Assembly: GCA_964418515.1 (NCBI GenBank)
Contig: CAYQLK010000003.1
Coordinates: forward strand, 1-50,196
Source: an uncultured Gammaproteobacteria bacterium
Lineage (GTDB): Bacteria; Patescibacteriota; Microgenomatia; CAYQLK01
Length of the DNA: 50,196 bases
Reading direction: 5' to 3'
The notes beneath the pieces are model-generated. The model did no database searches and had not been told where the DNA came from. It was given only the letters and a program-made list of their open reading frames with translations. Shown piece by piece: positions 1 through 50,196 of this stretch. The position numbers and the translations under genes were made by a program. Position 1 is the first letter of the stretch. Each line of letters starts with the position of its first letter.

Positions 1-78
1 AGGGGTTTTGATTTGGGGAGGAGGAAGGAATAGAGTCTATTACCTAGGCGAAACTAAAACTCGGAGGAGTGCAGTACT

Positions 79-315
79 GTGGCTGACAAAAACTTCATCA
101 AATTGTTCAGCAACGGCTCGCCAGAATGTCTGGCGATCATCGAGGAACTGACGAAACAAGGACGAGACTTCGTTGCCATATCGGCTGTGGCAACCGACGA
201 ATGGCCTGTGCCGAGAACGGAACTGTTGTATTTCACCTTCTACGGGTACAACAACATTCGGCGGTATCTACTGCCCGAACTCCCCGCAAGTTACGAGCTT
301 GTAGCAGTTTCGTAA
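79..315 (+). CDS. hypothetical 78-aa protein in the GC-rich left-edge segment; possible thioredoxin/glutaredoxin-like fold with SPEC where CxxC would sit
   Basis: GTG start lies 10 nt after GGAGG (64-68). The layout IKLFS / SPEC / LAIIEELTKQG / DFVAISAV / WPVP resembles Grx/NrdH secondary-structure order. A hairpin follows at 325-347. The fold assignment is by eye only. Confidence 0.4.
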   Translation: MADKNFIKLFSNGSPECLAIIEELTKQGRDFVAISAVATDEWPVPRTELLYFTFYGYNNIRRYLLPELPASYELVAVS

Positions 316-324
316 TCATCCCCT

Positions 325-350
325 GCGCCACCTTAAATAAGTGGCGCTTT
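325..350 (+). terminator. hairpin GCGCCAC-N9-GTGGCGC followed by TTT, just after the 78-aa ORF stop
   Basis: Perfect 7-bp inverted repeat at 325-331 / 341-347, then TTT. The T-run is short, so this is a weak intrinsic terminator. Confidence 0.35.
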
Positions 351-481
351 AAATAGTTACTCGCTCGAAGTCATAAAAATTATGGCTCCACCAAATTTTT
401 CCTTTTTCTCACTACGTCCTGCGAATCAGGACACCTGATTCTTAGGCGGCGCCTTTTTCTGTCTTTGTTGTTACCTGGTTC

Positions 482-2215
482 TCAAGAAATTTTTTGATCG
501 GTGGAGCCTGGAGTGTCGTCGTCTATTAAGGTAGTAACTACGCCAGTTTGAGGAGTTTCTTTTCTAATGGTTGAGCGGATTTTTCTGGCAAGTGACCAGA
601 AAAGACGAATTTCTTCGACTCTTAAAATATGCGTTAAGAATAAATAAACTGTAAAACCAGCGGTGGTAGAAATACCTGTAAGAATAATTAGATTAACGGT
701 TTTGGTGGTGTCAAAAATAAGCTGATCAAGAAGTTTGATGGGGATGTACAAACTAAGGGCCATAAAAAATCCTGCGGTAAATATTTTGAATGCCGGAAGA
801 AGTAGTTCGCGACGGGAGAATTTGCCAACTTTACGATCAAGAAAAATAATCAACAAGGTTAGATTGATAATTGCTGAAATCGAACCCGATAATCCCAATG
901 CCCAAACGGGAAGGGTTAATATTTTGACAAAAATTAAGCTTAAAACAATATTTGTTCCGACAGAAATTAAGCCAATTTTTAGTGGAGTTACCGTATCGTG
1001 AAACGCATAAAACGCACGAACAATTAGCAATAAAACGCTTTGGGCAGCTATTCCAAACGAAAGTGTGGCGAGTGTTCTACCAGTTAGTACCGTTGCTGGC
1101 CAATCAAACTCGCTGGCACCAAAAATAAGTCTAACTAAAGGAATTCTTAGAACAATTAAACAAATTGCAGCTGGTACGACCAAAAAAAGCATTTGATGCA
1201 TTGAGGTCAGAATTGTTTTCTTGAAAGCTTCAATGTTGTTTTTGGCATACTCAAGAGAAAGCGCTGGAAGTGCTGCTTGGGCAATTGTGGCACCAAAAAG
1301 TCCGATTGGAACAACATACAGGTGACTAGCAAAATTAAAAGCAACAACGCTTTTGGCAGAAATAATAGAAGCTAAAGCAATATCAACTGTTTCGTTTATT
1401 TGGGAAGCAAACATTCCAACACTACGAGGAAGACCGAGACGCAGAAGTTTGACGAGGCTTGGTTCTTTGAAATTGAGAACGAATTGATAATTAAAACCTG
1501 AGGCATAGATTGCTGGAACCTGAATCAAAAAATGCATAATTGCACCCAAAACGACACCAATGGCTGGACCATAAATACCGAGATTGTTGGAGAGCAGTAC
1601 TGCGCCTAAAATAATGCCTAAGTTGTAGAAAACAGGAGCAAGAGCGGGAATCAAAAATCTTTGGCTCGACTGTAAAATTCCTGTAAAAAAACTAGAAACA
1701 GCTAAAAATATTTGGGAGATAATCATTACCCTTGTTAGGTTGACCAGAGTTGCATGTTGAGCTGGATCGGCAACTAACCCTGGAGCAATTAAAGCAACAA
1801 GTGGCTCAACAAAGATAAAACAAACCAAAGAAATTGCCACAAAGAATAAAAAGGCGATATTAATAATGTTACTAACCGTGCTCCAGAGTTTTTTGGCTTC
1901 TTGTTTTTGGGAAAGATCGGTAAAAATTGGAATAAACGAAACGGTAATTGTTCCAAATATCAAAACTTGAAAAATAAAGTCTGGCAGACGAAAAGCTGCC
2001 AAGTATGCGGCCAAATCTGGACCTGAACCAAAATATGCGGCAAGTAATCGGTCTCTGACTAACCCTAATATTCTGGAAGCCAGTGAAAGCCCCATAATAA
2101 GGAAAGCAGCTGAAAGAATTGATTTCTGCTTACGAAAAAGAAACTGTTGTGCCGCTTTGAGAGCTTTGGATTGCGATTGGGCTTTTGGCATCTGAGTTTT
2201 ATTGGTTTTTGACAT
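482..2215 (-). CDS. murJ: lipid II flippase MurJ/MviN
   Basis: 577 aa polytopic membrane protein. The N-terminal SRILGLVRDRLLAAYFG motif is typical of the MviN/MurJ family. TGA stop. Confidence 0.9.
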   Translation of the reverse strand: MSKTNKTQMPKAQSQSKALKAAQQFLFRKQKSILSAAFLIMGLSLASRILGLVRDRLLAAYFGSGPDLAAYLAAFRLPDFIFQVLIFGTITVSFIPIFTDLSQKQEAKKLWSTVSNIINIAFLFFVAISLVCFIFVEPLVALIAPGLVADPAQHATLVNLTRVMIISQIFLAVSSFFTGILQSSQRFLIPALAPVFYNLGIILGAVLLSNNLGIYGPAIGVVLGAIMHFLIQVPAIYASGFNYQFVLNFKEPSLVKLLRLGLPRSVGMFASQINETVDIALASIISAKSVVAFNFASHLYVVPIGLFGATIAQAALPALSLEYAKNNIEAFKKTILTSMHQMLFLVVPAAICLIVLRIPLVRLIFGASEFDWPATVLTGRTLATLSFGIAAQSVLLLIVRAFYAFHDTVTPLKIGLISVGTNIVLSLIFVKILTLPVWALGLSGSISAIINLTLLIIFLDRKVGKFSRRELLLPAFKIFTAGFFMALSLYIPIKLLDQLIFDTTKTVNLIILTGISTTAGFTVYLFLTHILRVEEIRLFWSLARKIRSTIRKETPQTGVVTTLIDDDTPGSTDQKIS

Positions 2216-2479
2216 TAAAAATGTTTAGGGTGTAATTGTTTTGACGGCAAGATTGTATAGAAGCACTAGAATTAAGTATATAGCTTGCGTTTTGACAGCC
2301 TCAAGTGCTAGAATTGCGCAGCTTCGGAGTTAAAGTTAAAACTCTAAGGCAGTGAGTGCCTCTTAAGAATTACTCGCTAAAAATAATTTGAAATTCTGCT
2401 TCCAGCAAATTTCACTTTAATTTTAGCTATGTCTTCTAATTGGCATTTAATTTTATTTATAAAATTATTTAATTGAATA

Positions 2480-2785
2480 ATGCCAATTATTAAGTCAGCG
2501 ATTAAAAAAATGCGTCAGGACAAGGTCCGAACCGCACGAAATGCAAAAATAAAATCAAATATTAAAAGAGTTTTGAAGAATGTCCGCAAGGATGTTGCTA
2601 ACCCAAAACTTGGATCTGAAGTTTTTTCAACTTTGGACAGAGCAAGTAAAAAGGGATTTATTTCTAAGAGAAAAGCCTCAAGACTCAAATCTAGAATGGC
2701 AAAAGCTGCTTCAAAAGTTAGCACAGCTACAGTTGCCAAATCTCCTGTTAAGACAACCAAAACGGTTGTTAAAAAATCCAAATAA
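2480..2785 (+). CDS. rpsT: 30S ribosomal protein S20
   Basis: MPIIKSAIKKMRQDKVRTARN start, 101 aa, very basic. This is the classic S20 N-terminus. Confidence 0.9.
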   Translation: MPIIKSAIKKMRQDKVRTARNAKIKSNIKRVLKNVRKDVANPKLGSEVFSTLDRASKKGFISKRKASRLKSRMAKAASKVSTATVAKSPVKTTKTVVKKSK

Positions 2786-2845
2786 TTAGCTTAAAATAGT
2801 TTTTTAGAGGTTGCCAAAAGTCTCCTGCTTTGGTAAATTTACCCT

Positions 2846-3076
2846 ATGAGAAAGTTAACTGCCTTGCCACTTGCGGCTGCAACATATTTAACCCAAGTAT
2901 CTGGCGCATTTGCGGCTGGAACAACTCCAGCTAAGGTAGCTACCCCCTCCTCTTCCACAGCTAGTTCAACTTTGCCAAACACTGGCGTTTTTGAACCAAC
3001 CGTATTGGTTTTTGTAGCTGCTGTAGGACTATTGTTTGTTGGGGCGTACTACGTAAATCGCGCTTTTTCGAAATAG
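2846..3076 (+). CDS. minimal LPXTG-type sortase substrate (signal peptide, 23-aa S/T/P/A-rich segment up to the sortase cleavage site, LPNTG, TM helix, basic tail)
   Basis: Signal peptide MRKLTALPLAAATYLTQVSGAFA. LPNTG is encoded at 2972-2986, followed by the hydrophobic stretch VFEPTVLVFVAAVGLLFVGAYYV and the tail NRAFSK. Confidence 0.7.
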   Translation: MRKLTALPLAAATYLTQVSGAFAAGTTPAKVATPSSSTASSTLPNTGVFEPTVLVFVAAVGLLFVGAYYVNRAFSK

Positions 3077-3162
3077 ATATTATTTTCCTATTTTTTGGGA
3101 ACAGAATTGGTGAGTGACTAGAATTGAATAATTTTGGTTGCTTGCTTTTTTTGTGGAAAAAA

Positions 3163-4368
3163 CTAGTTAGACGGAGTCGGCGTTGGAACTGGATAAAGTG
3201 TGTCTTGAATAAATTTGTGAATTTGATCAAGACTACCTGAAGCTGGGGTTAAAACGTACTGGAGACCGTAGGTATTCGAGATGGGTGGATTAATAAGCAG
3301 AGGGTTATCACCATCGGTTGAGATAACTGAAGAGGATATTTGCCCTGCTCTTGCCTGTTGGAATAATTCAAAAAAGTCTGGGAATTCTGAAGGTGAAATA
3401 TTAGTGTCGATTGACTGACTAAAAGCATTGTAAAGTGAAAGAATCTTAGTTGGATTAAAAACCCCCTCGAGTGAGAAGATTTTGTCTTTGACTGCACTAA
3501 TTACTTTTTCTTGACGTTTGGAGCGAGCAAAGTCGGAGTTTTCGTCATTAGTACCTTTTCTGGAACGAACATATTTAAGCGCTGTTTGTCCATCCATATG
3601 AGTAAGTCCTGCCTCAAAATGCAGATGCTCGTACCTGCAAGTGAAAGGGTCCTCGCCCTCTACTATTTGATTATTGGAATCAAGAAGCTTAACTCTTCCA
3701 ACTCCATCTCCGTCTGTAACGGTTTCGTATTTTAGACCACACATGTTTTTTTCTTCGCCACTAATTGGATACATGTAATCATCGAAGGTTTGGTCGACTA
3801 TGATATCGACACCACCAAGTTCGTCTATAGCTCTGGTAAAGCCATTAAAGTCTAGGCGAACAACATAGTGGATCGGTACACCTAATATCTCACTGACAGC
3901 GTCTGAGGCTTGAGTAATGCCCTGGGTTTTGCTTTTTTCAACACCAAACGCATAAGCGGTATTGATCTTGGCTTTTATGGAATCGACCCAAAAATCTCTA
4001 GGGATAGAAATTAAGTTAGTGTTTTTGGTGTTCTGATTGTAGGAAGCAAGAATAAGTGTGTCAGTAAGGTTGGGACCATCGTGGCCTTCCCCACCAGTAC
4101 CAAGAATGAGGATATTGGTCCTACCTCGGTCATTAATTATATTTGGGCCAGAATTGATAATAGGATTGTTGAGAATACTCTGTGTGGCATTTCTTAAATG
4201 AGGAATAAAAAATGATGCTACTGCTAAAACAAAAAAACCAATTAATATCAGTCCAATTATTTTAAGTTTGCGAGAGGATTTTGCACTAACTTTGTCGGAT
4301 TTTGTATGCGTACTTGCACTGATAACTTTCCCCCTTTTTTTAGTAGGGGTTGAATTAAGGCTTTGCAT
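3163..4368 (-). CDS. LytR-CpsA-Psr (LCP) family cell-envelope glycopolymer transferase
   Basis: N-terminal TM anchor, then RTNILILGTGGEGHDGPNLTDTLILASY and ISIPRD motifs typical of LCP domains. The start overlaps the tpiA stop (TAATG). Confidence 0.85.
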   Translation of the reverse strand: MQSLNSTPTKKRGKVISASTHTKSDKVSAKSSRKLKIIGLILIGFFVLAVASFFIPHLRNATQSILNNPIINSGPNIINDRGRTNILILGTGGEGHDGPNLTDTLILASYNQNTKNTNLISIPRDFWVDSIKAKINTAYAFGVEKSKTQGITQASDAVSEILGVPIHYVVRLDFNGFTRAIDELGGVDIIVDQTFDDYMYPISGEEKNMCGLKYETVTDGDGVGRVKLLDSNNQIVEGEDPFTCRYEHLHFEAGLTHMDGQTALKYVRSRKGTNDENSDFARSKRQEKVISAVKDKIFSLEGVFNPTKILSLYNAFSQSIDTNISPSEFPDFFELFQQARAGQISSSVISTDGDNPLLINPPISNTYGLQYVLTPASGSLDQIHKFIQDTLYPVPTPTPSN

Positions 4369-5030
4369 TATTTGCAGAGATTAATTATTTGGTTAAATAA
4401 ATTGATATCAGTTGAAGCTTTGCCAACTAGAGCGCCGTCGATATTTTCTGCATCAAAAAAATCTTTAATGTTTTCAACAGTGACACTGCCACCATACAAC
4501 ACAGTCTGACAACCAGTTATTTCTTTGATTTTTGTAATTTTTTCACTTGCGACTTTACCGGTTAATGGCTGGGCACCTGGGTTGGTTGAAATTGATTCTT
4601 CCGGTTCGAAAGCCAAAACTAAATCTGAGTAATCCCCCAACCTTTCGGTGGTGAGTTCAGAATAATTACCACAGACTATTGGATGAATATTTTGCCCTCT
4701 TAGATTCTCAACTTTTAGCTGGATATCTTCGGCGGTAACGCCAAAAAGTCGGCGAGTTTCGGAGTGTCCAACAAGTGAGTATTTGGCCAAACCTTGGATG
4801 ATTTCGGCAGGAACTTGTCCAGTAAAGGCACCAATGGTTTTAACTGAAACATCTTGAGCACCTAGGGAAATATTGCCAGAAACCGGCAAATTTGCAATTG
4901 CTCCAAGTACAGGGAAACTGGGACAGACAACAATTTCTAGAGAAGAATCGGAGATATTTGTAAACCAATCACTTGCCTGATCAACGGTAAGGTTAGCCTT
5001 CCAGTTGGCGACAAGCATGAAATTTTTCAT
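4368..5030 (-). CDS. tpiA: triosephosphate isomerase (short, 220 aa)
   Basis: ANWKAN, GAQDV, GAFTGQV, VGHSETR, FEPEE and YGGSV motifs appear in TPI order. Confidence 0.85.
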   Translation of the reverse strand: MKNFMLVANWKANLTVDQASDWFTNISDSSLEIVVCPSFPVLGAIANLPVSGNISLGAQDVSVKTIGAFTGQVPAEIIQGLAKYSLVGHSETRRLFGVTAEDIQLKVENLRGQNIHPIVCGNYSELTTERLGDYSDLVLAFEPEESISTNPGAQPLTGKVASEKITKIKEITGCQTVLYGGSVTVENIKDFFDAENIDGALVGKASTDINLFNQIINLCK

Positions 5031-5035
5031 AATTT

Positions 5036-5302
5036 TCAGACGAGATTATCTGAAAGAAATTTGTCGAATTTGTCTGGAGTGGTTGCACCAAGATGACGAG
5101 CAACTTCTACATCGTCTTTTAGAATAATGTAGGTTGGGATTGAAGCAACGTTGTATTTAATGGAGTCGTCAGGTGTTTCGTCGACATTTATTTCTACGAA
5201 CTCTATCTTCCCATCGTATTTTTTCTTCATATCTTCAATAATAGGATGCATCAGTTTGCATGGGCCACACCACTCTGCCCAGAAATCAAGGAGTTTAATC
5301 AT
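5036..5302 (-). CDS. trxA: thioredoxin
   Basis: 88 aa with the WAEWCGPCK active site. Confidence 0.9.
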   Translation of the reverse strand: MIKLLDFWAEWCGPCKLMHPIIEDMKKKYDGKIEFVEINVDETPDDSIKYNVASIPTYIILKDDVEVARHLGATTPDKFDKFLSDNLV

Positions 5303-5330
5303 ATTTTTAAAAAACTTAGAATACTTTTAT

Positions 5331-7112
5331 ATGGATAATAAGGAAATTTTAGCAGGTCTAAATACAGCACAACAAGAAGCGGTTAAAAAAACTGATGGCC
5401 CAGTACTGGTTTTGGCTGGAGCTGGGAGCGGAAAAACTAAGGTTTTGACTCAGAAGCTTTGCTATATTCTGTCCAACAAACTTGCCTATCCTTCAGAAAT
5501 ATTAATGGTAACGTTTACGAATAAGGCGGCAGCGGAAATGAAGGAAAGAGTTGTTAAGCTGTTGGGGGAAAATTCTGATTTGCCTTTTATGGGGACTTTT
5601 CACTCATACGGCGCGAGGTTTTTGAGAATTGAGGGTCAGCACACGGGATTATCTTCAAATTTTGTGATTTATGACGAAAAAGATAGTGTCGAATTAATTG
5701 GTACAGTGATGGAAGAGCTAAACATTGGTACCAAAACCACCAAACCCCAAGCTGTTAAATACAATATTAGTAGTGCAAAAAACGAAATGGTTTCGGCCAA
5801 GGAATATTTGGGATATGCCAAAGGTTATTTTCAGGAAACGGTCGCAAAAGTTTATTTGGGATACGAGCAAAAAATGCAGGAAGTGAACGCGGTTGATTTT
5901 GATGATTTGCTAAAAAAAGTAGTTGACCTATTAAAAACAAATTCCGAACTAAAAGAAAAATATTCCAAAAGATATAAATATGTTTTGGTTGATGAATATC
6001 AAGACGTTAATGCGGCCCAGTATCAATTAACAAAAATACTATCTAGTAAACATGGGAATATTACAGTTGTTGGTGATGCTTCTCAGGCGATTTATGCTTT
6101 TCGGGGAGCTGATTTTCGAAATATTGTTAATTTTGAAAAAGATTTTAAGGATGTGGAAGTTATCAACTTGGAGGAAAATTACAGATCAACAAACACGATT
6201 TTGTCTGCAGCTAATACAGTTATTTCGCAAAACAGAAGCCATCCAGTGTTAAAACTTTGGACCAAAAATGGACAAGGAGAATTAATTAGACTTATTCAAG
6301 CACCAGACGAACAAGCAGAAGGAAATATTATTGCCTCGGTCATTATTAATTCTGGAAGAGATTTTGATGACTTTGCAATCCTCTATCGAACAAATGCTCA
6401 ATCTCGCTCAATTGAAGAGTCATTAATAAAAAGCGGCGTGCCATACAACCTTGTTGGTGGGGTTAGGTTTTATGACAGAAAAGAAATAAAAGATGTGTTG
6501 GCATATATGCGAATGATTGCCAATGAAAAAGATTTGGTAGCAAGGGAAAGAGTTATGAAATTGGGTAAAAGAAAATATCAGCAATTTATTTTAAGAGTCG
6601 ATGAAATAAATAAAGAGCATCCGCCATCAGAAATATTGTCGTCGGTACTAGAGATAAGTGATTATCTATCAAGGTTTGATGAAAAAGACCCTGAAGAAGC
6701 AGGAAGGGTTGAAAATATTAGGGAGCTTTCTTCGGTGGCTGAGAAGTTTGATAACTTGGATGAATTTTTGGAAAATGTGGCGCTTATGGAATCAGGGTCT
6801 GACTTAAGAAAAAACGGTGAGCATACTTCTGAAGTGACATTGATGACAATCCATTCGGCTAAAGGGTTGGAATTCCCTGTGGTTTTTATGACCGGCATGG
6901 AAGAAGGATTATTCCCCCATTCCAGATCTCTTATCGACCCAGCACAGCTCGAGGAAGAAAGAAGGCTTTGTTATGTTGGGATGACCAGAGCAAAAGAAGT
7001 ATTGTTTTTGACTTACACCTCTAATCGACTATATTTTGGCGTAAGAGGAAGTAGTATTCCGTCAAGATTTTTGGGTGATTTGCCGGAAGATTTGGTTAAA
7101 AATCTATCGTAG
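5331..7112 (+). CDS. UvrD/PcrA-family ATP-dependent DNA helicase (compact, 593 aa)
   Basis: GAGSGKT (motif I), DEYQDVN (II), GDASQAIYAFRGA (III) and YVGMTRAKE (VI). I set the start at the internal ATG 5331 (MDNKEILAGLN) because the 5151 start would run antisense through trxA. Confidence 0.85.
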   Translation: MDNKEILAGLNTAQQEAVKKTDGPVLVLAGAGSGKTKVLTQKLCYILSNKLAYPSEILMVTFTNKAAAEMKERVVKLLGENSDLPFMGTFHSYGARFLRIEGQHTGLSSNFVIYDEKDSVELIGTVMEELNIGTKTTKPQAVKYNISSAKNEMVSAKEYLGYAKGYFQETVAKVYLGYEQKMQEVNAVDFDDLLKKVVDLLKTNSELKEKYSKRYKYVLVDEYQDVNAAQYQLTKILSSKHGNITVVGDASQAIYAFRGADFRNIVNFEKDFKDVEVINLEENYRSTNTILSAANTVISQNRSHPVLKLWTKNGQGELIRLIQAPDEQAEGNIIASVIINSGRDFDDFAILYRTNAQSRSIEESLIKSGVPYNLVGGVRFYDRKEIKDVLAYMRMIANEKDLVARERVMKLGKRKYQQFILRVDEINKEHPPSEILSSVLEISDYLSRFDEKDPEEAGRVENIRELSSVAEKFDNLDEFLENVALMESGSDLRKNGEHTSEVTLMTIHSAKGLEFPVVFMTGMEEGLFPHSRSLIDPAQLEEERRLCYVGMTRAKEVLFLTYTSNRLYFGVRGSSIPSRFLGDLPEDLVKNLS

Positions 7113-7137
7113 CTAAAAAAAGTTTAGAATAGAGAAA

Positions 7138-8133
7138 ATGATTAGGATTGCACAAATAAAGGACAAAAAAAGATTTAGTGAGTCAGCAAAGCACGTCATG
7201 CAGAGTTGGGAGTGGGGTGAATTCCGAGAAAAGACAGGCAACAAAATATTGCGAATAATTGAAGAGAACGATAAAAATTGGAATGTTTTTTCTTTGACGG
7301 TACACAGTGTCCCAAAAACTAAGTTTAATATTGGCTATATGCCAAAATCCATTTGGCCGAGTGAACAAGTTTTGGTTTTTTTGGAAGGCTTGGCTAGAAA
7401 AGAAAATATTGTTTTTATAAAAATTGAGCCAGATGTAGAAATTGAAAAATTTAAGTTAAAAAAATCAAAAATAAAAATCTTAAAAAGTTCTAAAGATATC
7501 TTTGCAAAAAGTACATTTTTGGTTGATTTAACAAAACCTGAAGAAGACCTGTTTAGAAACCTTAATCAAAAAACCCGCTATAACGTACGCGTTGCCCAAA
7601 AAAATAATGTTGTGATTGAAGTTGGTGACAAGATTGATGATTTTGTAAAACTTCAAAAAGAGACTGCAAAAAGAAATGGATTTTATTTACACCCTGACTC
7701 GTACTACAAAACAGTTTTTGAGCTATTTGCAGAGAAAAAGATGGCAAAGATAATTAGTGCTAAATATAAAGGAAAAATTTTGACTTCTTGGATGTTGTTT
7801 ATTTTTAAGGATGTTTGGTATTACCCGTATGGCGGATCTAGTTCTGAACAGCGTAATTTGATGCACTCGAACTTAGTTGCTTGGGAAGCAATAAAATTGG
7901 CTAAACGCGAAGGTGGAAAAGTATTTGATATGTGGGGAGCGTTGGGAAAAAATCCAAATGAAAAAGATCCTTGGTATGGATTTCACCGTTTTAAGTCTGG
8001 TTATGGCGGAGAGTTGGTTGAATATCCTGGAGCTTACGATTTGGTTGTAAATCAAAAAATGTATCTACTAATGAACACAGTTGATAAAGCTAGATGGATA
8101 TTTCTTAGATTAAAAAAGAGGGTGGCTGCCTAG
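7138..8133 (+). CDS. FemAB-family peptidoglycan interpeptide-bridge aminoacyltransferase (FemX/MurM-like)
   Basis: 331 aa. The size and the YNVR..AQK.., LHPDSYY and W.YPYGGSS.. pattern resemble the lipid II:aminoacyl-tRNA transferase family. Recognised by eye. Confidence 0.65.
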   Translation: MIRIAQIKDKKRFSESAKHVMQSWEWGEFREKTGNKILRIIEENDKNWNVFSLTVHSVPKTKFNIGYMPKSIWPSEQVLVFLEGLARKENIVFIKIEPDVEIEKFKLKKSKIKILKSSKDIFAKSTFLVDLTKPEEDLFRNLNQKTRYNVRVAQKNNVVIEVGDKIDDFVKLQKETAKRNGFYLHPDSYYKTVFELFAEKKMAKIISAKYKGKILTSWMLFIFKDVWYYPYGGSSSEQRNLMHSNLVAWEAIKLAKREGGKVFDMWGALGKNPNEKDPWYGFHRFKSGYGGELVEYPGAYDLVVNQKMYLLMNTVDKARWIFLRLKKRVAA

Positions 8134-8158
8134 TCAAAAAAGACTAAACAACCACCCT
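8112..8158 (-). terminator. hairpin plus T6 terminator for the GC-rich cassette, overlapping the FemAB-family gene stop codon
   Basis: On the minus strand: AGGGTGG (8158-8152), an inner hairpin TAGTC-T6-GACTA, CCACCCT (8125-8119), then C TTTTTT (8117-8112). On the plus strand the same stem follows the FemAB-family stop, so it could act in both directions. Confidence 0.45.
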
Positions 8159-8177
8159 TAGGGTTTGGGCAAAAAAG

Positions 8178-8549
8178 TTACCGCGCCTTGGCCTTGGCAC
8201 CAACGCGATATTTCTGCAGGATTCGATCGACACCTTCGACGAGGGCGCGCTTTTGGAGCGGCTCCAAACCTGTGAAACCTGGAGTGACCAGGTGTTGATT
8301 TGGCTTGATCTGTTGGGCGTCCTGATGCCAACCTGGATAGTTTTCCAGCTCGAAAGCAAAAACTCCCTCGATCGCAAGAGCGACCTCTTCGACCTTATCG
8401 TCGGGAAGAAGCTGCCGGCGATCGTAAGTTGGCACAGGTCGAAGTGTGTTGATTCGGCCTTGATTCATCAGCCTCCAGATACTTTGGAGCCATGCCGTGA
8501 CTTCTTGCACGGCTTCTTCGCGCCGACTTTCGACTTGTGTAACTTTCAT
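8178..8549 (-). CDS. hypothetical 123-aa protein (GC-rich cassette, distal gene)
   Basis: Open frame with high GC3. Its ATG overlaps the stop of the upstream 48-aa ORF (ATGA). No motif recognised. Basic tail GAKAKAR. Confidence 0.55.
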   Translation of the reverse strand: MKVTQVESRREEAVQEVTAWLQSIWRLMNQGRINTLRPVPTYDRRQLLPDDKVEEVALAIEGVFAFELENYPGWHQDAQQIKPNQHLVTPGFTGLEPLQKRALVEGVDRILQKYRVGAKAKAR

Positions 8550-8692
8550 GGCAAAAGTGGCTCCAGGGTGCGGATGATCTTGTCCTTCTGATCGGGACAG
8601 ATTCGATCTGGGCGCATCGGCATGGGTTTTGACGGTGAGAATGGGGTGGTTGAAGGTGAGGTTCGGGTCGGTGTGGTGGATGGACTGGGCAT
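8546..8692 (-). CDS. possible 48-aa small ORF (MPSPSTTPTRTSPSTTPFSPSKPMPMRPDRICPDQKDKIIRTLEPLLP), below the ORF-track cutoff
   Basis: I translated it by hand. ATG is at 8692, GGAGG (8710-8706) lies 13 nt upstream, and the TGA stop overlaps the next ATG. The N-terminal half may only be a by-product of a C-rich, G-poor tract. Confidence 0.3.
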   Translation of the reverse strand: MPSPSTTPTRTSPSTTPFSPSKPMPMRPDRICPDQKDKIIRTLEPLLP

Positions 8693-8724
8693 GTCTTAAG
8701 TGTTTCCTCCTTTGAATGGTGAGC

Positions 8725-9213
8725 TTATTCGGTCTCGCTGTCTAACAGCTTCCAAGTGTCAGGATCGCCAAGGTGACGCTTGTCGTGTCTGGTAAAACGC
8801 CGATCAAGCGAAGGGTCTGCGCTGTCAGGAATTCCCAGATCAGGAAACTGAAATGCGCGGAGGAGGGCGAAGGTTTTTTTGAGTAGGCCGACTCCGATGT
8901 TTACGGTGCCGTCCATACTCATGTCTCCGGTTTTGACACGACTCTTGATCAACCAAAGATCCTCTTCGGTAACGAGAATTTCTTCATAGTTATCCTCGCA
9001 CCCTTCATAAAAATCGCCGTTTATGGGAACAAGTTCATCATAAAGATGTCCCAGCCCCGAAAGGAGCGATCGATTTGGGTCAACCTCTTGGTATGCTGTT
9101 GATCCGCGCTGCTCAGGGTGAGCTGGTTGTGGAATACCATCGATTGAGTCCACAAGGTGGACGACTTCGTAGACGTTGAGCTTGAGTCCAAGGACTCTTA
9201 CATTGTCAGACAT
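8725..9213 (-). CDS. hypothetical acidic 162-aa protein (GC-rich cassette, proximal gene)
   Basis: AGGAGG (9222-9218) lies 4 nt from the ATG. High GC3. About 30 D/E versus 16 K/R by my count. No TM segment, signal peptide or catalytic motif recognised. Confidence 0.55.
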   Translation of the reverse strand: MSDNVRVLGLKLNVYEVVHLVDSIDGIPQPAHPEQRGSTAYQEVDPNRSLLSGLGHLYDELVPINGDFYEGCEDNYEEILVTEEDLWLIKSRVKTGDMSMDGTVNIGVGLLKKTFALLRAFQFPDLGIPDSADPSLDRRFTRHDKRHLGDPDTWKLLDSETE

Positions 9214-9294
9214 TGATCCTCCTTGAAGACCGAGGTGTTTTTCTGTGCTTTAGGATTAAGGTGCCAGAAAGCGTTAACTTTTCTGTTGGCGGAA

Positions 9295-9324
9295 ATTATA
9301 TACCTAATGTCTAATTTAGGCTAA
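9295..9324 (-). promoter_or_regulatory. candidate sigma70-type promoter for the GC-rich cassette
   Basis: On the minus strand: TTAGCC (9324-9319, the last two helicase codons), N18, then TATAAT (9300-9295). Read-through from the helicase gene is an equally good alternative. Confidence 0.3.
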
Positions 9325-12201
9325 TGAGGCGGGACAAATCTTATTAAAAGGACAATTAGTACAACTAAACTTGTCAGGTTTGGGAATGAAATTCTCGGAC
9401 ACAATTCCTTCTTTTACTTTTGTAATATCACTCATGGCTTTTTGATAAAGTTTTTCATCAGGTTTGCGTTTGGCATAAATATTATTTTCTACAAAATAAA
9501 GTCCGATTTCGTCAGCTGGGTGGTGATATTTTTCTTTGTAAGCCAGTGCATAAATTTTAAGTTGAATCGAGCTATTCACACGCTCTTTGGCTTTTTTCTC
9601 ATCAACACCTTGTGATGTTTTGAAGTCCATGATGGTTGTTTTGTCTTTGTCGATGGTAATTAAGTCGAACCTTCCTGTAATCATTACTCCGTCGTATACA
9701 AGATTGAATTTTTCTTCGACTAACAAATTCTCGTATTGAGTGTCTTTTTGATTTTGGTAAAACTCACTAATTATTTGTTTGCCTTTGTTGAATAACTCTT
9801 CCCTGTTTTGGGCATTAAAAAATCCAACATCGGAAAAGTTTGATGTATAAACATTAATTAATTCTTTGCTTGTAATTGGAGTATGTGATTTTTTGGCGAG
9901 ATAAAAAGCTTCTAGGGATTTGTGAACTGCAGTTCCGAGAACCATTGCTCCTGTCTGGCTTTTGGGAAGCTTGAGCAGGTAGTTATATCGGTATTGAAGA
10001 GGACAAGTTAAATAACTATTAATTGAATCTTGATTAAGTTTCAGTGGATGATTTGGTAACACTTTCTTTTCTTTTTGCACGACCATTAAAGGGAGCTGTT
10101 CGCTTGAAGCAAAGCGGCTGATTTTTTCAATTGCGTTAAGTTTGGTTGGGACGACTTCTAAATCTTGTTTGCCGAATGACTCCAAAAGAAATTGCGATGG
10201 TTTTTTTGATCTGGCCCCACCATAATCTTCTGCCCAAGTAAGAAACAGGTTTTCTTTTGCTCTGGTAACGGCAACATAAAAAAGTCTTCTCTCCTCTTGA
10301 AGATCGCTTTGTTTGGAATTATTTGCCGAATCTTCTAATAACTCGTTGGGGATACTAATTCCTTGAGACTTTGACCTTGATGGAAATCTATCAGAAACCA
10401 AATTGATAATAAAAACACTGTCAAACTCAAGTCCTTTCGACGAGTGAATCGTTAATACATTAACCGCCTCAAGTGATTGGTCTAGTGTTGCAGTAGTTGA
10501 GGTATCACCAGACTCCTCGAGTAGTACAAAGGTGGTGATGTAGTTAATAACTGAAGGGTCGATCGTCGAGCTGATAAATTCTGAAAGTTTTTCAAAAAGT
10601 TTAGAAATGTTTTCGATTTTTCTAATATCTTCAGTTTTGTTTGACTTTTGGTAAGTCTGAAAAACTTTGTGATCGAGCAAAAATGTGTATAAAAGTTCAG
10701 CAACATTTTTTTGTATTGCAATTGCAGCATATTTTTGTAAATCCGAAACTAAAGTTTCAATTTTTGTTTTTTCGGAATCGGGAATTTTTAATTCATCAAA
10801 GTTAGAAATCGTTTCGAGAAGCTCAAATAATTTAATGTGCCTATTTCGGGTATAAGCGGCCAGTTTAATCATTATGTCCGGATCAATACTGTAATATTCC
10901 GAAACACCTAGGTGATATAGACTCAAATCGTCTTCAAAGTTAGTTAAGGTTTTGAGAAAGAATATTAGATTTTTTACTTCGGGTGTTTGATATAACGAAG
11001 TCGTTCCAACGGACTGAACAGGAATACCGACATTTTCTAGGGCGCGAATAAAAGGAATGGCGTGACTTGCAGCTCTTGATAGTATGGCAATGTCGGAGTA
11101 TTTTTTCCCAGATTTGTTTAACTCAATAATTTTTTGTGTTACTAGCTCTACCTCGTCACTTAATGTTGTGCCTCGTAGAATTTGAGGTTTGGTTTTGGAC
11201 GTGTTAACAGCGGCTTCTAATTTTTTATTTATCTTTGCGGCAAACTCTAGCCGGTCGGGGTTATTGTTTTGAATGACTTCATAGGCTAAGTCTAGAATCC
11301 CCTGATTGGATCTGTAGTTTTTGGTTAAAACAAATTGTTTGGCATCTGGATAATTAGTTTTGAAAGAAAGAATATTGGAAATCGAAGCGCCACGAAATTT
11401 GTAAATAGATTGATCATCATCCCCAACTACGGTTAAGTTGTGGTGTTTACCACAAAGCATATTAACCAAATCGTTTTGCGCGAGATTAGTATCTTGGAAT
11501 TCATCGACAAGAATATATTTGTATCTATTTTGATAGTTCGTAAGAATATTTGGATGTTCTTTGAAGGCAAGGCGAACTAAATATAGTAGGTCTGAAAAGT
11601 CGACAAAATTACCAAGTCTTTTTAGTTCTTCATACTGACTAAAACAGTTGGCAAGTTCAGTGAGTTTGGCTGATTCGGCAGAATCTTCAAGTTGGGAAAC
11701 GTGCAAAAGTAGTGATTGACTGGTGATATTTTCATCTTTTAGGTTGCTAAAAAAAGAAGTCAAGTCGCGGAGAAACTTAAGAGGATTATTTACAGGTCTA
11801 AAATATTCAAGACTAAGACTATAAAGGTGAGACCTTAGAAATAGAATTTGCTGATTTTGAGTGAGTATTTTGTAGTCAGGGGACAGACCAACATCGTAGG
11901 CAATATCCCTTAGAATCGAGTCGGCAAAAGCGTGAAAGGTAAAAACCGAGATTGAAGAAAAAACATCAGGTAATAAATCATAGACTCGAAAATCCATTTC
12001 CTCTGAAGCTTTTTCAGTAAAAGTAAGGGCTAAAATTTCTTCAGGTTTAGCTAGTTTTTGCTCAATTAAATATGCGATCCTTCTGGTAATTACTGCTGTT
12101 TTACCTGTGCCGGCTCCGGCAATTATTAATACAGGACCCTCTGTTTCGATAACGGCATTTTTTTGCTCAGGATTGAGGTTTTTTAGGATGTCTGGTTTCA
12201 T
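9316..12201 (-). CDS. UvrD-family helicase fused to a C-terminal PD-(D/E)XK nuclease with a Cas4/AddB-type Cys cluster (AddA/AddB-like single-chain helicase-nuclease)
   Basis: AGAGTGKT, DEFQDTN, GDDDQSIYKFRGA and YVAVTRAKE helicase motifs. The C-terminal domain has CPLQYRY, GRFDLI, MDFKTS, QLKIYALAY and CTNCPFNKIC (C..CX2CX5C). Confidence 0.85.
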   Translation of the reverse strand: MKPDILKNLNPEQKNAVIETEGPVLIIAGAGTGKTAVITRRIAYLIEQKLAKPEEILALTFTEKASEEMDFRVYDLLPDVFSSISVFTFHAFADSILRDIAYDVGLSPDYKILTQNQQILFLRSHLYSLSLEYFRPVNNPLKFLRDLTSFFSNLKDENITSQSLLLHVSQLEDSAESAKLTELANCFSQYEELKRLGNFVDFSDLLYLVRLAFKEHPNILTNYQNRYKYILVDEFQDTNLAQNDLVNMLCGKHHNLTVVGDDDQSIYKFRGASISNILSFKTNYPDAKQFVLTKNYRSNQGILDLAYEVIQNNNPDRLEFAAKINKKLEAAVNTSKTKPQILRGTTLSDEVELVTQKIIELNKSGKKYSDIAILSRAASHAIPFIRALENVGIPVQSVGTTSLYQTPEVKNLIFFLKTLTNFEDDLSLYHLGVSEYYSIDPDIMIKLAAYTRNRHIKLFELLETISNFDELKIPDSEKTKIETLVSDLQKYAAIAIQKNVAELLYTFLLDHKVFQTYQKSNKTEDIRKIENISKLFEKLSEFISSTIDPSVINYITTFVLLEESGDTSTTATLDQSLEAVNVLTIHSSKGLEFDSVFIINLVSDRFPSRSKSQGISIPNELLEDSANNSKQSDLQEERRLFYVAVTRAKENLFLTWAEDYGGARSKKPSQFLLESFGKQDLEVVPTKLNAIEKISRFASSEQLPLMVVQKEKKVLPNHPLKLNQDSINSYLTCPLQYRYNYLLKLPKSQTGAMVLGTAVHKSLEAFYLAKKSHTPITSKELINVYTSNFSDVGFFNAQNREELFNKGKQIISEFYQNQKDTQYENLLVEEKFNLVYDGVMITGRFDLITIDKDKTTIMDFKTSQGVDEKKAKERVNSSIQLKIYALAYKEKYHHPADEIGLYFVENNIYAKRKPDEKLYQKAMSDITKVKEGIVSENFIPKPDKFSCTNCPFNKICPASLA

Positions 12202-12236
12202 GTGCTACAATCATATCACTTGAAAGAAAAACACCA

Positions 12237-13346
12237 ATGTTACCCGAAAGTTTAATTGTAATTATTTCCAGTTTAGTGTTAATTGTTGCTGTTCTTGCGA
12301 TGTTTTTTTGGTTGTTTAAAAAATATTTCCAACAGAATTTTGAAGCCATGAGTGACAGGGCGATGAATAAAAATGTAAAGAATATTATCGAACTGGCAAA
12401 AAGCGAACTGTCGAGTGAGAAAGATTCGATAAACATCGATTTGAAGAATAAACAGGATTCGATCGAAAAATTAGTCAAAGGTTTACAAGACGAGATAAAT
12501 GCGCGACAAAAAGAAATTAGAGAAATGGAACAAAATAGAAATAAGAGTTATGGAGAAATTGCCCGCGCAATAACCGATCATCAAAAAATTACTGAGGATT
12601 TAAAAATTACAACACAGAATCTTGGTCGAGTTCTGTCAAATAATCAATCACGTGGACAATGGGGTGAACATATAATTGAAGGCTTACTTGAACAGGCGGG
12701 CTTAATTGAAAATATTCATTTTTTAAGACAGACGCCTCTTGGCAACTCAGATGTGAAACCAGACATTACTTTGCTATTGCCTGGGAAAAAAGTAATCGCA
12801 GTTGATGTTAAGTTTCCTTATCAGGCAATTCAAAGAATGGTGGACGCGGAAAATATTTCCGAAAAAGAGTTAGAGAAAAAAATGTTTAAAACCGATGTTG
12901 CGGCCAAATTAAAACAAGTGGAAAAATATATCGACACGACTCGAGGGACGTTGGATTATGCAGTAATGTTTGTGCCGAATGAAGCACTATTTAGTTTTAT
13001 TGCTAAAGAATTTGCCGATGTAATAACTGATGCTTTTAAAAAGAAAATACTAATTGTTTCCCCTTTTTCTTTTATACCGATTACTAAAACTGTTTTGGAA
13101 ATGCATAAGAGTTTTACAATGGAAAACAGTCTGAGAAATTTAATGGTTATGTTTTCGGATTTTTCCAAGCAGTGGGGAATGTTTAAGGGTGAGTTTGAAA
13201 AGTTTGACAAGTCGATAAAGTCTTTAAGAGTAAATTACGATCAAATCAGTTCAACAAGATTTAAAGAAATGGATCGAAGGGTAAAAAAAATAGAAGGACA
13301 TAGTGTTGGTCAAATTGAGAAGGACGAAGTAAAACTAATTGAGTAA
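12237..13346 (+). CDS. rmuC: DNA recombination protein RmuC
   Basis: N-terminal TM segment, a coiled-coil region, then SRGQWGEHIIEGLLEQAGL and PDITLLLPGKKVIAVDVKFP, typical of the RmuC family. Confidence 0.8.
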   Translation: MLPESLIVIISSLVLIVAVLAMFFWLFKKYFQQNFEAMSDRAMNKNVKNIIELAKSELSSEKDSINIDLKNKQDSIEKLVKGLQDEINARQKEIREMEQNRNKSYGEIARAITDHQKITEDLKITTQNLGRVLSNNQSRGQWGEHIIEGLLEQAGLIENIHFLRQTPLGNSDVKPDITLLLPGKKVIAVDVKFPYQAIQRMVDAENISEKELEKKMFKTDVAAKLKQVEKYIDTTRGTLDYAVMFVPNEALFSFIAKEFADVITDAFKKKILIVSPFSFIPITKTVLEMHKSFTMENSLRNLMVMFSDFSKQWGMFKGEFEKFDKSIKSLRVNYDQISSTRFKEMDRRVKKIEGHSVGQIEKDEVKLIE

Positions 13347-13370
13347 TATAGATATATCTACTCGATATAA

Positions 13371-13754
13371 TTGTTACCTAAAGTGAAAAGACCTATTGTA
13401 GTTATTTGGCTAATTATTTTATTCAGCTGGTCTGGGGTGATTTGGATTGGAAAGTCCGGAAATGCGGAAAAAGAGAGAGATCACTTATTGCTATTTCTAC
13501 TATTATTGCCAGCTTTGACTTTTTTACTCTCTTTTGTGGTCTTTTTGGTAAGAATATTAATAAGAAAAGGTCAAGATGAACGTGTAGTTTTTAAATCTAG
13601 TTTTTGGTGGACACTACTATTTGTTTCCGTTATCTTGATTGGCTGGTTTTTGAATACAAGAAAAATGCTGGATTTGGTATATGTAGGAATACTCCTAGGA
13701 ATTATAGTTTGTGGAGGAATGTTTTTGAAACTTGGACTAAGACGAGGTTATTAA
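13371..13754 (+). CDS. hypothetical membrane protein (about 4 TM)
   Basis: TTG start. Hydrophobic segments throughout. No recognisable motif. Confidence 0.45.
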   Translation: MLPKVKRPIVVIWLIILFSWSGVIWIGKSGNAEKERDHLLLFLLLLPALTFLLSFVVFLVRILIRKGQDERVVFKSSFWWTLLFVSVILIGWFLNTRKMLDLVYVGILLGIIVCGGMFLKLGLRRGY

Positions 13755-14275
13755 GGGGTTGAGTTTGGAATAATAACAATATCTTCTTGCCACCCATTGC
13801 TATTTGTATTTAAGATATTTCCATCATTATCCGTAACATGTATGTCTAATGTAACTGATTGAACAGGTAGGTTGGATACATCCCATTCATAAATATAAGG
13901 AGCCGAGTTAAGTGTTGTAAGTTTTTGCCATAAACCTTTTGTTTTGTAAAATATTTCTACCGACTTAACACCACTCTGATCATCTGAGGCCTCGACAGAA
14001 ATAGTTACTTTGTTTCCGTAAATTACCGATCCTGTAGTAGGGCTTATTATTTTGCCAGTCGGGGAGGTTACATCGCCTGAGGTACTAGTATTATTTTTGT
14101 TTTTGGAAACGGCTTGATAGGTCAAAAAAAGAGCTAGAGAGAAAATAACCACTAAGACGATTAGGCCTATTTTATTTATGTTTTTTGACTGTTCTTTTTT
14201 TACTAAAACCTTTTCTTCTGAAAATGGTTTTGATTTATTGGGTATCATTTGGATAATTCTTGTGTATTTTATCAT
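13751..14275 (-). CDS. membrane-anchored hypothetical protein with an Ig-like beta-sandwich domain
   Basis: N-terminal TM anchor. KVTISVEASDDQSGVKSVEIFYK...YEWDVSNLP...HVTDNDGN resembles bacterial Ig-like repeats. Confidence 0.5.
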   Translation of the reverse strand: MIKYTRIIQMIPNKSKPFSEEKVLVKKEQSKNINKIGLIVLVVIFSLALFLTYQAVSKNKNNTSTSGDVTSPTGKIISPTTGSVIYGNKVTISVEASDDQSGVKSVEIFYKTKGLWQKLTTLNSAPYIYEWDVSNLPVQSVTLDIHVTDNDGNILNTNSNGWQEDIVIIPNSTP

Positions 14276-14349
14276 TTACTGGCAGAGCTGTAATTAGCCA
14301 TAATTACGCAGGATGTTTTTGCTATAATTTGACTTCGAAAGAATACTTC

Positions 14350-16587
14350 ATGCAAAAGGAACTTAAATCCCAAAAAAATAAATTGCCACTTTATAAAAAA
14401 CACAGGAGAAGTATTCCTGAAAAAGTGGCGTGGGGTACTCTTTGGTTAATCTTCCCACCTAAAGATAGGGTTTTTAGAGGAACACTTTTTAGAGTATCAA
14501 CTTTTGTTTTTTTAGTTTTGGTTTCGATGTTTTGGTGGATAACTAAAGATCTACCAACAAAAAACCTTACTGAAAGAGACATAGATTTAACTACAAAAAT
14601 TTATGACCGTAACGGTAAGCTTCTATATAATATATATGCTGATAAAAATCGAACGTTATTGCCTTTTGACCAAATTCCTCAAAATATAAAGAGTGCAACA
14701 ATTGCCATTGAAGATAAGGATTTTTATAAACATAAAGGTTTTGATATTTTGGGAGTGATTCGAGCAGCAACTTCTATTGCTTTTAAGCAAGAGCTACAAG
14801 GTGGATCAACAATCACACAACAACTAGTAAAAACTGCTTTTTTGTCACCTGAACGAAACCTTACTAGAAAAATTAAGGAATTGTATTTGGCGTATCAAGT
14901 TGAAAGTAAATTTAGTAAAAATCAAATACTTGAAATGTATCTAAACGAGGTGCCATATGGAGGTACGGCGTATGGCATTGAAGCTGCGTCGCAAACTTAT
15001 TTTGGTAAAAAAGTGAGCGAATTAACTCTTGGCGAATCTGCTTTGATTGCCGGACTACCTCAAAGCCCAACAACTTACTCCCCTTTTGGAAATAACCCAA
15101 AATTAGCTAAACAAAGGCAAGCAGAAGTACTAAGAAGAATGGTTGAAGACAAAACAATTACTGCAGAAGAATCTGAAAAGGCGATTTCAGAAGTGTTGAT
15201 TTTTTCTCAGCCAAATATTGATATTAAAGCACCACACTTTGTGCTTTTTATTAAAGATCAACTTGCTCAAAAATATGGTGATAAATTAGTTGAACAAGGC
15301 GGATTAAAAGTAACGACTACTTTGGACTTAGACATTCAAGAGACTGCACAAGATGCGGTTACAACTGAGGTAGCTAAATTAAAAAACTACAATGTTGGAA
15401 ACGGAGCTGCAATGGTAACCAATCCAAAAACTGGTGAGATATTAGCAATGGTAGGTTCGAGAGATTATTTTGATACGGCTAACGACGGGAATGTGAATGT
15501 GACAACTTCTCTTAGGCAACCTGGGTCTTCGATTAAACCAATTAATTATGCGGGCGGACTAATGAATGGGCTTACGGCAGGAACAGTTATTGTTGATGGT
15601 CCAGTTACATTTAAGGGTACTCCACCATATACCCCAAAAAACTATGATGGCAAATTCCATGGTGCTGTAACTTTTAGAAAAGCACTAGCTAACTCATACA
15701 ATATCCCCGCAGTTAAAGTCTTGGCATACAATACCGTGCCTTTTATGTTAGAGCTAGCTCAAAAAATGGGCATTACTACATTTGGTGATCCTTCAAGATA
15801 TGGGCTTTCGCTGACTTTGGGGGGTGGCGAAGTAAAAATGATTGATATGACAACAGCTTTTAGCGCCTTTGCAAATAAGGGCATTACCCATGAAGCTTAC
15901 GGAATTATTAAAGTTGAAGATAAAGATGGAAAAATTTTAGAAGAGCATCTGCCTGAGAACGGCAAACAAGCAATTCCGGAAGAGGTCGCATTTATTATCT
16001 CGCATATTTTGGCAGATAACCAAGCCAGAGCTGACGCTTTTGGGACAGGGAGTCAATTAAATATTCCCGGCAAAGTGGTTTCTGTAAAAACTGGGACGAC
16101 GGATGATATTCGTGATAACTGGACAATTGGATACACACCTTCTTATTTGACTGTGGTTTGGGTCGGCAACAACGACAATAAACCATTAAACAGATCACTA
16201 ACATCAGGCGTAACAGGAGCCGCACCAATTTGGAATAAAATTATGAAGAGTTTACTTAAGAATAAAGAAATAGAAACCCTTGTAACACCAGAAAATGTTG
16301 TTTCAAGAGCGACTTGTGTGGGTATTGGAGAAAAGAAAGATGATGGAACGACAAGTTGCAAATCTCAAATCGAATTTTATGTTAAAGGTACTGAGCCTAA
16401 AAATGAAGAAGGTAAGTTTGTGAAAGGCGATGTTTGGTTTGATCCAAAAACAAGAAAAATTGTACAACCAGGAACAGCTGAGGCAATTGAGAAAAAAGAT
16501 GCAGTTGTAGTAACAGACTTTTATCAACCAGGCGAAGGATATTGTATAAATTGTGTTGAAGAAGATAAACCGGAAGACCAACAATAA
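14350..16587 (+). CDS. class A penicillin-binding protein (GT51 transglycosylase plus transpeptidase)
   Basis: AIEDKDFYKHKGFD and GGSTITQQLVK (GT51). GSSIKP (SxxK), SYN (SxN) and KTGTT (transpeptidase). The start is moved to ATG 14350 (MQKELKSQ); the track start 14260 overlaps the upstream gene. Confidence 0.85.
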   Translation: MQKELKSQKNKLPLYKKHRRSIPEKVAWGTLWLIFPPKDRVFRGTLFRVSTFVFLVLVSMFWWITKDLPTKNLTERDIDLTTKIYDRNGKLLYNIYADKNRTLLPFDQIPQNIKSATIAIEDKDFYKHKGFDILGVIRAATSIAFKQELQGGSTITQQLVKTAFLSPERNLTRKIKELYLAYQVESKFSKNQILEMYLNEVPYGGTAYGIEAASQTYFGKKVSELTLGESALIAGLPQSPTTYSPFGNNPKLAKQRQAEVLRRMVEDKTITAEESEKAISEVLIFSQPNIDIKAPHFVLFIKDQLAQKYGDKLVEQGGLKVTTTLDLDIQETAQDAVTTEVAKLKNYNVGNGAAMVTNPKTGEILAMVGSRDYFDTANDGNVNVTTSLRQPGSSIKPINYAGGLMNGLTAGTVIVDGPVTFKGTPPYTPKNYDGKFHGAVTFRKALANSYNIPAVKVLAYNTVPFMLELAQKMGITTFGDPSRYGLSLTLGGGEVKMIDMTTAFSAFANKGITHEAYGIIKVEDKDGKILEEHLPENGKQAIPEEVAFIISHILADNQARADAFGTGSQLNIPGKVVSVKTGTTDDIRDNWTIGYTPSYLTVVWVGNNDNKPLNRSLTSGVTGAAPIWNKIMKSLLKNKEIETLVTPENVVSRATCVGIGEKKDDGTTSCKSQIEFYVKGTEPKNEEGKFVKGDVWFDPKTRKIVQPGTAEAIEKKDAVVVTDFYQPGEGYCINCVEEDKPEDQQ

Positions 16588-16589
16588 TA

Positions 16590-17996
16590 ATGAAAAATAA
16601 TTATTTCTTAACTACTGCAATTTCGTATGCTAACGGGTCACCGCATATTGGACATATTACTGAAGCGGTGATTGCTGACGTAATTACCCGATTTCGAACA
16701 AAGTTTCTTAATGAAAAAGTATTTTTTTTAACAGGAACAGATGAGCATGGAGTAAAAATTAAAGAGGCTGCAGAAAAATCTGGTGAGGATATTCAAAGTT
16801 TTGTTGACAAGATTTCAGACGAATTTAAGGTGGCGTGGGGCGAAATGGATATTGATTATTCGAGATTTATCAGAACTACAGATAAAGACCACGAAGAAAA
16901 AGTGATCGAGTTTTATAAAAAACTACATGAGAATGGATATATTGATAAAAGACCATATGAAGGTCTTTATTGTGTGGGGTGTGAAAAATTTTATTCCGAA
17001 GAAGAATTGGTCGAAGGATTGTGTCCTGACCATCAAAAACCACCAATAAATTATAAAGAGGAAAATTATTTTTTTAAGCTTAGCAGTTTTGAGGAAAGAT
17101 TAATTAAGGAAATAGAAAACGATGATATTACAATCCTCCCTGATACAAAGAAAAATGAAATATTGGGCAAACTTAAAAAAGGCCTTGAGGATATTTCTGT
17201 CTCAAGAAAATTAGACTGGGGAATTAAACTTCCATTTGACGATAGTCAGGTTGCTTATGTTTGGGTGGACGCGTTAATAAACTATTTGACTTATGGAGAG
17301 AGTGAAAATATTTGGCCGGCAGACTTACATATAATTGGCAAGGATATTTTATGGTTTCATACTGTTATTTGGCCTGCGTTGCTTTGGGCAGCAGGATATG
17401 TGGCTCCAAAGTCTGTTTATGCACACGGTTTTTTTACGATTGAGGGAAAGAAGATTTCAAAATCCCTTGGCAATGTCATTACTCCATCAGAGATGATTAC
17501 TAAACTTGGGTCTAGTGATGCGGCGAGATTTATTTTATTGTCATCTTTTAGTTTAAGAAACGATGGTGATTTTTCTTGGGAAAAAATTTATGAGAAATAT
17601 AACAATGTTTTAGCAAATAGCTTGGGTAATTTTGCGTCACGACTAGCAAAACTTTCAAATGATTCTCAAATAACAAACATTGAACTCCCAGAAGTAGACA
17701 AGCTGGAAATCAATCGATTAAAGAAATATATAGAAACACAAGATATATTTGCGTATTGTGAATATTTAGAAACAGCGATGTCCGAGCTTAACTTGGAGTT
17801 CGATCAACAAGCCCCATGGAAAAAAGAGGGTGAGGGAAAAAAACAAACATTGTTACTACTTATTACAAAATATTTAAAAATTGTTTTGCTTTTTGAGCCA
17901 ATTATGCCTAACAAGTCAAAGGAAATAATTAGTGTATTTGTGAACACAGAAATTAAACCCATTACTAATCCTATTTTTTTAAGAATTATTAGCTAA
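16590..17996 (+). CDS. metG: methionyl-tRNA synthetase (minimal, no C-terminal tRNA-binding domain)
   Basis: SYANGSPHIGH (HIGH), KISKSLGN (KMSKS) and the CVGCEKF...CPDH zinc knuckle. Confidence 0.9.
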   Translation: MKNNYFLTTAISYANGSPHIGHITEAVIADVITRFRTKFLNEKVFFLTGTDEHGVKIKEAAEKSGEDIQSFVDKISDEFKVAWGEMDIDYSRFIRTTDKDHEEKVIEFYKKLHENGYIDKRPYEGLYCVGCEKFYSEEELVEGLCPDHQKPPINYKEENYFFKLSSFEERLIKEIENDDITILPDTKKNEILGKLKKGLEDISVSRKLDWGIKLPFDDSQVAYVWVDALINYLTYGESENIWPADLHIIGKDILWFHTVIWPALLWAAGYVAPKSVYAHGFFTIEGKKISKSLGNVITPSEMITKLGSSDAARFILLSSFSLRNDGDFSWEKIYEKYNNVLANSLGNFASRLAKLSNDSQITNIELPEVDKLEINRLKKYIETQDIFAYCEYLETAMSELNLEFDQQAPWKKEGEGKKQTLLLLITKYLKIVLLFEPIMPNKSKEIISVFVNTEIKPITNPIFLRIIS

Positions 17997-17999
17997 AAG

Positions 18000-18791
18000 G
18001 TGTTAATAGATACTCACGCTCACCCAGAACAAGTCGAGTTTGATAATGACAGAAATAAAGTTATATCTGATTCATTCCACTCTGGAATCGAAGCGATTAT
18101 TGCTGTTGGAACAAGTATTGAAAATACGAAAAAAGTAATTGAACTTTCAGAAAAATATGCAAATATCTACCCAACAGCAGGAATACACCCAACTGATGGC
18201 GGTGATGAAACAAAAAATAAATATAAAGAAGAATTTGAAAAAATCGTGGATACTTATAAAAAGAAGATTGTTGCAGTTGGTGAATGTGGGCTTGATATAT
18301 ATATTGAAGGAGAAAGACCAACCTCAAATAAAGATGTATTAAAACAAATAGAATTATTTGTTTTTCAATTACAAATTGCAAAAAAATATAATTTACCAGT
18401 GATAATACATTGCAGAAATGGCTGGGACAGGGTGTTTGAAGTATTAGACAAAAACAATATTAATAATGGTGTTTTTCACTGTTGGACTGGTAATTTGGAT
18501 CAATTAAAACAGGCTGAAATTAGAGGATTTTATGTGGCATTTGGTGGAATATTAACTTTTAAAAATGCAGGTGAAATAGTAAATTCTGCAAAAAAAATTG
18601 ACATAAATAAATTAGTATTAGAAACAGATAGTCCTTTCTTGGCACCTGAGGGATTAAGAGGAAAAAGAAATGAACCTAAAAATGTTAGAATTGTCGCCGA
18701 GTTCATAGCTAGGCTAAGAGGAGTAGAATTAAGCTATATTGAAGAAGTGACCACTACAAACGCTAAAAGGCTTTTTAATTTGAAAATATGA
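18000..18791 (+). CDS. tatD: TatD-family metal-dependent hydrolase/DNase
   Basis: IDTHAHP, GECGLD, IIHCR and ETDSPFL motifs. GTG start. Confidence 0.85.
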   Translation: MLIDTHAHPEQVEFDNDRNKVISDSFHSGIEAIIAVGTSIENTKKVIELSEKYANIYPTAGIHPTDGGDETKNKYKEEFEKIVDTYKKKIVAVGECGLDIYIEGERPTSNKDVLKQIELFVFQLQIAKKYNLPVIIHCRNGWDRVFEVLDKNNINNGVFHCWTGNLDQLKQAEIRGFYVAFGGILTFKNAGEIVNSAKKIDINKLVLETDSPFLAPEGLRGKRNEPKNVRIVAEFIARLRGVELSYIEEVTTTNAKRLFNLKI

Positions 18792-20287
18792 TTGGTGAAT
18801 GGATTGCAAAATATGTAAATAATCATGACAAGTCAGTGCATCGAGCGTTGGAAATTTTGCCTGGCGCATTTAGTTGGACTTTGATCCTCTTTCCTTTGTG
18901 GGGATCGTTTTGGGTCCCTCATTATGTGGCTTACTTTGTAATTCTATTTGATATTTTTTGGTTCTATAAATCTGGCACCCTAGCAGTAACAGTTGTTTTG
19001 TCGCATATCAAAATTAGAGCAGCAGAAAGATATTCATGGATGAATGATCTTAAAAAACTTCCTGATTGGAAAAAAATTCATCATGTAGTGATTATTCCAA
19101 CTTTTAAAGAGCCTGAATTAACATTAATTAGGGGGATTGACTCTATTGCTGAGCAAGATTTGAACCCTAAGCAAATAACTGTAGTACTAGCTATGGAAGA
19201 CCGTGAGACGGGAGCACTACAAAAAGGTAATGCACTTAAGAAAAAATACGAAGGTATCTTTGCCAACTTTTTTATAACTATTCATCCTGACATAGAAGGT
19301 GAAGTGAAAGGTAAATCATCAAATGAGGCATGGGCTGGAAGATGGGTAAAAAAAGAACTAATTGATCGACAAAAAATGGATATTGAATATATGACCGTGA
19401 CAAGTAAAGACGCTGATTCAATAATGCATAAAAAATATTACTCATGTCTTAGCTATAAGTTTTTGACTAATCCAGATAGACATTTCAGATTTTGGCAGGC
19501 GGCAATAATGTTTTACTCAAATATTTGGAGAATTCCTGCACCAATTAGAGTGGTCAATACCTTTTGTACTTTGTGGCAGACTGCTCAACTGATGAGAAAG
19601 GATCGAATTATTAATTATTCAACCTACTCACTGTCAATGAAAATGCTTCATGAGGTTGACTATTGGGATGTTGATGTAATACCTGAGGATTACAGGCTAT
19701 TTTTTAAGTCGTATTTTAAGCTTAACGGCAAGGTTGAGGTTGAACCAGTGTATTTGAGCGTTCATGCAGATGCGGCTGAAGCTAACGGTTACGTTAACAC
19801 AATGATAAACCAGTACGAACAAATGAAACGATGGGCATGGGGAGCCTCAGATGATGCGTATATTATTAAAAATTGGATGACAAACCATCAGATTCCATTT
19901 TGGACACGAACAATGAGAGTGGTGAAAGTACTTGAAGACCACTTTTTGTGGCCAGTTAATTGGTTTGTAATTACACTTGGAGCCAATATTCCGCTGGTCT
20001 TGAATCCGGAATTTTCTCAGACCGTACTTGGGACAAACTTACCAAAAATCACTTTTGGACTAATGACTTTGGCCTGGGTATTTTTGATTGTTATGATTAT
20101 TGTGGATCTAAGGCAGAGACCTAAGTCTGATGTGCCTATGTCGCCAATTAAAAGACTGCTTATGCCTTTTGAATTCATCCTTATGCCTGTGACAGGATTA
20201 TTCTTTTCAGCTCTCCCTGGACTCGATGCGCACACGCGCTTAATGCTTGGTAAATATATCGAGTATCGAGTTACAGAAAAAGTTTAG
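18788..20287 (+). CDS. membrane-embedded family-2 glycosyltransferase with processive-synthase motifs
   Basis: VIIPTFKEPE, KDAD (DxD), IPED and QMKRW (QxxRW, encoded 19820-19834), flanked by TM helices. Confidence 0.65.
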   Translation: MIGEWIAKYVNNHDKSVHRALEILPGAFSWTLILFPLWGSFWVPHYVAYFVILFDIFWFYKSGTLAVTVVLSHIKIRAAERYSWMNDLKKLPDWKKIHHVVIIPTFKEPELTLIRGIDSIAEQDLNPKQITVVLAMEDRETGALQKGNALKKKYEGIFANFFITIHPDIEGEVKGKSSNEAWAGRWVKKELIDRQKMDIEYMTVTSKDADSIMHKKYYSCLSYKFLTNPDRHFRFWQAAIMFYSNIWRIPAPIRVVNTFCTLWQTAQLMRKDRIINYSTYSLSMKMLHEVDYWDVDVIPEDYRLFFKSYFKLNGKVEVEPVYLSVHADAAEANGYVNTMINQYEQMKRWAWGASDDAYIIKNWMTNHQIPFWTRTMRVVKVLEDHFLWPVNWFVITLGANIPLVLNPEFSQTVLGTNLPKITFGLMTLAWVFLIVMIIVDLRQRPKSDVPMSPIKRLLMPFEFILMPVTGLFFSALPGLDAHTRLMLGKYIEYRVTEKV

Positions 20288-20340
20288 CCGGTCGAAAGAA
20301 TGATATATTTGAGTAAGGATTCTATATTCTGCCTAGATAA

Positions 20341-21828
20341 ATGACAAAACCAAAAAGTCTAACGCTCAAAATTGAAATTTTACTAGTTGCTGCGTTAGCA
20401 TTTGTTTTCATATTAAGAATTCCATCGCTTTTTGAACCGTTTTGGTATGGTGACGAAGGTATTTTTGCGGCTGTGGGGCACGGACTAAATAAAGGACACA
20501 TGCTTTATCTGCAGACCTGGGACAATAAACCCCCAATGATTTATTTATATTACTCTGCAATTTTTAGAATTTTTGGCGAGTCAATGTTTTGGATAAGGAT
20601 GATTACCGCCATTTGGGTAACACTTACTGCTTTGGTTGTGTTTGATATTGTTAGAAGAATTTTAAGTGATAATAGAGCTTTGGTTGCTATAGTCGTATTT
20701 GGAATACTTACTTCCCTACCGGTAATTGAAGGTAATTTGGCTTTAACAGAAATATTAATGTTGCTTCCAACTGCTTTGGGGTTTTGGTTAATTTTATTAA
20801 AGAACAAGGGACTATTTAAGAATTTTGACGATGTCTTTATATATTTAATAGCTGGCGCTTGTTTTTGTTTTGCATTTTTGTTTAAACAGATGGCCATATT
20901 TGACTCAATTGCAGCAGGAATCATAATTTTGACGATGCAGGATAAACCGATTAAAAGAGCAGTTAGTCTAACTATTGGTTTTTTGACTGTTTTTGGAGTT
21001 GTGGCTTTATACTTTTTGCTGAGAGGAACTTTGGGTGACTTTATTTTTGCCGCCTATACATATTATTTTATTTATTTGTCAGAAGGCCCAGGATTACCAA
21101 AATATTTTATTGTTTTTAAAGTATTACCCGCAGCAATCGCTTCGCTTTTTCTTTTTTATAAATTATTTAGCGGTAAAAAGGTTACATTTACAAATGTTTT
21201 TTTGATGTGGGTATGCTTTGCTTTAATGGGAAGTATTTTTTCAGGCAGACCTTATGGGCATTATTTAATTCAAATAGTATTACCATTAACAATATTACTA
21301 GTCGGACTTAACTTTAGGAAAATAAAATTTTTGGATGTGGCCGTATCGGCTGTAATTATAGTGATAGCGATTTTTGTTTTAAACAAGGCGTTCGGACTTA
21401 GTAATTTTCAGGGCGATGTATTAAGAACTGGTTATTACAAAAATTTTGTTGAGTTTGCAAAAGGCAACAAAACATACAGACAGTACAGTGACAGTTTTGA
21501 CAGTAACGCCTACAAACTAAGAAGCGTTTCTGAATATTTAATAACAAAAGGCTCATCAAATGAATATGTCTATATATGGGGGGACTATTCTTGGGCGTAT
21601 GTTTTGGCTGATGCAAAGGAATCAAGTAGATATGTTACCTCTTTTCATGTACGCGGGCTTCCAAATGGGGACAAAGAAGTTATTGAAAGTCTAGAGAGAA
21701 ATAGGCCAAAGTTCATTGTTAAAACTCCTAATGCAATTGGAGGCTTTGAAGAACTTGATGGGTTTATTTTGAAATACAGGTATAAACTTATTAACACGAT
21801 CGAAGGCTCGGAGATATTTGCTATTTAG
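20341..21828 (+). CDS. GT-C fold (ArnT/PMT, GT39-like) polytopic glycosyltransferase
   Basis: About 11 TM helices, an acidic first-loop motif FWYGDEGIF, and a soluble C-terminal domain. Confidence 0.55.
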   Translation: MTKPKSLTLKIEILLVAALAFVFILRIPSLFEPFWYGDEGIFAAVGHGLNKGHMLYLQTWDNKPPMIYLYYSAIFRIFGESMFWIRMITAIWVTLTALVVFDIVRRILSDNRALVAIVVFGILTSLPVIEGNLALTEILMLLPTALGFWLILLKNKGLFKNFDDVFIYLIAGACFCFAFLFKQMAIFDSIAAGIIILTMQDKPIKRAVSLTIGFLTVFGVVALYFLLRGTLGDFIFAAYTYYFIYLSEGPGLPKYFIVFKVLPAAIASLFLFYKLFSGKKVTFTNVFLMWVCFALMGSIFSGRPYGHYLIQIVLPLTILLVGLNFRKIKFLDVAVSAVIIVIAIFVLNKAFGLSNFQGDVLRTGYYKNFVEFAKGNKTYRQYSDSFDSNAYKLRSVSEYLITKGSSNEYVYIWGDYSWAYVLADAKESSRYVTSFHVRGLPNGDKEVIESLERNRPKFIVKTPNAIGGFEELDGFILKYRYKLINTIEGSEIFAI

Positions 21829-21864
21829 AGTTTTTAATCTACAATCTATAGCATCAAAAATAGG

Positions 21865-22272
21865 ATGAAAACAAAAGTAAGACCATCAGTCAAAGTAACA
21901 CATTTTCGATTAAAGGACGTTAGACAGGAGTGGGATGAGGTTGACGCGGATAAAATAACTAAAATAGTTTTTTTAATTTCTGCGGCTATATATTTACTTA
22001 CGTTGGGTTTTTTTCTTTATAATCGCAAACTGCTTCCACCAGAATTGCCTATTTTTTATTCAAAACCTTGGGGTCAAGAACGACTGGCTCCCTCTGATGC
22101 AATATGGATACCTGTTTTGATTGGTATGGTACTACTAATAATTAATGGATTTTTGTCTTTAAAAATATATTCCAAAGAAAAATTTTTGCAAAAAGTTATT
22201 GCTTGGACAAATTTGGCTACCACAACGTTAATATCTGTGACTTTAGTTAAAATTATGAGGTTATTTGTTTAA
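21865..22272 (+). CDS. hypothetical small membrane protein
   Basis: 135 aa with about 3 TM segments, lying inside the glycan cluster. Confidence 0.45.
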   Translation: MKTKVRPSVKVTHFRLKDVRQEWDEVDADKITKIVFLISAAIYLLTLGFFLYNRKLLPPELPIFYSKPWGQERLAPSDAIWIPVLIGMVLLIINGFLSLKIYSKEKFLQKVIAWTNLATTTLISVTLVKIMRLFV

Positions 22273-22280
22273 TTATTTAA

Positions 22281-23360
22281 GTGATAGAAATTTTGTCTAA
22301 TCAATTATTTTTAGGTTTTTTCTTTTCACTTTCTGTAACTTTGTGCGTTACACCTATTGTTATAAGGTTTGCGACGAAATATGGTTTTGTGGACGATCCA
22401 AAAAAACACAAACACCCAGCAATACTTCACACAAAAATTATTCCGCGTGCAGGAGGATTAGCGATAGGAGTAGGAATAATTTTAGCGATTTTATTTTTTA
22501 TTCCAATTAATAAACAAATTGTTGGAATTATAATAGGCTCGATTATAGCGATTATTGTCGGAGTTCTTGACGACAAGTATGACCTTAATCCATATTTAAG
22601 GTTTTTTAGTAATTTTTTAATTGCAATTATTGTTGTACTGTCTGGAATTGGAATATCTTTTATTACAAATCCCTTTGGGGGAGTATTTAGACTCGACGAG
22701 CTAATAATTAGATTTGATTTGTTCGGCCCACACTCGATAATTGTTTTGGCAGATATGTTTGCAATTCTTTGGATTGTTTGGGTAATGAATATGCTTAATT
22801 GGTCAAAAGGTGTAGATGGTCAACTTGCAGGAATTGCAGCGGTGGGTTTTATTGTGCTTGGCGTTACAAGCTTAAGGTTTGCAGAAAATGACCCTTCACA
22901 AACAATTGTGGCGCTTTTGGCTTTTATTGCGGCTGGTGCATCATTAGGTTTTTTGCCGTTTAACTGGCATCCCGCCAAAATATTTCCAGGATACTCTTCG
23001 ACGATTTTAGGTTTTTTGATAGCAGTTTTATCAATAATGTCTGGAGCTAAGGTAGCAATTGCAGTTTTGGCTATGGCTGTTCCTCTATTAGATGGCCTTT
23101 TTGCCATAGTGCGCAGGCTGCTTATGAAAAAGTCTCCATTTTGGGGAGACAAGCGACATCTACACCATCATTTGATGCGATTAGGGTGGGGTCATAGAAA
23201 AATTTCTTTATTTTATTGGACAGTCTGTGCTATTTTAGGGTTAATAGCATTAACCACGAGTGGCGTCGAAAAGCTATTTGCGGGACTATTAGTGTTTTGT
23301 GCCATTATCGCAGCAATCCTTTGGATAAACTTAATTATTTGGTCAAAGGAAGATCTATAG
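22281..23360 (+). CDS. polyprenyl-phosphate sugar-1-phosphate transferase (GT4 MraY/WecA superfamily, WecA/TagO-like)
   Basis: IPRAGGLA, LDDKYDL, NMLNWSKGVDGQLAG and HLHHH motifs. PRxGG rather than TPTMGG favours WecA-like over MraY. GTG start. Confidence 0.75.
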   Translation: MIEILSNQLFLGFFFSLSVTLCVTPIVIRFATKYGFVDDPKKHKHPAILHTKIIPRAGGLAIGVGIILAILFFIPINKQIVGIIIGSIIAIIVGVLDDKYDLNPYLRFFSNFLIAIIVVLSGIGISFITNPFGGVFRLDELIIRFDLFGPHSIIVLADMFAILWIVWVMNMLNWSKGVDGQLAGIAAVGFIVLGVTSLRFAENDPSQTIVALLAFIAAGASLGFLPFNWHPAKIFPGYSSTILGFLIAVLSIMSGAKVAIAVLAMAVPLLDGLFAIVRRLLMKKSPFWGDKRHLHHHLMRLGWGHRKISLFYWTVCAILGLIALTTSGVEKLFAGLLVFCAIIAAILWINLIIWSKEDL

Positions 23361-23364
23361 ATTT

Positions 23365-24297
23365 ATGTTAATTGCAATTATTAAATCGGTTCGCCCAAGA
23401 CAGTGGTTAAAAAACTTTTCACTTTTTGCGCCTATTGTGTTTGAGGGAACTTTGTTTTCAGAAGGAAATATTTTAAGGCTAATTTATGGCTTTTTTGTAT
23501 TTTGTATTTTGGCATCATCAATATATTTACTTAACGATGTCGTAGACATCGAGCTTGATAGACAGCATCCATTTAAGAAATTTCGCCCGATTGCAAAAGG
23601 AAGCTTACCAGTTCCGATAGCTTTACTATTATCAATCACTGGAATAGGATTAGTTTTTGTTTTTGGGTATATTTTGTCTCCATATTTTTTAACAGCTTGT
23701 TTACTTTATCTTGGACTTCAACTTGCTTATACATTTTATTTAAAAAATCAGATTTTATTAGATGTAATGGTCATCGCTTCTGGTTTTTTAATCAGAGTTT
23801 ATGCAGGAGCTTTAATAGTTGAAGCACACGTAACCGTTTGGTTTTTGCTAGCTGTGCTTTGTTTGTCTTTGTTTTTGGCAATTGGAAAAAGACGATCAGA
23901 ACGAACTTTATTATCAGGGGCTGCCAAAATTGACGATGTGAGAAAAACATTAAAAGGATATCCAAACAGTTTACTTGACAGTCTTACGATTATGTTTGCA
24001 ACGGCAACATGGCTCTCGTATGCAATGTTTACTTTTTTACAACCACCCGTTTCTGCTGATATAAAACAGTCTTTAACTTTTTTAAGTAATTATTTACCTG
24101 AAACACTAACCAATACATCTAAGTGGTTAATGATTACCATACCTTTCGTCATTTATGGAGTAATGAGATATTTGTATATTATTTATGAAAAACGCGAAGG
24201 TGAGTCACCAGAAAGAGTTATGCTTTCCGATAAACCAATTTTGATTACGATAATTTTGTGGAGTATTACCGTTTTGACAATAATTTACGCAATTTAA
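23365..24297 (+). CDS. UbiA-family prenyltransferase, decaprenyl-phosphate phosphoribosyltransferase-like (DPPR synthase)
   Basis: RPRQWLKN and NDVVDIELDRQHPFKKFRPIA (encoded 23533-23595) closely resemble the Rv3806c-type signature. Confidence 0.7.
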   Translation: MLIAIIKSVRPRQWLKNFSLFAPIVFEGTLFSEGNILRLIYGFFVFCILASSIYLLNDVVDIELDRQHPFKKFRPIAKGSLPVPIALLLSITGIGLVFVFGYILSPYFLTACLLYLGLQLAYTFYLKNQILLDVMVIASGFLIRVYAGALIVEAHVTVWFLLAVLCLSLFLAIGKRRSERTLLSGAAKIDDVRKTLKGYPNSLLDSLTIMFATATWLSYAMFTFLQPPVSADIKQSLTFLSNYLPETLTNTSKWLMITIPFVIYGVMRYLYIIYEKREGESPERVMLSDKPILITIILWSITVLTIIYAI

Positions 24298-25052
24298 AGA
24301 TTTTGGATATATTCACTTGATACCCAGCCCGTTGTTAGCTCGTCAATTTTAATCTGAGCAAAGTTATTATTTAGCTCCAAAACTTCAAATTCTTGCCCTG
24401 GTAGGACTTGGGTGATTTCTGTGGAATTAATATCAGGATTTTCTCTGACTCTTAGAAAGCCGGTTGGACTGTCTTTAATCATAACTTTTGGCAAAGGATT
24501 AGTTTTTGGACTATCAACTGTGGCCAGCTGAGAATTAACGATTACTGAGTAATTTGATTGAATATGAACACGAACAGATCTTTCAACGAAACCTTCTTTT
24601 TTGACCGTAACCCTGTGATCCCCAAGGCTAAGATTGTCAATATTTATTGGAGTGTTTCCTTTAAATTCGCCATCAATAAATACGTGAGAAGCTACTGGAA
24701 AAGAGATTACTTTAAGACCATTTGTGCCTCTTGCAAGACTAACCGTCTCACCTTGTGACTTTTGATCTTCGAGAGATAGCTGTCTATTGATGATACTAAG
24801 TGTGTTGGGTAATAGCTTTAACTCTTCGACGTGACCACCAGAATTAGTCTGAATATTAATTTGATAGGTTTGATTGGCTGACAGTTGATCTGAAAAAAAT
24901 GGAGTTTGGCCAAAATCTGTTCCATTAATTATAATTTTGGCTTGTGGGTCAGAAGTTATTTGAAGCGAGGCTTTCGTGCCTGAAATTGAATTGCAGCCAA
25001 ATATAGGTGTAACAAATAATAATAAAGAAATTAACTTGAAATATTTTGCCAT
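24294..25052 (-). CDS. lipoprotein with PEGA and SH3b-like domains
   Basis: Lipobox PIFGC. FIDGEFKGNTPINIDNLSLGDHRVTVKKEGF (PEGA). C-terminal GFLRVRENP...GQEFEVLE...GWVSSEYI (SH3b-like). Confidence 0.65.
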   Translation of the reverse strand: MAKYFKLISLLLFVTPIFGCNSISGTKASLQITSDPQAKIIINGTDFGQTPFFSDQLSANQTYQINIQTNSGGHVEELKLLPNTLSIINRQLSLEDQKSQGETVSLARGTNGLKVISFPVASHVFIDGEFKGNTPINIDNLSLGDHRVTVKKEGFVERSVRVHIQSNYSVIVNSQLATVDSPKTNPLPKVMIKDSPTGFLRVRENPDINSTEITQVLPGQEFEVLELNNNFAQIKIDELTTGWVSSEYIQNL

Positions 25053-25102
25053 AAACGTAGACAGATTTTACATAAAATGTACCTTGATTGACATCTCCAG
25101 AT

Positions 25103-25131
25103 TTGACTTTTCCCCTTTTTTCTGATATTAT
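25103..25131 (+). promoter_or_regulatory. candidate sigma70 promoter of the M23 peptidase gene
   Basis: TTGACT (25103-25108), N17, TATTAT (25126-25131). GGAGG lies before ATG 25167. Confidence 0.4.
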
Positions 25132-25166
25132 AGGTCGTTCATATCTCTATTTTTGGAGGTAATATT

Positions 25167-25925
25167 ATGAAAAAAACAACAAATAAGAGACCGAAAAAGC
25201 CTCATTTATCTTTGCCTTGCGCGAGCTGGATAGCTTCGCAGGGCTTAAAACCACTCCCCTTCATTAGAGAGACAGCCAGCTTAATAGTCAATAAGACTGT
25301 AAGTTTATTTATGTTAATTATTATAGGTTTTCTAAAACTTGTAATTAAGAATTATATAAAAATAACTGCCTTCCCTCATAAAAGAATCAGTATTAAATAC
25401 GGTTTAATGCTGTCAATTTTTATGGTTATTTTTGGTCTTATTTCTATTGACCAAAGCCAAAATAAAAAACAGGAACAAATTGAAATTGTTATAGCTGCTA
25501 GCGAAGAAAAGAATGAGTTTGGACAAGTGTCTAATACAATTGGCTGGGAATCATGGGATGAAGATTTTATTATTCCTGTTGGCGGATATAAAAGCCAAGG
25601 ATATCGCCGCGGACATAGTGGTATAGATTATGCGGCGGAAATTTATAGCCCTGTTCACCCAATTACAGCTGGTAAGGTTGTACATGCCGGATGGGAAGCT
25701 GGTGGTTATGGAATAACCGTCATTGTTGACCATGGCCACGAACTAATTGCTAGATACGCACATCTTGCGAACACTAGCGTAAAAATTGGTCAAGAAGTGA
25801 GAACTGAAGACACACTTGGTGAAGTCGGTTTAACCGGACGAACTACTGGTCCTCATGTACACGTAGAAATTTACGACCAAAGTCAAAATATTAACCCTGA
25901 AAATTTTATTCCGCTTGCAAACTAA
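25167..25925 (+). CDS. M23 family metallopeptidase (LytM-like)
   Basis: GHSGIDYAA, ARYAHL and GLTGRTTGPHVHVEI motifs, with an N-terminal TM anchor. Confidence 0.85.
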   Translation: MKKTTNKRPKKPHLSLPCASWIASQGLKPLPFIRETASLIVNKTVSLFMLIIIGFLKLVIKNYIKITAFPHKRISIKYGLMLSIFMVIFGLISIDQSQNKKQEQIEIVIAASEEKNEFGQVSNTIGWESWDEDFIIPVGGYKSQGYRRGHSGIDYAAEIYSPVHPITAGKVVHAGWEAGGYGITVIVDHGHELIARYAHLANTSVKIGQEVRTEDTLGEVGLTGRTTGPHVHVEIYDQSQNINPENFIPLAN

Positions 25926-25933
25926 AACACCTC

Positions 25934-26467
25934 TTATCGAGGTCTGAGCTTACGTATTTTGGGCATAAATTCGTAGTTTTCTTTGCTTTGTTTGTGCGAT
26001 TTTTTGGGTAAATCCATATCTGACAGTTCTTCAAATAAAACTTTAAGCTTTATTGGATTGGCGACTTTTTCCATGACAATTGCGTGTTTATCGTAACCCG
26101 CGGTAACAATATCAAGATCGCCAGAGTTATATAAAAATCTCTCAAAGAAAGATTGTTCAACTGTGACGTGCGTAACCCGATTAATTGGAGCGGATGTTAT
26201 TTTTTTTGAAAAAATACCTTCGATAATAATAAATCGTCGGTTTGTAATTGCATAACTTATCTCACGATTTTTTCTTAAAACTCCAAGTAGCTTGGGAAGG
26301 CCAAGCAAAACAAAGGCAAAAGGTAACCAAATGATTATTTGGATAATGTAGTACCTTTGGCTGATACCACTAAAGTATAAAACCTCCTCGTTTTTAATTA
26401 GGTATTTTTTAAGTTTTTTTAACGATTTTGGTTTGGGCTTTTTGAAACCGAACTTAGTAATGTCCAT
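25934..26467 (-). CDS. membrane protein with a bacterial PH (bPH_2/YdbT-like) domain
   Basis: Two TM helices followed by YAITNRRFIIIEG...V.VEQSFFERF, reminiscent of bPH_2. Confidence 0.5.
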   Translation of the reverse strand: MDITKFGFKKPKPKSLKKLKKYLIKNEEVLYFSGISQRYYIIQIIIWLPFAFVLLGLPKLLGVLRKNREISYAITNRRFIIIEGIFSKKITSAPINRVTHVTVEQSFFERFLYNSGDLDIVTAGYDKHAIVMEKVANPIKLKVLFEELSDMDLPKKSHKQSKENYEFMPKIRKLRPR

Positions 26468-26530
26468 GCTTCTTATTATAGTAGAGGTTTTGCTCTACTG
26501 GTTAAAACTTACAAGGTTAAGGAGTAATAT

Positions 26531-27154
26531 TTAGTCGGAAAAGTCGGCATTTAAAATAATCGGACCTGGCCTAGGATCATTTTCGGTAATATTTGAGTCA
26601 AATGATTCAAGGGTAACAACTAAAGAATCAAAGCTAACAAAATTGGTGTTGGGCAAATTAAATGTAAGTGTGTAAAATTCCCCTTCTTTTTTAAGCGCGC
26701 CTAATGGTTGGACAAATGGTGCAAGATCAATATTCCTTTTGTAAGACAAATTATTAAAAAATGTTCCATATTTTTCGTCCAGGTCTGAACTATTTGTCCT
26801 GCCTGGTCCACCGTTTAAACCAGCGTCAACAAGATATGCGTTTAAAATTGTCTTTTCGGGTAAAATTAGATTTTTGAGATCAATATTAATTTTTAGTTGG
26901 CCGTTTTCAAAATCAATTTCAGTATTACCACTAATACCATCAAGGTTAACTGTTTGCGCTAAAGCGGTTTGATTAAGTTTAAAATCTTTGCCATTAATGG
27001 CATTTTTGATTGTAATATTTTCCTCAACAGAAATGTCTGGAACTCTGGTCTGAGAAAATAAATAACCAAGAATGATACCTATAAAAATTAGGGCAAAATA
27101 AACTACAAACGAAAACCGATTAATTGTCGTTTTTTTGCCTTTTTTCTTAGCCAT
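26531..27154 (-). CDS. hypothetical membrane-anchored secreted protein
   Basis: Basic N-terminus plus a single TM segment. No motif recognised. Confidence 0.5.
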   Translation of the reverse strand: MAKKKGKKTTINRFSFVVYFALIFIGIILGYLFSQTRVPDISVEENITIKNAINGKDFKLNQTALAQTVNLDGISGNTEIDFENGQLKINIDLKNLILPEKTILNAYLVDAGLNGGPGRTNSSDLDEKYGTFFNNLSYKRNIDLAPFVQPLGALKKEGEFYTLTFNLPNTNFVSFDSLVVTLESFDSNITENDPRPGPIILNADFSD

Positions 27155-27254
27155 GAATTGAATATTTTGAAGGCAGATTTATTTTTAAAAAAGCTAAATA
27201 ATTAATCCAAAAGATGGTTAATATTTAATTTCTTGGTTTGTAGAATATCACAAA

Positions 27255-28880
27255 CTACATTCCCATATCGCCCATACCGCCCATACCGGACATTGGATTT
27301 TTGTTTTCATCAGCTTTTTCAGCGACTAAAGCTTCGGTGGTGATGACCATTATTGCAACCGAGGTGGCGTTCTCAACTGCAGACCTTGTAACTTTTGCAG
27401 GATCAACAATACCTGAGGTAAGCATTGATTCAAACTCGCTGGTCATAACATTAAATCCTGTGTCGTCATTTTTAGATTCGATTTCTTTAATAACCCATCC
27501 TGCTTCAACGCCTGCATTGAGGGCAATCCAACGCAGAGGTTCGACAAGTGCAGTTTTTATAATATTAATTCCAACAGCCTCATCACTATTTGCGGCTTTT
27601 AGTTTAGTGAGTGCTTTAGCGGCTCGAACGAGTGTAACTCCACCACCTGGTACAATTCCCTCTTCTCGGGCGGCCTTGGTAGCTTCGACAGCGTCTTTAA
27701 CTCTTTCTAGACGTTCTTTCATTTCGACTTCGGTTGCTGCTCCAACATTAATGACTGCAACACCGCCACCTAGTTTAGCGAGGCGTTCTTGTAGTTTTTC
27801 TTTGTCAAAGTCATTTGTTGTCGTTTCTATCTCCTTTTGAATTGCATTAATGCGTGCTTTCACCGCAGATTTGGTTTGGTCAGCAACGATTATGGTTGAC
27901 TCTTTGTCAGATTGGACTTTTTTGGCAAAACCTAAATCTTCAGTAGTGGCTGAGTCTAGTTTTCTACCTAATTCCTCGGAAATAACGGTTCCGCCTGTTA
28001 AAACAGCAATATCTTCTAGCATGGCTTTGCGCCTATCTCCAAAACCTGGAGCTTTGACAGCTAAAACATTAAATGTCCCCCGAAGCTTGTTGAGCACTAG
28101 AGTTGCCAAGGCTTCGCCTTCTATTTCGTCAGCAATAATAACAAGATTCTTGGTAGTCTTAATGAGATTCTCGAGCATTGGAAGAAGATCATTAATTGAA
28201 GAAATTTTGTAATCAGTAATAAGAACTGCAGCGTCGGAAATATCTGCGACCATTCTTTCTTGATCGGTCACAAAATATGTGGAGGCATAACCCTTATCAA
28301 ATTCCATACCCTCTTTGTATTCAATGCCTGTTTCTAAACCTTTACTCTCCTCAACAGTTACCACTCCATTACTGCCAACTTTTTCTAAAGCTTCAGCAAC
28401 TATTTCTCCGATTGTGGCGTCAGCCGCCGATACGGTGGCAACTTGAGCAAGACCTTCTCTGCCAGAGACTGGTTTGGACATTAATTTGATTTCTTTAATG
28501 ACAGCGTCGCGTGCCTTTTCAAGACCTGCCCTAATAGACATCGGATTAGCTCCTGCTGTTACAACTTTTAGTCCTTCTTTAATAATGGCTTCAGCTAAAA
28601 CAGTAGCGGTGGTCGTACCATCACCAGCAACGTCATTAGTACGACTAGCGGCTTCTTTGATAAGTTGAGCTCCCATATTTTCAAACGGATCAGAAAGTTC
28701 TATTTCTTTGGCGACACTTACTCCATCATGAATAACCGAAGGGCCACCCCATTTTCTATCGAGTGCGACATTTCTGCCTTTTGGTCCGAGTGTGGTTTTA
28801 ACTGCTTTTGCAAGAGTTTCGGCTCCTTTTAGGAGTTTTTCGCGAGCCTCTGCGCCAAAAATTATTTCTTTTGCTGCCAT
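27255..28880 (-). CDS. groEL: chaperonin GroEL
   Basis: AAKEIIFG...[10 protein letters not shown] and the C-terminal [11 protein letters not shown] tail. Confidence 0.97.
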
Positions 28881-28887
28881 AATGTTT

Positions 28888-29187
28888 TTATTTATTTATT
28901 TTTGCCATTAAATCTTCGAATTTAAGTAGAGAATACTCTACTCCATCGATTTTTATTTCATTGCCTGCCCATTTTTTGTAGAGAACTTTTTCTCCAACTT
29001 TGACAGGTGATTTTTTCTCTTGACCGTCTTCAAAAATAGACTCGCCAATTGCCAAAACTTCGCCTTCTGAAGGTTTTTCAACGTTAGCACTGTCAGGCAA
29101 AATAATACCTGAGGTAGTTTTGGTTTCGGAATCTTTTGGTTTAATGAGTATATATCCTGCGAGAGGATTAATTTTGGTTATATCCAT
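28888..29187 (-). CDS. groES: co-chaperonin GroES
   Basis: 99 aa. The [12 protein letters not shown]...[10 protein letters not shown] mobile-loop region. Lies directly upstream of groEL. Confidence 0.95.
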
Positions 29188-29203
29188 AAGTTTTTTTGAA
29201 AAA

Positions 29204-29230
29204 TTAGCATTGGTATTGTATAAGTGCTAA
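29204..29230 (-). promoter_or_regulatory. CIRCE (HrcA operator) upstream of groES
   Basis: Sense strand reads TTAGCACTT-N9-CAATGCTAA against the consensus TTAGCACTC-N9-GAGTGCTAA (15/18 arm positions). It lies 16 nt from the groES ATG and overlaps the TAG stop of the upstream gene. Confidence 0.75.
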
Positions 29231-30132
29231 TTTTTTTTGTCAAGACTATTACCAAAGATTAATTTGCGCTCTTTTTCTTTTAACTTCGTTTTTGTTTGAC
29301 TAATTGTTGACTGATATTTTTTAAGAATAATAGATTGATAATCAATTGGATGAAAACGTATCTCATTAGAATTAACCGTTTCGTTAGTAATATGGCTACG
29401 CATGTATTGATATTGAACCCAAAATAACGGTATTGAGAGCAGTTTGGAGAAAATGTGTGATTCTGGAAAAGTTTTATTTTGCGGTTGGGGTGGAAAAACA
29501 AAATTAGGAAAAATTTTAGAGGTCCAAATATTTGCGTGAAGGAATTTTTCGTAAACTTGTCCCCTATTAATAATAGGAATGATTTGTAATATTTCCCGAG
29601 CTGAATATATGTTTTCATTCTTGATGCGAAGCTTGTTGATATCCAAAAACATATTAAGACAGACCGAATTTTTAACTTGTATATTATTGTGATTTTCTCT
29701 TTTTCTTTGCAAATGAAATAGCCGTAAAATTAAAACTGAAAAAAATCTGCTCAACCAAACAGAGTCGGGAGAACAAACGATAAACAAATCAATGTCAGAA
29801 TTTTTCTGCGGTTTACCAGCAGCTAGTGAGCCAGACACGGCGATTAATTTGATTGTGGGAATTATTTTAAGTAAATTGGCGGCTTTTTCGGCATTTTGTA
29901 GCTTTTGAGAATAAATTTTTGTATGGCTAGAAAAATCAGCTGTCGTTTTTAGGCCATATTGATTATTTTTGTGGATAATTTTTTTCTGATTCTCTAGTTT
30001 TTTTAAGATTTGGTCTAGTTCTTGAAAAGTGGTTTTTTGAATAACTAGCCATTTGAGTAATTCTTTTTGAGAATAAGTAGAATTAAATATTTGACTATAA
30101 CAAAGCGATAAAATAACAAGGCGTTCTAACAT
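29227..30132 (-). CDS. Pol-beta-superfamily nucleotidyltransferase domain protein
   Basis: GSLAAGKPQKNSDIDLFIV (GS-x-DxD signature). The N-terminal part looks like a winged helix. The C-terminal half is unknown. Confidence 0.6.
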   Translation of the reverse strand: MLERLVILSLCYSQIFNSTYSQKELLKWLVIQKTTFQELDQILKKLENQKKIIHKNNQYGLKTTADFSSHTKIYSQKLQNAEKAANLLKIIPTIKLIAVSGSLAAGKPQKNSDIDLFIVCSPDSVWLSRFFSVLILRLFHLQRKRENHNNIQVKNSVCLNMFLDINKLRIKNENIYSAREILQIIPIINRGQVYEKFLHANIWTSKIFPNFVFPPQPQNKTFPESHIFSKLLSIPLFWVQYQYMRSHITNETVNSNEIRFHPIDYQSIILKKYQSTISQTKTKLKEKERKLIFGNSLDKKN

Positions 30133-30180
30133 AAAAATATTCTAATAGTTTTTGAAAAATTGAGTGGCTAGAAAAAAACT

Positions 30181-31539
30181 TTAATTGCCGTCGAACTGAT
30201 CAGAGACCTGTTTCCAGCCTTTGGCAAGAGTAATAATTGCCTTGTCGATTGCGGACCTAGAAAGATTGGTAGTATTAGCCTCATCAACGACTTGGGCAAG
30301 ATAATTAATATTGAGGTCGTTAATTCCATTATCAAAAGTATTGGATGCGATTGGGTATGATGTGGCTTTGACCATATCTTGAAGGACGGCACCAACAACT
30401 GGATTAGAAATTACAGATTGCGCTAAGTCGACTCGAGAGTATGGCTCCCCAAAATCTCTTGTTTCAGCTTGATAAGAGTATATCTTTTGTTGGCTTTCTG
30501 CAGAGGAAATAAATTTGAGAAATTTCCACGCCGCAGCTTGTTTCTCCTCTGAAATTGTCGAACTTACACCTTCTGACCAATAAGACGCCCAAGCAACTTT
30601 GCGCTTGGAGTCAGTAGTAAGTTGTGGAACGGTAGTGGCTCTAAAATTAAGATTTGGATTAGCGGCTTTTATTTCAAAATATTTCCATGATGGAGCAAAA
30701 TAAAACGCTAAGCTTCCCTGTGAAAACATAACGGTTGATTTTGGCAGTGTCTCATCCCAAATTTTTGACTGACGGAAGCTTGAATAAAAAATTACAGCAT
30801 CTGTGGCTAAATTCTTACCATCTGTGGAAATACTTTTTTCCAGATCATTAAATTTGACTTGGTTTTGTGCCATAAGCAAGCCTAAAATATCTGAGAAGTG
30901 GTCAACGTTGCCGCTTGTACCTAGAGCAACGCCAGATGTTTTGATTCTAGCTTGTTCATCAATTACAGTAATTTGACTAGCCATTGTCCGAAGCTCTTCC
31001 CATGTTTGTGGTGGAGCAGAAAAACCAGCTGCTTTAAGCAAATCCTCGTTGTAAAAAAGTGTAAGTCCATCAACTTCTAACGGAACGCCAACAATTCGAT
31101 TGCCAACAGTCAAGTCTTTGGAGGTGATTGGATAAAAAGTCTGCTGAAATTCTTTTGGAGTATAAATTGTTTCTGGAACGGAAGCTAACTTCTGATTAAA
31201 CATCGGCACCCAAGTGTTGTGAAATCGAAATAGGTCTGGACCTGATTCTGTACCAAGAGCCGAAGACAGTCTTTCTCGGTAATTAGTTATGTTTTGTCTA
31301 GCGTAGTTAATGGTAATGTTGGGATTAATTGCGGTGAATTCATCAATTAGTGGCTGGATAACCTGCTGATCCTCCCAAAGCCCCCAATATGTGAGAGTAA
31401 CTGGCACATCCTTTGTGTCAGTGTTACTGATAAATGGTAGTTTTGAACAGGCGGACAAAAATATTGAGATAAAGAGTAAAAGGGATAGTTTTTTTACAGG
31501 CAGCATAAATAATCGATTGGTTAGCTTTAATGTTAGCAT
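30181..31539 (-). CDS. ABC transporter extracellular solute-binding lipoprotein (sugar-type), orphan
   Basis: Lipobox FLSAC. Size and sequence pattern of family-1 SBPs. No permease or ATPase gene is adjacent. Confidence 0.7.
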   Translation of the reverse strand: MLTLKLTNRLFMLPVKKLSLLLFISIFLSACSKLPFISNTDTKDVPVTLTYWGLWEDQQVIQPLIDEFTAINPNITINYARQNITNYRERLSSALGTESGPDLFRFHNTWVPMFNQKLASVPETIYTPKEFQQTFYPITSKDLTVGNRIVGVPLEVDGLTLFYNEDLLKAAGFSAPPQTWEELRTMASQITVIDEQARIKTSGVALGTSGNVDHFSDILGLLMAQNQVKFNDLEKSISTDGKNLATDAVIFYSSFRQSKIWDETLPKSTVMFSQGSLAFYFAPSWKYFEIKAANPNLNFRATTVPQLTTDSKRKVAWASYWSEGVSSTISEEKQAAAWKFLKFISSAESQQKIYSYQAETRDFGEPYSRVDLAQSVISNPVVGAVLQDMVKATSYPIASNTFDNGINDLNINYLAQVVDEANTTNLSRSAIDKAIITLAKGWKQVSDQFDGN

Positions 31540-31617
31540 AATTTTCCTTTAATGGGATGCAAAATTTGTGTAGTTGTTTTAGGCTACAATTATAGTTACT
31601 TGTTATGAACTGTTAAG

Positions 31618-33390
31618 GTGAAAAAAACGAAAGAAAAATCAAAAAAACTCGAGATTAAACGCTGGAAATTGTATTGTTCTGTGGTTTTTGTGGCGGGTTT
31701 TTTACTATTACCAATCATTGGCTACTGTTGGTATTTTTCTGACAAGGTTTATTTTGGTGTGACTTTTTTGGGTGAAAACTTAGGAGGTAAAACTTTTACA
31801 GAAGCCAAAATGATAGTCGACCAAAAATCTATTTCAGTGGTTAGTGAAAAGATTGATATTGTTTCGGACAAAAAATACAATTTGTCTTTGGCTGAAACAG
31901 GATTAACAATTGACACAAAGACAACAATTGACTCCATTACGAGCACTTTTAGGACACAAAATATTTTGAGGAATATTACGGGAATGCTATCTGTGTTAAG
32001 AAATGAGGTCAAGGTCATGCCGATAGTTGTATGGAAAGATGATTCTTTTGATCAAATTATCAAAACGATTAACAACGAAAGTAGTTTTACTAAGGCGAAG
32101 CCGGCCGAATACCAAGTTAATAGTGGTGAGATAACCATTATCCCCAGCGTGAGTGGGTATGTAATTGACGAGGATTTATTAAAGAACGAACTAATTAGTG
32201 TAATTAGCGGTAAAAATTCGATAAAGGTTCCCCTTACTTTGATTGAGCCAGCTTTCCGAACAATAAATGCCGAAGAGTCGCTCGAAAAGGCAAAAATTTT
32301 ACTCAATGTTGATATTTTATTAAAGTATGATCTGACTACTTATAAGATTGATGGTGAAGATTTTGTAACCTGGGTAGCAATTTATAAAAATTTAGATGCT
32401 TATAAAATTGAGCCAAACGGTGATAAATACTTAACTTTTTTTGAAAAAATAAGTAAAAGTATTGATCGTGAAGTTAAAAATCCGATATTAAAAATTGAGG
32501 GGGATAGAGTTACAGAATTTGTCCCTCCAACTGATGGAAGAAAATTAGACAGCGTTGAGACCTTGGCCAAAATTACTCAAGCAGTAAATAATTTAAAAAA
32601 TGATGAAAAATCTGTAAGCTTGGATTTGGTCGTAAGAGTAACGAAACCTGAAGATTTTGAAAATAATCAGTATGGAATTAGAGAATTTTTGGCACGAGGG
32701 GTGTCGGATTTTAGTGGCTCATCATCAGGAAGAATCCATAATATAAAACTAGCGTCATCAAGAATTAATGGTTCACTTGTCGCTCCTGGCGAAGAGTTCT
32801 CTTTTAACAGAAGGCTTGGCGATATTTCTCGAGCGAATGGGTATCAAAGCGCTTATGTGATTGAGAACGGAAAGACAGTGCTCGGCGATGGTGGTGGAGT
32901 GTGCCAAGTGTCGACAACCGCTTTTAGAGCAGCGCTTTTTGCTGGACTAGAGATTACAGCCAGATCGCCCCATGCGTATAGAGTCGGCTATTACGAAAAG
33001 CTTGGCTTCAAACCTGGGCTAGATGCGGCGATTTATTATCCAAACTTGGATTTTCGCTTTAAAAACAACACTTCGAAACATATTTTAATTAGCGCGTATG
33101 TTGTGGGTACTAGGTTGACTTTTGATATTTATGGAACATCAGATGAGAGACAAGTTACTATTTCTGAACCAGTTGTAACAAATATAAAACCCGCACCCGA
33201 ACCGAGATATCAAGATGATCCTACCTTACCTCGAGGAACAACAAAACAGGTAGATTTTGCGGCTAGCGGAGCAACCAGCAAGTTTAGCCAAACAGTTGTG
33301 CAAGGCGGCGAAACAATCATTAACAAACAATTTACTTCAGTATTTCGACCTTGGCAGGCAGTATTTTTAGTCGGCACTAAAGATAATTAA
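31618..33390 (+). CDS. VanW-family protein with a C-terminal G5-like domain
   Basis: GGGVCQVSTTAFRAALFAGLEI and PHAYRVGYY (VanW). C-terminal YQDDPTLPRGTTKQVDFAASG (G5-like). GTG start and an N-terminal TM segment. Confidence 0.8.
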   Translation: MKKTKEKSKKLEIKRWKLYCSVVFVAGFLLLPIIGYCWYFSDKVYFGVTFLGENLGGKTFTEAKMIVDQKSISVVSEKIDIVSDKKYNLSLAETGLTIDTKTTIDSITSTFRTQNILRNITGMLSVLRNEVKVMPIVVWKDDSFDQIIKTINNESSFTKAKPAEYQVNSGEITIIPSVSGYVIDEDLLKNELISVISGKNSIKVPLTLIEPAFRTINAEESLEKAKILLNVDILLKYDLTTYKIDGEDFVTWVAIYKNLDAYKIEPNGDKYLTFFEKISKSIDREVKNPILKIEGDRVTEFVPPTDGRKLDSVETLAKITQAVNNLKNDEKSVSLDLVVRVTKPEDFENNQYGIREFLARGVSDFSGSSSGRIHNIKLASSRINGSLVAPGEEFSFNRRLGDISRANGYQSAYVIENGKTVLGDGGGVCQVSTTAFRAALFAGLEITARSPHAYRVGYYEKLGFKPGLDAAIYYPNLDFRFKNNTSKHILISAYVVGTRLTFDIYGTSDERQVTISEPVVTNIKPAPEPRYQDDPTLPRGTTKQVDFAASGATSKFSQTVVQGGETIINKQFTSVFRPWQAVFLVGTKDN

Positions 33391-33442
33391 TTTTTACGGT
33401 TAGAAATACTTTTTTGACTGTTAGGATTATAATTCTACGCAG

Positions 33443-33991
33443 ATGAAAAAAGATTTAAGTATATTATTTGGACTATTTGGAATTGTTGCGGCAGTAATTA
33501 TTTATCAAGGGGCATCAGGTGGTGCGTTTTTGCCCGATTCAAAAAAAACAGCAACAGATGAAGCTAGTGTGACGCCTGTGAACAACCAAACTGATGCTAC
33601 TAATACAAATAGCAACTTGCAATCGACTCAAGTAAAAATTTTAAGGTTAAAAGTGAATGCTGATGTGGCGAGTGATGCTAATAGTCGAGCAGTAGGACTG
33701 GGAGGAAGAGAGAGTTTAGCAAAAGACGCAGGTATGCTTTTTGTGTTTGATTCTGAAGCTAAACATAGTTTCTGGATGAAAAATGTTAAGTTCCCATTGG
33801 ATATTATTTGGCTGGATAAAAACAAAAAGGTCGTACATTTTGTGAAAAATGCTCAACCAGATACAGGTGGTGCGTTGGATATATATACCCCACCAAAAAA
33901 AGCCTATTATGTTTTGGAAGTAAACGGTGGAATGATTGACGAGTTTGGACTGACTTTGGACAATAAAGCGACTTTTGAGATTAAAAAATAG
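33443..33991 (+). CDS. DUF192 (COG1430) family secreted protein
   Basis: GMLFVFD...FWMKNVKFPLDIIWLD...YVLEVNGG is the DUF192 pattern. Confidence 0.7.
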   Translation: MKKDLSILFGLFGIVAAVIIYQGASGGAFLPDSKKTATDEASVTPVNNQTDATNTNSNLQSTQVKILRLKVNADVASDANSRAVGLGGRESLAKDAGMLFVFDSEAKHSFWMKNVKFPLDIIWLDKNKKVVHFVKNAQPDTGGALDIYTPPKKAYYVLEVNGGMIDEFGLTLDNKATFEIKK

Positions 33992-34037
33992 TTTTTAAGG
34001 CTTGGAAAGTTAAGCTTAAGCTGATACCTTACATACA

Positions 34038-35024
34038 ATGAAAATCCTAGGCATTGAAACTAGTTGCGATGAAACAAGTGCTGCTGTGGTCGAGAATGGT
34101 GTGAAAGTATTGTCACTTACAACGCTGTCATCACTAAAAAAACAAATTAAGTGGGGCGGTATTGTTCCAGAAGTTGCAGCCAGAGAACAGGTTGAAGCAA
34201 TTATTCCGGTTATTGAACTTAGTTTAAGTCAAGCAAATCTCAAAATTGAAGACATTGATGGAATTGCGGTTACTCATGGTCCGGGGCTGTTGGGATCACT
34301 TTTGGTTGGTGTTGAGTCTGCCAAGACCATTGCGATGGTGAATAACTTGCCTATTATGGGAGTCGATCATATGAAGGGCCACACCTATGCATCTTTTTTG
34401 GAGACAGATAGACCTCCATTTTTCCCTTTTATGGCGCTACTGGTCTCTGGAGGGCATACTCAAATTGTAAGTTGCAGAAAACATGATGATATAAAAATTA
34501 TTGGCGAGACAAGAGATGATTCTATTGGTGAAGCATTTGATAAGGTTGCGAGATTAATTGGACTTCCCTATCCTGGCGGGCCAGAAATATCAAAATTAGC
34601 TAAAACTGTTACAAAAACTAACTTAAAACTTTCAAGGCCAATGTTAAATAGCGGCGATTTTGATTTTTCTTTTTCTGGAATAAAAACTGAGGTGGCACGT
34701 ATTGTTGAAGAGGGCAACTTTTCAAAAGCTGAAATTGCGTATGAATTTGAAGAGGCTGTGACTGATGTTGTGGTAAAAAAACTAAAAAAAGCGAGTGAGG
34801 TATATAAAATTTCAAATATTGTTACGGGTGGTGGTGTGGCCGCGAATGAAAAACTAAGAGAGAAAATTAAAAGTGCTTTTTCAAGCGTCTACGAGACCGA
34901 GCCAAAATATTGTACTGATAACGGAGCAATGATTGCTGCTTATGCCTACTTTAATTGGAAACCTGTTAATTATTTAGATATTAAAGCTGATCCAAGTCTT
35001 AATTTGGAATACGAAAACGTTTAA
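34038..35024 (+). CDS. tsaD: tRNA N6-adenosine threonylcarbamoyltransferase TsaD (Kae1/Gcp)
   Basis: ILGIETSCDETSAAV, HMKGH, VSGGHT and GGGVAAN motifs. Confidence 0.9.
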   Translation: MKILGIETSCDETSAAVVENGVKVLSLTTLSSLKKQIKWGGIVPEVAAREQVEAIIPVIELSLSQANLKIEDIDGIAVTHGPGLLGSLLVGVESAKTIAMVNNLPIMGVDHMKGHTYASFLETDRPPFFPFMALLVSGGHTQIVSCRKHDDIKIIGETRDDSIGEAFDKVARLIGLPYPGGPEISKLAKTVTKTNLKLSRPMLNSGDFDFSFSGIKTEVARIVEEGNFSKAEIAYEFEEAVTDVVVKKLKKASEVYKISNIVTGGGVAANEKLREKIKSAFSSVYETEPKYCTDNGAMIAAYAYFNWKPVNYLDIKADPSLNLEYENV

Positions 35025-35093
35025 GTTTTTATGCTATTTAAGGCAAATTAATGTAAAATTCGAAATAAATTATAAAAAGTTTAAGGGTAAATT

Positions 35094-37247
35094 TTGAAAA
35101 TGGAAAAAATCTACGAACATAAGGAAATTGAATCAAAAATATATAGAGATTGGGAAGAGTCTGGATATTTTAAACCGGAAATAAATAAGGGCGATCCTTT
35201 TACGATTATTATGCCGCCGCCAAACGCCAATGGTTTTATCCATATTGGCCATGCTCGTGGCAATGTGATTCAAGATATTATGGTGCGCTTTGAAAGAATG
35301 CGAGGTAAAAGAGCTTTTATATTACCTGGGGCTGACCACGCAGGAATTCAAACCCAAGTTGTTTACGAAAGAGAGCTAGCTAAAAAAGATTTAAGTAGAC
35401 ACAAACTAGGCAGAGAAGAATTTTTTAAACAGGTATATGAGTTTAGTATTAATAATCGTGACAACATGGAAAACCAGATTAGACACTTGGGTGTTAGTTG
35501 TGACTGGAGTCGTAAAAAGTTTACCCTAGAACCCGATGTGACAAAAACAGTTTACGAAACATTTGTTGAAATGTATGAAGATGGTCTTATTTACCGCGGA
35601 GAAAGATTAATTAATTGGTGTTTTAGATGTGCAACAGCATTGTCAGATTTGGAAGTCGAACACGAGGAAAAAACAGACAGTCTTTACTATATTAAGTATG
35701 AAATAGTTGACCCCAAAGAAGACGAGCCAAAATATTTGGTAGTGGCAACTGTTAGACCAGAACCAATAATGATTGATACACATCTGGCGGTAAACCCAAA
35801 GGATAAACTGAGGAAAAAATGGATTGGGAGAAAAGTTAAAAATCCTATTACTGGTAAGGAGATGGAAATAATAGGTGACGACTTTGTGGACTTAAAATTT
35901 GGCACAGGGATTGTAAAACTAACACCAGGGCACGACAAAAATGACTATGAGGTCGCTCAGAAAAATAATTTACCGATTGTAAGTGCTATTGGTCAGGACG
36001 GAAAGATGAATAAAAATGCCGGCAAATACGCAGGTATGAAACTTTTGGAAGCCAGAGGTGAAATAATAATTGATTTGGAAAAACAAAGCTCGATTGAAAA
36101 AATTGACGAAAAATATACTCACAGTGTTGGAGTCTGTGAAAGATGCAAATCAGTAGTGGAACAGTTAATTTCTACTCAGTGGTTTGTGGCAGTCAATAAA
36201 AAGGGTGAAAAATCTGGCAAAGTATTTGCAAAAGATGCCTTAGATGCGGTTAATAAGGGCGAAATTAAATTCATTCAAGCTAGACAGGAAAAAATATTTA
36301 GACATTGGATGAATAATATTCACGACTGGTGTATTAGTAGACAAATTTGGTGGGGACACCAAATACCGGTATGGTACTGTCAAAAATGTAAAAACGATTC
36401 CCCTATTGTGTCTGCGAGCACTCCCAATGTGTGCCCAACTTGCCAAGGAAAAGACTTAATACAAGACTCTGACACGCTTGATACCTGGTTCTCTTCTGGT
36501 CAATGGCCCTACTCTACTCTGGGTTTTCCTAAATCTAGTGACTATAAAGAATTTTACCCAACTACTGTTATGGAAACGGCTTACGATATTATTTTCTTTT
36601 GGGTAGCTAGAATGATTATGTTCGGCATTTATAGGACCAACAAAACACCTTTTAAAGAAGTTTATTTTCATGGAATTGTAAGAGACGATAAGGGGCAGAA
36701 AATGAGTAAATCAAAAGGTAATGTGATTAGTCCGATTGATGTAGCTGAACAATATGGAGCTGACGCAGTACGATTATCATTGATTTACGGGTCGAATGCT
36801 GATAATGATTTAAACCTAGGTATGGACAAAATCAGAGGTATGAGAAATTTTACGAATAAAATATGGAACGCCTCAAGATTTGTATTGGATTTTTATGAAG
36901 GCAGTAATCATTCAGATGGTAAGACGCCTAAAAAAGAGGAATTTAATCAAGAAATTTTAGATAAGCTAGACGAGTTATTTATTAGTACGACTAATAATTT
37001 TGAAAAGCGTAATTTTACAGCCGCAATAAATGATCTTTATGAATTTTTTTGGCACCATTTCTGCGACAAATATCTAGAACTAGCAAAACCTGAACGAGAA
37101 AAATTTCAACCGACTTTGGAATATGTTCTAGGTGCTCAGCTGAAATTATTACATCCAATAACTCCTTTTATAACTGAAGAGATTTGGAGTAAGCTCCCCT
37201 ACTCCTCTACTAAAATTATTATTGCGCCATGGCAAAACGAAAAATAA
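35094..37247 (+). CDS. valS: valyl-tRNA synthetase (truncated architecture, 717 aa)
   Basis: PPPNANGFIHIGHA, FGTGIVKLTPGHDKNDYEV and KMSKSKGN. Lacks the usual C-terminal coiled coil. The start is TTG 35094 or ATG 35100. Confidence 0.9.
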   Translation: MKMEKIYEHKEIESKIYRDWEESGYFKPEINKGDPFTIIMPPPNANGFIHIGHARGNVIQDIMVRFERMRGKRAFILPGADHAGIQTQVVYERELAKKDLSRHKLGREEFFKQVYEFSINNRDNMENQIRHLGVSCDWSRKKFTLEPDVTKTVYETFVEMYEDGLIYRGERLINWCFRCATALSDLEVEHEEKTDSLYYIKYEIVDPKEDEPKYLVVATVRPEPIMIDTHLAVNPKDKLRKKWIGRKVKNPITGKEMEIIGDDFVDLKFGTGIVKLTPGHDKNDYEVAQKNNLPIVSAIGQDGKMNKNAGKYAGMKLLEARGEIIIDLEKQSSIEKIDEKYTHSVGVCERCKSVVEQLISTQWFVAVNKKGEKSGKVFAKDALDAVNKGEIKFIQARQEKIFRHWMNNIHDWCISRQIWWGHQIPVWYCQKCKNDSPIVSASTPNVCPTCQGKDLIQDSDTLDTWFSSGQWPYSTLGFPKSSDYKEFYPTTVMETAYDIIFFWVARMIMFGIYRTNKTPFKEVYFHGIVRDDKGQKMSKSKGNVISPIDVAEQYGADAVRLSLIYGSNADNDLNLGMDKIRGMRNFTNKIWNASRFVLDFYEGSNHSDGKTPKKEEFNQEILDKLDELFISTTNNFEKRNFTAAINDLYEFFWHHFCDKYLELAKPEREKFQPTLEYVLGAQLKLLHPITPFITEEIWSKLPYSSTKIIIAPWQNEK

Positions 37248-37777
37248 AAAAATCCCCGCATTATTTACCTCATATTCCCCGCATTTATTCCCGCATAATT
37301 ATTTTGCTTATATTTTTGTTTTTAGCCTCGCTTTTAATTGAAAAAGGTAAAACTTATAGCACGGTTAGCAATGAAAACATTGCGGATATTTATGAAAAAA
37401 TTAAAGAAAGACCTAATTCTGAAATATTACACTATAAGCTAGCAAAAGCACTTCAAAAAAATGGAAATTTTGAGGAATCGGTTCGTGAATTTTTAATTGC
37501 GAGAGAATTAGGAGTACCAACAAGCTTAGTTAGCGATGCTTTAATTCAAATTCAGGATTCAAAAGTTTCGTACGTGAAAATTACCAGCGATTTGGAGAGA
37601 TGGAAAAAAATTGTGGAAGACAAGCCAGACTATCGAGACGGCTGGTACCAAATCGCACTACTACAATGGAGACTTTCGGATAGTGGGGCTGCAAAAAATT
37701 CACTGATAAAAGCACTTGAACTTGATCCAAATTATAAACCAGCTAGGGATTTTTACAGCTTTTTGGCTAGCTCTTAA
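37229..37777 (+). CDS. membrane-anchored TPR-like repeat protein
   Basis: N-terminal TM segment. Helical-repeat text (YKLAKALQKNGNFEESV..., ALELDPNYKPA). Overlaps the valS end by 19 nt. Confidence 0.5.
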   Translation: MAKRKIKKSPHYLPHIPRIYSRIIILLIFLFLASLLIEKGKTYSTVSNENIADIYEKIKERPNSEILHYKLAKALQKNGNFEESVREFLIARELGVPTSLVSDALIQIQDSKVSYVKITSDLERWKKIVEDKPDYRDGWYQIALLQWRLSDSGAAKNSLIKALELDPNYKPARDFYSFLASS

Positions 37778-37787
37778 AATAAAGAGT

Positions 37788-38474
37788 TTAGTTTTCTTGT
37801 GAGGAGTCTGAGCCTTCTTCTGTGGTTGACTCCAGCCCTTCAGCTTGTCCATCCTCTTGAGGCTCGTTAGCTGCTTCGGCTTCTGCTTCGGCTTCGGCTT
37901 CTGCGGCTTCCATTTCTTTGGTCACAAACTCACCAATTGAAGCAACTACAAGTTCAGCATCTGACAATATCTCGATTTTGTCAGAAAGTTTGATGTCACC
38001 AATTGTGATGGTATCCCCTACTTCTTTTAGGTTTTCGATATTTACTTCGATTTTTTCTGGAAGGTCAGCTGGAAGCGCTTCGACTTCTACCTCTGAAACA
38101 GGGGTTAGAAGCAGTCCGACTTTTGTTTCAACGGCTTCTGATTCGCCGACTATTTCAACAGGTACTTGTACCTTAACTTTTTCAGAAAGGTTAACTTTAT
38201 AAAAATCTACGTGAAGAATCTTTAAAGTTACTGGGTCAAGATGGAGACCTTTAACAAGTACTGGATATTCCTTACCACCAACTTTTAGGGAAATAACAGA
38301 GGTTTCACCTGCTTTGTGGAATATAGTTTTAAATTCTTTTTCGTCAACTGAAATATTTTCTGATTTGATTTCGTGTCCAAAGACGTGCGCAGGAACAATA
38401 CCTTTAGCGCGAAGGGTTTTAACTTTACGACCAGTTATTTCTCTAGCTTGTGACTCAAGTGTTATTTTGTCCAT
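37788..38474 (-). CDS. rplY: 50S ribosomal protein L25/Ctc form with an acidic (EA)n tail
   Basis: RKVKTLRAKGIVPAHVFG, ISVDEKEF and HLDPVT motifs. Has the two-domain Ctc length. Confidence 0.85.
   Translation of the reverse strand: MDKITLESQAREITGRKVKTLRAKGIVPAHVFGHEIKSENISVDEKEFKTIFHKAGETSVISLKVGGKEYPVLVKGLHLDPVTLKILHVDFYKVNLSEKVKVQVPVEIVGESEAVETKVGLLLTPVSEVEVEALPADLPEKIEVNIENLKEVGDTITIGDIKLSDKIEILSDAELVVASIGEFVTKEMEAAEAEAEAEAEAANEPQEDGQAEGLESTTEEGSDSSQEN
37873..37910 (-). repeat. hexanucleotide tandem repeat (GCTTCK)n encoding the (EA)n tail of L25
   Basis: Five perfect GCTTCG/GCTTCT units at 37873-37902 plus degenerate flanks. They translate to EAAEAEAEAEAEAA. Confidence 0.8.
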
Positions 38475-38566
38475 AGTAATTAATTATAATCGTAATTTAC
38501 TCTAATGAATAAATTATAATCGACGCAGAAGTATAATGTTAAAGAAGTTTTATTGTCAAGATAATT

Positions 38567-41320
38567 TTATCTTCTAGTTTGAAACTCTAAAGAAAGTGAT
38601 GTGTCAGTAGTCGTTGAAAAAATGGCTTTTTGCTCAGAATAGACTAAATTATTAGTTGTTGCGTTAAGACTAATAAAGTCTGGGTGGTTAAATTCGTAGT
38701 TAAATTCAATACCATAAGTACCAGCTTGTTTTTGGTAGTAGAAAAAATAATCTGAGGCTTTCTCCGAGAGATTAATACCTTTTGGCTGGGTGTATTCGAA
38801 CTCAATTGTTTTACTGCTACTATACGGAACCTCTAAGCTGCCCGCAAAAAAGGTTAGCTTGCCATCATCAAAAGATCCGAATTGGCTTGTATAGTTAGCA
38901 CCGTCAATTGAAACTTTTTCTAATTTGGATCCTCTAGGAACAAAAACCCTAAGATAGTTTTTGTAATCCCCTGCTGGCCAGCTATTATTTGGAGATGAAT
39001 TTTTATAAATAATATTTACACGTGAAAGAAGATTGCCATTTTTGTCTAAATTGAGCGAATAATTGATTTTTTTATCTAGAAAAGCGTTAGATTTGTTAGC
39101 ACCCAGATTGGCATCAACGACCATTAAATAATCATTTGTTTTGCTTGTTTTTTCAGAGTAATTACGGCCAGGAACTTCGCCTGTTAGCCCAAGGATATCT
39201 AGTGCGCTTTGAATGGATTGGTCTTCAAAAACGACCTGCATACTTTGTTTGGTCAGCGACTGGTCAATTACTAAAAGAAATTGTGGTTCAAGATATTTTT
39301 TTTCTGTAACAATTTCATTAATTAATTCCCTCGAAAGCGCAGAGAAAAAGTTTTTTTTCTGCCTTGAACCTGGAAAAAAATTTACTTCTGAATATTTTTG
39401 GCCAAGTTCGGCAATGTTTTCCGACGATACTGTCTCGCTGTAATCTTTTAATTCAATAGGTCCTGTAAAATTCAAAATGGCTTTTATGAACTCCAAATCG
39501 ACTGCGATTACCCCATCAATTTTTTCGCCTGTTTCTTTGAAATAAAACTCTTTAATAACTGGATAGTTGTTTTTGAAATCAGGATCCCAGTTAGCGTCTC
39601 TAAGATACCAACTATCAACACCGAGGGCGTCAACAAGTGGTGCGGGGGCAGGAATTTTTTGTTTGAGTTGGCCATCGATATCGTAAATATCACCAACTTT
39701 TAAGGACGAAAATTTACTACTTTCAAAATCAACAGTCGAATAAGAACCAATAAATCCCCCACCCGGCCTGAGCTCATTATTGTTTAAATTAAGGATTAAG
39801 TATTTTTTATTGATATCTGTGCCGATAAGTTGTGGAATAAGCGGTGCGATAAATGTAGCTCTTTGAGATATTTGATAAAGATTTTTGATTTTTTCCTGGT
39901 AACTGTTAATTTTGTCAGTACCAAATAAATGACTTAGTTTTTGAGATTCTAAATACGATAGTTGAAGACTATTAGAAATGTCGGCAATCTTGACTGAAAT
40001 ATTATTAATTTCTGATTTGAAGATATTACTTTCTTTACCTTCTAAAGTAATTTGAAGCTCAGAAGATAATCTGGCAACATGTATCCCAGATTCAAAAGCC
40101 TGGGCTAAGTACAAACCACTATTACTAAAATGATTAATATCCTCCATTAGCGGAATTGTGTCTGAAATACCTGGAAAAATATTTAGTATTCCGTAGATGG
40201 TTAAATTACGGTTAAGTTTGGTTTGAGAAAACTTAACCCTTTGCAGGGCTTCATCATATTTTGATTCTTGAACCTGAGATTTGGCAAGTTGTAAATCATA
40301 AATTGCAGAAAGTGAATTAAAAATAATAAATAAAATTGGAGCAAAAATAATAAAAATCAAACCTATAGTTAAGTAAATATAATACTTTTTAAATTTTTTG
40401 TTGTTTTCTACTTTTTTGTATGTCCTTACATTTTTTGAAGAGGGAACACTTAGGTTAGAAATGGTTTGAATAAAAGAGCTTTTTGGTGACCAATTTATTT
40501 TGTCTGAACTTTTTTCAATTTCACGTGTGTTGTTTTTTATGGTTGGCACAACTTCTGTAGTATCAATACCTATTTTTAGATTAATTAAAAACGACTTACG
40601 AAATTCATCTTTAATCGTTTTGGCAAGCGAGCTAATTGAAATTTGAGCTGGATTTAAAATTGTTAAAATGCGACCATTTTTAAAGCTCATTATGGATCTA
40701 ATAATCCCAAAACTAACATCGTCGATGTGTGTGGGGTGAATATATTCAACATGATTACTGGGCAATAGAATCGATTTTTTTTCTACTGCTTGCGCTACAA
40801 AATAATCAATAATGCTTTTTTGATTTTGATAATTTTCGGAATATATTTGGCTAATTTTAATTATAGATCCCTTTATTTTTTTGTCTTTAATAAGTTGAGA
40901 GATTTTTTCGATTGGATAGACGGAATCATAATTAGTCGAAGTTAAATATTTATATTTTTTGGGAAAAACAACAGAATTTCCACGTCTTTCCAGCTCGAGA
41001 AATGGATCAATGTTAACAACAAGCGATAAGGGTTTACGAATTATTTGAGCAAGGTCTAAAAACTCATCAAATAATTGTTTGTTGTCTTTACCATTTTTTA
41101 TTTTGTTATCGAAATTGTAAATAAAAAGCAGATGAAAAGGGTGGAATGTGGAGCCAGACTTAGTATTTTGAAAATCCACAACAACATAGCCGGTGTCTTG
41201 TAATTTTTTAAACACTTCGTCTTTTAATTCAGATTCGGGTCCTGCAATTAAAATTTTGTTTTTAGTGTGAATATTTGAATTAGGCATTGAAGGCAAGTTT
41301 AAAAGAATCTCCTCAAACAA
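38567..41320 (-). CDS. large DUF4012-domain envelope protein with a cytoplasmic Rossmann-like N-terminal region
   Basis: NNELRPGGGFIGSYS is the DUF4012 signature. TM helix around aa 315-335. The N-terminal ILIAGPESE region resembles a degenerate NAD-binding fold. Confidence 0.65.
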   Translation of the reverse strand: MFEEILLNLPSMPNSNIHTKNKILIAGPESELKDEVFKKLQDTGYVVVDFQNTKSGSTFHPFHLLFIYNFDNKIKNGKDNKQLFDEFLDLAQIIRKPLSLVVNIDPFLELERRGNSVVFPKKYKYLTSTNYDSVYPIEKISQLIKDKKIKGSIIKISQIYSENYQNQKSIIDYFVAQAVEKKSILLPSNHVEYIHPTHIDDVSFGIIRSIMSFKNGRILTILNPAQISISSLAKTIKDEFRKSFLINLKIGIDTTEVVPTIKNNTREIEKSSDKINWSPKSSFIQTISNLSVPSSKNVRTYKKVENNKKFKKYYIYLTIGLIFIIFAPILFIIFNSLSAIYDLQLAKSQVQESKYDEALQRVKFSQTKLNRNLTIYGILNIFPGISDTIPLMEDINHFSNSGLYLAQAFESGIHVARLSSELQITLEGKESNIFKSEINNISVKIADISNSLQLSYLESQKLSHLFGTDKINSYQEKIKNLYQISQRATFIAPLIPQLIGTDINKKYLILNLNNNELRPGGGFIGSYSTVDFESSKFSSLKVGDIYDIDGQLKQKIPAPAPLVDALGVDSWYLRDANWDPDFKNNYPVIKEFYFKETGEKIDGVIAVDLEFIKAILNFTGPIELKDYSETVSSENIAELGQKYSEVNFFPGSRQKKNFFSALSRELINEIVTEKKYLEPQFLLVIDQSLTKQSMQVVFEDQSIQSALDILGLTGEVPGRNYSEKTSKTNDYLMVVDANLGANKSNAFLDKKINYSLNLDKNGNLLSRVNIIYKNSSPNNSWPAGDYKNYLRVFVPRGSKLEKVSIDGANYTSQFGSFDDGKLTFFAGSLEVPYSSSKTIEFEYTQPKGINLSEKASDYFFYYQKQAGTYGIEFNYEFNHPDFISLNATTNNLVYSEQKAIFSTTTDTSLSLEFQTRR

Positions 41321-41430
41321 TCAATTTGGAAGTTATCAACAGAAGTAGATTTGAACTATAACGATGTGAAAACTTTATTATAAGAGTAACCTTTGTTGCG
41401 GCCACAAATTATTAAGATAAGTAGTGAGAT

Positions 41431-41922
41431 CTATCGAATGTATTTTCCTGAAATTATGACAAAAAAACTTAAAATTGCTGCTGAAATTAAGGATGTTCCA
41501 ATTATTTTTAGATAGTTAATTTGGACTTCTTGTGTAACAGGTGAAAGGGAAGTAGGAATAAGATTAAATTGTTGATTTATTGATTTAAGCTGATTAAGAA
41601 TTAAGGGTTCGTACTTTTGAAAATTGGAAATTGATTGTGCTTCATTTTTTGCGCTAGTTTTTAACTCAATGACATTGACGGTTTTGTCGGCAGCGATAAC
41701 TACTGGTTTATTTAAACCTATTTGTTTAATAAAGTCTGGCGAATTAATAATGACTGTTACGGATTTTTCAATATTGGTAACCTGTGTTTTTTCATGTGAA
41801 ATATAATATGTTTGACTTGTTAAAAACATTTTAGGATTTTGCCACAGATAAAAACAGGTGAGCGCAAAAACTATTGTGAAAATAATAAAAATATATAATT
41901 TTTCTGATTGAATTAATTTCAC
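41431..41922 (-). CDS. hypothetical protein with N- and C-terminal TM helices (Wzz/PCP-like topology)
   Basis: Topology and cluster context only. No sequence motif recognised. Confidence 0.35.
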   Translation of the reverse strand: MKLIQSEKLYIFIIFTIVFALTCFYLWQNPKMFLTSQTYYISHEKTQVTNIEKSVTVIINSPDFIKQIGLNKPVVIAADKTVNVIELKTSAKNEAQSISNFQKYEPLILNQLKSINQQFNLIPTSLSPVTQEVQINYLKIIGTSLISAAILSFFVIISGKYIR

Positions 41923-41926
41923 GGCG

Positions 41927-42334
41927 TTATTTATCTAATACTAAATTAGCTTGAGCATCAGCCTCTTGGTTTTGTTCTCGAGGAACGTGGGTATATGTCA
42001 CCTTAAGAAATAACGACTCAAGAATTTTAACTTTTGAACTAAGTATTTTGAGATTGGGGTGTTTAATTTTGTACCTTCCGCTAAGTTGTTCAACGGCCAA
42101 TTTGGAATCTAATCGAAAATTAATATTTGTTTCTCCTACATCTTTGGATAATTCTTGGGCTTTTTGAAGCGCCTCAATAATAGCAGTGTATTCTGCAATA
42201 TTGTTAGTAGCCACCCCCAAAAAACTTCCACCGGTATAAATTGTTTCGCCATTTGTTTTGATTACAAAACCAGTTGAGGAAAGACCTGGATTGCCTCTGC
42301 TTGCGCCATCGGTAAAAATTGTGAATTCAGTCAT
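41927..42334 (-). CDS. rnhA: ribonuclease HI
   Basis: IFTDGASRGNPG, NNIAEYTA and REQNQEADAQAN, which is the D-E-D-D catalytic pattern. Confidence 0.85.
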   Translation of the reverse strand: MTEFTIFTDGASRGNPGLSSTGFVIKTNGETIYTGGSFLGVATNNIAEYTAIIEALQKAQELSKDVGETNINFRLDSKLAVEQLSGRYKIKHPNLKILSSKVKILESLFLKVTYTHVPREQNQEADAQANLVLDK

Positions 42335-43574
42335 TTTTTAGTTTGTGTATGAGTATAATCGAACCACCGACTAATATCAGCACTTCACTAATAACGGTAA
42401 TATATGCTGAAGCATAAGCACCATATTGTGGAATGAAATACAAATTTGCAACACAGTTTGCTGTACCTACAACTAAGTACAAGATGCTTAATATTTTTTG
42501 TTTATTGAAGGTGATAAGCAGCCACATAACAATAGCCGAAAGAAAAAAGAACGGGTAGCCGAGCGAAAGAATTCTTAAAATATTTGCTGAGGATGAAAAG
42601 CTTGGTCCGGAAATTAAATTAATGATCAGGCCAGCAGTAAGAAAAAATACTAAAGACAGCGTAATAGACACAACACTAAGTAGTAATACTGACTTTTTAA
42701 AAATTCTAATTAAAACTTTTTTATCATTTAAATGATTTAAAAATACGGGAAAAAGTGCATTAGAAAAAAAGATTGGCACAACTAAAACGGTTTCAAAAAT
42801 TCTGTACGCAAGTCCATAAAAACCCACTTCTTCCGGTGATCTGATAAAACCTAAAATAATAGTATCGATTCTGAAATAGATTAAATTAATAACAAGGGCG
42901 ACTCCTAAAGATATTGAGCTTAGTGAAAGAGATTTGCTGTATGTTTTATCAAAAACAAACTTTGGTTTATAGGTGAGCTTATTTAGGAGTTTGTACGAGA
43001 CTAAAAACAGAACAGTATTAGCAAATGTATAAGAAAGAACAAGTAAATATATATTTTTGAATGGGATTACAAGGATAACCAAAATTAGGGTAGCAACGCT
43101 CGAAATGATTGTCGCAACAGACGACAAGTCATATCTAAGGTTTTTTTGGAAAATTGCGTTTAATGCATTGTATAAACCCTGAAAAAGAATGGTAAATGAG
43201 GCTAGAAATATGCCGAATTTGACACTATTACTAAAACCAGTACTACCGGATGCGTTATAAGGAAGAGAGAGGGCAATAAGAATACAAATTAGAGTCAATA
43301 GAGATGAAATAATAAACCGCAAAGCAAAAAATTTATTAAAATCGTCCTTTATTTTGTCTGGAGGTGTTAATTTTAAAAACGTTGCATTAAAGCCAAAGTC
43401 GGCAATTAGGTAAAAAATTGAAACAAATGACATTATTTTGACAAATTCTCCATAATCAAAAACTGTGAGCTGTCTTGTAATAAGTGCAGTAATAAAGAGT
43501 GAAACAGAGACGGTCGCGCCTTTGGCGATCATTTGAAAAATTGTATTTTTGGATACTTCTTTAAGGTTTGACAT
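42327..43574 (-). CDS. Wzx-type polysaccharide/oligosaccharide flippase (MOP superfamily)
   Basis: 415 aa with about 12 TM segments. N-terminal SKNTIFQMIAKGATVSVSLFI is typical of polysaccharide biosynthesis protein families. Confidence 0.7.
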   Translation of the reverse strand: MSNLKEVSKNTIFQMIAKGATVSVSLFITALITRQLTVFDYGEFVKIMSFVSIFYLIADFGFNATFLKLTPPDKIKDDFNKFFALRFIISSLLTLICILIALSLPYNASGSTGFSNSVKFGIFLASFTILFQGLYNALNAIFQKNLRYDLSSVATIISSVATLILVILVIPFKNIYLLVLSYTFANTVLFLVSYKLLNKLTYKPKFVFDKTYSKSLSLSSISLGVALVINLIYFRIDTIILGFIRSPEEVGFYGLAYRIFETVLVVPIFFSNALFPVFLNHLNDKKVLIRIFKKSVLLLSVVSITLSLVFFLTAGLIINLISGPSFSSSANILRILSLGYPFFFLSAIVMWLLITFNKQKILSILYLVVGTANCVANLYFIPQYGAYASAYITVISEVLILVGGSIILIHKLKND

Positions 43575-44908
43575 TATTTCAAGTCTAGCATTTTGTTTGT
43601 TGCTAAAATCAAACCGATTAGCACTGTAAAAATATAGTTAGTTTGAAATTGAGTTAAAAAATAGTGATCAAATATCATGCCAAAACCGTAAGCTCCAACT
43701 AATGGTAGTAAAAGATGTGATTTGATTTGTGGTTGAGACTTAACAAACTTACCGATTGTTTGTTTGAAAAATAAAAGAACCAGTATTAATCCAATAATTC
43801 CATATTCAGCTAAAAATAAAATTAAAAAATTATGTGGAGGTTGAAATAATCTTAAGTTAAAGTTTTGAAAAAAATAATTTTGAGCAACAATTAAGTAATT
43901 GTTGGGACCTACACCAATAATAAAGTTGTCAAAAAAAACTTTTAAACCTATTAGGTTTAATTCCAGCCTTTCTGAGATAGTTTTAGACTCTATACTAATT
44001 CCAGAAATATAGAAGAGAGAAAATAAAATAAAACTTGGTATAAAAAGAATAATAAATTTGTAATTAATTGGTAAATTGTTTTTGTATCTTAATAAAACAA
44101 ATATTATTGCCATTATTATTCCAGTTCTTGAGAAAGAACCAACTAGACCAATTGTAAAAATTCCAACAAGTAGGCCGCATAAAAATTTTAGGTATTTTGT
44201 TTTAGCCGAATTAATAATGAATATTGAGTAGGCCAAAGCGCTAACAAGAAGTGCGGCGAGAATGTTGGGGTGAGGGGTGGTTCCATAGGCTCTTAAAAAT
44301 GAGTTATTAAAAATCAAACCGGATGCAATATTGGGGGTCGTAGAAAAAAAACGATATGAACCAATAATTGGAATATTAGGGGATATGCCGGTTGAAAACT
44401 GAATTAGGCCGATAAAAGTTGAAATAACTGCACCAGATATTAAACCGATGGAAAAAATTTTAATAAAAAGATATAAAGTTTTGGAATTTGTTGTGAGATT
44501 AAAAATACTAAAAATTAAAAGTGACACAAATATTAATTTAATTAACCCGAAAACCAACAGTGTTTTATTGGGAGAAAAAATAAACCATAAAGCGATAAGT
44601 GTTGTTAAAAACAACAGGTAGACAAATTTTTGGATTTTGAGGTTTTTTTTGAATTTAAAGTTTTTTAAAGAAAATAATGCCATTAAAATAATTAAAATAT
44701 CTGAAGGGTGTATGGTGAGAATAAAATAATCTGTAAGAAAACCAAAATAATAGGCTTGTGACGTATTTATCTTAATACCTGATTGAAAATTTAGACTTAG
44801 TCCAAAACAAAAAACGATTAACGTTAAAAGAAGTTGTGGAGATTTAAGCTTTTGGAGAGACGATAAGTTTACGGAAGCGACCTTCGCCCTCAGATCTTGT
44901 TTCAACAT
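43574..44908 (-). CDS. O-antigen ligase/polymerase (Wzy_C) family membrane protein
   Basis: Polytopic. GSFSRTGII and PHNFLILFLAEYGIIG resemble Wzy_C motifs. The annotated start overlaps jag by 65 nt. Confidence 0.65.
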   Translation of the reverse strand: MLKQDLRAKVASVNLSSLQKLKSPQLLLTLIVFCFGLSLNFQSGIKINTSQAYYFGFLTDYFILTIHPSDILIILMALFSLKNFKFKKNLKIQKFVYLLFLTTLIALWFIFSPNKTLLVFGLIKLIFVSLLIFSIFNLTTNSKTLYLFIKIFSIGLISGAVISTFIGLIQFSTGISPNIPIIGSYRFFSTTPNIASGLIFNNSFLRAYGTTPHPNILAALLVSALAYSIFIINSAKTKYLKFLCGLLVGIFTIGLVGSFSRTGIIMAIIFVLLRYKNNLPINYKFIILFIPSFILFSLFYISGISIESKTISERLELNLIGLKVFFDNFIIGVGPNNYLIVAQNYFFQNFNLRLFQPPHNFLILFLAEYGIIGLILVLLFFKQTIGKFVKSQPQIKSHLLLPLVGAYGFGMIFDHYFLTQFQTNYIFTVLIGLILATNKMLDLK

Positions 44909-45314
44909 CTGGATTGTTTTCTAAAGTGAGGTGAACTATACGCCTTTCGAAAGGTTTGAGGTTAGATAAACTTTGAGGCTTGTTTGAAAATTTGACCTTT
45001 TGAACAACTTTAGCAGCCAAATCTTTAAGTTCGGATTCTCTATTGGTTTTCCAATTATCGACATCAATGACAACATCAGGAAGCTCTTCCGTGGTAAATA
45101 GTTTATAAAGCATCGCATGAAGGATTGTTTGAAGTGAGTCTAAATTTTCTCCGTGCCTGCCAATTAAAATACTAGAGTCGGCACTTTCGATATTAAATCT
45201 TAATGAGCCGTCTTCTTGGCTGACTGCGGTTATTTCTGCACTTACATTAAGTCTGGAAAGTATTTTTTCCAGCTGATCGAGGATTTTGTCTTCGAGATTA
45301 TTATTTTTTGCCAT
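44844..45314 (-). CDS. jag: Jag/KhpB-type RNA-binding protein (KH plus R3H)
   Basis: IGRHGENLDSLQ (KH-like) and ERRIVHLTL (R3H). Conserved position after yidC. Confidence 0.85.
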   Translation of the reverse strand: MAKNNNLEDKILDQLEKILSRLNVSAEITAVSQEDGSLRFNIESADSSILIGRHGENLDSLQTILHAMLYKLFTTEELPDVVIDVDNWKTNRESELKDLAAKVVQKVKFSNKPQSLSNLKPFERRIVHLTLENNPDVETRSEGEGRFRKLIVSPKA

Positions 45315-46134
45315 TGTTGTTATTTTTTAAGAATGGGAGCCAGTCTACCAAAGATCCCCAGCCCATCACAAGATACTGCTGAATAATACCAAGAACCGAG
45401 AAGGTGTTCCAATATAGGGAAAGACCAAGCGGGAGAGTGTATGAGAAATATCCAATTAAGAGCGGCAGAATAAATATCATTTGGCTTTGTGTCTGCATTA
45501 TGGTGTCTGAAAAATCTTCTTTTTCGTTTTTACCTTTTTTAGGTTTAGGGGTAGATTTTGGAAGAGCCATTTTGGACTGAACCATTTGAAATAGTGCAGT
45601 AATTACTGGAATAACAAGGAGTAGTATGCCTGCCGACTGCCAATCGGAGGGCTTGGTATATAGGTGAACACCAAGGAATGAGGCGTCAAGAGGTTGATTC
45701 AAATGAAGAAAGTCAAAATATAAAATACTATTGAGTTTGGTGAGCGCTTCACCTGTGCCATCAGACGAAACAAGCTGATTAAGAACTTGATACAGGGAGA
45801 AAAAGATTGGAATTTGGATTAACAAGGTGACACAGCCTGTAGCTGGATTAACGCCGTGTGTCTTGTAAAGCTCGGACTGTTTTTGAGCGTGGAGTGTTTT
45901 ATCTTTGCCGTGTTTTTTCTTAAGATCGTCAAGATGGGGTTTAAGCTCGGCCATTTTTCTTGTCTGATGAAGCTGTTTGCCAGTTAAAGGCCAAACAATT
46001 AAACGAATTAAAATAGTCAGAGCTAGGACTGCGAAAGCGAGAGGGTAGGGGAAGTTGGCTGCTTCAAAAAGTTTATAGAAAAAAACTGCGACGTTTAAAA
46101 TTGGGTGAACAAGTATTTGGTTAATGAGATCCAT
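45301..46134 (-). CDS. yidC: membrane protein insertase YidC (short Gram-positive type)
   Basis: LTILIRLIVWPLT, GVNPATGCVTLLIQIPIF and GLSLYW motifs. Confidence 0.9.
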   Translation of the reverse strand: MDLINQILVHPILNVAVFFYKLFEAANFPYPLAFAVLALTILIRLIVWPLTGKQLHQTRKMAELKPHLDDLKKKHGKDKTLHAQKQSELYKTHGVNPATGCVTLLIQIPIFFSLYQVLNQLVSSDGTGEALTKLNSILYFDFLHLNQPLDASFLGVHLYTKPSDWQSAGILLLVIPVITALFQMVQSKMALPKSTPKPKKGKNEKEDFSDTIMQTQSQMIFILPLLIGYFSYTLPLGLSLYWNTFSVLGIIQQYLVMGWGSLVDWLPFLKNNNNGKK

Positions 46135-46140
46135 TTTTTA

Positions 46141-46434
46141 TTATTTTCTAGTTATATATGGCGAATATGATATCTTATGTTCCTTTTTTTTGCTTGTAGT
46201 AGTAACTGGATCATATCCACCAGCAGAGAACGGATTACAAGATAACACACGATAAATAATTTGTGGTAGCGCCTTAATACCAGAACCGCCTAATGAATGG
46301 ACTGCAAATTCTGAACAAGTCGGCGTATATCTACAGACAGGCTTAGTAAAAAATACTTTTATCAGACCATGGTCGGGTGAGAGGGTTTTTTGGTAGAGGT
46401 GAATAATTTTAATTAATAAGGTCGAAATAATCAT
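46141..46434 (-). CDS. yidD: membrane protein insertion efficiency factor YidD
   Basis: CRYTPTCSEFA and NPFSAGGYDPV motifs. Confidence 0.85.
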   Translation of the reverse strand: MIISTLLIKIIHLYQKTLSPDHGLIKVFFTKPVCRYTPTCSEFAVHSLGGSGIKALPQIIYRVLSCNPFSAGGYDPVTTTSKKKEHKISYSPYITRK

Positions 46435-46439
46435 AGTTT

Positions 46440-46739
46440 TTATAGTAATTTTTCTAGTTCAGTTTTAACTTCGGGAGAGTTTTTTTGAGATATATCTTTG
46501 CGAACCAATATAGAGATTTCTTTCTTTTGAGTAAAGAAAGGTGAAATTTCTAAAAATGCAGCCACCACTATCCTGCGCACCCTGTTGCGATCAACAGCCA
46601 GAGGACAAGTTTTTTTGGGAACGGTTACTATCAATTTATTTGTATCAGCAAGCCTGGAATTAACAATAAAGTAGGGCGACGAAACGGTATGGGAAAAATT
46701 GCGGGAAAACTTTTTGAGGCTCTGAGAGCGCGGGAGCAT
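46440..46739 (-). CDS. rnpA: ribonuclease P protein component
   Basis: 99 aa, AVDRNRVRRIV motif. Conserved rpmH-rnpA order, with the ATG overlapping the rpmH stop (TAATG). Confidence 0.85.
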   Translation of the reverse strand: MLPRSQSLKKFSRNFSHTVSSPYFIVNSRLADTNKLIVTVPKKTCPLAVDRNRVRRIVVAAFLEISPFFTQKKEISILVRKDISQKNSPEVKTELEKLL

Positions 46740-46897
46740 TACTTATGATTAATAACTCTAACTGTTAATGATTTGCGGCCTTTTCTTCGACGCGCAGAAA
46801 GCACAGCGCGACCAGCTCTGGTTAGCGATCTTTTGAAGAAGCCGTGTTTGCGGGCTCTTTTTTTCTTTTTTGGTTGATATGTCCTTTTGGTTGCCAT
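46739..46897 (-). CDS. rpmH: 50S ribosomal protein L34 (52 aa; absent from the ORF track)
   Basis: Hand translation gives [52 protein letters not shown]. It replaces the spurious 71-aa ORF 46758-46973 in another frame. Confidence 0.9.
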
Positions 46898-46911
46898 AAT
46901 TTGCGTGGGGA

Positions 46912-46941
46912 ATTATATGCCTAATGATTGAGTAAATGCAA
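46912..46941 (-). promoter_or_regulatory. candidate rpmH promoter
   Basis: On the minus strand: TTGCAT (46941-46936), N18, TATAAT (46917-46912). It lies about 15 nt from the rpmH ATG. Confidence 0.35.
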
Positions 46942-46955
46942 GCGCAGAAAATGCC

Positions 46956-46995
46956 TTTTCCACAATTAGACAAATGCTTGACGATATGTGGATAA
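46956..46995. promoter_or_regulatory. two DnaA boxes upstream of dnaA
   Basis: TTTTCCACA (46956-46964, 8/9) and TGTGGATAA (46987-46995, a perfect reverse TTATCCACA). Confidence 0.7.
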
Positions 46996-47007
46996 ATGCA
47001 ATATAGT
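46978..47007 (+). promoter_or_regulatory. candidate dnaA promoter with a DnaA box in the spacer
   Basis: TTGACG (46978-46983), N18, TATAGT (47002-47007). The perfect DnaA box 46987-46995 lies inside the spacer. Confidence 0.4.
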
Positions 47008-47119
47008 CATAAGAACTTTTCGGGTCACTTGCGACTGTTTGCCCAGTCTTACCTAAAAAGAAAACACCTCCAAAAAAACCTAAATATTGACTTAATTTAG
47101 TCAAAAATAAACGCGACCT

Positions 47120-48490
47120 ATGGAAGTTGATTCTAAAAAACTTTGGAGTGAAATATTAAAAGACATAAAGTCTGATCTTTCTCCTGCTAATTTTCGTACG
47201 TGGTTTAGTGCAACAAAACTTGAAAACAACTATGACAATGAAAAAATAATGTTTAAGGTTGTTGTTTTAAATAATTTTGTTCGAGAGCAGATTCAGGCTA
47301 GATATCTTGATCAAATTAAAGACAGAATAAGCCAGAAATACAGTGAAGAGGAATTTGATCTTACGGTTGAGGTTGGAAAGGTCGAAATATTAAATATTGA
47401 GGACCAGCCAAAAATAAATGAGGTTTTCAAAGAACAGACAAGTACGAACGAAATAAAGGTCGGGTGGAGTAGTGCTAATAATTTGAATCCAAATTTTACC
47501 TTTGATAAGTTTGTGGTTGGAAACTCAAACAATCTGGCGTTTGCGGCTGCTCAGGCGGTGGCTCAAAGCCCAGGAAGTGTTTATAACCCATTTTTTATAT
47601 ACGGAGGGGTCGGTGTAGGAAAAACACATTTAATGCAGGCTGTGGCTAATGGAATATTAGAAAGAGATTCGAGTGTGCGAGTTATTTATACAACTTGCGA
47701 AAAATTTACAAACGAGTTTATCGAGTCTATTTCTTCAAAGAATTCTAAAAACTTTCGTGAGAAGTTTCGCAGAAACGACATACTTATGATTGATGATATT
47801 CAATTCTTAAGCGGGAAAGAATCCACACAGGAAGAATTTTTTCATACCTTTAATGAGTTATATGGGGGTGGAAAACAAATAATTATGACTTCTGATCGAC
47901 ATCCTTCGTCTTTGGGAAAAATAGAAGATAGGTTGGTTTCACGGTTTTTGGGTGGTCTTACGGTTGATATTGGTAATCCAGACTTTGAGATGAGGGTGGC
48001 TATAATTAACCAAAAGATCAAAACCAAGAACTTGGATTTGACTCCAGAGATTGTGGATATCATTGCGTCAAAAGTGGATAAAAACACAAGAGAGCTTGAA
48101 GGTGTGTTGACAGGTATCATTTCGCTAGCATCACTACGAGGCCAGGCAATTGATGTGGATATCGTTAAAAAATTCTTTGGAATCCAAAGTGAAACAAGGA
48201 GATCTAAGCCTATTACTCCAAGAAGAGTAATTTCGGTGGTTGGTAATAAAACTAAGATTTCGACCGGCGATATTTTAGGTAAAAATAGACAAAAAGAACT
48301 AGTAACGGCCAGACAAATAGTTATGTATCTACTTCGGGAAGAGTATAAATTTTCTTTGGTTTCTATAGGGGATTCATTAGGTGGAAGAGATCACACAACT
48401 GTAATGCATGGCGTTGACAAAATTAAAACTGATATTAAATCTAATATTAATCTTCGTGAGTTAGTGTTAGAAATAAATAATTCCTTATAA
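47120..48490 (+). CDS. dnaA: chromosomal replication initiator DnaA
   Basis: GGVGVGKTHLMQA, IDDIQFL and the C-terminal DHTTVMHG DNA-binding domain. Confidence 0.97.
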   Translation: MEVDSKKLWSEILKDIKSDLSPANFRTWFSATKLENNYDNEKIMFKVVVLNNFVREQIQARYLDQIKDRISQKYSEEEFDLTVEVGKVEILNIEDQPKINEVFKEQTSTNEIKVGWSSANNLNPNFTFDKFVVGNSNNLAFAAAQAVAQSPGSVYNPFFIYGGVGVGKTHLMQAVANGILERDSSVRVIYTTCEKFTNEFIESISSKNSKNFREKFRRNDILMIDDIQFLSGKESTQEEFFHTFNELYGGGKQIIMTSDRHPSSLGKIEDRLVSRFLGGLTVDIGNPDFEMRVAIINQKIKTKNLDLTPEIVDIIASKVDKNTRELEGVLTGIISLASLRGQAIDVDIVKKFFGIQSETRRSKPITPRRVISVVGNKTKISTGDILGKNRQKELVTARQIVMYLLREEYKFSLVSIGDSLGGRDHTTVMHGVDKIKTDIKSNINLRELVLEINNSL

Positions 48491-48735
48491 GAGTTGTACA
48501 CAACCAAGTATGTTTTATCCACAACTTTATCCACAAACAAAGAATATTTTTACAGACAAAACAAACCCAAAAATAAACCTACTCTTATGGGTTATAATAT
48601 GAAAATTGCTTATTCTAATAACAAAATGTTAATTTTCGACAATATTTTTGAGGCTAATATTAGCTTGGAATTACACATATCTACAGAGTATATTACTGTG
48701 ATTACTTGTTTAAAATAAAAAAATAAATAAAAGAG
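48491..48735. other. candidate oriC (dnaA-dnaN intergenic region)
   Basis: Two perfect tandem TTATCCACA boxes (48515-48523, 48527-48535) and a 7/9 box TTGTACACA (48494-48502), followed by about 190 nt of very AT-rich sequence that could serve as an unwinding element. Confidence 0.6.
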
Positions 48736-49863
48736 ATGGCACAAACAAAAATCGGTTTTTCAGTTAAACAAGAAGAATTTAATCAAGCATTACAACTTGT
48801 TTTGAGAGCTGTTAGTTCAAAGATAACTTTACCGATTCTTAGTAATTTTTTAATTGAGGTTGAGACAAATAAAATAATTGTTTCCTCGACTAATTTAGAT
48901 GTTGCGATTTCTGTTTATTTATCAGCTACGAATACAGAACTAGGGAAAATTGCGGTTCCAGGTAAGATTCTTAATGATTTGGTTTCGACACTAAATCCTG
49001 GAGATTTAAGGTTAGAAGTAATTGATGGTGTTGGATCATTATCATCAGGAAAATTTGCCGCAAAAATCAATACTGCGCCAGTTGATGATTACCCGGTCAT
49101 ACCATCTGAATCTGGTGAAGCTAGAGTTAGTATTCCTGCAAAAACACTATCGCTTGCAATTAATAGAGTTGAATTTGCGGCCGCTATTGATGAGTCAAGG
49201 CCAATTTTGGCAGGTGTTTTGTTTGATTTAAACGAGAAGGGGCTTGAGTTAGTGGCAACTGATGGTTATAGACTTTCGTACGCCAAATTCGAGCGAGAAT
49301 TTAAGACGCCAATAAAAATTGTTGTGCCAGCTAAAACCCTGCAAGAGGTTTCTAAAATTGCGTCAATTGGAGATGAAATTGGGATTTGGCTTTCAGAAAA
49401 CGATAAACAAGTCGTTTTTCGAACCGGAAATGTAAAAATAGTTTCGAGAATAATTGAGGGAGAATACCCAAATTGGAGAAAGATAGTTCCAGACAGTTTT
49501 AATACTAAAATGTTAATCAACAAAGATGAGTTTGCTAGAGCCTTAACTCAGGCTGCGGTTTTTGCAAAAGAGTCAGGTAATGTGGTGAAGTTAAGTTTAG
49601 GTGAAGGGTTGGGGTTGGTTGTCTCTTCTGTTTCTAGAGAGCTTGGTGAAGAAAAAAACGAAATTGAGGGTGAAATGGCGGGTCCATCTGGTGAGATAGC
49701 TTTTAATTGGAGATATTTGAATGATTTTTTGGGGGTGTGTGAGTCGGAAAAATTTTATTTAGAAATGCTTGAAAGTTTAAAACCTGGCAAGTTTACTCTT
49801 GAGAAGAACGAATCTGGAGTTGAGTTTATGCATATTATTATGCCTGTGAGGCTGCAAGAGTAA
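48736..49863 (+). CDS. dnaN: DNA polymerase III beta sliding clamp
   Basis: 375 aa. LPILSNFLIE and ATDGYRLS motifs. Canonical position after dnaA. Confidence 0.95.
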   Translation: MAQTKIGFSVKQEEFNQALQLVLRAVSSKITLPILSNFLIEVETNKIIVSSTNLDVAISVYLSATNTELGKIAVPGKILNDLVSTLNPGDLRLEVIDGVGSLSSGKFAAKINTAPVDDYPVIPSESGEARVSIPAKTLSLAINRVEFAAAIDESRPILAGVLFDLNEKGLELVATDGYRLSYAKFEREFKTPIKIVVPAKTLQEVSKIASIGDEIGIWLSENDKQVVFRTGNVKIVSRIIEGEYPNWRKIVPDSFNTKMLINKDEFARALTQAAVFAKESGNVVKLSLGEGLGLVVSSVSRELGEEKNEIEGEMAGPSGEIAFNWRYLNDFLGVCESEKFYLEMLESLKPGKFTLEKNESGVEFMHIIMPVRLQE

Positions 49864-49893
49864 GGTTTTGTTTTACTAGCCAATTAAAGCTTT

Positions 49894-50196
49894 ATGGCGG
49901 GATTTGAAAAGGTTGATAGTCTAATTAGACAGTTTAGGTTTAATAGTGTCGAAAAGCAGGCATTGGGGGCCCTACAAGTAGTTTCTAAGAGTCAATTAGT
50001 TGTTGATAAGTGGGCCGGTAATAAATATAAAGGGGTATTTAAAATTCAGGTTGTATTATTCAAAAATAAAACATTGACGCTTGGAGTGGAAAACGGTATG
50101 TATGCGGTTTTGGTAAGAAAAGATATTAAAGGATTACAAACCCAGATAAATAGAATATTAGGTGTAGGTTTGATTAAGGAAATTAGAGTTAGGGTT
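49894..50196 (+). CDS. DUF721/DciA-like protein, 3'-truncated by the window end (absent from the ORF track)
   Basis: Hand-translated open frame of 101 codons with no stop: MAGFEKVDSLIRQF...LTLGVENGMYAVLVRKDIKGLQTQINRILGVGLIKEIRVRV. The pattern resembles DUF721, and the gene sits after dnaN. Confidence 0.55.
   Translation, partial: MAGFEKVDSLIRQFRFNSVEKQALGALQVVSKSQLVVDKWAGNKYKGVFKIQVVLFKNKTLTLGVENGMYAVLVRKDIKGLQTQINRILGVGLIKEIRVRV

Follow-up and report, generated by a model that had tools for sequence, protein, structure and literature searches.

The 50,196-nt stretch of DNA analyzed here (the window) carries on its minus strand a three-gene cassette, A-B-C (ORF1, ORF2, and ORF3), which very probably derives from a single old insertion of phage origin in the ancestor of a genus-level CPR/Patescibacteria clade related to WWE3/Dojkabacteria. 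The inserted segment occupies positions 8159–9324 (about 1,166 bp), and comparison of aligned genomes located the insertion point between the 3′ end of an AddB-like helicase-nuclease gene and its terminator. Judged from the same comparisons, the operon has since been inherited vertically, with purifying selection on the three genes. As an overall explanation, we favor, by a modest degree, a phage-derived triad that had a late role in phages and was domesticated in the CPR host.

The ends of the insert were defined by aligning the window junctions to the empty site of L015, a sister/outgroup genome that branches outside all cassette-bearing genomes. Toward the helicase, shared sequence stops at GCCTCA; toward FemAB, it restarts at GGTGGTT. 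The L015 helicase and FemAB genes abut without an insert, their stops lying about 15–28 nt apart, and the same two convergent genes are likewise adjacent in distant CPR relatives, which answers the question raised in the earlier note about syntenic relatives. All the other clade members examined, namely, the window copy (WIN), L012, L002, L005, L008, L036, and L050/51, carry the cassette at the identical site. Cassette divergences group the genomes as flank divergences do, with dS comparable to that of the flanks, and purifying selection acts on each of the ORFs (dN/dS of 0.05–0.27). The empty site in L015, the shared site elsewhere, the selection, and the flank-like divergence together indicate one old insertion that is neither recent nor chimeric. 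Thus, the earlier description of a compact, self-contained, laterally acquired module was borne out by the empty site and by outside relatives on phage or phage-like contigs, and the concern about an assembly chimera was removed by identical junctions replicated across independent assemblies. The proposed donor, a high-GC host or neighbor of an episymbiont, gave way to a phage lineage. Consistent with the earlier note, integrase, tRNA, and flanking direct repeats were not found, and the insert consists of the three ORFs only. There is no tRNA in the whole window, and repeats flanking the insert occur at chance level only, none being conserved in relatives. A classical genomic island or integrative element was rejected because there is no integrase/transposase, tRNA/att target, or flanking direct repeat.

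ORF1 (gene A; positions 8725–9213) encodes a 162-aa protein without a TM segment that is strongly acidic, as previously described, with a pI of 4.6 and a net charge of −14. Its dN/dS was 0.12–0.15, and third-position changes dominated. An exhaustive profile search yielded 48 matches, and the orphan family comprises 47 aligned sequences, none of which contains a TMD (19-residue Kyte-Doolittle mean ≥1.9; the median maximum was 1.27); the N-termini include charged residues. The AF2 model was predicted to be alpha/beta with low confidence (pLDDT 64).

ORF2 (gene B; positions 8546–8692) encodes a Pro/Thr-rich micro-protein of 48 aa with 22% proline and one invariant Cys, and its conservation at the sequence level marks it as a genuine, highly conserved gene. 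It was found in 19 of 19 loci spanning the ORF1–ORF3 junction, with a dN/dS of 0.05–0.27. The peptide motif is MP..PTRT...[IL]CP.QK...P.LP, and the C-terminal motif is DP.[KR][IL]CP.QK.[KR][IV].R...P.LP. The peptides begin with MP.P or MS, have their single Cys in the C-terminal third after [KR][IL], and carry net charges from −4 to +7; no lipobox, hydrophobic N-terminus, or signal peptide was detected in any of 16 ORF2 peptides. Wherever it overlaps ORF1 (11 loci; overlaps of 8–173 nt), ORF2 lies in the +1 frame, and the two ORFs are separated in WIN-type CPR copies.

ORF3 (gene C; positions 8178–8549) encodes an all-helical protein of 123 aa. The earlier note gave its length and strand correctly and wrongly regarded the product as near-neutral; it is basic, with a pI of 9.05 in the CPR window copy, compared with 5.5–6.9 (acidic to neutral) in phages. 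The ORF3 start is coupled to ORF2 by an ATGA overlap at positions 8546–8549, as the note had recognized, and an overlap between the stop of ORF2 and the start of ORF3 occurs in 12 of 16 loci. The dN/dS of ORF3 was 0.07–0.16. Alignments and profile search defined an orphan family of 63 proteins with the invariant residues W20, W25, G31, P40, Y42, R44, E67, P72, H75, Q79, and D108, and the AF2 model consisted of four helices with low confidence (pLDDT 65).

None of the three proteins had a match in Pfam, PHROG, PADLOC, NCBIfam, PDB, or Foldseek, in agreement with the previous failure to recognize a domain in the two larger ones. The profile and structure searches proposed at that time, including Foldseek, returned no known family; profile searching revealed homologs on uncultured phage contigs. 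Toxin, antitoxin, and DNA-binding domains were absent from the three proteins and their family members in Pfam, NCBIfam, and PADLOC. Known anti-phage defense systems were rejected, as PADLOC-DB v2 gave no defense family at E ≤10 for any of the three. TM and signal sequences are absent from A, B, and C; envelope-acting lysis factors lacking both would be unusual. In Rfam 15, the window had no match at the gathering threshold, and positions 7900–9600 gave chance-level matches only (E ≥0.6).

The candidate promoter (positions 9295–9324, minus strand) consists of a weak −35 element, TTAGCC (9319–9324), an 18-nt spacer, and TATAAT (9295–9300). It overlaps the helicase stop, and TTAGCC also encodes LA, the new C-terminus of the helicase. 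The sequence GGTATATAAT was invariant in all seven aligned cassette-bearing sequences, including the divergent L036/L051, and the surrounding intergenic DNA varies. The promoter that had been proposed for the cassette remains a candidate, with a −10 box conserved across the clade, but it failed a consensus scan because its −35 element matches only 3 of 6 positions. The leader, or 5′-UTR (9214–9294, minus strand), contains the conserved block CTGGCACCTTAA and the SD sequence AAGGAGG at 9218–9224, 4 nt before the ORF1 ATG; in clade members, the ORF1 SD reads CAAGGAGGA, CAGGGAGGA, CGGGAGGAT, or GGAGGATT. A second AAGGAGG (8706–8712, minus strand) lies 13 nt ahead of the ORF2 ATG, so both AGGAGG sites reported earlier were recovered in this longer form. 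Nearly all loci have a GGAGG-like site ahead of ORF2; in those with overlapping genes, this site falls within the ORF1 coding sequence. The contrast with host genes in SD strength that had been noticed by eye is real: 28 of 36 long ORFs had no SD match of at least 4 nt, and ORF1 alone reached 7 nt.

An intrinsic terminator at positions 8112–8158 (minus strand), composed of a 17-pair hairpin (8119–8158; loop of 6) and a T-run, bounds the insert and reaches into the FemAB 3′ end as had been suggested, its 3′ arm and T-run forming the FemAB stop region. In L015, a homologous hairpin directly follows the helicase stop, which makes it the ancestral helicase terminator, and each cassette-bearing genome keeps a hairpin and T-run after ORF3, made from different sequence. 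The clade as a whole conserves its −10 box, SD sites, and terminator hairpin, and A-B-C is quite likely a real, expressed three-gene operon. In the CPR host, it would be transcribed from its own candidate promoter with the invariant TATAAT, and translated from strong SD sites unlike those of host genes, with transcription ending at the hairpin that it shares with FemAB.

Profile searches identified A-B-C as a strict triad that occurs outside the CPR clade solely on uncultured phage or phage-like contigs; the cassette was absent from cultured phages (GenBank), plasmids (PLSDB), and IMG/VR contigs. Phage hallmarks of the non-CPR loci on sufficiently long contigs were TerL, TerS, tape-measure protein, endolysin, phage-type polymerases, or homing endonucleases. 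In phage loci, B starts in the +1 frame within the 3′ end of A, and the B stop overlaps the C start. At least five distinct contexts were seen in phages, usually with genes for lysis or DNA packaging as neighbors. In L044–46, three large genomes of siphovirus-like type, genes for an Amidase_2 endolysin and a 2-TM holin-like protein lie directly upstream, and the triad is the last unit. It is coupled to TerL in L038 and followed by HNH_3 and TerS in L056; in L040 it comes after ribonucleotide reductase, and in L037 it lies ahead of Dam. Lysis-type genes are probably close by in L038, L056, and L042, and no lysis genes adjoin the triad in L040 and L037. Translational coupling links the module to endolysin or TerL in several phages. 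Because of the placement in L040 and L037, an accessory unit that moves freely accounts for this mixed context as well as a lysis function does. In the ORF3 tree, the CPR cassettes are monophyletic and adjoin L042 (GC content of 0.62), the closest relative outside the clade whose contig is of sufficient length for a judgment.

The GC content of positions 8134–9315 was 0.503, compared with 0.356 in the remainder of the window (z = 5.3), and every other 1,182-nt segment had a GC content of 0.427 or less. The GC3 values of ORF1, ORF2, and ORF3 were 0.50, 0.59, and 0.54, respectively, compared with 0.29 ± 0.05 for 38 long ORFs in the window. The five G+C counts made by hand for the earlier note (34/60, 34/60, 19/60, 25/60, and 8/60) were all exact. 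The sharp compositional switch that it reported held as an excess; on the helicase side, however, the rise begins at the ORF1 start (about 9213) and not at the helicase stop, the 110-nt leader upstream of ORF1 having a GC content of only 0.30–0.43. Orthologs at this site in relatives share the excess rather than having the ordinary composition that had been named as evidence against lateral acquisition: CPR cassettes have GC contents of 0.50–0.57 and GC3 values 0.2–0.3 higher than their flanks. Among phage copies, the GC content of the module tracks that of its phage, and its GC3 equals or slightly exceeds that of its neighbors, most clearly in L046 (0.37–0.39 versus 0.22–0.26).

The GC excess resembles the gradually fading imprint of a GC-rich donor (about 0.6), as in slow amelioration, and simple amelioration fits only with an ancestral GC3 of about 0.8 or more and a gain shortly before the subclade split. 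Active maintenance of high GC, by selection acting on synonymous sites or on the structure of mRNA or DNA, or by repeated gene conversion with phage copies as donors, is an unlikely alternative to which several observations nevertheless point: 4-fold sites are near saturation between CPR subclades (identity mostly 0.27–0.44, with about 0.25 expected by chance), yet GC4 is still 0.45–0.67 in the cassette versus 0.18–0.44 in the flanks; 4-fold sites change somewhat more slowly in the cassette than in the flanks between closer genome pairs; and the GC3 of phage modules is at or above the level of their neighbors, as in L046. The copies in L046, however, encode the same proteins at a GC content of 0.42, so high GC is not intrinsically required. 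On the WIN and L012 branches, third-position changes in the cassette showed a 2:1 excess of GC>AT (37) over AT>GC (18), as predicted by decay towards host composition, versus 61:172 in the flanks. Structured RNA found no support in Rfam, and in an antisense ORF of 112 aa, the first codon position faces the third position of the sense frame, so the coding signal is not carried by the antisense ORF. Cassette and flank divergences also run in step, which argues against repeated replacement. That the cassette arose as an artefact, whether through a chimeric assembly or as GC-rich non-coding DNA or a structured RNA in which ORFs occur by chance, is scarcely credible. The abrupt composition change and the proneness of GC-rich DNA to long spurious ORFs would fit it; the same junctions, however, recur in dozens of independent assemblies, including a 660-kb MAG contig, and in many samples, and the ORFs show frame-specific purifying selection, have protein-level homologs down to about 30% identity, and lack an Rfam match. 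Direct acquisition from a high-GC cellular organism, such as the host of an episymbiont, rather than from a phage is very unlikely. The GC content of the cassette is well above that of the recipient, and L042, which has a CI/Cro-like HTH pair, could be a prophage in a high-GC bacterium; however, every non-CPR locus long enough to judge has phage hallmarks, and no family member has a cellular annotation.

With regard to function, A, B, and C may form a stoichiometric cytoplasmic complex, as suggested by their obligatory co-occurrence, their coupling, and the absence of TM and signal sequences. Such a complex would have acted late in phage infection and been domesticated by the CPR host; all statements on activity rest on gene context. 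In phages, it would act at or around lysis or packaging, as the neighboring holin-endolysin, TerL, and TerS genes suggest; a late, lysis-linked role in phages is a tentative assignment that falls somewhat short of probable. The roles in immunity, as an antitoxin, or in anti-defense on which the earlier note had speculated are not what the context suggests, which is rather a phage function late in infection and close to lysis or packaging. The domesticated CPR copy might interfere with a late stage of related phages in a manner resembling superinfection exclusion or might act on the envelope, although for the CPR host either role, against phages or on the envelope, is rather doubtful. In its fullest form, which we offer as a speculation with a minor share of the probability, the triad would represent a type of phage late-gene module that has gone unrecognized: a soluble complex of three proteins, one of them from a micro-gene hidden in the +1 frame, serving as the third unit after holin and endolysin in phages of monoderm or CPR-type hosts and performing or timing the final lysis step, which a CPR lineage co-opted as a constitutive, stand-alone operon that either blocks the lysis or packaging of related phages or acts on the envelope of a partner cell.

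The late phage role has to be weighed against two other functional readings. A selfish addiction or TA-like (abortive-infection) module, in which an acidic protein neutralizes a basic partner and which is kept because its loss is costly, is unlikely, even though the triad resembles type II TA operons as a small operon, tightly coupled through ATGA overlaps, that pairs acidic A with basic C in CPR copies, occurs on mobile elements and chromosomes, varies in position among phage genomes, has its own candidate promoter and terminator in the CPR genome, and evolves rapidly, faster than its flanks (in L036, ORF1 is 40% identical and the flanks are 77% identical). In contrast to such operons, it has three genes rather than two. 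The acidic to neutral C of phages means that charge pairing is not general, the cassette is fixed at one site in every CPR clade member examined, without patchy gain and loss, and several phages couple the module to endolysin or TerL. No recognizable toxin fold or family or DNA-binding antitoxin was detected, which also counts against a type II TA system. The second reading, a new terminal lysis factor that replaces spanins or disruptin, with A and B as two spanin subunits released via holin lesions, is improbable. As in Rz/Rz1 of lambda and LysB/LysC of P2, the module follows holin and endolysin in several phages, and its small second gene, Pro-rich and with a conserved Cys, overlaps the 3′ end of the first in the +1 frame (PMC6139136), so that ORF2, overlapping in 11 loci, shows the spanin-type architecture of a small gene in an alternative frame. 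In addition, no lipobox ORF was present near the lysis genes in six carrier loci, and about 15% of phages lack spanins, for which disruptin, a soluble peptide, can substitute (bioRxiv 10.1101/515445). However, an o-spanin has a lipoprotein signal peptide and a lipobox Cys, [LVI][ASTVI][GAS]C (PMC6139136), and a two-component spanin was rejected because the i-spanin TMD (0 of 47 A proteins) and the o-spanin lipobox (0 of 16 B peptides) are both missing; there is also no sequence similarity, and a coupled third gene, C, always accompanies the pair. Disruptin (phiKT gp28), a phage protein, is likewise small, lacks a signal sequence, is encoded alongside lysis genes, and can take over the last lysis step (bioRxiv 10.1101/515445), but it is a single cationic amphipathic helix, unlike the Pro/Thr-rich, variably charged ORF2 product, which always occurs with A and C. 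The module also sits away from lysis genes in L040 and L037, and an outer-membrane disruptor would be of no obvious use to a CPR cell.

A close parallel in organization is offered by phage morons. The cassette is an apparently autonomous unit of candidate promoter, genes, and terminator placed between two adjacent, conserved, and unrelated genes; it has atypical composition, takes variable positions in different phages, often at an operon end or downstream of the lysin, and was later retained by a bacterium. Of the signals expected of a moron's own promoter and terminator, the TATAAT is invariant and the hairpin with its T-run is conserved, and the −35 element of the candidate promoter is weak. 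The cassette differs from morons in comprising three obligatorily linked genes of orphan families, in being unaccompanied by a prophage, integrase, or att site, and in being fixed across a whole CPR clade.

These analyses define three linked orphan families that are unrepresented in Pfam, PHROGs, PDB, GenBank phages, IMG/VR, and PLSDB, including a 48-aa micro-protein of a kind often missed by gene callers. The recurrent position after holin and endolysin makes the triad a concrete, genetically testable candidate for a late or lysis-associated function. For CPR biology, it provides a clean, datable case of a streamlined genome in which a minimal set of phage genes has long been fixed and kept; the junctions are precise, and an outgroup with an empty site is at hand. 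It also cautions that a compositional anomaly does not equal recency, as the cassette is about as diverged as its flanks and is still conspicuous by 15 GC points. Islands and prophages of groundwater Patescibacteria, 2.7–45 kb in length, were found by island and prophage predictors (PMC12455944); they too are laterally acquired DNA in streamlined CPR genomes, whereas the present cassette, with 1.17 kb, three genes, and no mobility genes, is too small for such predictors. Some of the contigs carrying the triad came from groundwater small-cell fractions.

Recounting confirmed the sharp rise in composition described in the earlier note: its five hand counts of G+C were exact, and the region 8134–9315 had a GC content of 0.503, compared with 0.356 in the remainder of the window (z = 5.3). 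Among the other 1,182-nt windows of the 50 kb, GC content never exceeded 0.427, and GroEL at 27.3–28.9 kb formed the sole further mild bump. The cassette contained three minus-strand ORFs of the lengths reported earlier, namely ORF1 (8725–9213, 162 aa), ORF2 (8546–8692, 48 aa), and ORF3 (8178–8549, 123 aa), with GC3 values of 0.50, 0.59, and 0.54, respectively, versus 0.29 ± 0.05 for a set of 38 long ORFs from the whole window. Three details of the previous description had to be corrected, one of them in the promoter (below). The GC switch had been placed within about 30 nt of the helicase stop, but on this side the rise starts only at the start of ORF1 because the 110-nt leader is AT-rich, and the ORF3 product, which had been called near-neutral, is basic with a pI of 9.05.

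Close homologues of ORF1 and ORF3 formed five and eight clusters, respectively, among 5.8 billion proteins, and all of them occupy one site in related genomes, between the gene for a 961-aa UvrD/PD-(D/E)XK helicase-nuclease and the FemAB-family gene. In codon alignments of four genomes, third positions accounted for most codon differences in all three ORFs, and dN/dS was 0.12–0.15 for ORF1, 0.05–0.27 for ORF2, and 0.07–0.16 for ORF3. Thus, all three ORFs, including the 48-aa ORF, are protein-coding and under purifying selection. An antisense ORF of 112 aa (8253–8591, plus strand) was dismissed, as its first positions face variable third positions of the sense frame. The basic C-terminal tail of ORF3 varied within the species: the window protein ends in ...YRVGAKAKAR (123 aa), and the family protein P0007 (16 contigs), with 100% identity to it up to residue 116, ends in ...EPSGTQLPRVTRRAR (131 aa). 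This polymorphism can be read from window positions 8178–8200, P0007, and the relatives' loci L047, L048, and L012.

The architecture of the triad was strict. ORF2 was present in 19 of 19 loci spanning the ORF1–ORF3 junction, mostly with a size of 46–50 aa, an MP.P start, a Pro/Thr-rich N-terminal half including PTRT, exactly one Cys, and the C-terminal motif DP.[KR][IL]CP.QK.[KR][IV].R...P.LP. It overlapped ORF1 by 8–173 nt, always in the +1 frame, where ORF1 has a long acidic tail, and a GGAGG-like site of its own lay upstream in nearly every case, including those in which this site falls within the ORF1 coding sequence. In 12 of 16 loci, its stop overlapped the ORF3 start (ATGA/GTGA or TAATG/TGATG). 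ORF1 was predicted to have an alpha/beta fold with a conserved amphipathic helix, IG..LL.KLY.LL..F. ORF3, predicted to be all-helical, had the invariant residues W20, W25, G31, P40, Y42, R44, E67, P72, H75, Q79, and D108. Neither transmembrane segments nor signal peptides were detected in the ORF1, ORF2, or ORF3 proteins. The obligatory co-occurrence and translational coupling of the three genes suggest that their products would form a stoichiometric cytoplasmic complex.

The translation signals differed from those of the host genes, as had been noted earlier from about a dozen start codons. An AAGGAGG site precedes the ATG of ORF1 by 4 nt and that of ORF2 by 13 nt, and ORF2 and ORF3 are joined by an ATGA overlap. 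In contrast, a Shine-Dalgarno (SD) match of at least 4 nt was missing in 28 of 36 long ORFs, a 7-nt match was reached by ORF1 only, and GGAGGT preceded a single host gene (start about 25167). These results suggest that translation in this organism usually starts without an SD site, against which the conserved strong SD sites of the cassette stand out. The previously proposed promoter, TTAGCC-N18-TATAAT, is present and straddles the helicase stop, but its -35 element is weak (3/6) and fails a scan. The proposed terminator was found as a 17-pair hairpin followed by a T-run, with its distal arm within the FemAB stop region. A leader block, (T)CTGGCACCTTAA(A/T)CC, was observed at 9250–9270, approximately 35 nt downstream of the -10 box (alignment A7); it is retained even in the divergent copies of L036 and L051 and may be an operator or a 5′-UTR element. 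The cassette region had no match in Rfam, and a structured RNA reading was dismissed on this ground.

The alignment of the helicase was scanned against species-representative genomes. The organism belongs with Patescibacteria: relatives outside its clade were 31–38% identical, nearly all with titles naming WWE3, Dojkabacteria, Saccharibacteria, or Patescibacteria. The four MAGs nearest the window (L012–L015) are titled 'uncultured Gammaproteobacteria bacterium'. The genome looks CPR-like in its GC content of 0.36, its 660-kb contig, and its near lack of SD sites, and these titles are probably mislabels.

Comparison of syntenic relatives revealed direct adjacency of the two flanking genes. In L015, nothing lies between the helicase and FemAB genes, whose stop codons are some 15–28 nt apart, and the convergent helicase–FemAB adjacency was also found in more distant CPR genomes. 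In a tree of helicase, FemAB, and RmuC, L015 branched outside all cassette bearers (the window, L012, L002, L005, L008, and L036). The ancestral site was therefore empty, and the distribution is explained by one gain. The junction alignment placed the limits of the insert at about 8159–9324 (1,166 bp). On the helicase side, the shared sequence stops at GCCTCA, and the insert encodes a new helicase C-terminus, LA*. On the FemAB side, the shared sequence restarts at the hairpin arm GGTGGTT; in L015, this hairpin lies directly 3′ of the helicase stop. Thus, the cassette entered between the helicase gene and the terminator of that gene, which it would now use. An assembly chimera was excluded by identical junctions in dozens of independent assemblies. 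In agreement with the earlier note, no tRNA was found in the 50-kb window and no credible repeat flanked the cassette; two repeat pairs, one inverted (I5, 15 nt, close to the cassette ends) and one direct (D1), were not conserved in relatives and were taken as chance.

The lateral acquisition proposed earlier was thus supported by the empty site in L015 and by the phage relatives described below, but the recent arrival that it implied was not, as the divergence of the cassette parallels that of the flanks (the window, L012, and L002 versus L005 and L008). The dS values were about 0.75–1.7 inside these subclades and saturated between them, where identity at 4-fold sites was mostly 0.27–0.44 in the cassette and 0.28–0.42 in the flanks, near the random expectation. 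The acquisition is old. GC4 was 0.45–0.67 in the cassette versus 0.18–0.44 in the flanks, and the cassette was equally GC-rich in every relative, with no orthologue of ordinary composition at this site. A gene for a 677-aa multi-transmembrane protein of ordinary low GC content was observed between the cassette and FemAB in L002 (9101–11134) and L036 (9112–11145); it is missing from the window, L005, L008, and L050, and this convergent-gene junction has thus undergone a second indel.

When the ORF1 alignment was used in an exhaustive profile search, 48 proteins of about 140–235 aa were recovered, acidic with a median pI of 4.6 and without a Pfam domain. One of them, P0014 (40% identical), belongs to L036, a further member of the clade, where it likewise lies at the helicase/FemAB site. 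The contexts of others were phage or phage-like: P0017 lies on a contig with a family-A DNA polymerase (L038), and the 124-aa gene that follows it is coupled to a Terminase_6C TerL; P0016 (L037) precedes genes for 50-aa and 143-aa products, beyond which lies Dam; P0027 lies on a 61-kb contig (L040) after an intein-containing RNR and is convergent with tail genes; and P0026 lies on a contig with a GC content of 0.62 and a CI/Cro-like HTH pair (L042). The partners downstream of the ORF1 homologues matched ORF3 at E values of 1e-13 to 1e-16, and a profile built from them recovered 63 proteins, none of which was annotated. Three of them come from siphovirus-like genomes of 85–90 kb (L044, L045, and L046), which carry HMUDK hypermodification genes and also encode PolIII-alpha, RecA, ThyA, and a tape-measure protein. 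In these genomes, the module ends the late operon, straight after 2-TM holin-like genes and Amidase_2 (with or without peptidase) endolysins. In L056, it is followed by two HNH_3 genes and TerS. In the ORF3 tree, the CPR cassettes formed one clade, with L042 as the nearest contextualised neighbour. The contexts of the relatives and this placement indicate that the donor was a phage lineage, probably a GC-rich one, rather than the high-GC host or neighbour suggested earlier. Scans of IMG/VR with the ORF1 and ORF3 alignments gave no relative, nor did tblastn against GenBank phages and PLSDB plasmids give a match; since they lack matches in GenBank phages and IMG/VR, L044–L046 appear to be an unsampled phage group.

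In L040, the RNR large-subunit gene (7032–9617) directly precedes the module and contains a LAGLIDADG_3 insertion, an intein-like homing endonuclease. L044–L046 also encode GIY-YIG and HNH genes, and their HMUDK-type kinases belong to the thymidine hypermodification pathway. In L053 (1451–2032), a 193-aa gene inserted between ORF2 and ORF3 of a phage copy matched a PHROGs homing endonuclease (E = 3e-4); its GIY-YIG identity, suspected by eye, had no Pfam support and was rejected.

The persistence of the high GC content could reflect active maintenance or slow amelioration. Maintenance would agree with a synonymous change somewhat slower in the cassette than in the flanks, and with GC3 values of the phage modules equal to or slightly above those of neighbouring genes. 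However, the GC content of the module tracks that of the phage (0.42 vs 0.40, 0.49 vs 0.49, and 0.49 vs 0.47), and high GC is therefore not required. In the closest triplet (the window and L012 against L002), third-position changes were 37 GC>AT to 18 AT>GC in the cassette and 61 to 172 in the flanks, and only this cassette–flank contrast was used, as parsimony polarisation with distant outgroups was biased and gave an implausible AT>GC excess in the flanks. On these two grounds, slow amelioration is tentatively favoured. The clearest GC3 excess was observed in the low-GC phage L046 (0.37–0.39 in the module at 9446–10402 vs 0.22–0.26 in its neighbours at 3330–9446), reflecting either recent arrival there too or a mild intrinsic preference for GC-ending codons.

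Consistent with the earlier note, no domain was recognised in the three window proteins by Pfam, PHROGs, NCBIfam, or PADLOC. Family libraries likewise gave no recurrent match to the phage homologues or to any of the sequences in the ORF1 and ORF3 alignments (A4 and A8), and profile searches against PDB sequences gave nothing. With AF2 models from shallow alignments (pLDDT 64–65), Foldseek found nothing at E ≤ 0.001 in PDB and BFVD; the best matches were uncharacterised phage proteins. For the low-confidence ORF1 model, the weak BFVD matches (probability about 0.9, TM 0.37–0.65, E 0.06–0.3) were proteins of Flavobacterium phage FCL-2, Stenotrophomonas phage Salva, and Agrobacterium phage Atu_ph07, which may be remote structural relatives.

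The genomic contexts allow two readings. A late function linked to lysis or packaging is suggested by lysis-type or packaging genes adjoining the module in six of the roughly nine different phage contexts, and by its translational coupling to endolysin or TerL in several phages. A freely relocating accessory unit (moron) is suggested by the variable position of the module among phages and by its self-contained form in the CPR genome. A toxin-antitoxin module has no domain support, as no toxin or antitoxin domain was detected, and the acidic/basic pairing of the proteins is not conserved in phages. The triad resembles Rz/Rz1 in having an overlapped small Pro-rich gene after the endolysin. Under the published definition of spanins (PMC6139136), membership was rejected, with a TMD in 0 of 47 ORF1 proteins and a lipobox in 0 of 16 ORF2 peptides. 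No lipobox ORF was found near the lysis genes of the carrier loci, a weak negative that fits monoderm hosts. Our best estimate is that the phage triad would be a complex acting late in infection and that the CPR copy would be domesticated, kept for interfering with related phages or for acting on the envelope. The cassette evolves faster than its flanks, most extremely in L036 (ORF1 40% vs flanks 77% identical), which would fit a conflict-type function.

HGT, genomic islands, and prophages have been documented in groundwater Patescibacteria (PMC12455944), and the general phenomenon is therefore already known. The novelty lies in the module, which combines three orphan families and a hidden micro-gene with a strict architecture and a recurring place in lysis cassettes, as well as in the fixation of a minimal phage gene set in a CPR clade for which an empty-site outgroup and exact junctions are available. 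The origin of the triad is solid; a new lysis or exclusion mechanism is one possible function.

Two further features of the window were observed. A second GC-rich patch (0.45–0.50) at 1–300, downstream of the MurJ gene (482–2215, minus strand), contains a 78-aa ORF (79–315, plus strand) and is truncated by the window end. The PcrA/UvrD helicase ORF at 5151–7112, listed as 653 aa with a TTG start, exceeds the orthologues of all relatives (593 aa) by approximately 60 aa, and translation probably starts at the internal ATG near 5331.
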